Shown here: positions 1-64,000 of the stretch, piece after piece
Numbering within the stretch: the stretch's first letter is position 1
Layout of the letters: each line of letters opens with the position of its first letter
Assembly (NCBI GenBank): GCA_001029675.1
Contig: CP011210.1
Coordinates: 64,193 to 128,192, forward strand
DNA length: 64,000 nucleotides
Reading direction: 5' to 3'
DNA from: Candidatus Beckwithbacteria bacterium GW2011_GWC1_49_16
GTDB taxonomy: Bacteria; Patescibacteriota; Microgenomatia; UBA1400; CG1-02-47-37
The notes under the pieces: model-generated
What the model was told of the DNA's origin: nothing
Seen by the model: the letters and a program-made list of their open reading frames with translations, nothing else
Databases searched by the model: none
Program-made: the position numbers and the translations under genes

Positions 1-183
1 GGGTGGTTGGTGGGTGAGGCGGGATTTTTTTCGACAGGCAGAGTGTGGCTGGAGGGGGATTTGGGGGTTTTGTACTACACTGCCGACGAGGATAAGACTG
101 ACTTTGAGTCAGTGGTGATAACGCTTGAGCCTGAAGACGGAGATCCCGGTCCGGCGGACCATGTTTTGGAGGGGTCGTTCTAA
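1..183 (+). CDS. 3' end of a protein with an anti-sigma factor RskA-like C-terminal domain (partial)
   Basis: Frame 1 is open to TAA at 181-183: GWLVGEAGFFSTG...VVITLEPEDGDPGPADHVLEGSF. The GWL...ITLEP..G.P..P pattern resembles the RskA C-terminus. Confidence 0.55.
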   Translation, partial: GWLVGEAGFFSTGRVWLEGDLGVLYYTADEDKTDFESVVITLEPEDGDPGPADHVLEGSF

Positions 184-803
184 TGACTCCCGTCAGGGTT
201 ATTAAGAACGTTGCCTTTTTTGGGTATTCGGAATTTAAAAAGACCAGCAGAGAGTACCAGCAAGCGTTTACACTCTCGGCCTATTTAGCCGAGAAAGGCC
301 TGACCATTGTCAACGGCGGCGGCCCGGGGATTATGGCGGCTTCGACTCAAGGCGCCGAGTCGGTAGGGGGAGAGACTTTGGCGATTACCTTTTCTCCCCA
401 CGACGCGCCGGGGTTTGAAGGCAGGTACGTGGCTAACCGGGTGGACCGCGAGATCAAGACTAAAAACTATATCGAGCGGATGTTTAAGCTACTCGAGCAC
501 GCCGATTGTTTTGTGATCTTCAAGGGCGCTACCGGGACGTTGTCGGAGTTTGGTACGGCCTGGGTGTTGGCCCGGCTTTATTATCCCCACCACAAGCCGT
601 TTCTTCTTTACGGCAAGTTTTGGAAAAAGATAGTCAAGGTGATCAAAGAGAATATGAAGATCAGGCCGGAAGCCGACAAGGTGTTCAGAATCGTGGAGAC
701 GAAAGAGGAGGTGGTCAAAGCGATCGCCGAGTTTGAAGAGGAGATAGGCAAGTTTGACCACAGACACTGCAGGATTTGTAAAGACAAGGCGTTTATGACA
801 TGA
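183..803 (+). CDS. LOG family (lysine decarboxylase-like) nucleotide phosphoribohydrolase
   Basis: Motifs NGGGPGIMAA, ER..LL..AD.FV..KGATGTLSEF and KPFLLYG.FW. Confidence 0.85.
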   Translation: MTPVRVIKNVAFFGYSEFKKTSREYQQAFTLSAYLAEKGLTIVNGGGPGIMAASTQGAESVGGETLAITFSPHDAPGFEGRYVANRVDREIKTKNYIERMFKLLEHADCFVIFKGATGTLSEFGTAWVLARLYYPHHKPFLLYGKFWKKIVKVIKENMKIRPEADKVFRIVETKEEVVKAIAEFEEEIGKFDHRHCRICKDKAFMT

Positions 804-1312
804 AGGTTTATTTGGCAACAGACCACGCAGGTTTTGAACTAAAGGAAAAGGTGAAGCAGTGGCTTAAAAAAGAAGGATATGCGGTGGAGGATTGTGGAGC
901 TTATGAGTTTGATAAAACCGACGACTACCCGGATTTTGTTAGTAAGGCAGCTGCGGCCGTTTCTAACGATCCGCAAAACTCCAGGGCGATAATTTTAGGA
1001 GGATCCGGTCAAGCCGAGGCAATCTTGGCCAATAAGTTTAGAGGCGTCAGGGCGGCTTTATTTTATGCTCAAGCCGTACCAGTCGGCGTAGCTGATGTCA
1101 CCGGGAGGACGAGCGACGATCCTTTTGAAATGATCCGATTAACGCGTGAGCATAACAATACTAATGTCCTTTCCTTGGGAGCCAGATTTTTAACTGTGAA
1201 AGATATCTTAAAAGTAGTTAAACTATGGTTAGAAGAATCTTTTCCGGCGCATGAGCGGCACGTGAGAAGACTTGAAAAAATAAGAAAAATAGAGGATAAG
1301 TATTTTATATGA
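800..1312 (+). CDS. rpiB: Ribose-5-phosphate isomerase B (RpiB/LacAB family)
   Basis: Motifs ATDHAGFELK, DDYPD, ANKFRGVRAAL, REHNNTNVLSLGAR and RHVRRLEKI. Confidence 0.93.
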   Translation: MKVYLATDHAGFELKEKVKQWLKKEGYAVEDCGAYEFDKTDDYPDFVSKAAAAVSNDPQNSRAIILGGSGQAEAILANKFRGVRAALFYAQAVPVGVADVTGRTSDDPFEMIRLTREHNNTNVLSLGARFLTVKDILKVVKLWLEESFPAHERHVRRLEKIRKIEDKYFI

Positions 1313-2316
1313 TTCGAGTCGCCATTAATGGTTTTGGCAGGATGGGGAGATTAGCTTTAAGGATTGCCCTGGATCGGTACCAGGACAAAATGGAGGTGGT
1401 GGCGGTTAATACTTCGGGCAACATGGATACGGCCGGTTGGGCTTATCTTTTTGAGTACGACACGGTTTACGGCCGTTACGGCAAGAAGGTAAAGACAGAA
1501 GGTGATTTGCTGGTGGTGGACGGAGTCAAGATTCCTTTTTTGGCCGTGGCCGAGCCAAAGGATTTGCCTTGGAAGAAGCTGGCGGTAGATTTGGTGTTGG
1601 AGTGTACCGGTAAGTTTAAGAAGCCGGAAGAGGTTGATGACCACCTCACGGCCGGAGCTAAAAGGGTGCTGTTGTCGGCTCCGCTTAAAGGTGAGGCTGG
1701 GGGTATTTTTATGCGGGGTATTAACGACGACAAACTTGCCGACGAGAAAGTGTTTTCCAACGCCTCCTGCACCACCAACTGTGTCGGTCCGGTGGCCCAG
1801 GTGATCGTTGCCAAGTTTGGGGTGAAGAAGGCGGCGATGACCACGATCCACGCGGTGACCTCGAGCCAGCGGCTGGTGGACAATTCTCACAAGGACTGGC
1901 GCCGGGCCCGAGCGGCATTTTTAAACATTATTCCCACCGATACCGGAGCGGCTACGGCCACGGGCAAAGTCATCCCGGAACTGGCGGGCATTTTTGACGG
2001 CATTGCGGTCAGGGTGCCGATTATCACCGGGTCTTTGACCGACTTTACCTTTTTGGTTGGTAGAAAGACCACGGTCGCGGCGGTCAACAAAGCTTTAACC
2101 GACGCCGCTGGCGGCAGACTCAAGGGGATTTTAGGAGTGAGTGAGACGCCGCTGGTGTCAAGCGACATCATCGGCTGCGAGTACTCGTCTTTGGTCGATC
2201 TTCAAATGACCCGGGTGATCGACGGGGACTTGGTGAAGATTTTGTCCTGGTACGACAACGAATGGGGCTATGTGGTGAGGATGATGGAGTTGGCCCTTCG
2301 GCCGAGCTCAGGGTAA
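1309..2316 (+). CDS. gap: Glyceraldehyde-3-phosphate dehydrogenase, type I
   Basis: Motifs INGFGRMGR, SNASCTTNC and WYDNEWGY. Confidence 0.97.
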   Translation: MIRVAINGFGRMGRLALRIALDRYQDKMEVVAVNTSGNMDTAGWAYLFEYDTVYGRYGKKVKTEGDLLVVDGVKIPFLAVAEPKDLPWKKLAVDLVLECTGKFKKPEEVDDHLTAGAKRVLLSAPLKGEAGGIFMRGINDDKLADEKVFSNASCTTNCVGPVAQVIVAKFGVKKAAMTTIHAVTSSQRLVDNSHKDWRRARAAFLNIIPTDTGAATATGKVIPELAGIFDGIAVRVPIITGSLTDFTFLVGRKTTVAAVNKALTDAAGGRLKGILGVSETPLVSSDIIGCEYSSLVDLQMTRVIDGDLVKILSWYDNEWGYVVRMMELALRPSSG

Positions 2317-2324
2317 ACCCTCAA

Positions 2325-2984
2325 ATGATGGTTAAGGTCACCCCGACGGTTTTTGTCAAAGAAGAAGGGGTGTATCGGGAACGGTTGGAGCTTTATGAAG
2401 CCTTCGTGGATAGGGTACAGCTGGATGTAGCCGATGAAGAGTTTTGTTTGGCTCCGACTTTGTCGGTAAGGCAGTTGCTTGAAGTGCCGAGCATCTTGGC
2501 TCGTGACGTTCACCTGATGGTGAGCGAGCCGGTGACACATCTTCCTGTTTGTGCCGAGTACGGGGCGGGGGTAGTGACGGGCCAAATAGAGCAGATGAGC
2601 GACCAGAAAGAGTTTGCCCGGGAAGCGGAAAGGCTGGGGCTTAAAGCCGGTTTGGCGGTAGATTTGGAGACGGAGTTGTCGGAGCTTAACTGGTCGGTGG
2701 CCAAAGAGGTAGAGCAGATTTTGGTGATGACAGTGGCGGCCGGAAAAGAGGAGCAAAAGTTTAATCGGCAGGCGCTGGAGAAAGTGCGACAATTAAGAAA
2801 CAAGGGTTTTAGCGGAGAGATTTGCGTTGACGGTGGGGTAAATGAGGATACGGTTGTTTTCTGTGTTCGCGCCGGGGCGGACTTATTAGCTGTGGGCAGC
2901 GCTATCTGGAAGGCGACGGACGCCAAGGCAGCTTATGAGCAGTTATCTAGGCTAGCCACGGCAGCGCCAGGCAAGCTACAATAG
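2325..2984 (+). CDS. rpe: Ribulose-phosphate 3-epimerase
   Basis: Motifs QLDVAD, DVHLMV and ICVDGGVN...GADLLAVGSAI. Start moved to the first ATG after the gap stop. Confidence 0.85.
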   Translation: MMVKVTPTVFVKEEGVYRERLELYEAFVDRVQLDVADEEFCLAPTLSVRQLLEVPSILARDVHLMVSEPVTHLPVCAEYGAGVVTGQIEQMSDQKEFAREAERLGLKAGLAVDLETELSELNWSVAKEVEQILVMTVAAGKEEQKFNRQALEKVRQLRNKGFSGEICVDGGVNEDTVVFCVRAGADLLAVGSAIWKATDAKAAYEQLSRLATAAPGKLQ

Positions 2985-2990
2985 AAACGT

Positions 2991-3944
2991 ATGAAGTTTG
3001 ATGTGGTGGTTTTTGGCAGTGCCTTCGTGGACGCGTACTTAACCTCGCCTGATTTTAAGATAGTCAAATCGGACAAGAGCCCGACGGGAGTGGCTTTGTG
3101 CGAGGTTTACGGCGGCAAGGTGGCTTTAGACAAGATGGTGATGACTACCGGAGGGGGGGCGACCAACGTGGCGGTAGCCTTGGAGCGGTTGGGGTTGCAG
3201 ACGGCGGCGGTATGCTGCGTGGGCCGCGACGATTGGGGTTTATTTGTCAGAAAAAAGTTGCGCCAAGAAGGGGTAAGCCGGCTCTATGTCCAGCAAGTGG
3301 CCGAACCTACCAGCTACTCGACTATTTTGGTGAGCGGGGATGGGGGCAGGTCGGCTTTGGTTTACCGGGGGGCGAGCAATAAGCTTTCTTGGCAAAAGGT
3401 GGAGTGGGAGAAGCTGACCCCTGACTGGTTTTATGTCTCGAGCCTGGGTGGAGATTTGGCGATGCTAACCAAGATAGCCCGCCACGCCCAGAAACAAGGG
3501 ATCAGAATGGCTTTAAATCCGGGGTCGAAGGAAATCGCTGCCGGGGAGAAGTTGACCACCTTTTTGCCCCATATAGAGGTGTTATTGTTAAACCGCCAGG
3601 AGGCGGCGAGCTTGACTCATCACCAGTTTGCTAGTCGCGACGAGATCTTAAAAGATGTGGCTAAACTAGGTTCAAGGGTGGTGGCGGTGACCGAGGGCAG
3701 GCGCGGGGCGACGCTTGTCTCCGGCAAGGTCAAGTTAAATCTGCCGGCGGTGAAGGCCAAAACCATCGAGGAAACCGGAGCCGGTGATGCTTTTGGCGCC
3801 GGGCTGGTGGCGGGAATTATCAAAGGTTTTTCGCTGGAGCAAGCCTTGAAGCTGGGGCTAACTAACGGCGCCAGCGTCACCGAGCACTTCGGCCCCAAAG
3901 AGGGACTTTTATTTGAGCCGGAGATCAAGGAGCGGCTGGGGTAG
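2991..3944 (+). CDS. PfkB/ribokinase family carbohydrate kinase
   Basis: Motifs GGGATNVAVALERLG and ETGAGDAFGAG. Confidence 0.93.
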   Translation: MKFDVVVFGSAFVDAYLTSPDFKIVKSDKSPTGVALCEVYGGKVALDKMVMTTGGGATNVAVALERLGLQTAAVCCVGRDDWGLFVRKKLRQEGVSRLYVQQVAEPTSYSTILVSGDGGRSALVYRGASNKLSWQKVEWEKLTPDWFYVSSLGGDLAMLTKIARHAQKQGIRMALNPGSKEIAAGEKLTTFLPHIEVLLLNRQEAASLTHHQFASRDEILKDVAKLGSRVVAVTEGRRGATLVSGKVKLNLPAVKAKTIEETGAGDAFGAGLVAGIIKGFSLEQALKLGLTNGASVTEHFGPKEGLLFEPEIKERLG

Positions 3945-3946
3945 CC

Positions 3947-4969
3947 ATGGCAGACAAGATGGAAGAGAGGATAGAGGGGCAAGAGCCGCTTATTAAAAGA
4001 AAGCGGTCGAGAAAGACGATTGGTGAGGAAGGGGGTCGGAAGCAGACGGCGATTGTGTTTTTGGTGACTTTAGTCTTGGGGTTTATTTTTTATTTGCCCA
4101 AAGAGCTTGGCGGCTGGTGGCAAAAGTTAACCGCTCCGGAAGTAATTACCATCGAAAAACCGGTGGGGGATGCCGAGGATGTTTCCAGCGTGGTGGGGTT
4201 TAAGGTTAAAATTAACGACCGCGACGATGCCGCGGCTGCAGTAGAAAAGCTGGTGGGGGAAGTGGCGGGAGAGTTTGGGGTGTGGGTGGAAGAGCTTTCT
4301 GGGTCAAAGGGGTCTTGGGGGTTAGACGAGACAAACCAATTTACGGCGGCGTCGGTGATTAAGCTGCCGATTTTGGTGGCCTACTATGAGGCGGTAGACG
4401 AAGGCAGGCTTGACCCGGAAACGCTCTATACGCTGGTTGAGGCGGATAGGTTAGAGTACGGCACCGGATCACTGCAGCACCAGCCGGCGGGAACCAGGTA
4501 TAGCTACCGGGAGATTGCTGAACTTACCGCCAACCAGAGCGACAACATGGGGGCGGAGCTGTTGATTAAGTTTTTGGGAGGCTATGCGGCGGTGCAGCGG
4601 ACGGTGAACTCCTGGGGGTTGTCAGAAACCGATTTGCGGGAGAATTTAACTACGCCGCAAGAAATGGGCGATCTTTTGACCCGGCTTTATCGAGGCGAGT
4701 TGATAAGCGAGGAAAGCCGGGACGAGTTGTTTGCTAATTTAACCAACACGCTGGTTGAGGACAGAATTCCGGCAGGGGTGCCGACGGGGGTCAAGGTGGT
4801 CCATAAGTACGGCAGTGAGGCCGGGGTGGTCAATGACTGCGGCATCGTTTATGCCGATACGCCCTACGTGATTTGTGTCTTGTCTCAAAAGGTTAACGCC
4901 GGCGAGGCGGAGGCGGTATTACCTAAGATCTCGCGGGTGGTGTGGGAGTGGCGGGCAGCCGCCCCCTAA
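3947..4969 (+). CDS. Membrane-anchored serine hydrolase, class A beta-lactamase-like (PBP-like)
   Basis: N-terminal TM helix; SxxK (ASVIK), SDN and HKYG motifs. Confidence 0.85.
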   Translation: MADKMEERIEGQEPLIKRKRSRKTIGEEGGRKQTAIVFLVTLVLGFIFYLPKELGGWWQKLTAPEVITIEKPVGDAEDVSSVVGFKVKINDRDDAAAAVEKLVGEVAGEFGVWVEELSGSKGSWGLDETNQFTAASVIKLPILVAYYEAVDEGRLDPETLYTLVEADRLEYGTGSLQHQPAGTRYSYREIAELTANQSDNMGAELLIKFLGGYAAVQRTVNSWGLSETDLRENLTTPQEMGDLLTRLYRGELISEESRDELFANLTNTLVEDRIPAGVPTGVKVVHKYGSEAGVVNDCGIVYADTPYVICVLSQKVNAGEAEAVLPKISRVVWEWRAAAP

Positions 4970-4983
4970 AGCTGGTGGAGGAG

Positions 4984-5685
4984 TTATTTTCTTTGACAGA
5001 CGACAAGGCTAAAAAATTTTTCCTGAGTACCGTTTGGGAAAATACCATCTTCTTGAAGGATTTCAATCCAATCTTGTGCATCTTCTGTGTCTGCTTTTTT
5101 AAAAAACACAGTCTTAAGGCCAATACCTTCTAATTCTGATTGGAGAAAAGGAAGGAGATTTCCCGGTGTTTTTGTAGAAAAGATTGCAGCAGAGTTTGGA
5201 TTGTCAGGATTGAGACATTGGTGGGTAGCTTTAAGGAGAGAGAAACCTTGTTTTCTGCCGGCTTCAGGGTCCTGTTTTGTAAACATGCCAGCACCAGCAG
5301 TAATAACCCCCCTAGAAATAACTAAGTCAAACTGGCTCCCAAGAGTAGCGGTAACATCCTCGAGGTTATTTTCTATGATGGTGATGTCGTTAGGGTCAGC
5401 TTGATATTCTTTAAGAATGACTCCAAATATATCTCGAAGAGGATGTTCGGGGTCAACAGAGAAAAGATGATTGCGTGTTGGTTGGCCTAATTTGGCGAAG
5501 GCCTGATGTATTTGGCCGAGGACATGCGCGTTATAGCCGGGACCAACTTCAAGAACAGTTTTAACATTTAAACTAGAAAGAGCCCCAGCAAGGTCGGGTT
5601 GCTGGGTGTACTTAATTAGGGCTTGGAGGTCGTCGCGAAGCCCCTCTGGGGGTTGAAGAAGGTCTTTAGAGATAGAGTTTGTCAT
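4984..5685 (-). CDS. Class I SAM-dependent methyltransferase-like protein
   Basis: VLEVGPG motif I, acidic residue at end of strand 2 (FSVD), FDLVIS. Confidence 0.6.
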   Translation of the reverse strand: MTNSISKDLLQPPEGLRDDLQALIKYTQQPDLAGALSSLNVKTVLEVGPGYNAHVLGQIHQAFAKLGQPTRNHLFSVDPEHPLRDIFGVILKEYQADPNDITIIENNLEDVTATLGSQFDLVISRGVITAGAGMFTKQDPEAGRKQGFSLLKATHQCLNPDNPNSAAIFSTKTPGNLLPFLQSELEGIGLKTVFFKKADTEDAQDWIEILQEDGIFPNGTQEKFFSLVVCQRK

Positions 5686-5715
5686 AAGTTGGGGTTAATT
5701 GATTTTAGCAGATAA

Positions 5716-7881
5716 TTATTCGATTCTGATGGAGCTGGCGCCGGTTAAGATTTGATCCCGGATAACCTCTTCGGAGCAGTGGTTTTGGGGCTGACTGCCG
5801 GGAACAAAGAACTCGGTGTAGTTAGGACAACCCGAGCAGCCCAGGGTGCCGGTTAGGGGGCAGATGGAGGCGGTGACTACCGATGGCGGGGGAGTGAATT
5901 GGCTGGCAGGTTGGTCTTTTAAGGCTTGTGTCATTAGTTCGTGCCAGATGGGAGTGGCGCCGGTGATACCAGAAGCCACAGCCGCCATGGGGGAGTTGTC
6001 GTTGTTGCCCACCCAAGAAGCGACCAGGAAATCGTCGGTGAAGCCGATGGTCCAGTTGTCGCGTTTGTCGTTGGTAGTGCCGGTTTTGACGGCCACTTGA
6101 TGACCGGGGGTGTTAAGGAGTGAGTTTGCGCCAAAGGCGGGGATACGGGCATTGGCGTCTGACAGGATGCTGGTTAAGATGAAGGCGACGGAGTCTGGCA
6201 AGACCGGGTCGGAGTTGCAGCCAAAGCCGCAGTCAAACTGCTTGAGGGTTTTACCTTCGGCGTCGGTGACCTTGAGAATAGGGTTTAAGTTAACCTTTTT
6301 GCCCTGGTTGGCCAGCGTCCCGTAAACCACAGCCAAATCGGTCATCTTGACCTCGCCGCCGCCTAAGGTCAGCGACAGGCCGAAGCGGCCGGGCTCGTTC
6401 CAGGTGGTGATGCCTAAAGCTTGACCCATGGCGATCATTTTCTCCACGCCATATGAGGCCAGCACCTTGACGGCCGGAACGTTGTAGGAGTTGGCCAGCG
6501 CCTGGTGAAGGCTGACTTGACCGTGGAACTTGCCGTCGTAGTTGATCGGCGAATAAGCTGGTTGCCCCGGAATGTTGTAGGTGACTGGCGAATCCTCAAT
6601 CACCGAGGCGGCAGTATAGCCGTTTTGCAAGGCGACAGCGTAGTTGACCGGTTTGATGGCCGAGCCGGGTTGTCTTGGGCGGGTGACGACGTTGACTTGG
6701 CCGTCTCTGGCTGTATCAAAGTAGTCGCGGGAGCCGACCATGGCCAGAATTTCTCCGGTTGACGGCTTGGTGACTAAAGCGGCGCCGTTGGTGACGTGGT
6801 AAGGGGAGAGGCTGTCGACCTCGCTGGCCACGACGGCCTGGGCTTGTTGTTGCAGATTAAGATCTAAAGAAGTGGTTACCGACAGACCACCTTGTTCAAC
6901 AGCAGCCTCGCCAAACTCCTCAACCAGAGCCTGTTTGACGTACATGACAAAGTGGGGAGCGGAAATGTTTTGGGTTTGGGGAGCAAGATAGACTTTTTGT
7001 TGTTTGGCCAGCTCTGCCTCCAGCGGGGCGATAGATTGGGTTTCGACCAGGCGGTTTAAGACTTGGTGCTGGCGGTGAATGGCCAAGTAAGGGTCGGAGC
7101 CAAAAGGAGAGTAGGCGGTGGGGGCGGCGGGCAGTCCCGCCAGTAGCGCGGCTTCGGCCAGAGTGACGTCTTTGATGGATTTGCCAAAGTAGCTTTCAGC
7201 GGCGGCTTCGGCGCCGTAGGCAGTGCCGCCGTAGGAAACTTGGTTAAAGTACATAGTGAGGATCTGGTCTTTGTCGAATAAAAACTCGACCTCTATGGCC
7301 AAAACCAGCTCTTTGAGTTTGCGGATGACGGTTCTTTCCGGGGTCAACAGGGCGTTTTTGACCAGCTGTTGGGTGATGGTGGAGCCGCCCTGGAGGTCTT
7401 GGTTTAAAACGATTTGACTCAAAGAGCGGGCGATGCCCCGGTAGGAAAAGCCGTTGTGGCGGTAAAAGTCGGCGTCTTCGATGGCCAGGGTCGCCAGCTT
7501 AAAATGCTCGGGGATGTCTGATAGGGGGATTAGGGTGCGGTTTTGGTCCCGGTAAAAGGTAAAGAGCAACTGGCCGTTTCGGTCATAAATTTTGGTTGAC
7601 AGCGACGGTTTTCTGGTGGCAAGATCAGACGGGTGGGGCAGGTCTTTTAAAATAAACCAGTAAAAGAGGTTGCCGGCGATAAAAAGCAGGATGAAGAGGG
7701 TAAGGGTGATGGTTTTAAACCTAAAGTGGGGAAGTTTTAACCGGCGAACCAGTTGAACAACAACTGTGATCAGTTGGGCAACAATATTAAGGAGTAGCAG
7801 GAAAAGCTTGAAGATGGATTTGTAGGTAAACCGGCCGATTTTTTCTAAAACCCGGCCGATAAACCAGAGCGCTCTGTCCAT
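5716..7881 (-). CDS. Bifunctional transglycosylase/transpeptidase, PBP1A family
   Basis: GT51 motifs EDADFYRH and GGSTITQQLVKN; TP motifs QPGSAIK, SYN and KTGTT. Confidence 0.95.
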   Translation of the reverse strand: MDRALWFIGRVLEKIGRFTYKSIFKLFLLLLNIVAQLITVVVQLVRRLKLPHFRFKTITLTLFILLFIAGNLFYWFILKDLPHPSDLATRKPSLSTKIYDRNGQLLFTFYRDQNRTLIPLSDIPEHFKLATLAIEDADFYRHNGFSYRGIARSLSQIVLNQDLQGGSTITQQLVKNALLTPERTVIRKLKELVLAIEVEFLFDKDQILTMYFNQVSYGGTAYGAEAAAESYFGKSIKDVTLAEAALLAGLPAAPTAYSPFGSDPYLAIHRQHQVLNRLVETQSIAPLEAELAKQQKVYLAPQTQNISAPHFVMYVKQALVEEFGEAAVEQGGLSVTTSLDLNLQQQAQAVVASEVDSLSPYHVTNGAALVTKPSTGEILAMVGSRDYFDTARDGQVNVVTRPRQPGSAIKPVNYAVALQNGYTAASVIEDSPVTYNIPGQPAYSPINYDGKFHGQVSLHQALANSYNVPAVKVLASYGVEKMIAMGQALGITTWNEPGRFGLSLTLGGGEVKMTDLAVVYGTLANQGKKVNLNPILKVTDAEGKTLKQFDCGFGCNSDPVLPDSVAFILTSILSDANARIPAFGANSLLNTPGHQVAVKTGTTNDKRDNWTIGFTDDFLVASWVGNNDNSPMAAVASGITGATPIWHELMTQALKDQPASQFTPPPSVVTASICPLTGTLGCSGCPNYTEFFVPGSQPQNHCSEEVIRDQILTGASSIRIE

Positions 7882-7940
7882 GGGGTTATTATAGCAGAGT
7901 CGAAAGTTTGGCCCCCGATGATATAATTTGCTCTAAACTT

Positions 7941-8882
7941 ATGGGTGAAGCAGAAAGAGATCAAGTAATGGCCGAGCTCGAAGCAGCCGTACCCGCTAGT
8001 GAGGGTGTGGTTATGAACAGGGCATTTATCAGTTTTTTGGACATTGAGGGTTTTGATGATGTGCCTGATGATCAACTGGAGGAAAAGTTGAGGGAATGGG
8101 AGACGATGAATATTTTAAGGCATCTTCATCGAGACTTGATGGCTGTAGGGGAGACACAGAGTGAGGCGGCGGGTTTGATAGGCGGAGTAACTCAACAGAG
8201 ATTTGTCAATATATCCCGCTTTATTACCACGGTTTTAAACCGGCTAGTTGTTGAAAAGCCAGAGCTAGGTGACGACTTACCAGCTTACCCCTCGGAGGGT
8301 TTTTTTGAAGCTTCGGTGTTAGACATATTAAGAACGGTAACCTTAAATCCTGGTCATAGCCTTAATTTTTGGGTTCACGAGGATCAAAATTCAGTTCTTG
8401 ACTGGGACGACTGGGAGCAGAGGCATAACAAGGAGGAAAGAGTCAGAAATGAATTTGAGCGGGAAACGGGGGTAAGTTACGAGAAAGTTGAACATGATGA
8501 GTATTTTGAGAGGCTGTTTGAGTTTGCGGCGGGAAAGTTAGATAAAAAATCTCCTGCGTGGTGGCAAAAAACTACCAGAACCGAAGAAAAAGTGATTATG
8601 GAGTATTTGCACTCGAGAGCAAAACTGACGGCAGAAATGTGGGAGACTGAAGTGGTTATAAGAACTAGGCTAGAGACAGAAACAGAAATAAGTTACCCTG
8701 AGGACAAAATGAGAGCTTTAAAAATCAAGGCGCAAGAACTAAAAGATTTAAGCCTTAAGGTTTGCCACGCCGAAAGCTTAGAAGATGTTTTAAGCTTAGG
8801 CAATTTAAACGATTTGTTGACTACTTTAAACCCTAACTTTGATGAAATTGCGAGAACTACCTATAGTTTTTTTGACAGTTGA
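7941..8882 (+). CDS. Hypothetical acidic, helical protein
   Basis: Long ORF on the opposite strand between two PBP genes; TATAAT just upstream of ATG 7941; no recognised motif. Confidence 0.7.
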   Translation: MGEAERDQVMAELEAAVPASEGVVMNRAFISFLDIEGFDDVPDDQLEEKLREWETMNILRHLHRDLMAVGETQSEAAGLIGGVTQQRFVNISRFITTVLNRLVVEKPELGDDLPAYPSEGFFEASVLDILRTVTLNPGHSLNFWVHEDQNSVLDWDDWEQRHNKEERVRNEFERETGVSYEKVEHDEYFERLFEFAAGKLDKKSPAWWQKTTRTEEKVIMEYLHSRAKLTAEMWETEVVIRTRLETETEISYPEDKMRALKIKAQELKDLSLKVCHAESLEDVLSLGNLNDLLTTLNPNFDEIARTTYSFFDS

Positions 8883-8884
8883 TT

Positions 8885-11125
8885 TTAACTGGCAACAGGG
8901 TTGATCGTGTAGGCGGACTCTTGGGGTTCGCCTTTTTCGTTTAAGGGTTTTTCGCAAGTTAGGCAGTAGTCTTTTTGGACCGGGTCTGACAAGATGATGT
9001 GTTCTTGGAGTTCTAAGTTTTCGGTCACTCCCGGCTCGGGAGGACGTTTGGTGGTGGTGTCGATCCAGATGCCGCGTTTTAAGGGCGGTTCCATGGCCGG
9101 CTCGTTGCCACGGATAAAGTATTCAAAGCGGGTTTCGCAAGGTGATTCGGGGTTGGGCCTTAGGCCGGTGATAGTGCAGACTTGAAGGCCGATGATGTTT
9201 TCCGGCCTGACCGGCCATTCGTCGGGTTGATCCTCTAGGATACCGGCCATGATGTCGTGCCAGATGGGGGCGGCGCCGGTAATGCCCGAGACTAAATAAG
9301 GGTGCATCGGGCTATTGTCGTTGTTGCCGACCCAGGCGGCGACCAAAAATGACGGGGTGTAGCCGATAGTCCAGTTGTCGCGCAAATCGTCGGTGGTGCC
9401 GGTTTTGACCGAGACGGCGTGGTTAGGAATGACCAGCTCGCTTGAACCCCCGAAGGCAGCCAGGCGAGCGTTGTTGTCAAGAAGAATATGGGAGATAAGG
9501 TAGGCGACTTCGGGGGAAAGGGCTTTGTCACCGGCTGGAAGCTGGCTAGCTAAATCGATTTGTTCTAGGGTGTTGCCTTTGAAGTCTTCGACTTTGAGGA
9601 TGGGGGTGAGGTCGACTTTTAAACCCTGGTTGGCAAAGACGCCAAAAGCCACAGCCATGTCGACCATTCTGACCTCGCCGCCGCCCAAGGTTAAACTCAA
9701 GCCGTAGTTTGACGGATCTTCCCAAGTATTAATACCCATAGCCGAGGCAGTGGCGATCATGGTTTCGACGCCATTGGCGGCGAGCATCTTGACGGCCGGG
9801 ATGTTGAAGGAGTTGCCTAAGGCAAAGCGCATTTGCACCGGGCCGTGGAAAGCGCCGTCGTAGTTACGGGGGCAATATAGGGGTTGGCCGGAGACGGCAA
9901 AACAAACGGGCACGTCCAGAAACATGGTCGAGGGGGTAAAGCCTTGGCCTAAGCCGGCGGCGTAGTTGACCGGTTTGATCGACGAGCCGGGCTGGCGCAA
10001 ACGGGTGGTGACGTTGACGTTGCCGTCGATTTCCTCATTGAAATAGTCTTTGGAGCCGACCATGGCCAGGATCTCGCCGGTTCTGGGGTGGGTGACTAAA
10101 GCGGCGGCGTTTGAAACGTTCAAGTTTTCAAGCTTCCCGGTTTCGGTGGCGATAACGTCTTCGGTCAGCTTCTGAAGGTCAAGATCCAAAGAGGTAGTGA
10201 CGCGCAGGCCGCCTCTTTCGACCAGCTGCTGGCCGTATTTATCAACCAGCAAGCTTTTGACGTAAAGGACAAAGTGGGGGGCTAAAATGTTTTGGGTTTG
10301 GGGGGCGTAAGTTAAGGGAGCGTCAAGAGCCTGTTGGTATTGATCTTGATCGATGTAGCCGTCTTCGAGCATGCGGCTTAATACCTGTTTTTGGCGGTTT
10401 TTGGCGGCTTCGGGGTCGGGGCCAAAAGGGGAGTAGCGGGTGGGAGCCTGGGGTAGTCCCGCCAAGAGCGCCGCTTCGGCTAAAGTCAGCTCGCGGGCGG
10501 CCTTGCCAAAGTAAGTTAAAGCTGCCTGCTCGATGCCGTAGGCAGTGCCGCCGTAGGGGACGTGGTTTAAATACATTTCTAAGATGTCGTCTTTAGAGTA
10601 GCGAACCTCGGTGGCAAAAGCCAAGATAGCCTCGCGGATTTTTCTTTTGATGGTGCGTTCGGGGGTTAAAAGCGTGGTTTTGACCAGCTGCTGGGTAATG
10701 GTGGAGCCGCCTTGGAGGTTACTCTTAAAGACGATGTTGACGGCGGCCCGGGTGATACCTTCCCAGGCAAAGCCGTGGTGGCGGTAAAAGTTTTTGTCTT
10801 CTATCGCCACGGTGGCATTTTTGACGTAGCCAGGGAGCCCTTCAAGTTCAATCGGGGTGCGATTTTGGTCGGCAAAGATTTCGTAAAGTAACTTCCCGTT
10901 TCGATCCAGAATTTTAGTGGAGACGGGGAAGTTACCGGCAGCCAGCCGACCCGGGGAGGGAAGGTCGTGGAAGATGACAAAGGTAGAGTAAAGACCGACG
11001 AGGATTGCGAGGCCAACAAGAAGAGCCTTTTTAGGCTGGGCACGATAGAATTTTTTAAGCCTTAAAAGGATTTTTTGCCAGAATTTCTTTTGGAGAAGTT
11101 TCTTTAAGTCTTTAAATTTTGGCAT
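8885..11125 (-). CDS. Bifunctional transglycosylase/transpeptidase, PBP1A family (second paralog)
   Basis: Motifs EDKNFYRHHG, GGSTITQQLVK, QPGSSIK, SFN and KTGTT. ATG at 11125 follows a -10 box. Confidence 0.95.
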   Translation of the reverse strand: MPKFKDLKKLLQKKFWQKILLRLKKFYRAQPKKALLVGLAILVGLYSTFVIFHDLPSPGRLAAGNFPVSTKILDRNGKLLYEIFADQNRTPIELEGLPGYVKNATVAIEDKNFYRHHGFAWEGITRAAVNIVFKSNLQGGSTITQQLVKTTLLTPERTIKRKIREAILAFATEVRYSKDDILEMYLNHVPYGGTAYGIEQAALTYFGKAARELTLAEAALLAGLPQAPTRYSPFGPDPEAAKNRQKQVLSRMLEDGYIDQDQYQQALDAPLTYAPQTQNILAPHFVLYVKSLLVDKYGQQLVERGGLRVTTSLDLDLQKLTEDVIATETGKLENLNVSNAAALVTHPRTGEILAMVGSKDYFNEEIDGNVNVTTRLRQPGSSIKPVNYAAGLGQGFTPSTMFLDVPVCFAVSGQPLYCPRNYDGAFHGPVQMRFALGNSFNIPAVKMLAANGVETMIATASAMGINTWEDPSNYGLSLTLGGGEVRMVDMAVAFGVFANQGLKVDLTPILKVEDFKGNTLEQIDLASQLPAGDKALSPEVAYLISHILLDNNARLAAFGGSSELVIPNHAVSVKTGTTDDLRDNWTIGYTPSFLVAAWVGNNDNSPMHPYLVSGITGAAPIWHDIMAGILEDQPDEWPVRPENIIGLQVCTITGLRPNPESPCETRFEYFIRGNEPAMEPPLKRGIWIDTTTKRPPEPGVTENLELQEHIILSDPVQKDYCLTCEKPLNEKGEPQESAYTINPVAS

Positions 11126-11152
11126 GGGAGTATTATAGTACACAAAAAGGCT

Positions 11153-11776
11153 ATGGTTGATCCGAAAACGCTAAAGTATAAGAATGTGACCATTTCTGGT
11201 CTTCCCGGGGCGGGGTCGTCGACATTGGGGCTAAGTCTTTCGCGCGTTTTGGGCTGGGAATATTTTTCGGGCGGAGATTTTATGCGCCGTTATGCCGTGA
11301 AGCGGGGACTTTACGACCAAAGAAAGCGGGCGCACCACTCGGCAGCGGTTTACAGCGGCAAGTTTGATCGGAGAGTTGATTATCGCCAACGGGAGACGCT
11401 TCAGAAAAAAGAGGGAAAGATTTTGGATTCGTGGCTGTCCGGGTTTATGGCTCAAGGCTTAGTTAAAGTGTTGAAGATTTTGGTTTTTTGTAATAAAGAT
11501 TCGCTTCGGGTCGACCGGTTGGTTAACCGGGACAACACTTCGGTGGAGGAAGCCAAAAAACACATGTTTGAAAGAGAGAGGGATAATTTTTCCAAGTGGA
11601 GCCGGATGTATAAAAAAGAATGGGATGAGTGGCTGCCGGCAAAGACCAGAGGGGCGAGAAAAGGCAATTGGCTTAACTTTCATCACCCCGGGCTTTATGA
11701 CTTGGTGATCGATACCTACGCGGTGAGCAAAGAAAAGTCGCTTAAGCTGACGCTTGACGCTTTAGGATATAAATAG
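11153..11776 (+). CDS. cmk: Cytidylate kinase, archaeal-type
   Basis: Motifs TISGLPGAGSST, SGGDFMR, D..VD, DSWLSG and YDLVIDT. Confidence 0.75.
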   Translation: MVDPKTLKYKNVTISGLPGAGSSTLGLSLSRVLGWEYFSGGDFMRRYAVKRGLYDQRKRAHHSAAVYSGKFDRRVDYRQRETLQKKEGKILDSWLSGFMAQGLVKVLKILVFCNKDSLRVDRLVNRDNTSVEEAKKHMFERERDNFSKWSRMYKKEWDEWLPAKTRGARKGNWLNFHHPGLYDLVIDTYAVSKEKSLKLTLDALGYK

Positions 11777-11789
11777 GTATATATAAGGT

Positions 11790-12719
11790 ATGAGAAAACA
11801 ACGGGGCGGACTAACGCTTTGGGCAATAATTTTGGGGTTGGCGATAAGTGCTTTGGTTTTGAACGTGTCTTACGGTCGCGCCCAGGAAGAACCTTTTGAT
11901 TCCACTGGCGAACAGCAGCTAGATTTGGTTCAGGGTGAAGCGACGGGCTCGGCGATGACAGTTGAAGCGGCGGCTCAAAGTGAAGGGGTGGAGTATTATC
12001 TGCCTTACCCCGGAGTGTTGCCCGACCACCCGTTGTATTGGCTCAAGATGATTCGCGATCGGGTGCAGTTGTGGTTGACGACCAAGTCTTTGCCCAGGGC
12101 GGAGAGATTGCTACTTTATGCTGATAAAAGGTTGGGAGCGGGCTGGGCGCTTATTGAGGGGGGCAAGGCCGACTTGGGGGTGACGACGATTACCAAAGCG
12201 GAGAAGTATTTGGAGAGAGCTTTGACGGAAACAACGAGCTTAGGAGACGGTGGCGACGAGGTGAGGTTTAAGAAGAGGCTTGGTCAGGCGGCTTTAAAAC
12301 ACGCCGAGGTGATCGATAAGCTTAGGGGGAGGGTGGACGAGCTAGACCGGGCGGCATTGGATGAGGTGATGAGGGTGCCCGGCGCCGTGACGGAAGAGCT
12401 TGAGGCAGCGGCGATGGAAAAGGAAAAGATGGAAGTAAGGGTGAGGGTGGAGTTTAGTGAAACAGAAGTGGTCGAAGGGCAAGTTAGAGCAGAGACGGCT
12501 TTGGAGGCGTTAACAAGTTTAGCGGATCAAGAAGGTTTTGAGGTGACGACCAAGATTTATGATTTTGGCAGCCTGGTGGAGGCGATTAACGATGTTGCCA
12601 ACAGCGCCGACAAGGCATGGATTTATTTTGTCAACGATAAGGCGGGAGAGGTTGGGGCGGGGGATTACCGGCTTAGCGCCGACGATGTGGTCGAGTGGCG
12701 TTATGTTGAACCGGTTTAA
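11790..12719 (+). CDS. Exported protein: DUF5667-like helical domain plus C-terminal DUF4430/transcobalamin-like beta-grasp domain; candidate cobalamin binder
   Basis: Signal peptide; LPYPGVLPDHPLYWLKMIRDRV; C-terminal YDFGSLVEAIND...WIYFVND....VGAGDY.L...DVVEWRY. Confidence 0.75.
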   Translation: MRKQRGGLTLWAIILGLAISALVLNVSYGRAQEEPFDSTGEQQLDLVQGEATGSAMTVEAAAQSEGVEYYLPYPGVLPDHPLYWLKMIRDRVQLWLTTKSLPRAERLLLYADKRLGAGWALIEGGKADLGVTTITKAEKYLERALTETTSLGDGGDEVRFKKRLGQAALKHAEVIDKLRGRVDELDRAALDEVMRVPGAVTEELEAAAMEKEKMEVRVRVEFSETEVVEGQVRAETALEALTSLADQEGFEVTTKIYDFGSLVEAINDVANSADKAWIYFVNDKAGEVGAGDYRLSADDVVEWRYVEPV

Positions 12720-12726
12720 AAGATAA

Positions 12727-13266
12727 ATGGCGGGTCGGTTTTTCTTGGTGATTTTATTAGTTTTGGCGGCGATAGCCGAGAGGCTGTGGTTTGATTTGGG
12801 GCCAAACGTTGAGCTGGTGACTTTGGCGGGAGTAGTTTCCGGGATGATTTTGGGGAGAAAGTGGGGGGGAGTGGCGGGGGTGATCGCAATGGTTATTTCT
12901 GATTTGGTGATCGGCAACACGGTGATCTTTTGGTTTACCTGGTCGGCTTTTTTGGTCATCGGCGCCGGGGGAGAGTGGTTGCGGTCTTTTACGGGATTAG
13001 GGCGGATTGCGGCCGGTGGAGGCTACGGCCTGGCGGCGGCAGTATTTTTTTATCTTTATACTAACTTGGGAGTTTGGTTGGTGGGCAACTTGTACCCGCC
13101 GACATTTGCGGGGCTGGCGAAGAGCTACTTAATGGGATGGCCGTTTTTTAAGATTCACGCGGCAAGCAGCGTTCTGACTTTGGTGGCCGGGTTGACGGCG
13201 GCAGAGCTAGTCGGTACAGTATTTACTGCCAGCAAGAGCTGGTTAAATTTAACAATTAAAGACTGA
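12727..13266 (+). CDS. ECF-type S-component-like membrane protein (DUF6580-like), probable cobalamin uptake
   Basis: About 6 TM helices; PNVELVT, ISDLVIG, FFYLYTNLGVW and Y.MGWPFF; adjacent to the DUF4430 gene and B12 riboswitch. Confidence 0.75.
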   Translation: MAGRFFLVILLVLAAIAERLWFDLGPNVELVTLAGVVSGMILGRKWGGVAGVIAMVISDLVIGNTVIFWFTWSAFLVIGAGGEWLRSFTGLGRIAAGGGYGLAAAVFFYLYTNLGVWLVGNLYPPTFAGLAKSYLMGWPFFKIHAASSVLTLVAGLTAAELVGTVFTASKSWLNLTIKD

Positions 13267-13273
13267 CGATTCG

Positions 13274-13413
13274 CCTTTAGGGTGTGAAGCCATTGTCCCC
13301 ACCTAAGTGTGCCAATTTTTGGCGGGGGTGAGAAGGCTTTTAAACTCGCGGGAACCAGGCGTGATTCCTGGGCTATGCCGTAGCTGTTACAGCCAGAAGA
13401 CCGGCCTTAGAGG
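13274..13413 (+). ncRNA. Cobalamin (B12) riboswitch
   Basis: Core GGGAA-CCAGG-CGTGATT-CCTGG-GCTATGCCGTAGCTGT followed by B12 box AGCCAGAAGACCGGCC. Closing P1 is CCTTTAGGG(13274)/CCTTAGAGG(13413); P2 is AAGCC/GGCTT. Confidence 0.8.
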
Positions 13414-13442
13414 GGGTAAAGCAGTCATTTCCCGAGCAGGAA

Positions 13443-15134
13443 GTGAGGCGATTTTTTGTGGGCGTAGAATTTGATATCAGGGCCAGTTTAGCGGCAGCGA
13501 CAAAGGCATTTGACCAGTCCGTCGCCAGCGGTTGGCGGGCGATTAAACAAGAGGGGAAAAACCTATTCACAAGGGGTAAAGAAATAAGCGATCCTTGGGG
13601 GGCATATTTTAAAACGCCACTAGAAATAAGGCTCGATTCTCAAACTGGTAAAAGGAAGATATTTTGGCAAGGCTATGATCGTTCGGTCAGCGCCTCGATG
13701 CGACGCCATGCCGCGTGGCTAAGGCTTAATGGGGCAACTAAAGAAGAGATAGGCAAGGCAAGGGCGGAGTTATCGGCATGGCAGGGGTTGGAGACAGTTA
13801 TTCTAGGCCTAGAAGAAGGTGAAGCAGTACAGTTTTTGGCATTGCGAAGTTTAGATTCTAACGATGGTGTGGCCTTACAGCAGGTTAGCTTGAGAAATGG
13901 ACGCCTGGCGTTGGAATCACAGTTGTTGCCGTTTGATCGACCCGAGCAAATAGACAAATTTATTGAGAGCGTTGAATTTATGGGAGAAAGTTTAGAAATT
14001 AACCAGGCCGAAACCGATGTGGACCTGTTGGTATTTTGGGCGGTTAAGGGTGAAGCGATTGATTTTAAGCAGGATGTGCCTAAATTGATTGGGGCGGCGA
14101 CGAGAGCCGAGCAGCTGCCAACGATTCAGTCGAGACAGGCAGTGGTTGGTGATGTGCCTGAAGTATTAGCGGCGAACCCATTAGAAGACAGGGTGGTATC
14201 GGCTAAGCCGACGAGCTTTTGGTTTGAAATGGCGGCAGGGGTGAAAATTGCTTCAAGGTCCGACCCTGAAGCGGCGGAAGCGGCGGAGTCGGAAACGATA
14301 GTTTTGGATCGTCCAGAAGTCACGCCGGTTGTGTTTGCGGCAACCTCTGGGAAGATACAAGAAAGGGAAGTGATGGAGGGAGTTAGACCTGTGGTGGCAG
14401 TAAAACCTGTGTCGGCGGTAAGCCCTGCGTCCCGGCCCGCGAAAGCTTCTGGAAAAACAGGTGGGCGAGTAGATGTTGAGGCTGAGGCCGGCGTGATGCC
14501 TACGGGATCAGATCCTGTAGGACAACAGCCACCTTCAAGGATAAACCCTGAAGGAATCGAATCAACTCGGCCAGTTGAGCCCGACCAGCCGAAAGTTAAC
14601 CTCGATGCGCCACAGCAAGATTTTGTCCGTGACTTTGTCGATCTGTCTGCGCCTAAACATTCTATGGAAGTTTCTGAAAAAGTGGATGTGGTCAAGGAGC
14701 AGGACCATACGGAAGCTTCCGGAAAAACAGAAGTAGGGCAACTGCGACCTTCAAGGATAAACCCTGAAGTTGTGAAAGTGGAGCCGCCGGTGTGGCAAGT
14801 GGAGCTAGAAGGTTTAAGCTGGCAGGAGATACCGGAATGGAAGTTTGACAACCTGCTGGTGGAAGGGGATTGGGGGTTTTCGGTAGCGGCAGGCTTAACC
14901 AGCCTGAATGAGCAAATTATGACGGCTAAGAGGGCTTTTGAGGGCAGGCAGTGGCCGATTTTTGATTTTTATTGTCAGGTTTCAAACGTTGTGGCAGCAA
15001 CACTTTTTTTGATTGCGAACACATTTTGCCTAGATACACAGGGCTTGATTTTAGCGGAGGAGAAAGTGTTTGAAAAAAGCGGGGGAGTGGTTAGCGGTTT
15101 GACACCCAATTTCTTGAGGAAAAACGAAAGTTGA
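13443..15134 (+). CDS. Hypothetical protein with globular N-terminal half and low-complexity P/E/V-rich C-terminal half; start uncertain
   Basis: 563-codon ORF. The frame is open from 13365, inside the riboswitch, with GTG as the first standard start. Internal repeat PSRINPE occurs twice. Confidence 0.6.
   Translation: MRRFFVGVEFDIRASLAAATKAFDQSVASGWRAIKQEGKNLFTRGKEISDPWGAYFKTPLEIRLDSQTGKRKIFWQGYDRSVSASMRRHAAWLRLNGATKEEIGKARAELSAWQGLETVILGLEEGEAVQFLALRSLDSNDGVALQQVSLRNGRLALESQLLPFDRPEQIDKFIESVEFMGESLEINQAETDVDLLVFWAVKGEAIDFKQDVPKLIGAATRAEQLPTIQSRQAVVGDVPEVLAANPLEDRVVSAKPTSFWFEMAAGVKIASRSDPEAAEAAESETIVLDRPEVTPVVFAATSGKIQEREVMEGVRPVVAVKPVSAVSPASRPAKASGKTGGRVDVEAEAGVMPTGSDPVGQQPPSRINPEGIESTRPVEPDQPKVNLDAPQQDFVRDFVDLSAPKHSMEVSEKVDVVKEQDHTEASGKTEVGQLRPSRINPEVVKVEPPVWQVELEGLSWQEIPEWKFDNLLVEGDWGFSVAAGLTSLNEQIMTAKRAFEGRQWPIFDFYCQVSNVVAATLFLIANTFCLDTQGLILAEEKVFEKSGGVVSGLTPNFLRKNES
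14531..14769 (+). repeat. Two perfect 23-bp palindromic REP-like repeats, ACCTTCAAGGATAAACCCTGAAG (14531-14553 and 14747-14769)
   Basis: Seen directly. Each copy is preceded by a near-identical AAGCTTCYGGAAAAACAG (14443, 14713). Confidence 0.85.
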
Positions 15135-15166
15135 TACGGTTTGAGTCAGAAATTGGTACTTGACTA

Positions 15167-15214
15167 TTACTACAGACAGCGTGTTTATTTAAGTTTACGC
15201 ACTATACATAGCGC
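15167..15214 (+). promoter_or_regulatory. Tandem NrdR boxes upstream of nrdR-nrdJ
   Basis: TTACTACAGACAGCGT (15167) and GCACTATACATAGCGC (15199) resemble the consensus acaCwAtATaTwGtgt; starts are 32 bp apart; TTGACT -35 at 15160. Confidence 0.75.
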
Positions 15215-15228
15215 AATTTCTTTCACAT

Positions 15229-15675
15229 ATGAAATGTCCGTTTTGCAGTCACGATGTGTCTTCCGTCTTGGAATCTCGTGACAGTGAAGACGGAGAAGTG
15301 ACCAGGCGAAGGCGGGAATGTGCCAAATGCGGCAAGCGCTTTACCACCTATGAACGCCTGGAGGGGCCGGCCTTATCGGTAATCAAAAAGGACGGCCGCA
15401 GGGAACCTTTTGACAGAAATAAAGTCCGCCGGGGAGTTATCCGCGCCTGCGAGAAGCGGCCGATTACGCCGTCGCAAATAGAGGCGGTGGTCGATCAAGT
15501 CGAGCGGGAAATGCTCCGGAAAAAAGACAACGAGGTCGAAAGCCAGGCAATAGGCAAGGCGATTATGCGGCGGCTTAAAAAGCTGGACAGGGCTGCTTAT
15601 GTTCGGTTTGCCAGCGTCTATATGGATTTTGCCGATATAGACGATTTTGCCAGGCTAATTAGAAAGAGTAAATAA
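15229..15675 (+). CDS. nrdR: Transcriptional repressor NrdR
   Basis: MKCPFC...RRRRECAKCGKRFTTYER, ATP-cone, AYVRFASVY. Confidence 0.98.
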   Translation: MKCPFCSHDVSSVLESRDSEDGEVTRRRRECAKCGKRFTTYERLEGPALSVIKKDGRREPFDRNKVRRGVIRACEKRPITPSQIEAVVDQVEREMLRKKDNEVESQAIGKAIMRRLKKLDRAAYVRFASVYMDFADIDDFARLIRKSK

Positions 15676-17982
15676 ATGACCAAAATGATGTCGTCACAAC
15701 TGACCTTTTATCCACATGAGAGTGGGTTGGTGGATAAAGGGATTAATGGAGAAAGAAAGGATGAGGGCGGCAACGGCGAGGTAAAGCCCGCCTTTGAAGG
15801 CGAGGCGAGGCAGGTGATGGCCAGGTCGCAAGCTGGCTGGGACGTTGCCCGCATGAAAAAAAGAATGAAATTGACGGAAAGGCGCCTGGCTAATGGTTTG
15901 GGTAAGGCGGTGGCCAAAAGGACGATTTTGCGGCCAGGGGAGACCTGGGTGGATGTAGCCGAGCGGGTCGCCCGCGGCAACACCAGCTTGATCGGTAAAG
16001 GCCGACAGCAGCATCGAAAAGAGGAATACGAGCTTCTAAAAAAACACATTACCAACGCCACTCTACTGATGAGCGGCAGGCATCTACAGCACGGAGACGA
16101 GACGCAAGTGAAACGTAACATGGAGGTGTTTACTAACTGTTCGACGGCTTCGGCGTCTTTTCTTTTGTTCTACCTGCTTCTGAATGGTTCTGGGGTGGGC
16201 AGAGCTTACGACGACGACATGTGCGTGGTGGATTGGGACTATATGCCGATAGTCCGCTGCGTTTTAGACGAGAAACACCCGGATTTTGTTTGGGGTGAAG
16301 ACGAGTCGGTCAAAGAGGCCAGGCATAAATACGGCAAGGTGTATTGGTTTGAGGTGCCCGACACCCGTGAGGGCTGGGCCCAGGCGACAGAAAAGATGGA
16401 GGTAATGGCTTATGAGAAAAAATACAAAGACGATGTTTTGGTGATCGATTTTTCCAAAGTGAGGCACAAGGGGACCAAGATCCACGGCATGCAGGATCGC
16501 CCGGCTTCGGGTCCTAAACCTTTAATGAAAGCGATTGCCAAAGTGGCGACGGTGAAGAATGCGCGATTGCCGAAGTGGAAACAGGCGATGTACGTGGACC
16601 ATTACTTGGCCGAGTGTGTTTTGGTCGGAGGCGCAAGGCGCGCGGCCAGAATCGCTACCAAATTTTGGACAGACCCGGACATTTTAGACTTTATTGATAT
16701 TAAGCGGGGCGGGTTTTTGTGGAGCGCCAACAACTCGGTCGCGGTGGACGAGAAGTTTTGGCAGCAAAAGACCAAGCACGCCAGAAAGGTATTGACGGCG
16801 ATTGCTCATGCCAGCTACCACCACGATACGGGCGAGCCTGGGTTTGTCAATCAACACCGCTTGGTGCAAAACGACGACAAGTTTGCCGGCTACTTTAACG
16901 GTAAGTACGCGGAGAGCAAAAAGTACCAGGTGGGTAAAATCACCCGAAAGATGTTGGCGCGCTTGGCCAAAAACGCCTCGAGTAAAGTGTATATGCAGAT
17001 TCCCAACCCTTGCGGCGAGATTACGCTTAATATGTTGGGGGCTTATTGCGTTATTGGCGACGTGGTGCCGTTTCACGCCCCAGACGTAGATACGGCCGAG
17101 GAGGCATTCAGGGTAATGACTCGGGCTCTGATTCGAGTTAACACCATGGACTCGCTTTATCGTAAAGAGGTAGAAAGAACCAACCGGATCGGGGTAAGCC
17201 TGACCGGGATTCACGAGTTTGGTTGGAATGCTTTTGGCTACGCTTTTCGCGATCTAATCGATGAGGAGAAATCGCGTGATTTTTGGATGACGCTAGCCCG
17301 GTTCAAGCGGGCGGTGGTGGACGAAGCCGAGCGCTACAGCCGGGTTTTGGGAGCAACGGTGCCGCACACCAACACCACGATCAAACCGGCGGGGACGACG
17401 TCAAAACTTTTTGGGCTTTCTGAAGGAGCACACTTGCCGGCGATGAGGGAGTATATTCGTTGGGTGCAGTTTAGAGAAGATGACCCCTTGGTGGCAAGCT
17501 ACCAGAAGCAGGGTTATCCGACGCGCCAGCTTAAAAGCTACAACGGGACGACGGTAGTGGGTTTTCCGACCCAGCCGACTATCTGCCGGCTGGGGATGAA
17601 CGGTAAGTTGGTAACGGCCGGGGAGGCGACTCCCGAAGAACAATACCGCTGGTTGATGTTACTGGAGAAATACTGGATTGTGGGCGTGGACGAGGATGGT
17701 AACCCTCTCCCCGATACCGGCAACCAGGTTAGCTACACCCTCAAGTACAAGAAAGACAAGGTTAGCTTCAAAAAATACAAGGCGCTTTTGAAGAAATACC
17801 AATCAAGGGTGAAGTGCTGTAGCCTGATGCCCCAACAGGACTCGACCGCCTATGAGTATCAACCGGAGGAGCCGGTAACGGCAGGGCAGTTTATGAAGGC
17901 CTTAAACGAGATTACCGGAGAGCTGGACGAGGATATTGATCTTGAAGCTTTAAAGTGTGAGTCGGGGGCGTGCCCGATATAG
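15676..17982 (+). CDS. nrdJ: Class II (adenosylcobalamin-dependent) ribonucleotide reductase
   Basis: FTNCS, VGGARRAA, NPCGEI, IKPAGTTS and C-terminal CESGACPI. No tyrosine-pair tail and no nrdB/F nearby. Confidence 0.88.
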   Translation: MTKMMSSQLTFYPHESGLVDKGINGERKDEGGNGEVKPAFEGEARQVMARSQAGWDVARMKKRMKLTERRLANGLGKAVAKRTILRPGETWVDVAERVARGNTSLIGKGRQQHRKEEYELLKKHITNATLLMSGRHLQHGDETQVKRNMEVFTNCSTASASFLLFYLLLNGSGVGRAYDDDMCVVDWDYMPIVRCVLDEKHPDFVWGEDESVKEARHKYGKVYWFEVPDTREGWAQATEKMEVMAYEKKYKDDVLVIDFSKVRHKGTKIHGMQDRPASGPKPLMKAIAKVATVKNARLPKWKQAMYVDHYLAECVLVGGARRAARIATKFWTDPDILDFIDIKRGGFLWSANNSVAVDEKFWQQKTKHARKVLTAIAHASYHHDTGEPGFVNQHRLVQNDDKFAGYFNGKYAESKKYQVGKITRKMLARLAKNASSKVYMQIPNPCGEITLNMLGAYCVIGDVVPFHAPDVDTAEEAFRVMTRALIRVNTMDSLYRKEVERTNRIGVSLTGIHEFGWNAFGYAFRDLIDEEKSRDFWMTLARFKRAVVDEAERYSRVLGATVPHTNTTIKPAGTTSKLFGLSEGAHLPAMREYIRWVQFREDDPLVASYQKQGYPTRQLKSYNGTTVVGFPTQPTICRLGMNGKLVTAGEATPEEQYRWLMLLEKYWIVGVDEDGNPLPDTGNQVSYTLKYKKDKVSFKKYKALLKKYQSRVKCCSLMPQQDSTAYEYQPEEPVTAGQFMKALNEITGELDEDIDLEALKCESGACPI

Positions 17983-18010
17983 GATATTAGGAATTAGCTT
18001 CTAGTTTCTA

Positions 18011-18640
18011 GTGAAGTTATATTTAGCCTCAAGTTCCCCCCGCCGGCCCAAGTTGTTAAAGTGGTTTGGTTTACCCTTTGCGGTAGTTGACCACGGTTTT
18101 GACGAGGAGAGTATCGAAGCGGCCGACTCGGAAACGCTGGTAGGCCAGCTGGCTTTAAACAAGGCCTATTCGGCCGCCGAAACGATAGATAAACCGGCCT
18201 TGGTGATCGGTTCTGATTTGGTCGTTAGCCTCAATGACCACTCTTGGAGCAAGCCGGCCACTCTTGAGGAAGCCAAGTTTATGCTCAAAACTTTAGTCGG
18301 CCGGATGCATACCATCATGTGCGGAGTAGCCGTCTACGACACTGCCAGCGAAAAGGCGGTGATGAGTGTTGCTAAAACTGACGTCTGGATGAAAGCGTAT
18401 ACAGATGAAGTTATTGAGAAATATCTAAAACAGGTGCCGGTTTTAGATCGCGGTGGAGCCTACGGGATTCAGGATGAGATAGAAGGCTATGGCAGTTTGG
18501 TTAAAAGCTTTTCCGGGGGAATTACCACGATAATTGGCCTGCCGCTTCACTACTTAGAAAACTTGCTTTTGGAGTTTGGCGTCAAACCCAAAAAAGACTG
18601 GCGGCAAAAGTGTTTTGAGGAGACGGGGTATGAGTATTGA
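18011..18640 (+). CDS. maf: Maf-family nucleoside triphosphate pyrophosphatase
   Basis: Motifs LASSSPRR, IGSDLVV, KP, GAYGIQ and IIGLPL. Confidence 0.92.
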   Translation: MKLYLASSSPRRPKLLKWFGLPFAVVDHGFDEESIEAADSETLVGQLALNKAYSAAETIDKPALVIGSDLVVSLNDHSWSKPATLEEAKFMLKTLVGRMHTIMCGVAVYDTASEKAVMSVAKTDVWMKAYTDEVIEKYLKQVPVLDRGGAYGIQDEIEGYGSLVKSFSGGITTIIGLPLHYLENLLLEFGVKPKKDWRQKCFEETGYEY

Positions 18641-18674
18641 CACACCAGTGGTATTATGGTATGTTTAGTATGAT

Positions 18675-18929
18675 ATGAGCCAAGTGGTCACTACCAATTT
18701 ACGCATAGAAAGGGCCGACTGGTTGCAGATTAAAACCATGGCGGCCGAGTTGGGCATGAGCGTGAATAAGTTTATCAACCAGTTAATCAGAAGAGTCACC
18801 ACCAAAGAACAGTTGGGGGTGATCAACGACTACCAAAACGCCAGTATTTGGGAAGAGTTGCCCAAGTTAGCGAAAATCAAGAATAAACCCGGCAAATTGA
18901 GTGCCGATGACGAAATCATCTATGCCTGA
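18675..18929 (+). CDS. Ribbon-helix-helix antitoxin (VapB-like)
   Basis: TTNLRI...IKTMAAELGMSVNKFINQLI; overlaps the downstream PIN gene. Confidence 0.75.
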   Translation: MSQVVTTNLRIERADWLQIKTMAAELGMSVNKFINQLIRRVTTKEQLGVINDYQNASIWEELPKLAKIKNKPGKLSADDEIIYA

Positions 18930-19332
18930 TTCGGTATTTATCGATACAGGTTTTTTTAAGGCACTGGTAGATGAAGACGATGATTTTTACCGCAAGGCGG
19001 TAAAAACCTGGCAGAAATTTAGAAAAAAGGAAACAGTTTTAATCACCAGCAATTTCATTATTGATGAAACACTGACGGTAATAAGAGTTAAATGTCGCCT
19101 GGAAAAGGCCTTAAAATTCCGTGACCTGTTAGCCGAGAGCGGCGACGTAATAAAAATTGTCAGAGTGACCGTGGCCGACGAGGCCGGCGCCTGGAAGTGG
19201 TTTGTGAAAGATTGGCGGAGGTTGTCTTTTACCGACTGCGTGTCGATGGCCTTGATGGAACGATTGGGTGTGAACATGGTTGCCGGATTTGACCAGCATT
19301 TTACCAGGGCGGGGTTTAAGTATGCCCACTAA
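18922..19332 (+). CDS. vapC: PIN-domain toxin (VapC family)
   Basis: Motifs VFIDTG, IIDET, LSFTDCVS and FDQHF. Confidence 0.88.
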   Translation: MPDSVFIDTGFFKALVDEDDDFYRKAVKTWQKFRKKETVLITSNFIIDETLTVIRVKCRLEKALKFRDLLAESGDVIKIVRVTVADEAGAWKWFVKDWRRLSFTDCVSMALMERLGVNMVAGFDQHFTRAGFKYAH

Positions 19333-19984
19333 GGATAGTCAGCCCGAAAGGCGAGTACCCGAAGAGCTGGAACAGGCATTTGTGGATCTGCTTGAGCCGG
19401 TAGTAACCCAAATGGTAGCCGATGGGACGGAGGAGGCGAGTTTGTATAAACACCCTCACCCTAGAAGCGAGGTTCCTGATTGGTATGACCCAATTGGAGT
19501 GATTACTAATTTAGATCTTAGAATTCAGGATCCAAAAGAATGGAGAAAAGAACAGGTGGACAATGTAATAAAGGGTAAAGCAAAAAGGCCAAGCGTAAGG
19601 GATTTTATAAACGACAAGGTAGTTGTTATCGAAATTAAGTCCAGGAGGAGGCCGTCAAAACTAGAGTTTAGGAAGAGACAGGTAGAAAGAGCTCATAGAC
19701 GGGGATCTAGCAATGCCGGACAGGCTGTTCAGGACAAACACGAGATAAATTTACTACTAAGGAAAGAAACGGGGGGCTTAGAACTTTTAGACACTCGTGA
19801 GTATAGAGACTTTAACAGGGTGGTGGAAACGCCGATAGCTTCGGGGAAGCCATGGCTGGGAATGCGGAAAGTTTGGGATTCGGTTGGCTACTGGCCAAGC
19901 TTTGATGCCTTATTAGAAGATTGGCGATCAAGCCCCGAGCTTTTGGGCCGGGTGTTGCCAGTATTAGAGAAGGCGCTTAAATGA
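19322..19984 (+). CDS. Hypothetical protein
   Basis: ORF coupled to the vapC stop; no recognised motif. Confidence 0.6.
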   Translation: MPTKDSQPERRVPEELEQAFVDLLEPVVTQMVADGTEEASLYKHPHPRSEVPDWYDPIGVITNLDLRIQDPKEWRKEQVDNVIKGKAKRPSVRDFINDKVVVIEIKSRRRPSKLEFRKRQVERAHRRGSSNAGQAVQDKHEINLLLRKETGGLELLDTREYRDFNRVVETPIASGKPWLGMRKVWDSVGYWPSFDALLEDWRSSPELLGRVLPVLEKALK

Positions 19985-19997
19985 AATTTGCTTTAGG

Positions 19998-20195
19998 TTA
20001 TTTATATGCGGCTTGGCGACGGGCGATGGAGTAGACGTCGAGGTTTTTGCATAGTTGCTTATGAGAGATAGCGGTTTTTTGTTTTTTGCCTTGGCGAACA
20101 GCCTTAATTTCCTCGCGGGAGGAGAGGATGTTAAGGGTTTCCCGCCAAGATTCAAGTCCTGGCTTTCTAGTAGTAAGATTTAGTAAATAGCTCAT
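19998..20195 (-). pseudogene. Phd/YefM antitoxin C-terminal remnant
   Basis: ESWRETLNILSSREEIKAVRQGK resembles the YefM C-terminal half. The N-terminal DNA-binding part and a cognate toxin are absent. Confidence 0.5.
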
Positions 20196-20248
20196 TGAGA
20201 AAGCGTACTATTAAAAGAGTGAATTGTTAAGAGTGGTAAAATAACGGC

Positions 20249-20770
20249 ATGTCAAAAGGATTAGTTTACGTGTTTACCGGTGATGGCAAGGGCAAGACCT
20301 CGGCGGCGTTTTGGACGGGAGTAAGGCTGGCGGCTCGGGGCAAAAAGGTGGCGGCAGTGCAGTTTTATAAAGAGGCGCGCTGGCCGACGGCAGAGCAGGA
20401 TATAAGTAAAAAGTTTAAAAACTTTAAGGTTTATCTTTCCGGCAAAGGGTTTTACAAGTTGCCGACCGACCATGCTAAGCCTGCCGAGCACAAACAGGCC
20501 GCTGAAGCGGGGCTAAAAAAGGCGGCAGAGTTAATCGGTAAAGTGGATCTTCTAATCTTGGATGAGATCAACAACGCCGTCAAAGATAAATTAATTGACC
20601 TAACTGCCCTAATTGACCTAATTTCTAAGCGCGGTCAAACCCACTTGATTCTAACCGGCCGAGGGGCTACAAGGAGAGTCCTTGAAGGTGCGGATTTGGT
20701 GACGGAAATGAAAAAGGTTAAACACCCGTTTGACCAGGGCAAGAAAGCGGTTAAGGGGTTGGATTATTGA
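20249..20770 (+). CDS. cobO: Cob(I)alamin adenosyltransferase (CobA/CobO/BtuR)
   Basis: Motifs VFTGDGKGKTSAA, VQFYK, LLILDEI, LILTGR and ADLVTEMKKVKHPFDQG..A.KGLDY. Confidence 0.93.
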   Translation: MSKGLVYVFTGDGKGKTSAAFWTGVRLAARGKKVAAVQFYKEARWPTAEQDISKKFKNFKVYLSGKGFYKLPTDHAKPAEHKQAAEAGLKKAAELIGKVDLLILDEINNAVKDKLIDLTALIDLISKRGQTHLILTGRGATRRVLEGADLVTEMKKVKHPFDQGKKAVKGLDY

Positions 20771-20807
20771 GTCGAGGGCGGGGAGATTGTGTTATCATTA
20801 AGTTATT

Positions 20808-21245
20808 ATGGCAGACCTGCCCGATGACCAGAATCAACCCGCTCCGCCGGTATCCCCGACGACCCCGGTAAGCGGAGGGACGGCGGCCAAGGAGAAGGAT
20901 AAACCCGCCTTCGCCGAAGGCTCCGGCGAGGCAAGACAGGAAGTCACCCCGATTACCGAGTATACCCGGCAAGTGGATTTGGAACCGGAAGTGGAGAGTT
21001 GGATGGAGAAGCTCGAGAAGGAGGAGGGTAAACTGACTCAGCCGGTGACCGACGATAAAGGCCAAGTGGTACTCGACGACAGCCAAAAGCAGGATAAAAA
21101 ATTTAAGGTGGTGTTGCCTTTGACACGCGACGAGGTAGAAAAGGGTTTGCATCACAAGGTGGTGGATGGGGTGAGGTGGTTGGCGGAGTGGTGCGTGAGA
21201 CTCGTTAAGATGTTTGGCAGTAAAGTTGCCTACAGGAAAAAATAA
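20808..21245 (+). CDS. Conserved-looking hypothetical protein
   Basis: C-terminal LPLT..EV.KGLH.KV.DGVRWLAEWC.R.VKM; coupled to the next gene. Confidence 0.7.
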   Translation: MADLPDDQNQPAPPVSPTTPVSGGTAAKEKDKPAFAEGSGEARQEVTPITEYTRQVDLEPEVESWMEKLEKEEGKLTQPVTDDKGQVVLDDSQKQDKKFKVVLPLTRDEVEKGLHHKVVDGVRWLAEWCVRLVKMFGSKVAYRKK

Positions 21246-23575
21246 TGGATCCAATAACTGTCTTTGTTGACCAGGCAAAATACCTGACCTTTTTGGCCTT
21301 TTTGATGGGGGCGAGCCTTGTGGGATTGGTGGGGCTAGTTTACCTTCTGGTTAATTTGATTAAGTTTAAAGACAGGGAGAAGCGGTCGTTGGAGTATGTG
21401 CTTTTGGAAGTAGCCGTGCCAAGAGACAACGAGGTCAAGATCGACGCGGCCGAGCAGATGTTTGCGGCGCTGACCAGCATCAAGAAAGGCGGGGGTTTCT
21501 TGAAGATTTTCAAACCCCAGCAGCACATTTCTTTTGAAATCGTGGGCAGAAAGGAAGACATTAGGTTTTATGTGTCGGCCCCGGACAAATTGAGGGATTT
21601 GGTGGAAAAGCAGATTAATGGGGCTTATCCCGGAGCCGACGTCAAAGAGGTGGAGGAATATAACATTTACACCGATCACGGTAAGGTGGCGTTTGCGGCT
21701 TTGAGACTTACCGGCACCAGCTACATGCCGATTCAGGTTTACAAGGACCTGCCGGTGGATTCTTTAAGTTCACTGACGGCGGCGATGGCCAAAATGGGGG
21801 ATAACGAGGGGGCGGCGGTACAGATAGTCGTGGCGCCGGCAGGAAATTCTTGGCGGAAAGCGGGCAAGGCTTATATCTCAAAGACCAAAAAGACCGAGGC
21901 CGACCCGGAGACGGCCAAGTACAACATTGATCCAAAAACCTACGAAGAGATAGATAACAAGTGTAGTAAGCCCGGTTTTGAGGTGGCGGTGAGAATGGTA
22001 GTTTCTTCCACAACCCGCGAGTCGGCCGAGGCGCATTTAGCTAACATGGTGGGGGCGTTTTCTCAGCTTAGTTCGGATCATAATGGTTTTGCCAAGGCCA
22101 AGGTGAGGCTCAAAAAGATTTTTATGGTCGATTTTATCTACCGCTACCAGCCGGTTTTTGGGTCTAAGAACATTTTGTCGGCCGAGGAGTTGGCGACGGT
22201 GTTCCACTTTCCCAATAAAAGCGTCGAAACGCCGCACATTTATTGGCTAAGAGCCAAGAGGGCGCCGGTGCCGGCTCAAATCCCCAAGGAAGGGCTTTTT
22301 TTGGGTAAAAGCAGTTATCGGGGGACGTCGCGGTCGGTTTTTATCGGCGAGGACGACCGGTTGCGGCACATTTATATTATCGGCAAGACCGGTGTGGGCA
22401 AGTCGGAGTTGATGACCGACATGATACTTCAAGACATTAAGGAGGGCAAAGGGGTGTGTTTTATTGACCCTCATGACACGGTGGAAAAGATTATGGAGAT
22501 GATTCCGCCCGAGCGGGCAGAGGACGTGATTTACTTTAACCCGTCGGATACCGAGCGGCCGATGGGGCTTAATATGCTTGAGGCGTCCACAGAAGAAGAG
22601 AAACACTTTGTGGTGACTTCGATCGTGGGTTTGATGTATAAGCTTTACGATCCGCACAAGACCGGAATTATCGGTCCCCGGTTTGAGCATGCCATCAGAA
22701 ACGCCATGCTGACGGTGATGAGTGATCCGGGAAACACTTTTATCGAAGTGGTGCGGGTTCTGACTGACAGTAAATACGTCCAAGAGTTACTCCCGCGAGT
22801 CAAAGACCCCATCGTCAGGCGCTACTGGACTGATCAGATTGCCCAAACGTCTGACTTTCACAAATCGGAGGTGTTGGACTATATTGTTTCAAAATTCGGC
22901 CGGTTTGTGACCAACAAGATGATGCGTAACATCATCGGCCAGTCGGAGAGCGCTTTTAACTTCAGGAAAGTGATGGACGAGGGCAAGATACTTTTAATTA
23001 ACCTGGCTAAGGGCAGGATCGGGGAGGAAAACAGTAATTTTTTAGGGTTGATTCTGGTACCGAAAATCTTGATTGCGGCCATGAGCCGGCAAGACACGCC
23101 GGAGGAGGAAAGGAAGCCGTTTTATCTCTATGTTGATGAGTTTCAGAATTTTGCCACGCCAGACTTTGCCCAGATATTGTCGGAAGCAAGAAAATTTAGG
23201 TTAGCCCTAACCGTGGCCAACCAGTTTATCGGCCAGGTAGAGGAGGATGTCAAAAACGCCATTTTCGGCAACGTCGGCAGCCTAATCGCCTTCAGGGTGG
23301 GAGTGTCGGATGCTAACTACCTCCAGCATGAGTTTCAACCGACTTTCACCGAAACGGACCTAATTAACATTGAGCGGTTTAACGTCTACGTCAAAACCAT
23401 CGTCAACAACGAGCCGGTGCCGCCCTTTTCCATGGACTTGACTAAAGACATGGGTCAGGCAAAGGCGCAGAGGAACGACAAGGTGGCGGAGATGGTCAAG
23501 CAATTGAGCCGGCTTAAATACGCCAGGGACATGGGTGTGGTCGAGGCGGAGATTTCCCAGCGGGCCAAACTTTAG
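21245..23575 (+). CDS. Membrane-anchored VirD4/TraD/HerA-like P-loop ATPase
   Basis: N-terminal TM; RHIYIIGKTGVGKS (Walker A); YLYVDEFQNF (Walker B); LSEARKF; ANQFIGQ. Confidence 0.88.
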   Translation: MDPITVFVDQAKYLTFLAFLMGASLVGLVGLVYLLVNLIKFKDREKRSLEYVLLEVAVPRDNEVKIDAAEQMFAALTSIKKGGGFLKIFKPQQHISFEIVGRKEDIRFYVSAPDKLRDLVEKQINGAYPGADVKEVEEYNIYTDHGKVAFAALRLTGTSYMPIQVYKDLPVDSLSSLTAAMAKMGDNEGAAVQIVVAPAGNSWRKAGKAYISKTKKTEADPETAKYNIDPKTYEEIDNKCSKPGFEVAVRMVVSSTTRESAEAHLANMVGAFSQLSSDHNGFAKAKVRLKKIFMVDFIYRYQPVFGSKNILSAEELATVFHFPNKSVETPHIYWLRAKRAPVPAQIPKEGLFLGKSSYRGTSRSVFIGEDDRLRHIYIIGKTGVGKSELMTDMILQDIKEGKGVCFIDPHDTVEKIMEMIPPERAEDVIYFNPSDTERPMGLNMLEASTEEEKHFVVTSIVGLMYKLYDPHKTGIIGPRFEHAIRNAMLTVMSDPGNTFIEVVRVLTDSKYVQELLPRVKDPIVRRYWTDQIAQTSDFHKSEVLDYIVSKFGRFVTNKMMRNIIGQSESAFNFRKVMDEGKILLINLAKGRIGEENSNFLGLILVPKILIAAMSRQDTPEEERKPFYLYVDEFQNFATPDFAQILSEARKFRLALTVANQFIGQVEEDVKNAIFGNVGSLIAFRVGVSDANYLQHEFQPTFTETDLINIERFNVYVKTIVNNEPVPPFSMDLTKDMGQAKAQRNDKVAEMVKQLSRLKYARDMGVVEAEISQRAKL

Positions 23576-23609
23576 GATTTTTGTGCTATAGGGTATAATA
23601 CGGGGTTAT

Positions 23610-23861
23610 ATGGAAAAAGTAGTCGCCAGAGATTCTGGGGTGGAAGTAATATTTAAGCACCCAGAAACTCCTCAATGCCCAAACGGCATGACGAGTAGTA
23701 GGAACTACAAGGTTACCAAGGTAGTTGAGGGGGTTAACCAGCGACAAGCGGAGGCGATGTTTGAAACAGACGCGGCATTTAGGCTTGGCGCGGTGCCCCG
23801 GTGTGGCGCTTGCGGGATTCTTTACAAGGTGGCCGGGTCGGAGCTGCCGTTGGCAGGGTGA
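23610..23861 (+). CDS. Small hypothetical protein with possible Zn-binding Cys motifs
   Basis: 83 aa with QCPNG...RCGACG; TATAAT upstream. Confidence 0.55.
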   Translation: MEKVVARDSGVEVIFKHPETPQCPNGMTSSRNYKVTKVVEGVNQRQAEAMFETDAAFRLGAVPRCGACGILYKVAGSELPLAG

Positions 23862-23927
23862 GTTTGGTAGTTGTCTGAAGGCAGAGTTTGTTGTACCATT
23901 GAATTGTATTAGTAAATAGTCTGGTTG

Positions 23928-24608
23928 ATGGTTCGAATGGCTAAGGTTTTGATTGAAAAAAGGATTGAGGCGATAAAATTAAGAAAGTTAGGAAAAAGCT
24001 ACTCCCAGATTAAAAACAAGTTGGGTGTGAGTAAAAGCACTTTGAGCTATTGGTTGAGAAGATACCCTCTATCGAAAGAAAGGATTAGAGAGCTTCAGAA
24101 AAGTGAGAGGGCAATTGAAAAATACAGAGAAACAATGCGAAGAAAAAGAGAGGAGCGGTTAAGAGGCGTTTACAAGAAAATGAAGAAGAAACTATTGCCG
24201 CTTACAAAGAAACAGTTGTTGATAGCAGGTCTGTTTTTGTATTGGGGAGAAGGGTTAAAAGCAAGCCAGTCTCAGGTTAATTTCAGCAACAGCGATCCGG
24301 AAATGGCGAAGTTTTATTTATATTGGCTAACTAGAGCGTTGGGGATTAGCAGAAGAAAAATTAAGGTAAGATTACATCTTTACAGAGATATGAATATTAA
24401 CGCGGAGACAAAATATTGGAGCGAGCTATTAAGAATACCGAGAAGTCAATTTACTAAACCCTATATTAAAAACACAACCCTTAAAAGTATTACTTATAAA
24501 GGGTTTGGGCACGGCACGTGTGATATTAGATACGGAAACGTTGGTTTAAAAGAAGAAATAATAATGGGGATAAAGGCGATTTCGGATAAACACTCAAGAC
24601 TTTCGTGA
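23928..24608 (+). CDS. HTH plus LAGLIDADG-like domain protein (putative free-standing endonuclease or DNA-binding protein)
   Basis: HTH LRKLGKSYSQIKNKLGVSKSTLSYWL; LAGLIDADG-like helix IAGLFLYWGEG followed by FSNSDPEM..F. Confidence 0.7.
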   Translation: MVRMAKVLIEKRIEAIKLRKLGKSYSQIKNKLGVSKSTLSYWLRRYPLSKERIRELQKSERAIEKYRETMRRKREERLRGVYKKMKKKLLPLTKKQLLIAGLFLYWGEGLKASQSQVNFSNSDPEMAKFYLYWLTRALGISRRKIKVRLHLYRDMNINAETKYWSELLRIPRSQFTKPYIKNTTLKSITYKGFGHGTCDIRYGNVGLKEEIIMGIKAISDKHSRLS

Positions 24609-24620
24609 TAAAATACGCTT

Positions 24621-24692
24621 AGGCGGATAGCTCAATGGTAGAGCGGTGCTCTTATACAGCATTGGTTGTGGGTTCGACTCCCGCTCCGCCTA
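24621..24692 (+). tRNA. tRNA-Ile with anticodon UAU
   Basis: Cloverleaf: acceptor AGGCGGA/TCCGCCT, D-arm GCTC/GAGC, anticodon arm GTGCT-CTTATAC-AGCAT, T-arm GTGGG-TTCGACT-CCCGC. Extended -10 TGATAAAAT upstream. Confidence 0.9.
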
Positions 24693-24729
24693 CAAGATGG
24701 TCGGTGGTTCGAGTCCAGCCCGGCCTACC
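24693..24729 (+). pseudogene. 3'-half remnant of a second tRNA (Ile-like)
   Basis: CAAGATGGTC-GGTGG-TTCGAGT-CCAGC-CCGGCCT-ACC supplies a variable loop, T-arm and acceptor 3' strand with no 5' half. Confidence 0.7.
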
Positions 24730-24748
24730 GCGTCAAACGCGGCCAGTC

Positions 24749-24772
24749 CCTGCCCGAAAGAGCAGGTTTTTT
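24749..24772 (+). terminator. Intrinsic terminator after the tRNA-Ile locus
   Basis: CCTGC-CCGAAAGA-GCAGG followed by a T-run. Confidence 0.65.
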
Positions 24773-25240
24773 ATGACTTTTGAAAAGCCACGCCATAGAT
24801 TGCTACCAAAAAGGGATATCAAAGAGGCCTTGAACGAGATGCAGGCTCTTGCTTTTCGCGGAATTTGCGGCGAGATACTTGCAGGGAGGGAGATTCAAAA
24901 ATTTGATATGTATTTGTTCGGCTCCATTTCTAGAGGAACATTTGATGATGACTCCGATATAGATGTTTTGTTAGTGCTTGAAGGCGACCAAAAAACTAGT
25001 AGTGGGGTGCAGGAGATAAGCCCAAGACTTCAATTTTGGTTGGTAGTTGAATTAACAAGAGTTCGTCCCAAAATTGAAGAGGAATTGGGTAGGTCAGTTG
25101 AGATCGCTTTTGCCACTTATGATGACCTGGAGATTGCTAGAGAATCTCTTCGTGACGGTATGTGGAATCATTTAACGCGAATCTATAGAGATCTTAAGCC
25201 TTTGACTGACAAGGATTCGAGAGAGTTTATAGCTCTTTGA
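24773..25240 (+). CDS. Minimal nucleotidyltransferase (pol-beta superfamily, MNT-like)
   Basis: YLFGSISRG...DSDIDVLLV. Start moved to ATG 24773, downstream of the tRNA. Confidence 0.8.
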   Translation: MTFEKPRHRLLPKRDIKEALNEMQALAFRGICGEILAGREIQKFDMYLFGSISRGTFDDDSDIDVLLVLEGDQKTSSGVQEISPRLQFWLVVELTRVRPKIEEELGRSVEIAFATYDDLEIARESLRDGMWNHLTRIYRDLKPLTDKDSREFIAL

Positions 25241-26090
25241 GGCTGGCGGGGGCTTCGGCTTTGTTTTTGACTACGTCCAGGTATTTTTCGGTGGTACTAA
25301 GCCTCTTGTGGCCGACAAGCTTGGACACCAAGGTTAAGGGGGTGCCGGCCGTCAGCTGGTGGGCGATAAAGGTGTGCCTTAAATCGTTGACCTTGGCGTT
25401 TTTGATGTCTGACAATTTAAAGAAGCGGTCGATGGCGGTGCGGATGTTTCTAATCAAAAAAGGCCGGCCGGTTTTGGTGACAAAGACTTTTTGGCTTTTG
25501 GTTTTGGGGCGGGGTTTAAGGTAGTCGGCCAAGGCTTGGTGAGCGGCTTTGTTTAGAGGCACAACTCGTGAAGAGTGGGATTCGTAGGCACGAATGGTGA
25601 GTTTGTTGTCGTCGACGTCGTTTAACTCAAGGTTGGCCAGCTCGCCGATTCTGATGCCGGTTTGGAGCAGCAACTCGACGATGGCCCTGATCCTAATGTC
25701 GTCGCGGCAGACGTCGCGCAGGGCGCGATATTCCATTTTAGTTAAAACCCGGGGCGGTTTGATGTCGTACTTGGGGTGGGAGACGGCAGCGGCAGGGTTG
25801 GTGGTGATTGCTTTTTGAGCCAGCAAAAAGCGGCAGAAGGTTTTGATGGAGTTTAGCTTGCGGCTAATGGACTTGGCGGTGTATTTCTTGTCGGCAAGAT
25901 ATTTTTTGAAGTCTTCGATGTGGCTGGTGGTAAGATTATTTGGTTGGTGAACTTTTTTGGGAGCGACAAACTGGATTAGTTGGTCGACGTCCTTGTTGTA
26001 TGCTAGGATAGTGGACGTGGAGCGATTCTTGTTTTTAAGATCTTCGACAAAGGCAGTCCTGGCGGCTTTAAGATCGTTTGGTTTAACCAT
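25227..26090 (-). CDS. XerC/XerD-family tyrosine recombinase
   Basis: N-terminal SAM-like domain; TGIRIGEL, DLRHTF and VGHKRLSTTEKY. Confidence 0.9.
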   Translation of the reverse strand: MVKPNDLKAARTAFVEDLKNKNRSTSTILAYNKDVDQLIQFVAPKKVHQPNNLTTSHIEDFKKYLADKKYTAKSISRKLNSIKTFCRFLLAQKAITTNPAAAVSHPKYDIKPPRVLTKMEYRALRDVCRDDIRIRAIVELLLQTGIRIGELANLELNDVDDNKLTIRAYESHSSRVVPLNKAAHQALADYLKPRPKTKSQKVFVTKTGRPFLIRNIRTAIDRFFKLSDIKNAKVNDLRHTFIAHQLTAGTPLTLVSKLVGHKRLSTTEKYLDVVKNKAEAPASLKEL

Positions 26091-26141
26091 AAATTCTGAG
26101 GCAGAAGTAGCTTATAATAGCAACAACAGGGATAGGTGTCA

Positions 26142-26516
26142 ATGAGAAAAAAACGACTTCTAACTTATCTTATTATGTTAGTGAGTTTGTTGGTTTCGGG
26201 TAAGCTGACTCGCGATATCGTTAAGCTTTGGCGGGCCGACGAGCGCCTGATTGAGGCCCAAGCGGAATTAACTAAGGTTCAGGAGGAACAGCTGAAGCTG
26301 AAGCGGGAGTTGTCTGAGGCGGAGGGAGAGTTGTGGTGGGAAAGACAAGTGAGGGATACTTTGCGGATGGCGAAAGAAGGAGAAGTGGTGGTGGTGGTGC
26401 CGGACGAGGTGAAGAATCAATCGGGGGGAGCGGCCGATTTGAACCCGGTTGACGGGGTCGGGGAGGAAAGCAATCTAACTAAGTGGGTCAAGGCGTTTGC
26501 TATAATAGGGCAATAA
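26142..26516 (+). CDS. Septum formation initiator (FtsB/DivIC family)
   Basis: TM helix plus coiled coil plus E..VRD.L.MAKEGEVVVVVP. Confidence 0.78.
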   Translation: MRKKRLLTYLIMLVSLLVSGKLTRDIVKLWRADERLIEAQAELTKVQEEQLKLKRELSEAEGELWWERQVRDTLRMAKEGEVVVVVPDEVKNQSGGAADLNPVDGVGEESNLTKWVKAFAIIGQ

Positions 26517-26517
26517 T

Positions 26518-27219
26518 ATGGGTTTACTTGATGATCTGATCAGCAAGCACGTTAAGCGGCGAGAACTGCTGTTGGTAGATAAATCGATGGAGGGGAGAGA
26601 GAAGAGGTTTCGCCGCCGGCCGTTTATTACCGTGTCGCGCGAGGCGGGCAGCGGGGGGCGGCCCGTCGCCCAAGCGGTGGCCAAAAAGCTGGGGTTTAAG
26701 TTTTACGACAGGAAAATTATTGAACTAACTGCCAAAAAAGCCAAAAGGAGAGAAAATTTAATTGCCTCGCTGGACGAGAGGGAAAGGGGCCTGGTGGACG
26801 ACTTGGTTCACTCGCTGTTAAACCCCGATTATGTATCGGAACAAAGCTACATCAAAAGTCTTTGTGAGGTGATGTTGTCTTTGGCGCATAAAGGAGCTTG
26901 TGTGCTTTTGGGCAGGGGAGGGAATTTTGTTACTTCCCAGTACGGCGGGCTTCATGTGAGGATAGCGGCGCCGTTTTTGGTTCGGGCCGGCTATACGGCG
27001 CAATACGAGGACTATACGATTTTTAAAGCCAAGGATAGGGTAAAAAAGTTTGACCAGAGAAGGAAGGAATTTATCAAGCAGTACTTTGGCAAAGATCCTT
27101 CCAACGACAACTATTATGACTTGGTGGTGAACACGACTTATTTTAATATCAATGAGGCTAGGGATATTGTGGTGGCTGCCTTTGTGAAAAAGTTTCCGGA
27201 CTGGAAGAAGTTTCGCTAG
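26518..27219 (+). CDS. Cytidylate kinase-like family protein
   Basis: Motifs ITVSREAGSGG, LGFKFYD, LGRGG and YYDLVVNT. Confidence 0.85.
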   Translation: MGLLDDLISKHVKRRELLLVDKSMEGREKRFRRRPFITVSREAGSGGRPVAQAVAKKLGFKFYDRKIIELTAKKAKRRENLIASLDERERGLVDDLVHSLLNPDYVSEQSYIKSLCEVMLSLAHKGACVLLGRGGNFVTSQYGGLHVRIAAPFLVRAGYTAQYEDYTIFKAKDRVKKFDQRRKEFIKQYFGKDPSNDNYYDLVVNTTYFNINEARDIVVAAFVKKFPDWKKFR

Positions 27220-27247
27220 GCGATTATAATAGAATGTTCTTTAACAT

Positions 27248-27586
27248 AGCGGGTGGGAGGTAAGTATCTCGTGAGGCTCAAGGTAGTGGGCCCCTCCGAG
27301 GGTAACTTCGGAGAGAGAACCCGGCTCATAACGGAGAAATCCCGGTTAAGACCGAGGATAACCCCGTGGGAAGTCGAGGGCATATAGAAATATATAGTCC
27401 GAGACCCCGTAACGACTGATTCCCGGTGAAAACCGAGGATGAGATGGTGACCGATGCTTCGGCCCATCACACGCCGGGCTCCCGGTCACGACGATAGTCG
27501 GACCGAGGATGATGGTATAGTCTAACTCTGGAAAACAGAGGCATAATCTCACTTAATCTGGGAGCGTAACCCAGAACCCGCTACCA
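27248..27586 (+). tRNA. Intron-containing tRNA(CAU), atypical and initiator-like (exons 27248-27278 and 27542-27586)
   Basis: Spliced product: acceptor AGCGGGT/ACCCGCT, D-stem GAGG/TCTC, anticodon arm TGAGG-CT^CAT-AA-TCTCA, T-arm TCTGGG-AGCGTAA-CCCAGA, encoded ACCA end. Confidence 0.8.
27279..27541 (+). ncRNA. Group I self-splicing intron, 263 nt, no ORF, inserted after U33
   Basis: P1 GGCT^CA/TGGGCC with U-G wobble at the splice site; P2 CTCCGAG/TTCGGAG; P3 CCCGGC/GCCGGG; R-like GTAACGACT; S-like GGTATAGTCT; P9 CTCTG/CAGAG; terminal omega-G at 27541. Confidence 0.85.
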
Positions 27587-27622
27587 AATTAGCCTCTAGG
27601 CGTTAGCTTCTAGCTCCTAGAC

Positions 27623-27645
27623 AGCCCCGATTTTTCGGGGCTTTT
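27623..27645 (+). terminator. Intrinsic terminator after the intron-containing tRNA
   Basis: AGCCCCGA/TCGGGGCT hairpin followed by a short T-run. Confidence 0.7.
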
Positions 27646-27649
27646 GGTA

Positions 27650-27678
27650 TTGACATATTCGGTAAATGTTCGCATAAT
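27650..27678 (+). promoter_or_regulatory. Sigma70 promoter, probably giving a leaderless mRNA
   Basis: TTGACA-17 nt-CATAAT, with ATG 6 nt after the -10 box. Confidence 0.65.
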
Positions 27679-27684
27679 GGAACT

Positions 27685-28362
27685 ATGGCTAAATCTGCCC
27701 AACGGTTGGAAGCGAGACGGCTACGACGGCAAGGCTACAGCATTAACGAGATCGCCTCAAAGGTGACAATATCTAAACGAACTGTAAGCAGGTGGTGTAG
27801 AGATATTGTGTTGAATAGGCGACAGAAGAAAATTTTGTGGGCGAGGGCCAAATCTAAATACGCGATTAATTTTAGAAAATACCTTGAAAGAAAAAGTTTA
27901 AGAACCAAAAACAAAATTAAAACCCTTAGGGTAAAAGGGATAAATAAGATTGGGAGTTTGTCCGAAAGGGAACTATTTGTCGTTGGTGCCTCTCTGTATT
28001 GGGCGGAAGGATTTAAAAAAGACACGAGAATCGGTTTTGCTAACTCTGATCTGGATATGATTAAGTTGTTTATTAGGTGGTTAACGAAGTGCCTAAAGAT
28101 TACCAAAGATAATTTGACTTTTTGTGTAACCGTCAATGCTTCGTATAGAAGAAAAATTGCTGAAATTGAGCGGTATTGGGTAAAGAGTTTAGGCGTTAGT
28201 AGAAAGCAATTCACCAGGCCGTTTTTCCAAGAAGTTAAATGGAGGAAGAAGTATGAGAAACCGGAGGAATATCATGGCGTGTTAAGGGTAAGGGTAGTTA
28301 AGAGCCTGGATTTGTTGAGAGAGGTTAATGGTTATATTGAAGGGTTGAGGCGAAGTGTATAG
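27685..28362 (+). CDS. HTH plus LAGLIDADG-like domain protein (paralog of 23928..24608)
   Basis: LRRQGYSINEIASKVTISKRTVSRWC; VGASLYWAEG; FANSDLDMIKLF; YW...LG..R.QFT.P shared with the paralog. Confidence 0.7.
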   Translation: MAKSAQRLEARRLRRQGYSINEIASKVTISKRTVSRWCRDIVLNRRQKKILWARAKSKYAINFRKYLERKSLRTKNKIKTLRVKGINKIGSLSERELFVVGASLYWAEGFKKDTRIGFANSDLDMIKLFIRWLTKCLKITKDNLTFCVTVNASYRRKIAEIERYWVKSLGVSRKQFTRPFFQEVKWRKKYEKPEEYHGVLRVRVVKSLDLLREVNGYIEGLRRSV

Positions 28363-28384
28363 CAATTTGGTAAAATACTTGTGC

Positions 28385-28457
28385 GGCAGGGTAGCTCAGT
28401 TGGTGGAGCACGGGATTCATAAACCCGCGGTCGCGAGTTCGATCCTCGCCCCTGCTA
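28385..28457 (+). tRNA. tRNA-Met (CAU), probably elongator
   Basis: Acceptor GGCAGGG/CCCTGCT, D-arm GCTC/GAGC, anticodon loop TTCATAA, T-arm GCGAG-TTCGATC-CTCGC. TGGTAAAAT -10 upstream. Confidence 0.88.
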
Positions 28458-28928
28458 CTAGGAAGCCTTTTTAATTTCCTGATGATCGGGCCAGACGGGG
28501 CGAGTCATTTTTTCCCACCAGTAAAACTGATTGCCTTTCTTAAAACTCATCTTGGCTAGAAATTTTTCCTCGTTTGAATCAGGGCGAGCCAGCCAGTCAA
28601 TGTCGTCAATCCCGAGTTTTCCCAATCTTTTTTGGCATTCGGCAAATAAGGCCTCGTCAACGCCTACGTCTTTATCTTTAGGCAACACCATAATGTTTTC
28701 GCCCATGGCCCAGGTTCTAAACATTACCCGACAAAAAAGAAAACCAACAATTTGTCCGTCTTTGTTCGCTACTAATAAGATGTCGTCGTTTTTTTGCTTG
28801 AGCCAGGCGGTTAAATACTTTTGATCGTAAAAACCGGTTTCACCCACTTGAAAGTCCTGGTTCAAAACCCCTGGTTTATAAATCTGGTCAATATCTTGTT
28901 CGGTTAAATCCCGAACCACAATCTCCAT
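28458..28928 (-). CDS. GNAT-family acetyltransferase
   Basis: LLVANKDGQIVGF, degenerate acetyl-CoA loop V.P..KDVGV, and F..KMSF. Confidence 0.65.
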   Translation of the reverse strand: MEIVVRDLTEQDIDQIYKPGVLNQDFQVGETGFYDQKYLTAWLKQKNDDILLVANKDGQIVGFLFCRVMFRTWAMGENIMVLPKDKDVGVDEALFAECQKRLGKLGIDDIDWLARPDSNEEKFLAKMSFKKGNQFYWWEKMTRPVWPDHQEIKKAS

Positions 28929-28938
28929 ACCAAGATGA

Positions 28939-29247
28939 TTATACCCTTTTGAGGGGCACCTGGGACAGCTTGGTAAGTTCTTCCTGGTTGTCGTTTGGAG
29001 CCGTTTTGTTTCTGGTGATTTTTGAGCATTTGTCGCACTGGTGGAAGATAATCGGTTTGCCTGATTTTATCTGTAGACCAATGGGTGGCATCAGCCCGCC
29101 GCAGTCGGCGGCCCGGTCGCCGGGAGTCAGCTCGTCGACGTGTTTAGAATAGAGGCAATTAGGGCAGTGGTTGGTGTAGCCGGAGCCGCGGACTTTTTGG
29201 CCGCAGTGAGCACAGGTGAAATTTTCGGTGACTTTGACAAAAGCCAT
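28939..29247 (-). CDS. RNHCP-domain zinc-binding protein
   Basis: FTCAHCG...YTNHCPNCLYSKHVD..PGDRAADCGGLM...HQCDKC. Confidence 0.9.
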   Translation of the reverse strand: MAFVKVTENFTCAHCGQKVRGSGYTNHCPNCLYSKHVDELTPGDRAADCGGLMPPIGLQIKSGKPIIFHQCDKCSKITRNKTAPNDNQEELTKLSQVPLKRV

Positions 29248-29261
29248 TTTGGTGATAGAAT
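29234..29261 (+). promoter_or_regulatory. Sigma70 promoter for the leader-tRNA-Trp-trpS transcript
   Basis: TTGACA (29234) and extended -10 TGATAGAAT (29253-29261). Confidence 0.7.
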
Positions 29262-29286
29262 AGCACAAGTTGAAAAGTTAATTAAA

Positions 29287-29449
29287 CGCGACGATCCGGA
29301 GGGTTGGAACCGGGGAGCGGACTCTAATCAAGTACGGAGGCAAAACCGTAAAAAGACAGCAGCGTATGTTGCCATAATCGGATAAAGTACGTGTCATAAG
29401 AGAACCCTCGTTTGACCATTTACTGTTGTGGCAAAGCGAGGGTTTTTTT
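29287..29449 (+). ncRNA. T-box-like leader RNA (ultrashort stem I, UGG in apical loop, no T-box antiterminator) ending in a strong terminator
   Basis: CGC-GACGA-TCCGG-AGGGTTGGAA-CCGGG-GA-GCG forms a kink-turn stem I. Downstream hairpins ACGG/CCGT and GCAGC/GTTGC. Terminator AACCCTCGTTTG...CAAAGCGAGGGTT with T-run. Confidence 0.6.
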
Positions 29450-29452
29450 GTT

Positions 29453-29528
29453 AGGCGCGTAGCTTAGTTGGTAAAGCACTTGTCTCCAAAACAAGCGAGC
29501 GCAGGTTCGACCCCTGCCGCGCCTGCCA
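29453..29528 (+). tRNA. tRNA-Trp (CCA)
   Basis: Acceptor AGGCGCG/CGCGCCT, anticodon arm CTTGT-CTCCAAA-ACAAG, T-arm GCAGG-TTCGACC-CCTGC, GCCA end. Confidence 0.95.
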
Positions 29529-29557
29529 CTTTGACAGTTATATCAATTAGTTAAATA

Positions 29558-30571
29558 ATGAAAGAAAATATGAAAAATATAAAACGAGTTTTATCCGGCA
29601 TCAGAGCCACCGGCAGGTTGCATTTGGGCAACTACCTGGGCATGGTCAAAGGCATGCTGGAGTTACAAGATAATCCGGGCTACGAGATTTTTTACATGGT
29701 AGCCGATCTTCATTCGATGACCACGCCGTACGACCAGAAAACCTTGGCGTCAACGGCTAGGGAGGTGGTATTAGACTATCTTTCTTGCGGTCTAGAGCCT
29801 GACAAAAGTGCGGTTTTTCTTCAGTCGGATTTAGCCGAGCTCCATACAGAACTGATGTTTTATCTGTCCACGGTAGTGACTGTTGCCCGGATGCAGCACC
29901 TGCCGACATTTAAAGAAAAAGTTAAACAATATCCCCAAAATGTGACCATGGCGTTGTTAAACTATCCGGTGCTGATGGCGGCGGATATTTTGATTTATAA
30001 ATCGTCTGACGTACCGACGGGCATAGATCAAGAGCCGCACTTGGAAGTGGCCCGGGAAATCGCCCGGAAGATGAACGAGGCGTTTGGCACTGATTTTCCC
30101 GAACCGAAGCGTTTTGGAACTCGCGGCGAGTACGTGCCGAGCTTAACCGATGAGGGCAAGATGAGTAAATCTGTCGAGGGCAGCTATATCCAGTTGACGG
30201 ATGATTTGGAAACGATCAAAAAACGGCTGGCAGCAGCGCCGACGGATAGTGGCCGCGGCCAAGCCGTGCCGACCGCAGGCGGCGTGGCCAATCTGCTTAC
30301 CCTGGTGGAGTTGTTTGAAGGCAAGGAGAAGCGCAAGAAGTATGAGAAGCAGTATGTTACAAGCGGCATCCGCTATGGCGAGTTGAAAACTGAGCTGGCC
30401 GAGGCTATCTACCGCGATCTTAAGCCGATTCAGGAAAAGAGGCGGGAGCTTGAGAAAAAGCCCGACTATGTGGAACAGGTGTTAAAAGACGGAGCGGACA
30501 AGGCCAGAAAGATTGCCCAAAAAACCATCGACGAAGTCAAAACCAAAATGGGGCTGAAAGGCGGATTATGA
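29558..30571 (+). CDS. trpS: Tryptophan--tRNA ligase
   Basis: SGIRATGRLHLGNYLG, YPVLMAADIL, DQ.PHLE and KMSKS. Confidence 0.97.
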   Translation: MKENMKNIKRVLSGIRATGRLHLGNYLGMVKGMLELQDNPGYEIFYMVADLHSMTTPYDQKTLASTAREVVLDYLSCGLEPDKSAVFLQSDLAELHTELMFYLSTVVTVARMQHLPTFKEKVKQYPQNVTMALLNYPVLMAADILIYKSSDVPTGIDQEPHLEVAREIARKMNEAFGTDFPEPKRFGTRGEYVPSLTDEGKMSKSVEGSYIQLTDDLETIKKRLAAAPTDSGRGQAVPTAGGVANLLTLVELFEGKEKRKKYEKQYVTSGIRYGELKTELAEAIYRDLKPIQEKRRELEKKPDYVEQVLKDGADKARKIAQKTIDEVKTKMGLKGGL

Positions 30572-30618
30572 GATTTTGCTGGTGGCAGGAACGATATTTA
30601 TGGCGGGCTAAAATGTAG
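30568..30618 (+). CDS. trpL: Trp leader peptide MRFCWWQERYLWRAKM (attenuator)
   Basis: 16 codons with 3 Trp, including tandem WW. ATG overlaps the trpS stop (ATGA). Lies upstream of a terminator and trpB2. Confidence 0.8.
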   Translation: MRFCWWQERYLWRAKM

Positions 30619-30642
30619 CTTGAGTTTTTATTATTAAACTTT

Positions 30643-30667
30643 AACCCCGCCAACAAGCGGGGTTTTT
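30643..30667 (+). terminator. Attenuator terminator upstream of trpB2
   Basis: AACCCCGC-CAACAA-GCGGGGTT plus T-run. Alternative antiterminator pairing: TGGCGGG (30601) with CCCGCCA (30646). Confidence 0.8.
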
Positions 30668-30684
30668 GAAAGGAGGTGATAATC

Positions 30685-31968
30685 ATGAATATTCCACAAA
30701 GATTTTTAAACCTAAACTACTATTTGCAAAAATACTTGGGCGAGTTGCCGCCGCCGCCACTTCATCCGGCAAGTAGGCAGCCGGTGGGGCCTGAAGATTT
30801 GACGCCTTTGTTCCCTATGGAACTAATTAAACAGGAAGTGTCTGTGGACGAGTTTGTGGACATACCTGATGAAGTCAGGGAGATTTATAAGCTTTATCGG
30901 CCCAGCCCCTTAATCCGGGCTAAGCGCTTGGAAAAAGCTTTAAAAACCCCGGCCCGAATTTACTACAAATACGAAGGGGTCAGCCCGGCCGGAAGCCACA
31001 AATTAAATACCGCCTTGGTCCAGGCTTATTACTCTAAAAAAGAAGGGGTTAAGCGTTTGGTGACCGAGACCGGCGCCGGCCAGTGGGGATCGGCCCTGGC
31101 GCTGGCGACCAAGTTTTTTGGCCTCAAGTGTCTGGTTTACATGGTTAAGATTTCTTTTGAGCAAAAGCCTTACCGGCGGGTGGTGATGGAGCTGTTTGAT
31201 GCTAAGGTGGTTCCCAGCCCGTCAAAAAAAACGCGCGTCGGTAGAAGCTTTTTAAAGCAATACCCCCGGACGCACGGCAGTCTCGGCATGGCGATTGCCG
31301 AAGCGATCGAAGTGGCAGCGGGTGATGAGGCTACCAAGTACTCGCTGGGATCGGTGTTAAACCATGTACTGCTTCATCAAACTGTCATCGGCCTGGAAGC
31401 CAAAGACCAGTTTAAGGCGTTGGGCGACGAGCCTGACGTGGTCATCGGCTGCTGCGGCGGGGGATCGAACTTTTCCGGCCTGGCCTTTCCGTTTCTGGTG
31501 GATAAGCTGTCTGGTAAAAAACCCAACCGGCGGTTTGTGGGAGTGGAGCCAAGCTCGTGCGCCTCAATGAGTAAAGGGGAATATCGCTATGACTTTGGCG
31601 ATACGGGTCAGCAGACACCGTTACTTAAAATGGAGACGCTGGGGAGTGATTTTGTGCCACCGCCGATCCATGCAGGGGGCTTACGCTATCACGGCATTGC
31701 CCCAACCTTGGCCTTTTTGCACCAGAAAAAGTTGGTTGAGGCCAAGGCTTATGATCAAGTCAGTGTTTTCAGAGCGGCACAGGAGTTTGCCCATAGCGAG
31801 GGGGTTATTCCGGCGCCGGAGTCAGCCCATGCGATTAAGGCGGCAATCGATGAAGCTCTACGCTGCAGGAGACAAAGAAAGGCGGAAACGATTATTTTCA
31901 ACCTTTCCGGTCACGGTCTTTTGGACCTCAAAGGCTATGAAGATTTTTTGGCCGGGAGTTTGAGGTAG
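30685..31968 (+). CDS. trpB2: TrpB2-type tryptophan synthase beta-like PLP enzyme
   Basis: [46 protein letters not shown] and NLSGHG. Strong SD AAGGAGGT. No trpA adjacent. Confidence 0.93.
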
Positions 31969-31971
31969 TTA

Positions 31972-32000
31972 AAAGGGGGGCGGAGCAATCCGCCCCCCTT
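31972..32000. terminator. GC-rich hairpin, probable terminator after trpB2
   Basis: AAGGGGGGCGGA-GCAA-TCCGCCCCCCTT perfect inverted repeat. Confidence 0.7.
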
Positions 32001-32008
32001 GTGGTAGA

Positions 32009-32368
32009 ATGGCAACCATGATTACCATCAACGATTTTGCTAAAATTGAAATCCGCGTCGGCAAGGTGATGAAAGCAGAGAATGTGGCGGGAAGTGAGAA
32101 ACTAATTCGACTGAAGGTTGACGTGGGAGAAGAGAAGCCGCGGACCATTTTTACCGGAGTGAGGCCTTTTGGATATGAGGAGAGCGATTTTGAGGGGAAG
32201 AAGTTTTTGTTTGTGACTAACCTTGAGCCGAAACCAATAATGGGTGAAGAAAGCCAGGGGATGGTGTTGGCGGTTGACCCCACTTCGCCAGAGGCTTCGT
32301 TGGGGCAGGCGTCAAAGCCTTTATTTATTTCCGGGGAAGGGATGCCGGTAGGGGCGAAGGTAAGATAA
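32009..32368 (+). CDS. tRNA-binding OB-fold protein (Trbp111/CsaA/MetG C-terminal-like)
   Basis: ITINDFAKIEIRVGKV, KLIRLKVDVGE and NLEPKPIMGEESQGMVLA. Confidence 0.88.
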   Translation: MATMITINDFAKIEIRVGKVMKAENVAGSEKLIRLKVDVGEEKPRTIFTGVRPFGYEESDFEGKKFLFVTNLEPKPIMGEESQGMVLAVDPTSPEASLGQASKPLFISGEGMPVGAKVR

Positions 32369-32831
32369 GCTGATTGTATTCTTGCCAAAAAGCTTTGGGT
32401 AGCTCGGGTGAATATTCTTCAATAATTTTTTCCATACTAGGATTAAAAGGTGGAGTGGTTACGTTTTGAATTAACAAGCCTTCGTTGCCAGCCACAAAAC
32501 AGAATGCGTGACCAGTGCCATATTGAAGCACAATGGGTTTTTCGGCGTCAAGATAATGTTTGGTAATTTTCCCCTTAGGATCGATATCTAAAAACCAGCC
32601 ATTCCCCTTAATCGCGTGTTCGATTAATTGGACTTCTGGTTCAGTTACCTTAGCCACCGCGGTGTGGGAATCTGGATCGATATCAAACAACGCTCCACTG
32701 GCCCAATCCTTGGCTTCATCCAGAAAGACAAAGGGGTAAATATGATATCCACCCAGATCAATGTCTGGTTGAAAATCTATGTTTCGGTGAACACTTTTAA
32801 ACTCAACGCTTTTGATTTCGACTTTATCCAT
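32325..32831 (-). CDS. Hypothetical cupin-like protein
   Basis: Beta-rich, with E...KGNGWF and N...PPF patterns; lower GC. Confidence 0.5.
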   Translation of the reverse strand: MDKVEIKSVEFKSVHRNIDFQPDIDLGGYHIYPFVFLDEAKDWASGALFDIDPDSHTAVAKVTEPEVQLIEHAIKGNGWFLDIDPKGKITKHYLDAEKPIVLQYGTGHAFCFVAGNEGLLIQNVTTPPFNPSMEKIIEEYSPELPKAFWQEYNQLILPSPLPASLPRK

Positions 32832-32911
32832 ATGTATATTTTTGTGATATAATAAAGCCAATAAGAGTGAGAAAGCAAGAATTTTTGTATGTATATATGT
32901 AGGCAGAATTT

Positions 32912-33478
32912 ATGATAGTTTTTTATACTGCCAGCTACTTTGGCAAGAAAAAATATCAGAAAGACTATGATTTGGTGCTTAACACCTTAAAGCAATTCGG
33001 GGTGCAGCTAATTGGCACAGAAGTGGGTAACTATAAAGATTTTGTAGATGAGGCGACGAGGGAAAGATTAAAAGCCAAACCCAAACTACTTCATTACGAA
33101 GCCATTCGCCAGGGAATTCACATGGCCGACGCGGTGGTGTTGGAAGTGTCTAACGAAGATTTTCAGATTGGCCACGAGGCCAGCCTGGCCATTGCCGAAA
33201 AGAAACCGGTTTTATGTTTGTCGGTGAATGAAGATGTGAGTTTTAGGGTAATAAACGACTATCTTTTTGGGGCTAAATACAACCAGAGGAATGTAAAAAG
33301 TGTGGTTCAGGACTTTTTGGCTAAAGCGAGACGGATGAGTCTGTCGCAGCGGTTTAATTTGTTTTTGTATCCGCACCAGATTGATTATTTAAAAAAAGCG
33401 TCAAAGCGGGCGGGGATGAACATGAGCGAGTATATTCGGCGGCTAATTAGCCTCGACCGGCGGGGAAGAGAAAACTAA
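32912..33478 (+). CDS. Nucleoside 2-deoxyribosyltransferase-like domain fused to a C-terminal ribbon-helix-helix
   Basis: FYTAS...ADAVVLEVS....IGHEASLAIAEKKPVLCL; C-terminal RFNLFL....DYLKKASKRAGMNMSEYIRRLI. Confidence 0.65.
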   Translation: MIVFYTASYFGKKKYQKDYDLVLNTLKQFGVQLIGTEVGNYKDFVDEATRERLKAKPKLLHYEAIRQGIHMADAVVLEVSNEDFQIGHEASLAIAEKKPVLCLSVNEDVSFRVINDYLFGAKYNQRNVKSVVQDFLAKARRMSLSQRFNLFLYPHQIDYLKKASKRAGMNMSEYIRRLISLDRRGREN

Positions 33479-33519
33479 CCCTTGCCAAGTAAAAAAATTT
33501 AGTTATAATTCTGGAGAAT

Positions 33520-33699
33520 ATGAAAGACTTTGAGCCAGCGCCGATCAGAGACTTGTCTACAGAGGACGGGCTAACGCCCTACGCTCAGCCAGGGTCACCT
33601 GTTGAGCTGGGTAGGTTAGAGTTGACTGGAGAGGCAGGTCGCACGGAAGCGACCGAAGGACAAGCTCCCCTGGGCGGTCACGGCGGTCACGGAGAGTAA
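33520..33699 (+). CDS. Small 59-aa acidic, Gly-rich hypothetical protein (absent from the ORF track)
   Basis: MKDFEPAPIRDL...LGGHGGHGE; near-consensus promoter TTGCCA-17-TATAAT (33482-33509) and GGAG SD. Confidence 0.55.
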   Translation: MKDFEPAPIRDLSTEDGLTPYAQPGSPVELGRLELTGEAGRTEATEGQAPLGGHGGHGE

Positions 33700-33761
33700 A
33701 ACCTCTCAATTAGCGGCCAGTTCCAGGAGAGTAGCTTTTTCTGTGGTACAATCGGTTGATA

Positions 33762-35654
33762 ATGGCAAAACAGGCTAGAAAACCACAAACTCCTCATGAA
33801 ATGGAACGCTTGCGGCAGGCTTTGGAAAAGCAGGCAGGCGGTCCGGTGAAGATGTTTAAGTTTAATCCCAAGAGGATGTTCATTTGGGTGATCGTGGGGT
33901 TTTTGTTGTTGTCGTTTTTCTTTTCTTTTTCCGGGCCGGTGCCGAGCCAAAAGGTATCTTTGTCCCAGCTTTTATCGGACATCAAGCAGGAAAGAATAGA
34001 TAAGATTGACGTTGAAGAAGAGCGCCTGGTGGTTAAATACAAGGATAGGGAGGAGTTGGTAGAGTCGAGAAAAGAGGTCCAGGAGAACTTTACCCAAATT
34101 TTGGACCAAGCCGGGATTGACCCGGCGGCGGTCAATTACGAAGTCAAAGACCAATCGGCGGCCAAGGCCATGAGCAACATTTTGGAGATCTTGCTGCCGG
34201 TGGTGTTGACAGGCTTGATTTTCCTGTTTATTTTTCGTCAAGCTCGGGGGGCCCAAGACGGCCTGTTTTCTTTTGGCCGGTCCCGGGCCAAGGTGTTTGT
34301 CAAAGGCAAGCAGGATGTGACCTTTAAGGACGTGGCCGGGGTGGAGGAGGCCAAAAAAGAGCTGGAAGAGATTGTCGATTTTTTGAAGCACTCGAAGAAA
34401 TACCGAGCGATGGGGGCGCGAACTCCCAAGGGGGTGATTTTGGTGGGGCCGTCTGGTGTGGGCAAGACGTTACTAGCCCGCGCCGTAGCCGGGGAGGCCA
34501 ACGTGCCCTTTTTCAGTATGGCCGGGTCGGAGTTTATGGAAATGTTAGTAGGGGTCGGGGCGTCTAGGGTTCGGGACCTGTTTGACACTGCCAAAAAACA
34601 AGCGCCGTCGATTATTTTTATCGACGAGATTGACGCTATCGGCAGGCAGCGCTCTCGGGGTTTTGCCGGCGGGCACGACGAAAGGGAGCAGACCTTAAAC
34701 CAGATTTTGGTGGAGATGGACGGCTTTACGCCCAACGATCAGGTGATGGTCATGGCCGCTACCAACCGAGGCGACCTCCTTGACCCGGCGCTGATTCGGC
34801 CGGGCCGGTTTGACCGGCGAGTGATTTTGGACATGCCGGACATTGAGGGAAGAAAGCGGATCAGCAAGATCCACGCCCGGGGCAAGCCGTTTACCGACGA
34901 CGTCAACTGGGACAAGGTGGCTAAAAGAACGGTAGGTTTTTCCGGAGCGGACATTGAAAATATGCTCAACGAGGCGGCGATTCTGGCTGCCAGAAATGAA
35001 AAAAAAGCCATTGGCATGGAGGAGCTCGAAGAAGCGGCTTTGAAGGTGAAGCTGGGGCCGGAGAAGAAGTTGAAACAAAGCAAAGAGGATTTGAGAATGA
35101 CGGCCTATCACGAAGCCGGACACGCGGTGGTATCCTACTACTTACCCAAGATGGATCCGGTGCACCGGATCAGCATTGTCTCACGCGGCGGGGCCTTGGG
35201 GCACACCTTGATTCCGCCCAAAATCGACCGCTACACCGAAACCCGGTCGCATTTAGTGGCCCAGATTACCTCGCTTTTGGGGGGCAGGGCGGCGGAAAAG
35301 CTGACTTTTAACGAATTGACCGGCGGGGCGGCCAGCGATATTACCCGGGCGACAGAGCTGGCCCGGGCCATGGTGGTGAGAATGGGCATGAGCGACTTGG
35401 GGCCGATCAACTTGGGGCCAGGGGTAGACATTGCCGAATTGGGTATGGCTTGGTACGAACCCAACCGGGTGTCGGAGGAACTTTTGGCCAAAGCCGACGA
35501 GGAGATTAAAAAGATAGTCTCTCACTGCGCCGATGAGGCAGTGCGTATCCTAACCAAAAACAAAGATAAACTAAAGCTGGTAGCAGAAACACTACTCAAA
35601 AAGGAAACCGTGGAAGCGGAAGAGTTTGAGAGTTTGATGGCTGCCAAGGGCTGA
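33762..35654 (+). CDS. ftsH: ATP-dependent zinc metalloprotease FtsH
   Basis: Two TM helices; [21 protein letters not shown] and HEAGH. Confidence 0.97.
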
Positions 35655-35675
35655 TCTTATAATATTAGATAACTT

Positions 35676-35701
35676 AAACCTGCCGAGAGGGCAGGTTTTT
35701 T
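35676..35701 (+). terminator. Intrinsic terminator after ftsH
   Basis: AAACCTGCC-GAGAG-GGCAGGTTT with T-run. Confidence 0.8.
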
Positions 35702-35706
35702 AAAAT

Positions 35707-36273
35707 ATGGCCTTAGTTGAAGAAGGGATTCAGCACTATTTCGACACAGCTCTACCGACTCAAAAGCCAGAGAGGGTGGCGGGGATGATTTTGGAGTTTG
35801 AAAAAGAGGGTTGTGTTGAAGTTAGGCCATTTAAGAAAGATGAGCGATTGGCCGGTCTACAAAATAGGGTTTTTGTGGTTTGTTGTCCAGGAGTGGAAGT
35901 GAAAATGGTTGGTTTGGAGGAAACGCCTGAAGAACACCAAGAATTGTATAAAGTTGAAGGTTTGGGATATCCGGTTTTTCCTGAAGAAAAGGCGATTCAT
36001 TTAGTGTCTAGGGTGGATGGTGAAGCGAGGCGAGGTTTGAGCTTTATGGTAAGCGGCGAGTACATTGACGGCAGTTGTAATGCGCGAATGATAAGAAGGG
36101 CGGGAGAAGGGGTGGTTAACAGAACGGTGGAGGTGAAAAGGAATGAGGTGTTAGCGGTGGTGGCGACAGAGGAGTCCTTGACCATTAAAGTGGCAACAAA
36201 AAATGAGTTGGCGGGGTTGGGTCTAAAATTGCCATCAAGGTGGCGGCGGTTTCAGGGGAGAATGGTACAATAA
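35707..36273 (+). CDS. Hypothetical protein
   Basis: 188-aa ORF filling the gap; no recognised motif. Confidence 0.6.
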   Translation: MALVEEGIQHYFDTALPTQKPERVAGMILEFEKEGCVEVRPFKKDERLAGLQNRVFVVCCPGVEVKMVGLEETPEEHQELYKVEGLGYPVFPEEKAIHLVSRVDGEARRGLSFMVSGEYIDGSCNARMIRRAGEGVVNRTVEVKRNEVLAVVATEESLTIKVATKNELAGLGLKLPSRWRRFQGRMVQ

Positions 36274-36277
36274 CCTC

Positions 36278-37207
36278 ATGAAAAGGCGATTGGTGTTGAT
36301 CGATGGGCACGCGATTGTGTTTCGAGCTTATTACGCTTACCCGGCGTCTTTGACCACCCCTGAAGGAGAACAAATCAACGCGGTTTATGGCTTCGCCAGC
36401 ATACTTTTATCGGTGGTGAGGGAGCTAGCGCCGACCCATATTGCGGTCGCTTTTGACCTGGATAAGCCGACTTTTAGGCACATCGACTACGCGGGTTACA
36501 AAGCCCAACGGCCGGAAGTAGACGTGGAGTTGACGAACCAGCTTGATCGGGTTAGAGAAGTGGTTGAGGTGTTGAGCATGCCGATTTTTCAGGTGGAAGG
36601 TTTCGAAGCCGACGACGTCATTGGCACATTGGCTCGCCAGGCCGCAGATGGGGGGGAAGTAATAATTGTTACCGGCGATCAAGACGCGATGCAGTTGGTG
36701 GACGATAGTGTCAGGGTGTGGTTGCCCAAGAGAGGTAAACAGGAGGCGAAACTTTACGGGGTAGAGGAGGTAAAGCAAAAGTTTGAGCTGACGCCGGAGC
36801 AGATTGTCGACCTTAAGGCTTTAGCCGGAGACGCGTCGGATAATATTCCGGGAGTCCGCGGCATCGGGCCCAAGACGGCCACGACGCTTTTAAACAAGTT
36901 TTTGACGGTAGAAAGATTGTATGACGCCATCCGCTCCAAAAACCTACCAGCCGTGTCGGCAGCGGTGATTAAAAAACTGGCTGACGGTTACGAGGAGGCA
37001 GTCAGAAGCAAAAAATTGGCGGCGATTGTGACCGACGTGCCGATTAAATTATCCTGGGATAAGTGCCGGATACATGAGTATGATAAGGCCAAGGCGGTAA
37101 AACTGTTTAATAAATTTGGGTTTAAGTCTTTGGTTAACAAGTTGCCCAACGATGAGAAGGAAGAGGAGTTAACTCAAGTGTTTGAAGTGGGGTTGTTTGA
37201 GAAATGA
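36278..37207 (+). CDS. Stand-alone 5'-3' exonuclease/flap endonuclease (PolA N-terminal domain)
   Basis: LIDGHAIVFRAYY, TFRH, YKAQR, EADDVIGTLA, TGDQD and GDASDNIPGVRGIGPKTA. Confidence 0.93.
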   Translation: MKRRLVLIDGHAIVFRAYYAYPASLTTPEGEQINAVYGFASILLSVVRELAPTHIAVAFDLDKPTFRHIDYAGYKAQRPEVDVELTNQLDRVREVVEVLSMPIFQVEGFEADDVIGTLARQAADGGEVIIVTGDQDAMQLVDDSVRVWLPKRGKQEAKLYGVEEVKQKFELTPEQIVDLKALAGDASDNIPGVRGIGPKTATTLLNKFLTVERLYDAIRSKNLPAVSAAVIKKLADGYEEAVRSKKLAAIVTDVPIKLSWDKCRIHEYDKAKAVKLFNKFGFKSLVNKLPNDEKEEELTQVFEVGLFEK

Positions 37208-38337
37208 AGCTAGCTTTGATCCACGATTATTTGAATGAGTTTGGCGGGGCAGAGAGGGTGCTTTTGGCTTTGTCAGAAATTTGGCCCCGGGCACCGATCT
37301 ACACTGCTTTTTACAAAAAGGGCTCGCCGGCGTGGCAGAGGTTTAAAGATAAAGACGTGAGAGTTAGCTTTGCGCAAAAGATTCCATTTTTTCCCGGCAA
37401 GCTTCATTCGCCGTTAAGGTTTTTGGCGCCAAAGATCTGGGGGAGCGTGGCACAGGAGCTTAAAGATTATGACGTGGTGATTTCTTCTGCTAGCTGGTAT
37501 GTGACTAAGGGTTTTGGTGTCCCGATTGAAATTTGTTACTGCCACACGCCGCCGCGGTGGCTTTATGGTTATCCGACTTCGGTGGAGTGGCAAAAGTATT
37601 GGCCGGTTAAAGTTTACGGTCTGGTGGTGGGCCATTTTATGCGGCTTTATGATTATGAAGCAGCCCAAAAGGTGACTTACTTTATCGCCAACAGCGACAA
37701 TGTTAAAAAAAGAATCGCCAAGTTTTATCGGAGAGATAGTCAGGTTATCTATCCACCGGTTGATTTAGGCAGCAGCAATCAGCTCCTAGCTTCTAGCAGA
37801 AAAAAAGACTACTACTTAGTGGTTTCCAGGATCGTGGGCGGAAAAGGTCTTCAGTTGGCGGTAAAAACGGCGGTCAAGCACGGGCTTAAACTTAAAGTGG
37901 TGGGCGAGGCGGCAGGTTGGGGCAGGGAGTTTGAGCGGCTACAAAAGGGGGTCTCTCGACAAGCTCGAGATAAAATTAAGTTTATGGGGCGAGTTGACGA
38001 CGAGAAACTGGTTAAGCTTTACTCGCAAGCCAAGGCCTTTCTGGCGTTGGCGACCGACGAGGATTTTGGCATGACGCCGGTGGAGGCGATGGCATGCGGT
38101 ACGGGAGTGGTGGCTTACAACGGCGGGGGCTACCGGGAGACAATTTTGCCGGGCAAAACAGGAGTGCTGTTTGATAATTACTCGGTTGAAGGTTTATGGC
38201 AGGCGCTCAAGCGCTTCAATAATTTAAATTATCTTAGTGTCAGAAAAAACTGCCTTGACCAAGCCAGAAAGTTTAGTAAAGCCCGGTTTAAGAGAGAGAT
38301 GAAAGAGTTTGTTGAGGAAAAAGTCAAGAAAGCCTGA
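37204..38337 (+). CDS. Glycosyltransferase family 4
   Basis: HDYLNEFGGAERVL, YCHTPPR and EDFGMTPVEAMACG. Confidence 0.92.
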   Translation: MKLALIHDYLNEFGGAERVLLALSEIWPRAPIYTAFYKKGSPAWQRFKDKDVRVSFAQKIPFFPGKLHSPLRFLAPKIWGSVAQELKDYDVVISSASWYVTKGFGVPIEICYCHTPPRWLYGYPTSVEWQKYWPVKVYGLVVGHFMRLYDYEAAQKVTYFIANSDNVKKRIAKFYRRDSQVIYPPVDLGSSNQLLASSRKKDYYLVVSRIVGGKGLQLAVKTAVKHGLKLKVVGEAAGWGREFERLQKGVSRQARDKIKFMGRVDDEKLVKLYSQAKAFLALATDEDFGMTPVEAMACGTGVVAYNGGGYRETILPGKTGVLFDNYSVEGLWQALKRFNNLNYLSVRKNCLDQARKFSKARFKREMKEFVEEKVKKA

Positions 38338-38350
38338 TAGAATAGGACGC

Positions 38351-39310
38351 ATGCCTTCCAAGATAGTTCTTGAGGTGAATAACCTGACTAAGGTGTTTGA
38401 CGGCGGCTTTTCTTTTCGAAAAATGAAACGAAACGAGCCGACGCTGGCCGTTTACAAGGTTTCTTTCAAGATTCATGAAGGCGAGATTGTGGGGCTTTTG
38501 GGCCCGAACGGAGCCGGTAAAACTACCACGATCCAAATGCTTTTAGGGACGACAGCGGAAACGGCCGGGACGATAAAATACTTTGGAAAAAACGTTAAAA
38601 AAAATCGACCAGAATTGATGCAGCAGGTGAATTACTCCTCGGCCTATGCCAAGCTGCCGTGGCTGACGGTGTTTGAGAACTTGATGGTGTTTGCCAAGCT
38701 GTATCAAGTGGAAAAACCGGAAGAGAGGATTGAAATGTTGTTAAGCGAATTTGGCATGTCGGAATACAAGCACAAAATTGCTAATGCGTTAAGCGCCGGG
38801 CAGTTGACCCGGGTGCTACTAGCTAAAGCGTTTATCAACTTTCCCAGGATACTGCTTTTGGACGAGCCGACCGCCAGCCTTGATCCTGATATTGCCGACA
38901 GCGTCAGAAAATTTTTGTTAAAGCAGCAGCAAAAGTATGGAGTAGCGATGCTGTTTACTTCGCACAACATGGCCGAGGTAGCGGAAGTGTGTGACCGGGT
39001 GATCTTTTTGAGAAAAGGCAAGATCGTTGCCGAGGATACGCCTGATGGTTTGGCTAAAACAGTTAAAAACTGCACTTTAAGGTTGTGGGTGGGAGATGGT
39101 TTGAAGCGGCTTAAGGCCTTTGCCCAAGGCAGAGGCTATCCGGTTAAAGTCAGCGGCAGGGAGGCGGAAGTGGTAATCAAGGAAGACGAGGTAGCGGCGT
39201 TTTTAAACAAGTTGGCCAGACACAATATTAAGTATTCAAAAATCAGCATCGACAAGCCGACTTTAGAAGATTACTTTATTGCTCAAAGCGGGAGGGAAAA
39301 TGAGTCTTAA
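38351..39310 (+). CDS. ABC transporter ATP-binding protein (ABC-2 exporter)
   Basis: GPNGAGKT, LSAGQ, LLLDEPT and TSH. Confidence 0.93.
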   Translation: MPSKIVLEVNNLTKVFDGGFSFRKMKRNEPTLAVYKVSFKIHEGEIVGLLGPNGAGKTTTIQMLLGTTAETAGTIKYFGKNVKKNRPELMQQVNYSSAYAKLPWLTVFENLMVFAKLYQVEKPEERIEMLLSEFGMSEYKHKIANALSAGQLTRVLLAKAFINFPRILLLDEPTASLDPDIADSVRKFLLKQQQKYGVAMLFTSHNMAEVAEVCDRVIFLRKGKIVAEDTPDGLAKTVKNCTLRLWVGDGLKRLKAFAQGRGYPVKVSGREAEVVIKEDEVAAFLNKLARHNIKYSKISIDKPTLEDYFIAQSGRENES

Positions 39311-40082
39311 TCGGGTCAAGGCGATTTGGTGGCGTCACGCTTACGATTTAAAACATAATGTGGGTAGGCTGTTTGATACTTTCTACTGGCCGGCCTTGGA
39401 TATTGTTTTGTGGGGGATGACCAGTGTTTACTTTCAGCAGAAGGCGGCAACAGCTGACATAGTTTTGGTGTTGTTATCCGGGTTAGTGTTTTGGCAGGTG
39501 ATCTGGCGGAGTCAGTATGAAGTGACGGTCAACTTACTCGAAGAGCTTTGGTCGCATAACTTAGTAAACGTGTTGGCGACTCCACTGACAATTTATGAAT
39601 GGGTAGTGGCGGTAATTTGTTTAGGGTTTATAAGAATGTTTTTTGCCATTGGTTTTGGTTTGGCATTGGTGTACTGGTTGTATGGGGTAAATATTTTACA
39701 GGTGGGCTGGATGATGGTGCCGTTTGTGGCGCTACTTTTAATGAGCGGCTGGTATATTGGTTTGGTAGCTGCCGGAGTAATTCTAAGATTTGGGATGAGA
39801 ATTGAGGTCATTGCTTGGTCGGGGGTGTCTTTGTTGGCGCCGTTTTCGGCGATTTACTATCCGGTAAGCACGCTGCCAGAATGGGGGCAGAGGATTGCCG
39901 CTTGGGTGCCCGCCAGTTATGTTTTTGAAGGTATGAGGGTGGTTTTGAGTCGGGGTCAAATTGACCAAGCGATGTTGTTGAAAAGCTTGGGGTTGACGGT
40001 GATCTATTTAGTCTTGGGGCTGGGCTTTTTTTGGTTGATGTATCAGCAAAGGAGAAAGCTGGGCGTGTCCAGCCTGGAGTAG
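39300..40082 (+). CDS. ABC-2 type permease
   Basis: About 6 TM helices; FSAIYYPVSTLPEW...P.SYVFEGMR. Confidence 0.9.
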   Translation: MSLNRVKAIWWRHAYDLKHNVGRLFDTFYWPALDIVLWGMTSVYFQQKAATADIVLVLLSGLVFWQVIWRSQYEVTVNLLEELWSHNLVNVLATPLTIYEWVVAVICLGFIRMFFAIGFGLALVYWLYGVNILQVGWMMVPFVALLLMSGWYIGLVAAGVILRFGMRIEVIAWSGVSLLAPFSAIYYPVSTLPEWGQRIAAWVPASYVFEGMRVVLSRGQIDQAMLLKSLGLTVIYLVLGLGFFWLMYQQRRKLGVSSLE

Positions 40083-40084
40083 TT

Positions 40085-40963
40085 ATGCCGGAACTACCTG
40101 AGGTAGAAACCATACGCCGTCAACTGCAGAAAGTTTTGGTGGGGCAGGCGATAAAAAAGATAACGGTGAGAAGGGCCAAAAGCTGGCAGGGAGATAAACA
40201 GGCGGTGGCGGGCAAGAAGATTTTAGGGGTGGAAAGAAAAGCTAAGATGTTTGTTATTAAGCTTTCCGGAGGAATGAACTTGTGGATTCACCTGAAAATG
40301 ACGGGGCAGCTGGTTTACACCAGCAAACCCGAAGCTCGAAACCCGAAACCCGAAACAAGAATTGCCGGCGGCCACCCGACTGCGGACTGGGTGAGTAAGC
40401 TTCCCAGCAAACACACCCGAGTGGTTTTAGGGCTTTCCCGCGGCCGGCTTTTCTTTAACGACATGAGAGTGTTTGGTTGGGTTAAGACGGTGAGTGATAA
40501 AAAGCTTAAGGCGGAGCTTGATAAACTACCGCCGGATGTGATTGATAAGGAAGCCACTGCAGAGTATCTAAAAAAAATTCTGGCGTCTTCCCGGAGGGCG
40601 GTGAAACTGGTGATCTGCGACCAGGCAAAACTGGGCGGAGTGGGCAACATTTATGCCAATGATGCCTTATTCTGCGCCGGCATAGATCCGAGAAGGCAGG
40701 CACAGAAAATAACCAATTCACAATTTACAATTTTCAAACTTCATAAATGCTTAAGAAAAGTGATAAATAACGGTATTAAATATGGCGGGGCCACAGCCAG
40801 CGACGAAAATTTTGTTAATGTGTCGGGAATGGGCGGGAAGTACCAAGAGCATTTTTTAGTCTACGAGCGGGCGGGAGAAAAATGTCGGCGGGATGGGGGG
40901 ATTATAAAAAAGATAAAACTGGGGGGTAGGGGGACATACTTTTGCCCCAAGTGTCAAAAATGA
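40085..40963 (+). CDS. mutM: Formamidopyrimidine-DNA glycosylase
   Basis: MPELPEVE, HLKMTG, GVGNIYA and zinc finger C..D...RGTYFCPKCQ. Confidence 0.95.
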   Translation: MPELPEVETIRRQLQKVLVGQAIKKITVRRAKSWQGDKQAVAGKKILGVERKAKMFVIKLSGGMNLWIHLKMTGQLVYTSKPEARNPKPETRIAGGHPTADWVSKLPSKHTRVVLGLSRGRLFFNDMRVFGWVKTVSDKKLKAELDKLPPDVIDKEATAEYLKKILASSRRAVKLVICDQAKLGGVGNIYANDALFCAGIDPRRQAQKITNSQFTIFKLHKCLRKVINNGIKYGGATASDENFVNVSGMGGKYQEHFLVYERAGEKCRRDGGIIKKIKLGGRGTYFCPKCQK

Positions 40964-41976
40964 TTTTAGCCAGTTTGCAACTAAAAAACTTCAGAAACTA
41001 CCGCAAGAAAATGGTGGTGCTAACAGATAACACCACCTTGATTGTCGGGGACAACGGCGCGGGCAAGACCAATATTTTGGAGGCGGTCTATCTTTTGGCC
41101 ACGGGCAAAAGTTTTCGGGCGACGCGGGAAGATCAAATGATTTTTTATGGCGAAAACTTAACCCGGGTAGTGGGGCAAGCCAGCGAAGAGTTGGAGATTA
41201 GGTTGACGGGCGGCCAGAAGCGATATCTGGTCAATGGAGTGGGTAAGAGGAGGATGGACTTTGTGGGCATTTTACGCTCTGTTTTGTTTCGACCGGAGGA
41301 CATCGAGTTGACTTTGGGGAGCCCGAAGATAAGGCGGGACTATTTGGACAGCGTTTTGGAGCAGACGGACAGGGAGTATCGCCGGTCTAATTTGTCTTAT
41401 CAAAAAGGCTTGAGGCAAAGGAATAAACTTTTGGAAAAGATTCGCGAGGGCGAGGGAGAAAGAAAACAGCTTATATTTTGGGACCAGATGTTGATTAAGA
41501 ATGGGGATATCGTGGCCGGCAAGCGCGAAGAATTTTTGGGATTTATCAGCGAGGGGTTGGCAAAGCGGGGGTTGGGGTTGAAGTTGGCATATGATAAGAG
41601 CGTGATTTCGGTTAGTAGACTGAAACAGTATGAAACTCAAGAAGTGGCGGCGGCGACCACTTTGGTGGGGCCGCACCGGGACGACTTTGGCTTTATCAGC
41701 CGTCGACCCGGCAAGGCAGAGAAGAATTTAAGCCTTTATGGATCGCGGGGGGAACAGCGGATAGCGGTATTTGCGGTTAAGCTCATTGAGCTTGAGTTTG
41801 TGGCCGAAAAGAGCGAGACAAGGCCGGTGCTTTTATTGGACGATATTTTTTCCGAGCTTGATGCCCGGCACCGCCAAGAAGTGGTCAAGCTGTTGGCCAA
41901 GCAACAGACCATCATTACTGCCACCGACGAAGCGATGCTACCGAAATCCGCCCACGCCGAAGTGGTGAGGTTATGA
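40960..41976 (+). CDS. recF: DNA replication and repair protein RecF
   Basis: NFRNY, GDNGAGKTNILEA, GPHRDD, SRGEQR and LLLDDIFSELD. Confidence 0.95.
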   Translation: MILASLQLKNFRNYRKKMVVLTDNTTLIVGDNGAGKTNILEAVYLLATGKSFRATREDQMIFYGENLTRVVGQASEELEIRLTGGQKRYLVNGVGKRRMDFVGILRSVLFRPEDIELTLGSPKIRRDYLDSVLEQTDREYRRSNLSYQKGLRQRNKLLEKIREGEGERKQLIFWDQMLIKNGDIVAGKREEFLGFISEGLAKRGLGLKLAYDKSVISVSRLKQYETQEVAAATTLVGPHRDDFGFISRRPGKAEKNLSLYGSRGEQRIAVFAVKLIELEFVAEKSETRPVLLLDDIFSELDARHRQEVVKLLAKQQTIITATDEAMLPKSAHAEVVRL

Positions 41977-42533
41977 GGCTGTTTGTCGGCTTGCCGCTAA
42001 GTGACGAGGCCAAGCGGGGGGTAGCCAAAATAATCAAAGATTTAAAACGGGGTCACTGGCCGGTGAGATGGGAAGATGAAGACAAGTGGCACTTTACAGC
42101 AGCCTTTTTAGGAGAAGTAGATAAGTTCGATCGGGTAGCCGCAGCGGTCAAAAGAGGCGTTGGCGAGATAAAACCGTTTGAAGTTGGTTTTAAGGGATTG
42201 GGTGCGTTTCCCTTTTTAGTGATCCCTAAAGTCATCTGGTTAGGCTTAAACGGCGACTTGAAAACCATGGCCCGGCTTTACAAGCAAGTGAGGGCGGAGT
42301 TGTCCGGGGCGGGGTTTGAGTTTGAGGAAAGATCGTTCATGCCCCACGTGACTATAGGCAGAGTTGGTAAAGAAGCTAAAAGAAAACAGCGGTTGGAACT
42401 GGGAAAGCTGGTGGCCAAAAAACTTCAGCTTAAAATCCCCCAACGTTGGCAGGTCGACAGAGTGGTGGTGTATGAGAGCAGGCTCTCGCCCAAAGGATCA
42501 AAGTATCAAGTGATCGAAGAAATTAACCTGTGA
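41973..42533 (+). CDS. thpR: RNA 2',3'-cyclic phosphodiesterase (2H family)
   Basis: MRLFVG, HFT and PHVTIGR motifs. Confidence 0.9.
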   Translation: MRLFVGLPLSDEAKRGVAKIIKDLKRGHWPVRWEDEDKWHFTAAFLGEVDKFDRVAAAVKRGVGEIKPFEVGFKGLGAFPFLVIPKVIWLGLNGDLKTMARLYKQVRAELSGAGFEFEERSFMPHVTIGRVGKEAKRKQRLELGKLVAKKLQLKIPQRWQVDRVVVYESRLSPKGSKYQVIEEINL

Positions 42534-42545
42534 TAGAATAGGAAC

Positions 42546-43712
42546 ATGCTAACCCGGGCGGTGAAGAAACTGACGCCGTCTGCCACTTTAGCCATTACCG
42601 CTCGCGCCAAACAGATGGCGGCCGAGGGAGATTGGGTGATAAGTTTTGCGGCGGGGCAACCCGATTTTGACACGCCAACCATAGTTAAAAACGCGGCCAA
42701 AACGGCACTCGATCAGGGTTTTACCAAGTACACCCCGAGTTCAGGAATTCCGGAATTAAAAGAAGCGATTGTTAGGAAACTCAAGCGGGATAACAAGCTT
42801 AGATACATTCCCGGTCAGGTAATAGTAGCCAACGGAGCCAAGCAGGCCTTATTTGAGGCGATCATGGCGTTGGCGGAGGCCGGCGACGAGGTGGTCATCC
42901 CGACGCCTTACTGGGTGAGTTATCCGGAGATGGTCAAGGCAAGTGGGGCCAAACCGGTGATCGTTAACACCGGGAGTGATTTTAGGTTGACGCCGGAAAG
43001 GTTGGCTCGCGTCCTAAACGGCAAGAGCCGGGCGTTGATTGTAAACGCCCCCAGCAACCCGACGGGAGTGATGTATGACAGGCGGGAATTGGCTGATCTC
43101 TCGCGGGTGGCTTTAAGATACAAAAAGCTCCGGGTGATTTCAGACGAGTGCTATGACCAGTTTTACTACGGCAAGGGAGCGCAAGTCAGTTTTGCCGCTT
43201 TGAGCCGTGAGGCTTACCGGCGGACGATAACGGTTAATTCGTTGTCGAAAAGCTTTTCCATGACCGGCTGGCGGATTGGCTACGCGGCCGGAGACGAGAA
43301 AGTGATTGCTGCCATGGGTGCGCTACAAAGCCACCTAACGGCCAACCCGACTTCATTTGCCCAAAAGGGGGCGGTGGTGGCGCTTGAAAAGGCCGGCGCT
43401 TTTACCAAAAAAATGCGGCGGGAGTTTGCCAGGCGGCGCTTGATGATGGTGGCGGGGTTAAACAAAATTGCCGGGCTTAAGGCGAGTCTTCCCGACGGAG
43501 CTTTTTATGTGATGGCCGACGTTAGCCAATTGACTAAAAGCAGCCTTGATTTTGCCGAGAAGCTTTTGGCAAAGCAAAAGGTGGCGGTGATTCCGGGGGC
43601 GCCCTTTGGCGCCGAGGGTTACATTCGCTTGAGTTTTGCTTGTAGTTTGGGGGATATTAAGGAAGGCCTAAAAAGGCTGACAAAGTTTATTGAAAAGGAA
43701 TATGGAAGTTAA
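42546..43712 (+). CDS. aspC: Class I PLP aminotransferase (aspartate aminotransferase-like)
   Basis: PSATLAI, GQPDF, PSNPTG, SDECY and SLSKSFSMTGWRIGY. Confidence 0.88.
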   Translation: MLTRAVKKLTPSATLAITARAKQMAAEGDWVISFAAGQPDFDTPTIVKNAAKTALDQGFTKYTPSSGIPELKEAIVRKLKRDNKLRYIPGQVIVANGAKQALFEAIMALAEAGDEVVIPTPYWVSYPEMVKASGAKPVIVNTGSDFRLTPERLARVLNGKSRALIVNAPSNPTGVMYDRRELADLSRVALRYKKLRVISDECYDQFYYGKGAQVSFAALSREAYRRTITVNSLSKSFSMTGWRIGYAAGDEKVIAAMGALQSHLTANPTSFAQKGAVVALEKAGAFTKKMRREFARRRLMMVAGLNKIAGLKASLPDGAFYVMADVSQLTKSSLDFAEKLLAKQKVAVIPGAPFGAEGYIRLSFACSLGDIKEGLKRLTKFIEKEYGS

Positions 43713-45327
43713 CGAGCTTAAACCGAAGCAGGTTTACCACAATTTGAGTTACCAGGAGCTTTTCAAGCACGAGACCGGCAAGGGGTTTAGTAAGCTTGAG
43801 CGGGGGGTGGTGACCCGCCAGCCGGCGGGCGCGGTGGCGGTGGATACGGGTAAGTTTACCGGCAGGTCGCCCAAGGATAAATATATTGTTGGCGGCGGGC
43901 CGTCGGCCGAAAACATTTGGTGGGCGGGGGAGGGTAGTCCGGGATCGGACAACAAGCCGATCTCGATTGAAACCTGGGACTATTTGTTGGGGGTAGTCAA
44001 AGACCAGTTGACGGGTAAAAGGCTTTATCTTATGGACGGCTGGGCCGGGGCGAGTAAAGAAAACCGGTTTGGGGTAAGAATGGTGACCGAGGTGGCCTGG
44101 CAGGCGCATTTTTTCAAGAATATGTTTATAAAATTATCTAAAAGCGAAAACTTAAAACACAATTTTGTCCCGGAATGGACGATTTGGAATGGGTGTAAAA
44201 CGGTCGCCGGTGAGTTTGAGACACACGGCCTTAACTCGCCGGTGTTTATCGCCATCAATATCGAAAAAAAGACGATCTTGATCGGCGGCACTTGGTACGG
44301 CGGCGAGATTAAAAAGGGTATTTTCTCGGTGGCCAACTACTTACTGCCCTTAAAAGGCGTGGGGTCGTTTCACTGCTCGGCCAACGAGGGGGCAAAAGGC
44401 GACGTCGCTTTGTTTTTTGGCCTTTCGGGGACGGGCAAAACTACCCTGTCTCATGATCCGAGGCGCAAACTCATCGGCGACGACGAGCACGGCTGGGACG
44501 ATGAAGGAGTCTTTAACCTTGAGGGCGGTTGTTATGCTAAAGTGATTAATTTGTCCCAACAGGGCGAGCCGGATATTTACAAGGCGATAAAAAGAAACGC
44601 GCTGTTGGAAAATGTAGTCATAGACGGCAAGGGTAGGGTGGATTTTAGCGATGTTACCAAGACGCAAAATACCAGAGTCAGCTACCCGATAGATCACGTC
44701 AAAAACATCGTCAGGCCGGTATCCAAAGGGGGACACGCCCAAAAGATTATTTTCTTGACTTGCGACAGTTTTGGGGTGTTGCCGCCGGTCGCCAGACTGA
44801 CTCGACAGCAGGCGGAGTACTGGTTTTTGTCCGGCTACACGGCCAAGGTTGCCGGCACCGAGCGGGGAGTGGACGAGCCGCAGGCGACGTTTTCGGCCTG
44901 TTTCGGGGCGCCGTTTTTACTGCTTCACCCCACGGCCTATGCCGAGATTTTAGGGAAAAAGATTGACCAGCACCAAGCTCAAGTTTACCTGGTGAGTACC
45001 GGCTGGACCGGCGGGGGTTACGGCGTGGGCCAGAGGATGCCGCTTGCCAACACCCGAGCGATTATTACGGCGATTTTGACCGGAAAGCTTGAGAAGGCCG
45101 AGTATGAGCCGGTGGGAGTGTTTGCTTTGGCTTTGCCTAAAAAAGTCGCCGGGGTTAGCGCGACAGTTTTAAACCCGAGAAATACCTGGGCGGATAAGCG
45201 CGAGTATGATTTGGCCGAAACCAGGCTGGCGCGGATGTTTATTGATAACTTTAAGACTTTCAGCGATACTAAAGAGGGGCTTGAGCTAGAGAAGGCAGGA
45301 CCCCGGACAACGGGGCAAACCCCGTAG
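43702..45327 (+). CDS. pckA: Phosphoenolpyruvate carboxykinase (ATP)
   Basis: TGRSPKDK, YGGEIKKG, HCSAN, GLSGTGKTTLS, IGDDEHGW and EGGCYAK. Confidence 0.97.
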   Translation: MEVNELKPKQVYHNLSYQELFKHETGKGFSKLERGVVTRQPAGAVAVDTGKFTGRSPKDKYIVGGGPSAENIWWAGEGSPGSDNKPISIETWDYLLGVVKDQLTGKRLYLMDGWAGASKENRFGVRMVTEVAWQAHFFKNMFIKLSKSENLKHNFVPEWTIWNGCKTVAGEFETHGLNSPVFIAINIEKKTILIGGTWYGGEIKKGIFSVANYLLPLKGVGSFHCSANEGAKGDVALFFGLSGTGKTTLSHDPRRKLIGDDEHGWDDEGVFNLEGGCYAKVINLSQQGEPDIYKAIKRNALLENVVIDGKGRVDFSDVTKTQNTRVSYPIDHVKNIVRPVSKGGHAQKIIFLTCDSFGVLPPVARLTRQQAEYWFLSGYTAKVAGTERGVDEPQATFSACFGAPFLLLHPTAYAEILGKKIDQHQAQVYLVSTGWTGGGYGVGQRMPLANTRAIITAILTGKLEKAEYEPVGVFALALPKKVAGVSATVLNPRNTWADKREYDLAETRLARMFIDNFKTFSDTKEGLELEKAGPRTTGQTP

Positions 45328-45346
45328 AACGGGGTAAACCTAAAAT

Positions 45347-46642
45347 ATGAAGAAAACGGCGATTAAAAAAGTTGAAGCTTTGGAGGTTTTGGACTCGCGG
45401 GGCAACCCGACGGTGGCCTGTTGGGTAACGCTTGCCGACGGCAGCCGGGGTTGGGCGGTAATTCCTTCCGGAGCCTCGACCGGAACTCATGAGGCTTTGG
45501 AGCTTAGAGACGGAGACAAGCGCCGCTACGGCGGCAAAGGGACGCTTAAAGCAGTGAAAAACGTTACCGACGTCATCGGGCCGAAAGTGCGCGGCTTTGA
45601 TGCCGCCGACCAGCCCGGCTTAGACGAGCTGACGATTGGACTTGACGGAACGGAGTATAAAGAAAGACTTGGGGCTAACGCGATCTTAGCTGTGTCTCTA
45701 GCCGCGGCCCGGGCGGTGGCGGAAAGTTACCAACTCGAGCTTTACGAGTATTTGCGCAAAACTTTCTGGCCCAAAAACCGCGACTGGTGGCTACCCGACC
45801 CGATGATGAACGTCTTAAACGGCGGCAAACACGCCATTGGTTCGGTAGACCTTCAAGAGTTTATGCTCTTTCCGGTGGGAGCCAGAAGTTTTAGTCAGGC
45901 GCTTCGCTGGGGAGCGGAGATTTACCATACTTTAAAAAAGACGCTTCACGAGAAGGGTTTGCCGGTCGGGGTGGGCGATGAGGGCGGCTTTATGCCCAAG
46001 TTTGGCTCGCACCGCGAGCTTTTAACCACCATGGTCAAGGCGATCGAGGCGGCCGGTTACAAGCCGGGGGGTCAAGTCGCCATCGCTTTGGACCCGGCGG
46101 CCAGTGAAGTATTTAGCAACGGCAAATACCAACTTAAAACAGAAAACTTAAAACTATCAAGCGAAGAGTTGATTGAGCTTTACCAAAAGTGGGTTAAACA
46201 ATACCCGATTGTATCAATCGAGGACGGTTTGGCGGAGGATGACTGGTTTGGCTTTAAGCTGATGACGGAGAAGATGGGCGGCAGAATCCAGATCGTCGGT
46301 GATGACATTTATGTGACTAACATCGACAGGTTGAAAAAGGGCATTGAGGAGAAAGCGACCAACTCGGTTTTGATTAAGCTAAACCAGATCGGCACCCTAA
46401 CCGAGACGGTGGCGGCGATTGACATGGCCCATGAAGCGGGGATGACGGCGGTGGTGAGCCACCGCTCGGGAGAAACTAAGGACGACTTTATCGCCGACTT
46501 GGTGGTGGCGGGCAGCTGTGGGCAAATAAAAACCGGGGCGCCGGCAAGAAGCGAGCGGATAGAGAAATATAACCGCCTTTTGCGAATCGAGCAGCTTCTG
46601 GGCAAAAAAGCCCAATACGCCAAGTTTCCCTTTAAGAGATAA
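45347..46642 (+). CDS. eno: Enolase
   Basis: DSRGNPT, PSGASTG, GDEGGF, IKLNQIG, SHRSGET and KYNRLLRIE. Confidence 0.98.
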
Positions 46643-47863
46643 ATGGATAAGGTTTTTTTAATCGTGATTGATGGTTTGGGTGATAGGCCTATCCCAGCTT
46701 TTGGCAGAAAAACTCCTTTGGAGGCGGCCAAAACCCCCAACCTTGACAAACTGGCTCGGGGCGGAATTTCCGGAGTGATGCACACTATTGACATTGGAGT
46801 GAGGCCGGGAAGCGACACGGCCCATTTGGCCCTTTTTGGCTATGACCCGAAAACTTACTACACCGGCCGCGGCCCGTTTGAAGTGGCCGGGATCAACATG
46901 GAAGTTAGGCCTGGCGATGTCTGTCTTAGAGTCAACATGGGGACAGTTGATGACAACTTGGTGGTAGTGGATAGGCGGGCAGGGAGGATTGATGACACCA
47001 ACCCTTTTGCTAAAAAGTTTAACGGAACCGTAGTCGACGGGGTGAAGTTTTTGGTTAAGGCCGGTACTGGCCACCGTTTGGGAATAATTATGCGCGGCAA
47101 AGGTTTAAGCAGCCAAATTTCCAGCGCCGACCCTAAGGAGTTAGGAGTAAAGTTGAAAACTGTCGAGGGCTTAGACGCATCGAAAGAGGCCAAATTCACC
47201 GCCAGAGTTTTAAATAAGTTTTTATTGAAGGTTTACAAGGAAATTAAAGATTGGCCTTTGAATAAACAAAGGGTAAAGGTTGGGAAGCTTCCGGCCAACT
47301 TTATGCTGGCGCGAGGGGCGGGGGTCTATCCCGAGCTACCCAGTTTTTTTGACAAGTACGGTTTAAAAGCGGCCTGCATTGCCGGCGCCGGGCTTTACAA
47401 AGGCGTGGCCAAAATTTTGGGGATGGAAGTAATCGACGTTCCCGGTGCCACAGGTAAGCCGGACTCGGATGTCGCCGCCAAGATCAAAAAAGCGATTAAA
47501 GCAACCCACAAGTTCGACTTTATTTTTGTCCATATCAAAGGCGCCGATACTTTAGGAGAAGACGGCAACCCGGAGGGGAAAAAGGCCTTTATCGAAAAGG
47601 TGGACCAGGCCGTAGCCCCGCTTTCTAAACTTAAAAAATCTTTGGTGGTGGTGACCGCCGATCACTCGACGCCCTGCGCCCTGAAAAATCACTCGGCCGA
47701 CGATGTGCCGATCACCATTTTTGGAGAGAGCGTCCGCGACGACGACGTCGAGGCTTTTGGCGAAAGGGCTTGCGCCAAGGGACGGCTGGGGCGGATCAGG
47801 GGTGAACACCTGATGCCGATCATCATTGACCTGATGGGGCTGGCACAAATGTTTGGCGCCTAG
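46643..47863 (+). CDS. apgM: Cofactor-independent phosphoglycerate mutase, archaeal type
   Basis: IDGLGD, TPLEAA.TPNLD, PGSDTAHLALFGYDP, GRGPFE, DRRAGRI and TADHSTP. Confidence 0.93.
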   Translation: MDKVFLIVIDGLGDRPIPAFGRKTPLEAAKTPNLDKLARGGISGVMHTIDIGVRPGSDTAHLALFGYDPKTYYTGRGPFEVAGINMEVRPGDVCLRVNMGTVDDNLVVVDRRAGRIDDTNPFAKKFNGTVVDGVKFLVKAGTGHRLGIIMRGKGLSSQISSADPKELGVKLKTVEGLDASKEAKFTARVLNKFLLKVYKEIKDWPLNKQRVKVGKLPANFMLARGAGVYPELPSFFDKYGLKAACIAGAGLYKGVAKILGMEVIDVPGATGKPDSDVAAKIKKAIKATHKFDFIFVHIKGADTLGEDGNPEGKKAFIEKVDQAVAPLSKLKKSLVVVTADHSTPCALKNHSADDVPITIFGESVRDDDVEAFGERACAKGRLGRIRGEHLMPIIIDLMGLAQMFGA

Positions 47864-47880
47864 CGTGGTAAACTAACCTC

Positions 47881-48750
47881 ATGGACCAGTTTGACCCTAA
47901 AGTTTTAGCCCAGCTTTATCGGCCTCCCAAAGATTCACACAAAGGCCAGAACGGCAAGCTACTTTTGATCGGCGGGAGCCAGTTGTTTCATGCGGCCAGC
48001 ATGTGGTCTTTGGAGGTGGCCAGCCGTATCGTCGATATGGTGTTTTACTTTAGCGTGCCGGTCAATGAAGCCATCGTCAAAAAGCAGAAGGAAAGATTTC
48101 ACGACGGCATCGTCGTCCCCCAAGGCGAGGTGGAAACGTATCTTGGCGAGGCCGATTGTGTACTTATCGGCCCGGGGATGGAACGGGGCAAAGAAACAGA
48201 GGAGAAAACCAACAAGCTTTTGAAAAAATATCCTGACAAGCGCTGGGTGATTGACGGCGGGGCTTTACAGATGATGGATCCCGGATTACTCAACGAGCGA
48301 ATGATTGTTACCCCACATTTAAGGGAGCTTAGAGGTTTGATAGATCGTTCCGGAAGAAAATTGCTAATTTCTAAATCCGAATTTCTAAACAAATTCAAAT
48401 TTTCTAAGGACCAAATATCTAAAATGGCCGATTTTTTGGAAGATTTTTCGAAGGTCTATGGTGGGGCGACAGTGGTGCTTAAAGGGCCGACGGATGTGGT
48501 TTGTGATGCCAAACAGTGCGTGCTTAATGTTACTGGTAACGAGGGGATGACCAAAGGGGGAACGGGTGACGTGTTGGCGGGGTTGGTTGCCGCGCTTTAC
48601 TGCAAATCGCCCGCTTTTTTGGCGGCCTCGTGCGGCGTTTATCTTAACGGTTTGGCCGGCGACCGGCTTTACAGCTTGGTGGGTGCTTACTTTAACGCTT
48701 CGGACCTGGTCCACGAGATTCCCAAGGTAATGGCGGAAGTTTTAGGTTAG
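47881..48750 (+). CDS. nnrD: ADP-dependent NAD(P)H-hydrate dehydratase
   Basis: SHKGQNG.LLLIGGS, IGPGM, TPH..E, VVLKG..D and KGGTGDVLAG. Confidence 0.9.
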   Translation: MDQFDPKVLAQLYRPPKDSHKGQNGKLLLIGGSQLFHAASMWSLEVASRIVDMVFYFSVPVNEAIVKKQKERFHDGIVVPQGEVETYLGEADCVLIGPGMERGKETEEKTNKLLKKYPDKRWVIDGGALQMMDPGLLNERMIVTPHLRELRGLIDRSGRKLLISKSEFLNKFKFSKDQISKMADFLEDFSKVYGGATVVLKGPTDVVCDAKQCVLNVTGNEGMTKGGTGDVLAGLVAALYCKSPAFLAASCGVYLNGLAGDRLYSLVGAYFNASDLVHEIPKVMAEVLG

Positions 48751-51700
48751 TTGGCCTGTTTATTGGCATTATTTAATCTTTTTAACTAAGTCATTTAGAT
48801 TAATTGTTTCTTTAAGGCTGCTTAGTTTTTCTAAGGCTTCAGCCTCTATTTGTCTAATTCTTTCCCTGGTTAACCCAAACGCATAACCAACTTCTTGTAG
48901 AGTGTAGAAGACGCCGTCTTTTAAACCATACCTCATTCTAAGAATCTCAGCCTGCCTTGGAGAAATGTTGTTTTGGGAAAGGAGAGTATCTACTTGATGT
49001 CTAATTACTCTTTGGAGTGCTTCTCTTTCGGTGTCCACATTGGGGTCTTTAGTTGTGTCTAGCAGAGTTCTTTCGTCATCTCCAGGGGCTGATGCCTCGA
49101 GTGAAATAGGATACACTCTTTGTAGCAAGGCCTGAATTCTTTCAACGGGAATGTTTGTTTTCTCCGAGATAAGCTCTTCAGAGACCTGTTTTTGTTCTTT
49201 CTCGATTTCTCCGATAGCTCTTGTAATTTGAGTAAAAAGCTTGTTGTCGTATGTTGAAAGTCCCCTGTCTTGAGCCAAAAGGGCCCTCATTTCATTTTCG
49301 ATCCAGTAGGTAGCGTAAGTTGAAAGTTTTACCCCTTTTCTCCAGTCATATTTGTTAATTGCTACAAGTAAGCCTATATTTCCTGTCTGATAAAGGTCAA
49401 AAGTTGATGGCTTAGCTCCTCTTTTTTTAAACCTACTGGCTAAAAAGAAAATCCAACGTTGCATAGATTTAATTAGAGCATCTTTGGCTTCTTGTCCACG
49501 CAGAACAAATTGTTCTAGGTTTTGACTATCTGGATGTTGAGGGTTGTTCTCGATTGTTTCTTTGGCTAGCTCGCCACGCTCGATCTCTTTAGCAAGGGCT
49601 ATTTGTGTTTGTAGATCGTACGTTTGGTAAAGATTTACCCTCCGGCCTATTTCTGTGGGGAGGTCAATGGTGTCATAGTCTTCTTCTTCGGCAACCGTAA
49701 TGCCCGATCTTACCCTGGCAAGAATTTCCGCCAGCACTTGATGTTCCTGGGTAGTTGTTTCGTCTTCAACAGGGAAGGCAGAGGACTTTCGGAGAGAAGT
49801 TAGATATTCTTCGTCAAAAATGTACTCAAAATCATCTGGGAAGTTAAGCAAAAGCAACTCTCTAACGTCGAGAGGTGCCTTAGAGTAAAGATAAGATTTT
49901 AAGCTTGAGATTACACTGCTTGTTAGGGTCTCTGGGAGTTCTTGTAAACCATCTTCTAAAAAGAGTTGCAAGTGTCTGGAAAAAGTATGGACTAAGGTGT
50001 AGTATTTTCCTAAATACGGCTTTCTTTTTTCATCTGTTTTTTGTTCAAGTTTGATGTTTTCCTCGTCAAAAAAGAATAAAAAATTCCAAAAGGTTTCGTT
50101 TTTTGCCTTAAACATTTCTAGATCTTGACGGAGTTCTTCCCAAAAGTCTTTTGTTTCTAGTGTCTGAATCCATTGTTCTGGAGAAACTCGCGGCCTAATA
50201 AAAGATACTTTTTTCTCCAGCTCTTGCTTAGCCATTCGTATTGCTTGAATTAATTCTGGTTCGTAAGGAAGGGTAGGAGTGAAGTTGCGGATAAAATGTC
50301 CAGCGCTTTCGGTGTGCCTTTCTAGCGCATATAGGAGGTTGAGATAGTATCCTGGAGTAGATGGATTAATCTTGCCGCCGTTGTTTTCATTTCTTGAAAA
50401 ACCCCTCATAAAGTTAGTGAAATAGGTGTTCTCTGGTATGGTTTTAAGGTCTTGATATAGTTGCACCCAAAAAGCCTCTGTATGGAGTTCTTCATAGTAG
50501 TCTCGCCAATTTTTTTTAATAGGAGTTTCTATAAGTTTCTCTATTAAATTAAGCTGAATTTTTGCTACTAAATCCATGACTTCTTGTTTTTGTGGTTGAT
50601 ACTCTGTGAGATATTTATATGGATATCTAATGCCAGATTTCCTGAGAGCCAAAACCAAGTTATAGTATTTACCGTTAGTGTAATTATCTCTTTCTGCCCA
50701 GTTTGGGTTATCGGGATCGTAGAGGCTAAAAAACTCTCTTTGGGTATAGGCTTTTTTTGGTAGCTGGTCGAGATCTTCTTGAATTTCCAGCCATAAATCA
50801 TGGGTTTCCAGTTGGGCTAAATAGTGTTCTTTTGGCAGGCAAGTTGGAGGAAGTAAATCTTCTGGTTGTGAAAAATCAACCGCTAACACTGGTCTTTCAA
50901 CTTGCGGTTTATCCAGAGTTGGAAGCAGATAAAAGACAGCCTTACCGTCTTGGTGTTTTATTATCCTGCCCGATTCTGATAGATGTTTTAACACCGGGGC
51001 AGTTTTTTTTCCGTATCGTTCCTTTAAATCTTTTGGTCTTGTGGGACCATACTCAATTAAGTGGTCAATAATTATATCTGCGTTTTCTTCTTTGGTTATT
51101 TTTTCGTTGTGTCTTCTGTAGTTTTGTATGGCTTTTTCGGTTATTGAGGGGTCATTCTGAATTTTTTCTAGGGTTTCATTCATGGTTGTCAATTGTTGAG
51201 TGTGTCCAGAAACGGCCGCTAGTATAGGCCTAATAATTGTTTCTACAAATTCTGTTCCCTTCGGGGTTATATGGGTTATTGATTGTTGAACACCGCCAGT
51301 CCACTTTTTTGTTTCAAGGTAACCAGATTCAGCTAATTCTGAAAAAATAGTGTAAACATCCGAGGCATCTTGTCTGCCGAGAGCCTTTAGAACGCTTGGG
51401 ATATTTCCTTCTTCATTTACTTCAAAGTATTTAATAACATTTTTTCTTAGTCGGTTAAGTCTTGGGGAATGGGTTGCAAGATTTTTAGGCCCTACTCGCT
51501 TATATATAAGCCAACCTTTTTGCTCCGTGTCTACAGCCTCGTGATTTATTAATCCTAGGTCGTTTAGGGATTTAAGATTGCCCCTGATAGAGGAGAGATC
51601 TGAGTTTAATGTTCGGCATAACTCGATTTCAAAAGAACTTTTTTGATTAAGGGTTAAAAGTATAGCGCTTCTGGTGATATGAGCTCTGTTGCCACTTGAA

Positions 51701-52281
51701 GTTATTGGTTGACCGAAGATTTTAGACGCAGGAATGTCTTGACTGGCAGAATACTCCAACAACAATGCGGCTATTGGTTTGGCGTAGTTTTCTGCTTCTA
51801 AAGTAAGCTGGTATCCTTTGTTTGTTTTTTGAGCTAAGCCTGTAGGGAGCAGAGAATTAATCAAATATGACATATATATAGAGTTACTTTTTGGATACCA
51901 TGTGGAATAGCCTATACAGTCTCGGGTGCGTTTTCTTAGAGAAGAGACCGAAATAGGTTCAGGAGCGAAACCATGAACAACTAGTGCTTGTTTGGGTTCT
52001 GCTGTGCCGAGGGCGAAGATAACTCTGTCAAATCTTCTTAGGTGTTCTGGCCCAATTTTCGAACCTTCAAGGTTGTTGAGCAATGATTCTAAGTTAGATT
52101 GTTGCCACGTTGTTTGGCCGATTTCGCTTTGACCACGATTTTCCACTAGCATAGTTATCTGGGCGGATTTGAAAGATTATACCACTTGAGGAAAGTTAAA
52201 TATGCCAAGACTGCCGGTCCTATTTATTATTCTGCTTTGGTCCACGAGATTCCCAAAGTGATGGCGGAAGTTTTAGGTTAG
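48707..52281. mobile_element. Inserted ~3.5-kb lower-GC island bounded by 44-bp direct repeats (48707-48750 and 52238-52281)
   Basis: TGGTCCACGAGATTCCCAA(G/A)GT(A/G)ATGGCGGAAGTTTTAGGTTAG, 42/44 identical. It encloses only the giant sigma-like gene and no integrase. Confidence 0.7.
48769..52152 (-). CDS. 1127-aa multidomain protein: winged-HTH array, three ~108-aa repeats and an RpoD-type sigma70 module
   Basis: C-terminal DLYQTGNIGLLVAINKYDWRKGVKLSTYATYWI (region 2), PISLE (region 3) and RYGL.DG...TLQEVG..FGLTRERIRQIEAEALEKL (region 4). Confidence 0.85.
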   Translation of the reverse strand: MLVENRGQSEIGQTTWQQSNLESLLNNLEGSKIGPEHLRRFDRVIFALGTAEPKQALVVHGFAPEPISVSSLRKRTRDCIGYSTWYPKSNSIYMSYLINSLLPTGLAQKTNKGYQLTLEAENYAKPIAALLLEYSASQDIPASKIFGQPITSSGNRAHITRSAILLTLNQKSSFEIELCRTLNSDLSSIRGNLKSLNDLGLINHEAVDTEQKGWLIYKRVGPKNLATHSPRLNRLRKNVIKYFEVNEEGNIPSVLKALGRQDASDVYTIFSELAESGYLETKKWTGGVQQSITHITPKGTEFVETIIRPILAAVSGHTQQLTTMNETLEKIQNDPSITEKAIQNYRRHNEKITKEENADIIIDHLIEYGPTRPKDLKERYGKKTAPVLKHLSESGRIIKHQDGKAVFYLLPTLDKPQVERPVLAVDFSQPEDLLPPTCLPKEHYLAQLETHDLWLEIQEDLDQLPKKAYTQREFFSLYDPDNPNWAERDNYTNGKYYNLVLALRKSGIRYPYKYLTEYQPQKQEVMDLVAKIQLNLIEKLIETPIKKNWRDYYEELHTEAFWVQLYQDLKTIPENTYFTNFMRGFSRNENNGGKINPSTPGYYLNLLYALERHTESAGHFIRNFTPTLPYEPELIQAIRMAKQELEKKVSFIRPRVSPEQWIQTLETKDFWEELRQDLEMFKAKNETFWNFLFFFDEENIKLEQKTDEKRKPYLGKYYTLVHTFSRHLQLFLEDGLQELPETLTSSVISSLKSYLYSKAPLDVRELLLLNFPDDFEYIFDEEYLTSLRKSSAFPVEDETTTQEHQVLAEILARVRSGITVAEEEDYDTIDLPTEIGRRVNLYQTYDLQTQIALAKEIERGELAKETIENNPQHPDSQNLEQFVLRGQEAKDALIKSMQRWIFFLASRFKKRGAKPSTFDLYQTGNIGLLVAINKYDWRKGVKLSTYATYWIENEMRALLAQDRGLSTYDNKLFTQITRAIGEIEKEQKQVSEELISEKTNIPVERIQALLQRVYPISLEASAPGDDERTLLDTTKDPNVDTEREALQRVIRHQVDTLLSQNNISPRQAEILRMRYGLKDGVFYTLQEVGYAFGLTRERIRQIEAEALEKLSSLKETINLNDLVKKIK

Positions 52282-53122
52282 GCAGGGCGGCGGCCAAAAC
52301 GATCAAGGCCCCGCCCAAGAAAGTGGTGGCAGAGAGAATTTCGCCGAAGAATAAAAAGCCAAAGAGGATGCCGAAGATAATTTCAGCCATGCCGATAAGG
52401 CTGCCGATAGAGGCTTCTAAATATTTGAAGCCTTCAATCACTGAAAAGTTGGCGATCAAAAGCGCAGCGGCGTAGGCGGCGGCGGCTAGCCAAGCGGAGT
52501 GGGCGGAGATAGGGGGAAGAGAGTCTTTAACCAAGTAGGCGATCAGGCCATTGGCGACGAGCATAACGGTGAGATAGCCGGCCATGATTTGGAATTCGTG
52601 ATACTGGCCTGACAATTTTTTAGGCAAGACTGCTGAAATTGCCCCCATGAGGCCGGCGATGATGGTTAAGGTAGCCGGCCAGATTTGAGCCGGAGTCAAG
52701 GAAAGGCGGTAGATTACTCCTAGGCCGGCAAGACCGATGACCAGGCTTGTCAGTTTGGTTCTGGTCAGGGTTTCGTTGAAGACGAGTTTGCCGATAAGGT
52801 AGCCGCCGATGACCAGAGCGGCGTAGAATAAAAGGGTGGCGGTGCCAACCCCAAGGTGTTGGAAGCCGTAGTAATAAGGGGCTTGATTTAGGCCGATTGA
52901 GGCAATAACCAAAAACCAAGGCCAGTCTTTTTTAGGCATGGGTTTGAAGAGTTTTTTCCATTTACCGACCAGGACTACAAAGACCAATAAGATTAAGCCC
53001 CTGGTCCAGGCTTGGCTAAATTCGCCAAAGTCGTGGCCCATGAGGTGCGACCAGACGCCGTAGGTGGCAAAAAAGACAGCCGAGTTTAAAATCCAGGCAG
53101 TACCTTTTGTTTTTGGGTTCAT
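52220..53122 (-). CDS. DMT/EamA family transporter
   Basis: About 10 TM helices in two EamA repeats; EASIGSLI..AE and GEILS....GGALI. Confidence 0.9.
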   Translation of the reverse strand: MNPKTKGTAWILNSAVFFATYGVWSHLMGHDFGEFSQAWTRGLILLVFVVLVGKWKKLFKPMPKKDWPWFLVIASIGLNQAPYYYGFQHLGVGTATLLFYAALVIGGYLIGKLVFNETLTRTKLTSLVIGLAGLGVIYRLSLTPAQIWPATLTIIAGLMGAISAVLPKKLSGQYHEFQIMAGYLTVMLVANGLIAYLVKDSLPPISAHSAWLAAAAYAAALLIANFSVIEGFKYLEASIGSLIGMAEIIFGILFGFLFFGEILSATTFLGGALIVLAAALPNLKLPPSLWESRGPKQNNK

Positions 53123-53163
53123 AGGCTGGAATTGTAGTTGAAGGTAGGGGTATAATCAAGCTG

Positions 53164-53985
53164 ATGTCCGAACAAACAGACAATTTGGTTTCACTTTTGA
53201 CGCCGTATGGCCTAAGCGCTGATGAAGCCAGAGTTTATCTTGATTTGTGGGCCGGCGGCAGCAACTCAGCCTTGGGTATAAGCGGTAATGTTCACTTGGC
53301 CAGAACCAAAGTGTACCGGATTTTGGACAAGCTTAATAAAATGGGCTTGGTGGTAGTAAGGCTCCACTCGCGTGGTCAGAGGTTTGAGGCCAGCCACCCC
53401 AAAAGGATAGGGGTCCTGGTTGAAGAGAAGGAAAAACAAGCGGAGGCGTTGAAGGCGAGTTTGACGATGGTGGTGGGTGAGTTAGACAAGATAGGCAGAG
53501 AGAGAAGGGGAGTTTCTAAGGTGCTTTATTATCAGGGGCCGGAAGGTTTAAAGCAGGTAACCTACAACTCGCTTAAGGCTCGCGGCGAACTTTTGACCAT
53601 GGAGATTGAAACCATGAACGCTTTTTTTGACAAAGACTATGCCGAGAAGATGCGCTTGAAGTTTGTTGAGCGGCAAATTACCTCCAGGACTTTGACTAAC
53701 GTGACCAGGTTAGCGCCGTGGACTGAAGTGGCGGGGGAAATGGTAGAAAAATATTGGCAGATTCGTCATATTCCGGCGAGTCAAATGAAAATAAAGTTTG
53801 AGATTTTGATTTATAACGACGTTTACGTCATGTACCGCTACCAGGGCAGGGAAGTGTTCTGCGTGGAGATTTATAACCAGGAGTTAGCCGATATGCAGCG
53901 GCAGATTTTTGAGTATATGTGGGCCAAAGCCGGGAAGTTTAAGGTATTAAACCGGCGGGGCGAGGCGGTGCTTGACAAACCATGA
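53164..53985 (+). CDS. TrmB family transcriptional regulator
   Basis: YGLS.DEARVY..L...RTKVYRIL.KL..MGLV; C-terminal effector domain ILIYND. Confidence 0.85.
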   Translation: MSEQTDNLVSLLTPYGLSADEARVYLDLWAGGSNSALGISGNVHLARTKVYRILDKLNKMGLVVVRLHSRGQRFEASHPKRIGVLVEEKEKQAEALKASLTMVVGELDKIGRERRGVSKVLYYQGPEGLKQVTYNSLKARGELLTMEIETMNAFFDKDYAEKMRLKFVERQITSRTLTNVTRLAPWTEVAGEMVEKYWQIRHIPASQMKIKFEILIYNDVYVMYRYQGREVFCVEIYNQELADMQRQIFEYMWAKAGKFKVLNRRGEAVLDKP

Positions 53986-54010
53986 AGTGTTACTTTATAC
54001 TTTATGGTAT

Positions 54011-54988
54011 ATGCGGAATTGGTTGGCGATTTTGGCGAAAAAGAAAGAGAGGCTGGATCGCATGAGGTCCTTGCCCCAAGCCCAGGAAAAAAACCTGGCT
54101 GATTGGTTGCGGGTGGAGCTGACTTATACTTCTAACGCGATTGAAGGCAACACTTTATCCAGGCAGGAAACGGCACTGGTGGTGGAAAAAGGCTTGACGG
54201 TTGAGGGTAAAACCTTGAGAGAACATCAGGAAGCAATAAACCACGCCGCGGCTTGGGAGCTGACCAAAAATTTGGCAAGGGAGGGCAAGAAAATTACCAC
54301 TGGGGCGATTTTAGAGATTCACCGATTGATTTTGAATCAGCTTGATGAGCCAAGTGCCGGCAGGTTTCGCCGCGGCCCGGTGAGAATTGCCGGATCGAGA
54401 GTGGTTTTGCCTAATGCGGTCAAAGTACCGAAACTCACGGATAAACTGGTTAACTGGTTGACTACCACCAAAGACCAGCCGGTAAAAGTCGCCGCCGAGG
54501 CCCATTACCGTTTAGTGACTATTCATCCATTTGTGGACGGCAATGGCCGGACCGCCAGGCTAGTGATGAATCTGGTTTTGCTAAAAGCCGGCTATCCGGC
54601 GGCCATAATTAGAAAGGAAGAGCGGTTAAAGTACCTTAACTCCCTGGAAAAAGCCCAGCTGGGTGGAAGCGGTGATGATTATTACCAGTTGATTTACGCC
54701 GCGGTTAACCGGTCGCTTGATCTTTATCTTGAGGTGGCCGGGGCTAAAGCTAGAAAGACATCCACAAAGAAACAACGGTTAAAAATTGGCCAGCTAGCCA
54801 GTTCAAGCGGGGAAAGTATATCTACTATCAGATTTTGGACCAAAGCGGGTTTGTTGCCCGTGGCCGGTCGTACCCGGGGCGGCTATCAGCTTTATAGCCG
54901 GGATGCAATCAAGCGAATTAAACTGATCCGCAAACTACAGCAGGAAAAGCGCCTGACGATTAAAGAGATTAAGAAGGAAATTAGTTGA
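54011..54988 (+). CDS. Fic-domain protein with a C-terminal MerR-type HTH
   Basis: SNAIEGN inhibitory motif, HPFVDGNGRTAR catalytic motif, and KIGQLA......STIRFW...GLL....R..GGY.LY. Confidence 0.9.
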   Translation: MRNWLAILAKKKERLDRMRSLPQAQEKNLADWLRVELTYTSNAIEGNTLSRQETALVVEKGLTVEGKTLREHQEAINHAAAWELTKNLAREGKKITTGAILEIHRLILNQLDEPSAGRFRRGPVRIAGSRVVLPNAVKVPKLTDKLVNWLTTTKDQPVKVAAEAHYRLVTIHPFVDGNGRTARLVMNLVLLKAGYPAAIIRKEERLKYLNSLEKAQLGGSGDDYYQLIYAAVNRSLDLYLEVAGAKARKTSTKKQRLKIGQLASSSGESISTIRFWTKAGLLPVAGRTRGGYQLYSRDAIKRIKLIRKLQQEKRLTIKEIKKEIS

Positions 54989-55676
54989 TTGATCTGGCCG
55001 CCATTTCCTGATCGGGAGAGGTGCCGAGAAAATGAACTTGGCCGTTGACCACTTCGAGGGTTTCGATGCTGTAACTGGGCTGGCGGTCTTTGATGACCGA
55101 CTCGACTAAGCCGTTTAGTGCCGGGCCGTACTGGTCGACTAAGCTTTGAGGAATATTTAGGTTGGCGATTTTGGCGGCGGCAACGGCAATCTGGCTGGTG
55201 TTTTCAGTGATGCTACCTGAAACTTTGAGATAAACCGGCAAGTCGGTCGGGGGAATTTTGAACTTGGCCGCGCCCTCGGCGATAACCTCTTGGGAAACTC
55301 CCAGGGCGACCAAGTAGTTGACCGCGTCTTGGTAGTTGACAGTGGCCGAGCCTTCGACGCTACCGTCGGCGTTGACGCGAATTTGAACGTTTTTAAAAGG
55401 GAAGTAGGGGAAGTCTTTTTGGCGGTTGTCTGCCAGGGCGGTTAGCTCTTGGCTGGAGAAAGTTTGGTCGACCGGATGAGAGTCGGAGACAAGCAAAACT
55501 TTGTCGGCGCCAGCGTCGGCGGGCAGAGGGGCGTAAGTGACGGCCAGTTTTTCTTTGGCCGAGGCAAGGTCTTGTTGGCCGTAAGTGACTCCCAGGGCTT
55601 TGGGTTTTAGAAGATAAAAGCCGGCGGCGGCGAGTAAGAGGACGAGGAAAACGAGGATAAATAGAAGCTTTTTCAT
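54981..55676 (-). CDS. Membrane-anchored or exported hypothetical protein
   Basis: N-terminal hydrophobic helix MKKLLFILVFLVLLLAAAGFY. Confidence 0.7.
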   Translation of the reverse strand: MKKLLFILVFLVLLLAAAGFYLLKPKALGVTYGQQDLASAKEKLAVTYAPLPADAGADKVLLVSDSHPVDQTFSSQELTALADNRQKDFPYFPFKNVQIRVNADGSVEGSATVNYQDAVNYLVALGVSQEVIAEGAAKFKIPPTDLPVYLKVSGSITENTSQIAVAAAKIANLNIPQSLVDQYGPALNGLVESVIKDRQPSYSIETLEVVNGQVHFLGTSPDQEMAARSIN

Positions 55677-55730
55677 TTGAGGCTAATTATAGCAAGTTTT
55701 ATGAGCAGAAACTGGTATAAAATAAGGGAG

Positions 55731-56285
55731 ATGAATGTTTTTATCTTCCACGGCACCGGCGCCAGCCCGGAAAGTAATTGGTTTCCTTGGTTGAAAAAGG
55801 AGCTAGAGAGTAATGGAGTTGATGTGTTGGTACCCAAATTTCCGACGCCTAAAGGGCAAAGTTTAGACAAGTGGTTGAGGGTCTTTGAGCCTTTTGAGAA
55901 AAAAGTTACCGCTGAGTCGATTTTTGTCGGCCATTCGATGGGGCCGGCGTTTATTTGGAGGCTTTTGGAAAAAGGTGTTGGCCCGATCAGGGCAGCCATT
56001 TTAGTCTCCCCGTTTGACGCCTTGTTAAATCTTCCTGATTTTGACCCGCAAGTCAAAAGTTTTGTCGATCACCCTTTTGATTGGGAAAAGATTAGGGTAA
56101 ACTGCCAGAACTTTGTGGTTTATGCCGGCGGCGACGATCCTTACATTCCCAGAGAGCAGCTTGAAAGAGTGGTTAAAAATCTAAAAGTTAAACTTAACTT
56201 TATTAAAGGCGGCAAACATTTAAACGCCGAGGCGGGATATTTAGAGTTTCCGCAAATACTTAAGGAAGTATGGCAGAATCGGTAA
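55731..56285 (+). CDS. Alpha/beta hydrolase, RBBP9/YdeN family
   Basis: IFHG....NWFPWL, VGHSMG, DDPY and GGKHLN. Confidence 0.9.
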   Translation: MNVFIFHGTGASPESNWFPWLKKELESNGVDVLVPKFPTPKGQSLDKWLRVFEPFEKKVTAESIFVGHSMGPAFIWRLLEKGVGPIRAAILVSPFDALLNLPDFDPQVKSFVDHPFDWEKIRVNCQNFVVYAGGDDPYIPREQLERVVKNLKVKLNFIKGGKHLNAEAGYLEFPQILKEVWQNR

Positions 56286-57202
56286 CTTTGACTCCGGAGC
56301 GGGCGGTATTAAGAGATAAAATGGCTGGTTGGTATGAAGAGACTAAAAGGTTGGTGTTTGGAGAACATACTTGTGAGCGAGGGTGGGGGGATTTTGACCC
56401 GAGCTTGACTGAAGGGTGTGGTCCGTATCACGCGGCATTTCCTTTGTTGGATTTATTTGGAGTGGTGTCTACCCCCCGAGCCCATGAAGAATTTTACAGA
56501 AACGCGGTTGATTCGGCAACCATGCGACTGGATCCGGAGACAAGAATTTTAGTTTCCGGTCTAGCCTCACCATCAATGGCGGATATAGTTTTGGAAGAGG
56601 CTAAGTTTATGAAACCTTTTCCAGGGTTAAAACATGAGCTTGAGGGCAGAATTGATGTTTTAGATGTCTGTGCCACCCCGCTCTTAACTTGCCAAAGAGT
56701 TTTTAAGCCGGAACAGTTGGCGGTGATGGCATTTATTCAAGACGATGCTCGCGAATATGCCAGCGGTGGGCCGTATGACTTGATTGTGACCGATGCCTTT
56801 TTAACCAGGTTTAACGATAAGGATAAAGCAGTGGTCTTGAAAAACTGGGTGAAAATGTTGGCCGATGACGGGGAGATAGCCACCACCTGGCGTATCGGGA
56901 GAAAAGATGACGAGCCAGATTATGGTGACGAAGAGGCCAGAAAAAGGTTTATTTACAATGTGACAAGGAGAATGGAAGAGTGGCACGTTTCGCTGGGAAC
57001 GTTTGCGGAAGTAAATACCACTTTAGATTTAGCTGAAAAATATGCCGCAAAAATGCATAGCTATTCAGGTCAGCCGGAAGAGGAGATTCAGGCTTTTATG
57101 GAAAAGTTTTTTGGCGATGTGAGAATCAGTCTGTCTCCGCCGGTTTACGATGTCACTACCAGGCTGTATGCTAGGATAATTGCTCGAAAACCGAAAAAGT
57201 AA
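56270..57202 (+). CDS. SAM-dependent methyltransferase-like protein
   Basis: ILVSGLAS, VLDVC.TPL, DAR and YDLIVTDAFLTRF...L..DG. Confidence 0.6.
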   Translation: MAESVTLTPERAVLRDKMAGWYEETKRLVFGEHTCERGWGDFDPSLTEGCGPYHAAFPLLDLFGVVSTPRAHEEFYRNAVDSATMRLDPETRILVSGLASPSMADIVLEEAKFMKPFPGLKHELEGRIDVLDVCATPLLTCQRVFKPEQLAVMAFIQDDAREYASGGPYDLIVTDAFLTRFNDKDKAVVLKNWVKMLADDGEIATTWRIGRKDDEPDYGDEEARKRFIYNVTRRMEEWHVSLGTFAEVNTTLDLAEKYAAKMHSYSGQPEEEIQAFMEKFFGDVRISLSPPVYDVTTRLYARIIARKPKK

Positions 57203-57203
57203 G

Positions 57204-58376
57204 ATGAAGTTTAATTTAGCCAAATTGGGAAAAAAGTTTTTGGGGGTGAAGTGGACAGCGGCGATAGCGGTGGCGGCTGCGGCGCTTATCTCATGGCAAG
57301 GTTGGCAGTTTGTCAGCTACAGCCGGCAGCTTTCGGCCAACTGGTTTTCGACCCTGGGGAGACTTGATAGTACACGAGGGGAGTTAGCCGAGCTTAAAAG
57401 CCAAGACCAGTATGTGGTCAACCAGGAACTTAAGGCGCAAATCGAGCAAACCGGCAAGGCTTTTGGCGGCATGGGGGATTTACTCGAGCTTAAAAGCGAC
57501 TACGAGCAGCAAAAGATTGAGTTGGGAGCCCTAAACGATAAGTTTGTGGAGATTTTCAGAAAACTTTCTGAACTAAAATACGACGAGGCAGGGAGTTTAG
57601 CCGCAGAGGTTAAGGGAGAGATGGAGAAAAAGCTAGCAGAAGCGGTAGCCGAAGTGAACATTAGTGTCGCGGCACCGGCGTCAAACGAACTGCCCGGCGG
57701 CGGCTACTCGCGCCAGGTGGTGACTACCGACCGGGGCCAGTTTACTGTGGCCATGGTAGTGGCCGAAGGAGCCCAGGTGGTGGTGGACACGGCCGCAGAC
57801 GACAACTGCGCCAATAACTGTCCCACTTTGCCTTTGGGTGAGTTTGTGGCCAGAAACGGCGGCTTTGCCGGCATCAACGGCGGCTACTTTTGCCCGGCAG
57901 ATTACGCCGGTTGCGCCGGTAAAGTTAACAGTTTTGACACCATGGTGATGCGGACGCGCGACAAAAAGGTATTTAACCGGGACAACAACGTTTACTCGAC
58001 CGTGCCGCTGGTAGCCATGAACGGTGCCAGCGTTAACTTTTACGGCCGGACTTTGGATTGGGGAGTGGGCAGCGGTACTGGCGCGGTGGCCAACTACCCG
58101 ATGCTAGTTTCCGGTGGGCAGGATGTGGTCAACGAGGGGGCACTCGATGCCAAAGCCGCCGCCCGGGGGCCAAGGGGTTTTATCGGAAACCGCGGCGGCA
58201 AAGTGATTATCGGCCACGTGTTGTCTGCCACCATCGGTGAGGCGGCGAAAACATTGGCGACTTTGGGGGTGGAAACGGCCCTAAACCTTGACGGCGGCGG
58301 TTCGGCGGCTTTATGGTCCGGCGGCTACAAAGTCGGCCCGGGGCGGAGTTTACCGGTGGCGATAGTGCTTAAATAG
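57204..58376 (+). CDS. Membrane-anchored phosphodiester glycosidase (NAGPA/DUF2233) family protein
   Basis: TM plus coiled coil; INGGYF, PR.FIG and ALNLDGGGS. Confidence 0.85.
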   Translation: MKFNLAKLGKKFLGVKWTAAIAVAAAALISWQGWQFVSYSRQLSANWFSTLGRLDSTRGELAELKSQDQYVVNQELKAQIEQTGKAFGGMGDLLELKSDYEQQKIELGALNDKFVEIFRKLSELKYDEAGSLAAEVKGEMEKKLAEAVAEVNISVAAPASNELPGGGYSRQVVTTDRGQFTVAMVVAEGAQVVVDTAADDNCANNCPTLPLGEFVARNGGFAGINGGYFCPADYAGCAGKVNSFDTMVMRTRDKKVFNRDNNVYSTVPLVAMNGASVNFYGRTLDWGVGSGTGAVANYPMLVSGGQDVVNEGALDAKAAARGPRGFIGNRGGKVIIGHVLSATIGEAAKTLATLGVETALNLDGGGSAALWSGGYKVGPGRSLPVAIVLK

Positions 58377-59142
58377 TTGTTGTTCGATTGCGGTTGAGGT
58401 TGAAAATCAGCGAGGCTCTGATCCGGCTATGTTTGGTTCTACCAGTTTCACACTCAAGCATAAGGTAGATGTGGGTAAGGTAGTTGCGTGCGGTAATAGG
58501 GGAAATATTTAGTTGTCGCCCGATTTCCTGGTTGCTCAAGCCTTGGCTAACTAACTTGAGAAGATTGATTTGATGCTGCGTGAGCCGACTGAGGTGAGGA
58601 ATTTTAGCGGTCTCTGGCATGGTCGACGCGGCCTGAGGAGTGATCAGGCCGGTTTCTAAGGCAACGGCGGCCAGTTGGACTCGGTTGACGGCCCCAAGTT
58701 TTTCCATAGCTGAGTTAAGCCAAGAGGCGACGGGGCTTTTTCCTCTTATAAGTGTGCGAGTTATTTCCTGGTAAGTTTTGTCTCTGATTGCCAGGATGGC
58801 AGTGGCATATTCTGTCGGGCTTAGACCATTGCCGTGGTTTTTAATGGTTTGCTCTAGCGGTTTCCGGGCGTTTGAGTCAGGGAGTAAGTGTTTGTACCAA
58901 GAAATAAAGTTTTTGTCGTCCACTTGACCGACAGTTGACATAAGTTCGGGCTTTAAGGTGTCTATAAGCGAAGTGGCTGGTTGGCCGCTGACTAAGGCAA
59001 GGAAGACGCTGGCGGTGTGGAAGTCAATAGAGTCCCAGCCGAAATGGCCTTTAATGGTTTCTTCTGGCCGCAGGGTTCCTTCCCGAACTCCGTTCAGGCT
59101 ATGGTGAAGAAAATAGCCTGGCTGACCTTCAATAAATCCCAT
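58369..59142 (-). CDS. Tandem LuxR-type HTH regulator without a receiver domain
   Basis: LSPTE...KLGAVNRVQLAAVALETGLI and LTQHQ..LL.LVSQGLSNQEIGRQLNISPITARNYL..IY. Confidence 0.75.
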   Translation of the reverse strand: MGFIEGQPGYFLHHSLNGVREGTLRPEETIKGHFGWDSIDFHTASVFLALVSGQPATSLIDTLKPELMSTVGQVDDKNFISWYKHLLPDSNARKPLEQTIKNHGNGLSPTEYATAILAIRDKTYQEITRTLIRGKSPVASWLNSAMEKLGAVNRVQLAAVALETGLITPQAASTMPETAKIPHLSRLTQHQINLLKLVSQGLSNQEIGRQLNISPITARNYLTHIYLMLECETGRTKHSRIRASLIFNLNRNRTTTI

Positions 59143-59199
59143 GTCTCGCGGGCAGTTTTAAGTATTATACCAATGATGTCAATGTGTTAAGATGGGCGC

Positions 59200-59724
59200 A
59201 TGAAAGTGGTTTTGTACATGGCTACTTCGGCTGACGGGCTGGTAGCGAAAAAAGACGGGGACTCAGATTGGGTTTCTGATGTTGACGCGGCAGTTTTTGA
59301 TAAAAAAATCAAGGAACTTGGTTGTATTGTGGTGGGGCGGACGACTTTTGATCAGTATTATGGTGATTTGTACCCGGTTGAGGGGGTAACTAACATTGTT
59401 TTGACGACAGACGACGCAAGGAAAAGCGAGAAGGAAAGTGTGGTTTTTGTGACTTCGGCTCGTGACGCTTTGGAGATAGCAAAGAAAAAAGGTCACCAGG
59501 AAATTTTACTGATTGGCGGGGGCACGGTGAATGGGATGTTTTTGAAAGAGGGATTGGTGGACGAGATGATTTTGAGTGTGCATCCTAAAGTTTTGGGCGA
59601 GGGGATCAGGTTGTTTGAAGGAGGAGAGGTGGATGTTGATTTGGAGCTTAAGAGTGTGAAGCAATTGGGTGAGGATTTGGTGCAGTTGAGATATAAAGTG
59701 AAAAAAGCGTCACGTTTAAGTTGA
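59200..59724 (+). CDS. Dihydrofolate reductase family protein (RibD C-terminal-like)
   Basis: MATSADG.VA, VGRTTF, IGGG and LVDE....HPKVLGEGIRLF. Confidence 0.88.
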   Translation: MKVVLYMATSADGLVAKKDGDSDWVSDVDAAVFDKKIKELGCIVVGRTTFDQYYGDLYPVEGVTNIVLTTDDARKSEKESVVFVTSARDALEIAKKKGHQEILLIGGGTVNGMFLKEGLVDEMILSVHPKVLGEGIRLFEGGEVDVDLELKSVKQLGEDLVQLRYKVKKASRLS

Positions 59725-59779
59725 CGATCGCTTACGTAAAAGTGACGGTAATGCTGGGGACGATTAGGGTTGTGGTATA

Positions 59780-60310
59780 GTGGGTAATATGCAGGCGGCG
59801 GATTTTAAGTTGCCGGGAGTGGACGGCAAAGAATATAGCCCGAGCGACTTTGAGGATAAAAAAGGGCTTTTAGTGGTGTTTTCCTGCAACCATTGCCCTT
59901 ACGCTCAAGCGGCCTGGCCGTTGTTAGTGGATTTACACAAAAAATTCGGCGGCCAGATCGGCTTTGTGGCCATAAACTCAAATGAGGACGTCGATCACCC
60001 GGATGACAGTTTTGCCAAGATGAAGGAAAAAGCGCCGGAGTGGGGGATAACTTTTGCCTACCTTCGTGACGAAAGCCAGGAGGCGGCTAGGGCCTACGAG
60101 GCGGTTTGTACCCCGGATCCGTTTCTGTTTAAAAACGAAGAGGGGATTTTCAAGCTTTATTACCGGGGCAGGATCAATGACAATTGGCAAAACCCGGACC
60201 AAGTAGAAGAAAAAAATTTGGAAGAGGCGATGACGGGGTTACTAGCAGGGGAGCCGGCGCCTGACAACCAGCCGGCGTCGATGGGCTGCTCGATTAAGTG
60301 GAGGCAGTAG
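59780..60310 (+). CDS. Thioredoxin-fold (AhpC/TSA-like) protein
   Basis: CNHCPY, YLRDESQ..A..Y.A.CTPD, YRGRIND and GCSIKW. Confidence 0.9.
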   Translation: MGNMQAADFKLPGVDGKEYSPSDFEDKKGLLVVFSCNHCPYAQAAWPLLVDLHKKFGGQIGFVAINSNEDVDHPDDSFAKMKEKAPEWGITFAYLRDESQEAARAYEAVCTPDPFLFKNEEGIFKLYYRGRINDNWQNPDQVEEKNLEEAMTGLLAGEPAPDNQPASMGCSIKWRQ

Positions 60311-60324
60311 GGTAAAATAGCTTA

Positions 60325-60897
60325 ATGATTTTGGCGGACGGAGATATCAAAAAGGCGCTTGCCTCCGGCAGAATTAAGATTACGCCGGCGCCGGATTTGA
60401 CCACCCAACTCGGGTCGTGTTCGATTGACTTGAGATTGGGGAATAAGTTTGCCGTTTTTAACCACTCGAAAAAAGCTTTTATTGATCCCAATGACCCAAA
60501 GATGGCCCGGGAACTGATGGAAGAGGTGGTGGTGAAAAAGGATGAACAGTTTATTTTGCAGCCGGGAGATTTTGTTTTGGCGACGACAGTAGAAAGCTTT
60601 AAGCTGCCGGACGATTTACTAGCCCGGCTTGAGGGGAGGTCGAGCCTGGGGAGGCTCGGAGTGGTGGTCCACTCGACCGCATCGGTGTTTGAGCCGGGGT
60701 GGGAAGGGGTGGTGGTGATGGAGCTGGGGAATTTGGGGAGGATGCCGGTGGCTTTGTACCCGGGCATGAGGGTGTGCGCTCTAACCTTTGAGCAGTTAAC
60801 CCATGAGGCCGAAGTGCCTTACTACAAGAAAAAAACCGCCAAGTACAGAAAACAGAAAACGCCCATGCCGAGCAAGATTGCGGAGGAGAAAGAGTAG
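60325..60897 (+). CDS. dcd: dCTP deaminase
   Basis: SIDLRLG, EGRSSLGRLG, PGWEG...ELGN and Y..Q. Confidence 0.93.
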   Translation: MILADGDIKKALASGRIKITPAPDLTTQLGSCSIDLRLGNKFAVFNHSKKAFIDPNDPKMARELMEEVVVKKDEQFILQPGDFVLATTVESFKLPDDLLARLEGRSSLGRLGVVVHSTASVFEPGWEGVVVMELGNLGRMPVALYPGMRVCALTFEQLTHEAEVPYYKKKTAKYRKQKTPMPSKIAEEKE

Positions 60898-60899
60898 CT

Positions 60900-61184
60900 A
60901 TGCCAGAACCAGAACCAGCGCCAAAACAGATCAATTATGAAGATCTGCATCAGTCTATCCAAGTGATAGTTAATTTTGGAGAAGAGTTTCGGGGAAAAAG
61001 TGATGTTCCAGAGTTTTTTAGTGGAAGCCAAGATTATATTCGAGAAGCAATAGGGCATTATGGTTGGCAATCTCCTGATGAGATGGTGGAAGCGGTGAAT
61101 AGTAAAATGAAAGAAATGAATGAGTCGCCGATAGAGCTTGATGATATTAAAGAATTTTTTCCGGAAGAGACAGATGGAGAGTAG
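60900..61184 (+). CDS. Small acidic hypothetical protein
   Basis: 94-aa ORF, lower GC, directly after dcd. Confidence 0.6.
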   Translation: MPEPEPAPKQINYEDLHQSIQVIVNFGEEFRGKSDVPEFFSGSQDYIREAIGHYGWQSPDEMVEAVNSKMKEMNESPIELDDIKEFFPEETDGE

Positions 61185-61228
61185 TTTTTCTTGCAGAGTA
61201 GGCGGGGTTGTTATATGATGGTCGGGTG

Positions 61229-63891
<2,663 letters not shown>

Positions 63892-63896
63892 GATTT

Positions 63897-64000
63897 ATGT
63901 CAAAAAGATTTTATAGAGCATTGGGTAAAAGTGAAACTTGGCCGGAGATAACCGGAGTCAACCCCTGCGGCATTACCTATGACGATGTGTTGTTGGTGCC
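63897..64000 (+). CDS. 5' end of an IMP dehydrogenase/GMP reductase family gene (partial)
   Basis: MSKRFY...GITYDDVLLV(P) matches the GuaB-type N-terminal motif; follows purB-purA. Confidence 0.7.
   Translation, partial: MSKRFYRALGKSETWPEITGVNPCGITYDDVLLV

Follow-up and report, generated by a model that had tools for sequence, protein, structure and literature searches.

Within the window (the whole 64,000-nucleotide stretch of DNA analysed here), a promoter-like site, a structured leader, a terminator, a tRNA-Trp gene and trpS follow one another on the forward strand at 29234-30571, in the order that a first-pass annotation had described. The sigma-70-type promoter-like site, TTGACA-16-TAGAAT with a TG (29234..29261), has 11/12 consensus matches, and resembling sites are also found upstream of homologues of the leader. 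We infer that transcription starts near 29268. On the reverse strand an RNHCP-domain gene (28939-29268) diverges from the leader, with its 5′ end overlapping the -35 box; genes of this type adjoin the leader at many loci of the family described below. Downstream of the leader lies tRNA-Trp(CCA) with G73 (29453..29528). The genome contains two tRNA-Trp genes, and the other, located elsewhere, has its own promoter-like site. An uncertain second promoter-like site, again with 11/12 matches, is found between tRNA-Trp and trpS (29531..29559); among relatives its TTGACA is retained at loci L120 and L137 and reads TTAACA at L123. The trpS-type ORF (29558..30571) has close homologues in 35/41 genomes and, from sequence motifs and context, we take it to be the tryptophanyl-tRNA synthetase gene.

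The leader itself is a series of hairpins, all on the forward strand. The first of these (29287..29319) is an ultrashort stem I of 33 nt, CGC-GACGA-TCCGG-[AGGGTTGGAA]-CCGGG-GA-GCG, with a K-turn-like GA/GA motif and, as had been noted in the first-pass annotation, UGG (29305-29307) in the apical loop. It is followed by a miniature stem II-like element (29320..29333), which covaries in the family and has no stable fold of its own in the window leader (0 kcal/mol). Stem IIA (ACGG/CCGU, with an F-box-like CCGUAA) and a predicted IIB pseudoknot occupy 29334..29362. In this pseudoknot the IIA loop is predicted to pair with the segment immediately 5′ of the next hairpin, and just 2 clear IIB pairs are found in the window leader itself. 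Next comes a further conserved hairpin, H4 (29363..29391), whose UGU/AG internal loop is invariant. A weak hairpin that we call the H5 remnant (29393..29416, about -6 kcal/mol) contains the 5′ strand of the final terminator and is a candidate antiterminator. The terminator-like hairpin at 29400..29449 ends in U7 and has a predicted energy of -24.8 kcal/mol. It was not among the matches of a consensus terminator scan, probably because its inner loop exceeds the loop limit of the scan. The segment 29393-29452 folds at z -7.0 and the whole leader at -61.3 kcal/mol, z -4.2.

A motif drawn from the region 3′ of stem I was used to search for homologues. This identified 62 loci in species genomes and at least 118 in metagenomes, representing at least 147 distinct loci. 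Covariance models find members in 12/14 genomes of the same taxonomic family and in 56/150, 47/150 and 5/150 genomes at the level of order, class and phylum, respectively. In an alignment of 51 homologues the helices of stem I, stem II, IIA and H4 covary, with 95% of cells paired and a covariation score of 0.441, vs 0.165 when shuffled. Both helices of stem I are 97% paired, with two-sided changes in 7/8 pairs; IIA is 100% paired and H4 99%, the latter with two-sided changes in 3/7 pairs. The IIB pairing averages a run of 3.80 bp (n=81), vs 2.85 bp with permuted partners, a value that 0/500 permutations attain. An alternative pseudoknot pairing, helix 6, was rejected, since it was 83% paired and had no two-sided change.

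These homologues include complete T-boxes, which share the search motif with the window leader, and we have shown that the leader is the 5′ domain of a Microgenomates T-box family with an ultrashort stem I, as had been suspected from its first hairpin. The covariance models R1 and R2, built here, score the window leader at 96.6 and 93.5 bits, values that hold by construction since the window is in both training sets. Independent of training, it shows 93% identity to L104, and the motif is shared with complete members. The base of stem I has an invariant GA on the 5′ side and an A on the 3′ side, between two covarying helices, a pattern that marks a probable K-turn. Stem II, which was searched for an S-turn, amounts to a hairpin of only 3-4 bp whose loop is rich in purines. 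By the same kind of sequence comparison, the family appears to have a IIA/B pseudoknot with an F-box. H4 is a conserved hairpin that is not among the described parts of T-boxes, and its internal loop is common to members of different specificities. The Rfam T-box model, to which the first-pass annotation had looked for confirmation, does not recognize the leader: no Rfam family falls on it, and RF00230 has no match at E up to 10 in 28000-31000. In our hands RF00230 matches only the Tyr paralogue, at 48 bits, below its 93-bit cut-off. Resemblances to SRP, raiA, c-di-AMP, SAH and twister RNAs were dropped after the complete T-box homologues had emerged.

Which codon does the stem I loop present? 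The first-pass annotation had raised the possibility that a strict register would make GGA (Gly) the specifier. This does not agree with the family, where UGG followed by a purine is found in 137/139 motif loci with enough upstream sequence, among the matches listed. Paralogues carry other codons in this loop: CAC upstream of hisG, hisS or tRNA-His; CGC upstream of argH-type lyases; UAC upstream of tRNA-Tyr; CCC or CCU upstream of ornithine cyclodeaminase or a class II synthetase; and AAC upstream of class II Asp/Asn/Lys-type synthetases. The His and Arg loops share the register codon-purine-A-stem, and the same register in the window leader gives UGG. A Gly specifier (GGA or GGG) was further rejected because the U before GG is conserved and the genes that follow are related to Trp. 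In addition, C or U occupies the N of the antiterminator in 116/117 cases, whereas Gly would need A, as base 73 of tRNA-Gly is U. Judged by these comparisons, UGG and not GGA is the specifier of the window leader. For His (10/10 cases) and Tyr (3/3) the N of the antiterminator is paired with base 73 of the neighbouring tRNA; for Trp the match is Watson-Crick in only 17/26.

The tRNA genes behind family leaders have some features of their own. Behind complete leaders (e.g. L048, L039 and L044) tRNA-Trp has A73 rather than G73 in 18/26 cases, while behind antiterminator-less leaders G73 is found in 20/20. Two types of trpS occur in the order, at about 70% and 35% identity. In 38/65 tRNA genes downstream of family leaders (L026, L027 and L154 among them) an ATG lies at most 8 nt from base 73, and 20 of these starts open ORFs at least 80 aa long; leaderless mRNAs could thus arise by tRNA processing. 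A gene of the Asp/Glu/hydantoin racemase family often sits between tRNA-Trp and trpS (L026, L027, L030 and others), just a fragment of it being found at L003.

Several members depart from the common architecture or context. The genome of the window also carries a complete Tyr T-box (L233, G000:C1:374025-374353, reverse strand) that has no terminator inside stem III and precedes a second tRNA-Tyr and a 276-aa ORF. Two His elements, L277 and L319, precede an aromatic amino-acid lyase gene that is histidine ammonia-lyase-like, a degradative enzyme and an odd target for a starvation sensor. In His members such as L265, L268, L270 and L319 the terminator is wired differently: the T-box bulge itself forms a GGACC/GGUCC hairpin, a U-tract comes next, and another long terminator lies beyond it. 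Finally, L283, L297, L298 and L350 are minimal Trp T-boxes without IIA/B and H4, in which hardly anything separates stem I from stem III and the antiterminator.

The closest known relatives, by description rather than by alignment, are the actinobacterial translational ileS T-boxes, in which the specifier lies in the apical loop of an ultrashort stem I. Like these, the family has a short stem I that lacks the elbow-binding double T-loop, a K-turn-like base, a stem II, and a IIA/B pseudoknot with an F-box-like sequence. Unlike these, it is found in Patescibacteria, is terminator-based, carries a Trp specifier (with His, Arg, Tyr, Pro and AAC paralogues), and has a miniature stem II and the extra H4. 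The ileS T-boxes have an Ile specifier and act by Shine-Dalgarno sequestration, whereas the window leader has a UGG loop, a U7 terminator and a tRNA gene downstream, and has neither antisequestrator nor antiterminator. Complete members of the family resemble the class I T-boxes of RF00230 in having RRRxG-stem III-AA, a UGGN-ACC antiterminator and a terminator. They differ from these in having no long stem I or double T-loop, in a terminator-like cassette inside stem III, in that many members precede a cognate tRNA gene, and in that 29 members are without the discriminator. PMC7583486, which names the Nocardia farcinica and Mycobacterium tuberculosis ileS T-box structures, describes the discriminator as a core that is essential and universal in T-boxes, and states that terminator-based T-boxes generally need a long stem I.

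The window leader has neither the purine string of stem III nor the UGGN-ACC discriminator: inspection of the sequence between aptamer and terminator found no such antiterminator, in agreement with the first-pass annotation. It would function as the 5′ half of such an element does, but for want of the discriminator it falls outside the definition of a T-box. This is not an isolated case. Among 239 distinct elements, 197 have a UGGN-ACC antiterminator, 29 clearly do not and 9 are too short to class. Thirty-three had been flagged as antiterminator-less, of which four were left out (L069 is masked, L118 is interrupted, and L283 and L298 have an antiterminator). The antiterminator-less elements have Trp, His, Tyr and AAC specificities and come from seven families (f1, f21, f30, f31, f35, f42 and f60). 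On a tree of the aptamers, which rests on about 115 columns, the antiterminator label changes 14 times, vs 26 for shuffled labels, so these elements are clustered and yet arose several times. Only this label was used from the tree, as several His and Arg members are marked Trp among its specificity labels. A cognate tRNA gene lies directly 3′ of 23/29 antiterminator-less members vs 45/179 complete members (within 480 nt), a comparison that counts kin as if independent.

Within the family the losses take three forms. Form B retains both the stem III hairpin with its U-tract (T1) and the final terminator (T2), and seven loci apparently have one common junction. Form C retains T1 alone. In form D, to which the window leader, L112 and L175 belong, the start of stem III is joined to T2 and T1 is deleted; the terminator at 29400..29449 is the homologue of T2. 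Compared with L104, L154 and L027, the deletion junction lies near 29402, with similar CUCGUUU stretches on both sides. These alignments show that the window leader lost its antiterminator by deletions. The 5′ domain is kept in all 29 clear cases, with an altered 5′ end in L120 and a reduced H4 in L288 and L289.

Has the leader decayed, as the first-pass annotation allowed? The comparison with the other form D loci is informative here. The aptamer of the window leader is identical at 99/107 positions to that of L112 and at 98/106 to that of L175, which is about as conserved as the tRNA (70/73 and 69/73). The terminator region (47/59 and 48/58) and the 5′ spacer (34/47 and 33/47) are less similar, flanking proteins are 64-72% identical, and four-fold sites are near saturation, with identities of 22/59 (trpS) and 14/23 (the RNHCP-domain gene) against L112 and 12/24 (flanking gene) against L175. 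In summary, the aptamer is 93% identical and flanking synonymous sites 37-61%, so it is improbable that the window leader is merely a relic. Provided that the three loci inherited their deletion from a common ancestor, selection looks to have acted on the aptamer since the discriminator was lost. Recombination of leaders between genomes could mimic such conservation, though spacer and terminator drift faster than the aptamer, which argues against a very recent transfer.

A decayed T-box is nevertheless the strongest rival explanation that we consider, if an unlikely one. Under it the terminator would be constitutive, the second tRNA-Trp nearly silent or leaky, and trpS transcribed from the promoter-like site at 29531. 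Several observations suit decay: the window terminator is predicted in both states of the leader, the H5 remnant is far weaker than the terminator it would oppose, the deletions are nested with similar stretches at their flanks, and the genome has another tRNA-Trp. Second tRNA-Trp-like matches occur in five relatives (G001, G006, G008, G378 and G405), while the leader-linked gene is the sole copy found in G004, G009, G297 and G391 by a pattern search of incomplete genomes. Besides the conservation of the aptamer, the retention of the 5′ domain throughout the clear cases and the repeated loss, enriched before tRNA genes, speak against decay.

Could the aptamer be selected for something other than control in cis? 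The terminated RNA of 180 nt might be a trans-acting sponge of tRNA-Trp, or H4 might bind another ligand (e.g. a protein) that is the true target of selection. The leader's own promoter, strong terminator and conserved aptamer would fit this, as would an H4 internal loop that does not vary with specificity. However, wherever context was read, motif loci precede Trp-related or tRNA genes, which is the expectation for action in cis, and we regard this as the most improbable of the explanations.

Our preferred reading, which we hold at somewhat less than an even chance, is that a Trp T-box has here been reduced to its 5′ half, without the charge-sensing antiterminator, and that this half likely binds tRNA-Trp via UGG and lowers expression of the second tRNA-Trp gene. 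In this mechanism tRNA-Trp would bind the UGG loop, the bound tRNA would lock the aptamer and H4 and favour the terminator, and plentiful tRNA-Trp would turn the second tRNA-Trp gene down. As the other tRNA-Trp gene has its own promoter-like site, the leader-linked copy would be free to be regulated. One argument against this reading comes from the complete members: most of them lie in front of protein genes, and if any bound tRNA turned expression off, induction under starvation would be counteracted there. Two published statements also count against it, that the discriminator is essential (PMC7583486) and that complexes of stem I alone with tRNA last about 4-5 s (PMC6197855).

How might H4 control termination? 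The cassette inside stem III, T1, was found in 110/162 complete members. It begins with UCC, complementary to the GGA of H4, in 80/135 cases, vs 3/66 generic terminator-like hairpins of this genome. A transient helix that captures the 3′ strand of H4 and the base of T1 is predicted in 85/96 complete and 16/28 antiterminator-less members, and is the predicted ligand-free default in 96/108 and 15/27, respectively. Members with a longer H4 shift the pairing partner accordingly (4.78 of 6 pairs, n=18, vs 3.94, n=100). Once T1 has been passed, the next segment is predicted to re-pair into a long stem III (-7.29 vs -4.27, 0/200) and H4 to re-form. When H4 is locked, predicted nucleation of the terminator rises from 0.24 to 0.55 in 108 complete members and from 0.07 to 0.55 in 27 antiterminator-less members; the antiterminator-less folding sets include the three form D loci, with the final terminator standing in for T1. 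On these models, in most members a transient helix that needs an open H4 is predicted to block T1, and the H4 lock to free it. The pairing between the H4 strand and the T1 base in complete members was no better than with permuted partners (82/500).

Folds of whole leaders at transcription snapshots, computed without pseudoknots, are mixed. L154, L169 and L216 switch toward termination with the lock and L025 and L173 respond the opposite way; rows L123 and L115 were left out because their arm lengths were mismatched. We tentatively propose, with rather less confidence than for the local reading, that Microgenomates T-boxes are two-gate devices, in which the classical gate for uncharged tRNA is joined by a stem III terminator that closes once tRNA locks H4, and that several lineages kept only the H4-lock terminator gate, as discriminator-free riboswitches by which a tRNA would repress its own gene.

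The response could also have the opposite sign, with more readthrough when tRNA is bound. Alternatively, polymerase could pause at T1 and at the final hairpin, long enough for a short stem I to bind tRNA; in either case free, mostly uncharged tRNA would be reported. This would suit the starvation induction of the hisS, trpS and class II synthetase genes behind some antiterminator-less members, and both the re-pairing into a long stem III and the folds of L025 and L173 go in its direction. In PMC6197855 stem III is proposed as a pause site. On the other hand, the antiterminating helix is already the default without ligand in nearly all the complete members folded, so a ligand is unneeded for it. 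We consider this alternative improbable, a little more so than decay.

In the window leader T1 is gone, and the weak H5 remnant, perhaps with a contact from the stem I loop, would be all that opposes the final terminator. An H5-type hairpin holds the 5′ strand of the terminator in all three form D loci, with differing registers. Folded from H4 onward, the window leader is predicted to go from 0.00 to 0.64 terminator with the lock. For the whole leader the terminator is predicted at 0.98-0.99 with or without a tRNA-like lock, in the two snapshots nearest termination, folded without pseudoknots; the terminator of L112 is likewise unaffected, and L175 differs at one snapshot only. Since only the weak H5 remnant opposes the terminator, the control range is probably small and set low. 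The idea of the first-pass annotation that tRNA abundance switches the gene off is thus upheld at the level of family folding, through a different helix, and is not reproduced by the whole-length folds of the window leader.

The helix that the first-pass annotation had favoured joins the stem I loop to the terminator. GAGGGUU (29299) is indeed complementary over 7 bp to AACCCUC (29403), at -9.6 kcal/mol as a free duplex, and a version of this contact, in which the loop pairs with AACC(CUC) of the H5 loop, holds the terminator open and is displaced by tRNA-Trp, has to be weighed. AACC sits in the H5 loop in 3/3 form D loci, so the helix may act as a local contact, and the mean over antiterminator-less members is matched by just 8/500 permutations. 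As a general mechanism it is not supported. In 73 complete members there is no covariation (460/500 permutations), and a helix of -6 kcal/mol or better is found in 6/19 antiterminator-less rows, all close kin with near-identical loops (the three form D loci, L104, L154 and L169), and is missing from L003, L027 and the T1-only rows. Moreover, AACCCUC is needed anyway by the terminator, whose own 3′ strand (29438) likewise reads GAGGGUU, and when the leader is folded in its free state, the partner of the stem I loop is stem II. We think it quite unlikely that this displacement operates, more so than a response of opposite sign.

If the preferred reading is true, this would be an RNA-only feedback on tRNA abundance, an OFF-type T-box without the universal discriminator. 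It would also illustrate the tuning of second tRNA copies in bacteria that depend on a host and have small genomes. The family also provides natural matched pairs with and without the antiterminator (Trp, His and Tyr) that are comparable in one in vitro transcription assay. A literature search for T-boxes in Microgenomates or the candidate phyla radiation, before tRNA genes, or truncated, covered titles and the openings of abstracts, with two major surveys and the TBDB tables outside its scope; within this the antiterminator-less form was not found. What this work adds is the class without an antiterminator and, as a prediction, the gate in stem III.

Two further regulatory elements were annotated in the window. 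A cobalamin riboswitch at 13289-13423 (forward strand) scores above the Rfam cut-off. Overlapping the stop of trpS is a Trp leader-peptide attenuator (30568..30667, forward strand), whose peptide of 16 codons includes 3 Trp, a WW pair and a third. It has a GGCGGG/CCCGCC antiterminator followed by a terminator, with a weak match to the Rfam Trp_leader family (E 0.25), and the gene 3′ of it is tryptophan-synthase-beta-like, with a PALP domain. A similar ORF starts after trpS at L025.

Follow-up and report, generated by a model that had tools for sequence, protein, structure and literature searches.

We uncovered, in a window of 64,000 nucleotides from the genome of an ultra-small CPR bacterium, an inserted gene coding for a 1127-aa member of a modular protein family, which combines a winged-helix array, three helical repeats and a C-terminal, partly eroded sigma70 module that was likely captured from Anaerolineae. 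Based on its sequence features, we tentatively favor the interpretation that it is a DNA-anchored factor that would tether RNA polymerase, rather than a free promoter-opening sigma. A first-pass annotation had flagged this giant, stop-free ORF, and the motifs that it quoted were confirmed in the translation, whose parts are as follows:

48769..52152, reverse strand: the 1127-aa gene, coding for the winged-helix array, three helical repeats and sigma70 module; GC 0.394, GC3 0.34
52063..52152, reverse strand: acidic N-terminal leader, aa 1-30, with E at positions 2-5 common in the family
51748..52050, reverse strand: conserved domain near the N-terminus, aa 35-135, which may be a divergent winged helix but lacks statistical support
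51478..51705, reverse strand: winged helix, aa 150-225, ArsR/TFE-like with a TFE-like wing (profile matches)
51217..51471, reverse strand: winged helix, aa 228-312, MarR/PadR-like (profile matches)
50911..51120, reverse strand: winged helix, aa 345-414 (profile matches)
50518..50838, reverse strand: repeat 1, aa 439-545, all-helical, without a Pfam family (repeat HMM, pairwise scores)
50191..50514, reverse strand: repeat 2, aa 547-654 (repeat HMM, pairwise scores)
49876..50187, reverse strand: repeat 3, aa 656-759, with conserved capping helices after it, up to ~aa 775 (repeat HMM, pairwise scores)
49477..49665, reverse strand: degenerate sigma region 1.2 and a 42-aa spacer of Anaerolineae length (sequence comparison)
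49270..49476, reverse strand: sigma region 2, aa 893-961, with 2.3 mostly kept (W dyad = YW), 2.2 altered and 2.4 lost (Pfam)
49021..49230, reverse strand: sigma region 3, aa 975-1044, below the Pfam cut-off, with region 3.0 lost
48823..48963, reverse strand: sigma region 4, aa 1064-1110, with the -35 recognition helix intact, 21/27 to RpoD (Pfam)

The initial doubt that such an ORF might be an assembly fusion is ruled out by the recovery of the whole gene in a single contig, with 0 differences, in 4/4 runs (which may themselves be source samples) and by the existence of full-length homologues. A full HMMER scan with aa 1-790 retrieved 224 matches at E≤0.001, overturning a reading of the protein as an orphan; a word-indexed protein search had returned only the window's own protein, and a metagenome pattern scan with one homologue only its own locus. 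The 149 relatives tallied comprise 119 with the array only, 11 with array and sigma, 12 with array and repeats but no sigma, and 7 below the array threshold. Thus, the joining of a sigma module to a DNA-binding array of its own, which the first-pass annotation had proposed, is real and recurs in the family. In 251 Chloroflexota genomes nothing matched the array family at E≤1e-11, and among 301 CPR genomes those outside the class yielded no full-length match; a search of 400 CPR genomes with the repeat region gave no convincing match, there being 4 weak ones, 2 of these with stops.

Of the several N-terminal wHTH segments initially noted, three (~aa 150-225, 228-312 and 345-414) are supported: in HHalign they align with one another at 93-95% probability, they match ArsR, MarR and TFE structures, and they are basic (pI 8.3-9.4). 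The fourth, aa 35-135, reaches only 2-14%, which carries no statistical support, and is putative. The best PDB match of the array profile is to TFE (1q1h, E 3.6e-9), wing motif included, for unit 2 only. Across the family, HTH_5 matches 56/105 array members and TFIIE_alpha 17/105, and TIGR00373 matches 8/105 versus 66/105 for ArsR-type models; no match to a second TFE domain was seen, and we do not claim TFE membership. Folding aa 1-431 from the single sequence gave an unusable model (pLDDT 36.7), the ESM Atlas offered only sub-0.9 winged-helix leads for the N-terminus, and elsewhere in this genome the array profile matched only single helices, in 3 ORFs.

The C-terminal module exceeds the curated cut-offs for sigma70 membership (PF04542, 43.7 bits against 24; PF04545, 48.2 against 24.1; TIGR02937, 76.9 against 42.9), but not that of the RpoD equivalog TIGR02393 (145.7 against 354), for which the genome's own RpoD scores 390.7. 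Its identities to that RpoD are 21/27 in region 4.2, 13/18 in 2.3, 8/16 in 2.2, 2/12 in 2.4 and 0/12 in 3.0: the -35 helix of group 1 sigmas is present, and regions 2.4 and 3.0, with which they read the -10 and extended -10, are lost. The RpoD-like regions 2, 3 and 4 that had been reported are there, with GLTRERIRQIE present and region 3 below its cut-off, but 2.4 and 3.0 are not intact. In region 2.2, the Q and N are kept, and F and T stand at the positions that would correspond to E. coli L402 and E407. PMC3326312 describes substitutions at L402 and E407 as altering sigma-core interactions; this module, with both positions changed, may no longer bind the core. In the three closest relatives, erosion has left 6-8/27 identities in region 4.2, and hence -35 reading is not conserved across the family; region 2.4 has no common new sequence among close relatives. 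Sigma scores in the family descend smoothly from 342 to 142 bits and then to remnants, the sigma being missing or a remnant in 7/11 three-repeat relatives, and identities within the closest four members run to 41-47% in helices 2-3 and 23-39% in the sigma regions (compare 81% among the RpoDs of the order and 56% among Anaerolineae sigmas). Given the loss of the -10 determinants here and the decay across the family, these comparisons make a normal promoter-opening sigma unlikely.

We propose that the basic winged helices would choose the DNA site, with the repeats serving as a binding arm or a spacer of variable length, and that the sigma module would still dock, probably weakly, on the beta-prime clamp, with region 4.2 able to read a -35 element and the standard or extended -10 no longer read. 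Site choice by the array combined with docking without -10 reading would hold or redirect the polymerase at array-bound sites, and the sigma would be an optional add-on, eroded or lost in other members. A rather doubtful alternative is that the sigma is a decaying passenger, acquired as a captured gene became fused through read-through, with the array and repeats constituting a working DNA-binding protein. The above score gradient, the losses among three-repeat relatives, the two changed core-contact positions and a conservation of the sigma regions that is not above that of the array are all consistent with it. However, 11 relatives with mutual identity below 50% carry the 300-aa module uninterrupted and complete, and the retention of 2.3 and 4.2 alongside the erasure of 2.4 and 3.0 looks selective rather than uniform.

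As to the origin of the sigma, the phylogenetic comparison called for in the first-pass annotation grouped it with Anaerolineae RpoD paralogues and not with the genome's own RpoD. It lies inside their clade in two trees (SH-aLRT 96 and 93), in the first of which 10/12 family sigmas do so and 2/12 group with other CPR RpoDs, and was unplaced when placed alone in a further tree, all of these being quick searches with very long branches. Descent from the genome's own RpoD, whose gene adjoins dnaG, is rejected by an AU test (borderline, p=0.04) and more clearly by the spacer between regions 1.2 and 2.1: it spans 42 aa here and 43-48 in Anaerolineae, against 17 in the own RpoD and in 8/8 RpoDs of the order, a comparable length also being seen in many Actinomycetota sigmas and other phyla. 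We also count HMM scores of 192 versus 138 bits for an Anaerolineae origin, although, over regions 2-4, the scores of single sequences are nearly the same for Anaerolineae (mean 128.5) and other CPR RpoDs (127.4). CPR and Chloroflexota are given as sister phyla in PMC13293708, and the module could therefore also be an old paralogue. On balance, it was likely borrowed from Anaerolineae (Chloroflexota).

The surroundings of the gene are as follows:

47881..48750, forward strand: flanking NAD(P)H-hydrate dehydratase gene, intact
48707..48750, forward strand: left copy of a 44-bp direct repeat, with which the NAD(P)HX dehydratase gene ends (repeat comparison)
52176..52184, reverse strand: putative own promoter: within the insert and 23 nt upstream of the ATG, an extended -10 like motif, TGGTATAAT
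52220..53122, reverse strand: flanking EamA transporter gene, intact
52238..52281, forward strand: right copy of the 44-bp repeat, 95% identical, neither difference changing the encoded residue in the dehydratase frame; it gives the convergent EamA gene its 3' end

The gene is a low-GC insert between these duplicated gene ends, which the first-pass annotation had overlooked, with a GC3 of 0.34 against 0.57-0.65 in its neighbors. It likely entered by recombination via a short copy of the end of the neighboring gene, a pattern that we liken to homology-facilitated recombination during natural transformation; ComEC is encoded in the genome. A self-mobile element was rejected, as the insert holds only the 1127-aa ORF. 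The junction is empty in 2/29 loci of relatives and a flanking repeat is visible at 1/17 family loci; no empty-site or excision joint was found in the contigs of the four runs, which drop rare variants. No -35 matching TGGTATAAT was found, and a two-hexamer scan did not flag the motif.

The Anaerolineae affinity of a sigma that is not the cell's own lends an argument to the initial suggestion of an RNA-polymerase-hijacking effector, of which the delivery to a host stays hypothetical. In its full form, the CPR class would repeatedly capture the sigmas of Anaerolineae hosts, fuse them to the winged-helix array and the new repeat, and deliver the products into the host to seize or redirect RNA polymerase, a scenario that we deem improbable. 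The corresponding reading of this protein, no less improbable, would have it exported to a Chloroflexota host, with the sigma engaging the host polymerase and the array aiming it at, or blocking, host genes. The free-standing accessory sigmas sampled from the order group with Anaerolineae sigmas as well (14/14), the family members are solo genes at differing junctions, and a VirB4-like ATPase gene adjoins dnaN in the genome; moreover, an acidic leader with E at positions 2-5 is shared by 83/128 members (36.6/128 expected from interior windows; 43/449 among high-GC genes), and the fast evolution and module shuffling would fit an effector repertoire. Against this, any secretion signal is a putative one, no host of this class is named in the literature searched, and PMC12102498 proposes import, not export, as the role of the CPR T4SS. 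Furthermore, the Anaerolineae relatives are paralogues, with dnaG missing from the fetched flanks at 7/7 loci, and uptake of host DNA would account for host-type genes without any delivery.

The starts of the repeats as first reported correspond to aa 443, 551 and 659, and the significance check then suggested bears them out: the pairwise scores are 75, 88 and 64 (z = 8.7, 10.1 and 6.9), reached by 0/2000 shuffles, with 58 as the highest off-diagonal score in whole-protein shuffles (n=30), though plain BLASTP self-comparison does not see them. The repeat HMM finds 59 copies across 26 proteins, some joined to an HTH or helicase-like domain. The repeat model folds confidently (pLDDT 91); against known helical repeats (HEAT, ARM, TPR) the best VIA Z was 4.5 (62 residues, rmsd 3.4), with none at Z≥5 among 48,161 chains, and Foldseek gave nothing at E≤0.001, with repeat 3 barely covered. 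A PDB sequence search gave no clear match and the ESM Atlas nothing; such a predicted fold without a clear structural match need not be a new one. A functional alternative sigma gated by its repeats, which would either respond to a signal or keep the sigma masked before release, as the first pass had entertained, is very unlikely. In its favor, the repeats are neutral to acidic and directly precede a sigma module with basic regions 2 and 4, and the changes in region 2.4 could reflect an altered promoter specificity instead of a loss; against it, sigma-bearing members have 0-3 repeats, the repeats persist without the sigma or on other domains and match no sensor family or fold in Pfam, PDB sequence or fold searches, and no new region 2.4 sequence is held in common.

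In the literature searched, whose supplementary gene tables could mention it, we found no description of this array/sigma family: neither the class-restricted winged-helix array family with more than 100 divergent members, nor the confidently folding 105-aa helical repeat with no clear structural match, nor the repeated carriage of Anaerolineae-type sigmas, free or fused, by a CPR order. The borrowed sigma may point to the host of the lineage, and these sigmas are a testable lead to it whichever mechanism holds. If true, the physical linkage of a sigma to a DNA-targeting module would be a new way of aiming or blocking RNA polymerase, and a delivered fusion would amount to a transcription effector used by one bacterium on another and would serve as a molecular pointer to the host of a class not yet in culture.

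Among known systems, group 1/2 sigma70 proteins (RpoD/SigA/SigB) have regions 1.2, 2, 3 and 4 in the same order, and the nearest of them, the Anaerolineae RpoD paralogues, have an intact -35 helix and share the spacer length and the region 4 loop with this sigma. Unlike them, it has an 820-aa N-terminal fusion, has lost 2.4 and 3.0, is altered in 2.2, scores 146 against the cut-off of 354 for RpoD_Cterm, and coexists with a separate RpoD. The individual winged helices resemble those of ArsR/SmtB, MarR and archaeal TFE proteins, but three or four units are strung in one chain and form a 400-aa family of their own. Homology-facilitated recombination is paralleled by the short, slightly divergent gene-end copy bounding an insert without a recombinase in a genome with ComEC; however, most family loci are without a visible repeat and the mechanism is putative here. 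MzaA, the sigma70 of the MZA anti-phage system (NF041931), is likewise long with a C-terminal RpoD-like module, but the match is confined to the sigma part (135 bits against a cut-off of 800) and the present gene stands alone, without partner genes. Finally, in the sigma appropriation of phage T4 (AsiA/MotA), a winged-helix DNA binder and sigma are paired to redirect the host polymerase. The analogy would extend to that idea only: no phage match was found for aa 1-790, and here the binder and the sigma are united in a single chain encoded by a cellular genome.

The 1127-residue product of the ORF at 48769-52152, which joins a winged-helix array, three repeats and a sigma70 module, is a sigma70 variant within a family of CPR proteins for which literature searches listed no description. 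A full scan with residues 1-790 as query returned 224 proteins at E≤0.001 (a word-indexed protein search did not detect the family), and the tallies that follow cover the 150 matches listed. With the query itself excluded, 149 remain. The array stands alone in 119 of them, including a few fragments, and is combined with sigma in 11 (with 0, 1, 2 and 3 repeats in 3, 1, 3 and 4 proteins); 12 pair the array with repeats but give no sigma match, three of these being possibly cut short, and 7 do not reach the array threshold. At the core of the family lies the conserved, predicted DNA-binding array; the sigma module is optional and evolves fast, whether as a passenger or as a tool. Array matches spanning at least 138 profile positions occur in 15/400 genomes of the class (a denominator that includes the unpublished G646), and 17 regions fetched from those 15 genomes yielded a single ORF above 520 aa, identical to the sigma-less member P0008. 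Full-length array matches were restricted to the class in a search of 301 genomes of the phylum, and 0/251 Chloroflexota genomes matched at E≤1e-11. One homologue, OGG31449.1, is annotated as Gottesmanbacteria, in line with a Microgenomates-type CPR bacterium as the source.

The fusion gene lies in a single-contig genome of 1.05 Mb and 48.9% GC, in the following arrangement:
48769-52152, minus strand: fusion gene, ORF of 1127 aa
48707-48750 and 52238-52281: two copies, 95% alike, of a 44-bp direct repeat bracketing the fusion gene

Its GC is 0.394 and its GC3 0.34, against a GC3 of 0.57-0.65 in five adjacent core genes, and the whole gene was recovered within a single contig with 0 differences in 4/4 runs, which are possibly the source samples. 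The 44-bp sequence is the 3′ end of an NAD(P)HX dehydratase gene; it also overlaps the terminus of a convergent EamA gene. Both genes are intact despite the insert, and both differences between the copies are synonymous in the dehydratase frame. In 2/29 dehydratase loci of relatives the dehydratase stands directly beside EamA with nothing intervening. The insert holds TGGTATAAT 23 nt upstream of the fusion-gene ATG and has no recombinase. A genome-wide scan found 14 further repeat pairs of 24-118 bp flanking stretches of up to 5.1 kb with GC≤0.425, some of the pairs being tRNA ends or palindromic elements, and the genome encodes ComEC. We infer that the fusion gene arrived via recombination at a short homologous gene end. 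Other family members are likewise solo genes with differing junctions, mostly with a TATAAT-like box close to the start; a bracketing repeat is retained in 1/17 fetched family regions (47 bp, 98%), and a 25-bp repeat (88%) brackets the gene of the member P0003. 

Several further features of the genome were noted in passing. Low-GC genes between direct repeats include a 1648-aa orphan (L031, G000:C1:805321-810267; 30-bp repeats) lacking any NCBIfam match, in which visual inspection picks out an HExxH motif towards the N-terminus and a kinase-like one close to the C-terminus; a solo gene for a 607-aa orphan (514408-516231; 65-bp repeats); and another for a 444-aa P-loop protein (475741-477075; 53-bp repeats). 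Within the dehydratase gene, an in-frame insert at window 48357-48407 coincides with breaks in the alignments of many relatives and is matched by many unrelated contigs, with a summed depth of up to 900 in the bin, which suggests a widespread repeat element inside coding sequence. Elsewhere in the window lie a protein of 257 aa that matches LuxR-type HTH twice, has no receiver domain by Pfam and has its neighbours on the other strand (58369-59142, minus), a protein in which a Fic domain is fused to a MerR HTH at the C-terminal end (53972-54988, plus) and a tandem pair of paralogues spaced about 3.3 kb apart (5986-7494 and 9305-10816; 68-77% identity in several blocks).

The sigma module points towards Anaerolineae. 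In a sigma search of 200 genomes of the order, the four best hits were extra RpoD-like genes of 350-550 aa, not RpoD. Trees, all of them quick searches with long branches, used as references the best 80 of about 600 sampled loci; their input was 20 of the loci listed, picked by score or length, plus the genome's own two sigma genes, which together gave 14 accessory sigmas alongside 8 RpoDs. Every one of the 14 accessory sigmas falls among the Anaerolineae sequences (SH-aLRT 95) and is separate from the RpoD of the order (99), and the fusion protein, as sole family sigma, was unplaced in this first tree. When 12 family sigmas were added (omitting two partial ones and, among the accessory sigmas, three with long branches), 10, the fusion protein included, fell inside the Anaerolineae clade (SH-aLRT 96) and two grouped with other CPR RpoDs; an AU test on 31 rows narrowly rejected a grouping of the family with the genome's own RpoD (p=0.0415). 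Family members have a 1.2-2.1 spacer of 39-43 aa; that of Anaerolineae is 43-48 aa long and that of 8/8 RpoDs of the order 17 aa, but lengths like the family's are found in other phyla too. Group HMMs score the module at 192 bits for Anaerolineae, 178 for Actinomycetota and 138 for its own order, and single-sequence scores over regions 2-4 hardly separate Anaerolineae from other CPR RpoDs. Because the fetched flanks of 7 Anaerolineae sigma loci contain no dnaG and 5/5 checked genomes from those loci have two or more long sigma ORFs each, the donors are probably Anaerolineae paralogues. CPR and Chloroflexota are sister phyla (PMC13293708).

The source genome also has a second RpoD-like sigma (L032, G000:C1:258439-260034; 531 aa, about 120 of them in an additional C-terminal tail) that groups with Anaerolineae sigmas rather than with the genome's RpoD. 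Relatives carry free accessory Anaerolineae-type sigma genes (L041-L044, L046-L050, L052-L055) of 320-662 aa with differing junctions and variable extensions; region 4 occurs twice in L041, and direct repeats bracket L041 (38-bp) and L054 (32-bp).

The first-pass annotation had credited the C-terminus with RpoD-like regions 2, 3 and 4. Regions 2 and 4 indeed exceed Pfam cut-offs, but region 3 is below, and the RpoD_Cterm score is 146, where the cut-off is 354. Identities to the genome's RpoD are 4/25 (1.2), 4/16 (2.1), 8/16 (2.2), 13/18 (2.3), 2/12 (2.4), 0/12 (3.0) and 21/27 (4.2). As read from the sequence, this copy keeps the -35 helix and the aromatic residues of region 2.3 and has lost -10 recognition. 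In region 2.2, F918 and T923 occupy positions taken as equivalent to E. coli L402 and E407. L402F and E407K are among the substitutions altering sigma-core interactions in PMC3326312. Our tentative preference is that the array would fix the fusion protein on DNA, where the protein would hold or redirect polymerase. It is more doubtful that the module is a dead appendage. Across the family it declines from 342 to 142 bits, then to remnants and finally to absence; among the matches listed, region 4.2 is eroded (6-8/27) in the three closest relatives, the module is gone or a remnant in 7/11 three-repeat relatives, and the four closest members share 23-39% identity in the sigma regions and 41-47% in winged helices 2-3. 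For comparison, 8 RpoDs of the order share 81% identity, and 7 Anaerolineae sigmas 56%. Tethering to DNA by the array is the slightly better fit to the pattern in this copy, with its -35 helix and 2.3 aromatics retained and -10 recognition lost.

Delivery of the fusion protein into an Anaerolineae host, which we consider unlikely, would draw on the host type of the sigma, the scattered, solo family genes, a VirB4-like gene adjoining dnaN and a leader common to the family: E occurs at N-terminal positions 2-5 in 83/128 members (36.6 expected from interior windows). In the source genome this acidic leader is found in 26/111 low-GC genes versus 43/449 high-GC genes, and it is possibly a signal common to CPR solo genes. 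However, the CPR T4SS is proposed in PMC12102498 to import DNA, which by itself would account for host-type genes.

The three internal repeats of the first-pass annotation are statistically borne out (z=8.7, 10.1 and 6.9; no shuffle as high in 2000 for each copy). An iterated repeat HMM collected 59 copies across 26 proteins of the gathered set and none in other ORFs of the source genome. Residues 425-790 are predicted, from a 28-row alignment, to form three all-helical units (pLDDT 91.4, pTM 0.74); Foldseek against PDB and BFVD gave no match at E≤0.001, and the best VIA-align hit among 48,161 chains (Z 4.5, 62 residues, rmsd 3.4) was to generic helical repeats. That these repeats would provide the signal gating proposed earlier is highly improbable, for their number varies and they persist where sigma is absent. 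In P0102 and P0131 the repeats are accompanied only by a C-terminal HTH-like tail. In the 1148-aa P0045, an N-terminal repeat is followed by a helicase C-terminal-like domain.

As for the several N-terminal wHTH segments described earlier, three hold up: a 105-member array profile matches solved winged helices at about residues 150-222, 230-310 and 350-414, and these units match one another at 93-95% HHalign probability, but the putative first unit (35-135) reaches only 2-14%. HTH_5 hits 56/105 members, and in the same set ArsR-type models match 66 and the TFE model 8. The best structure match of the array profile is archaeal TFE (E 3.6e-9), with SmtB behind it.
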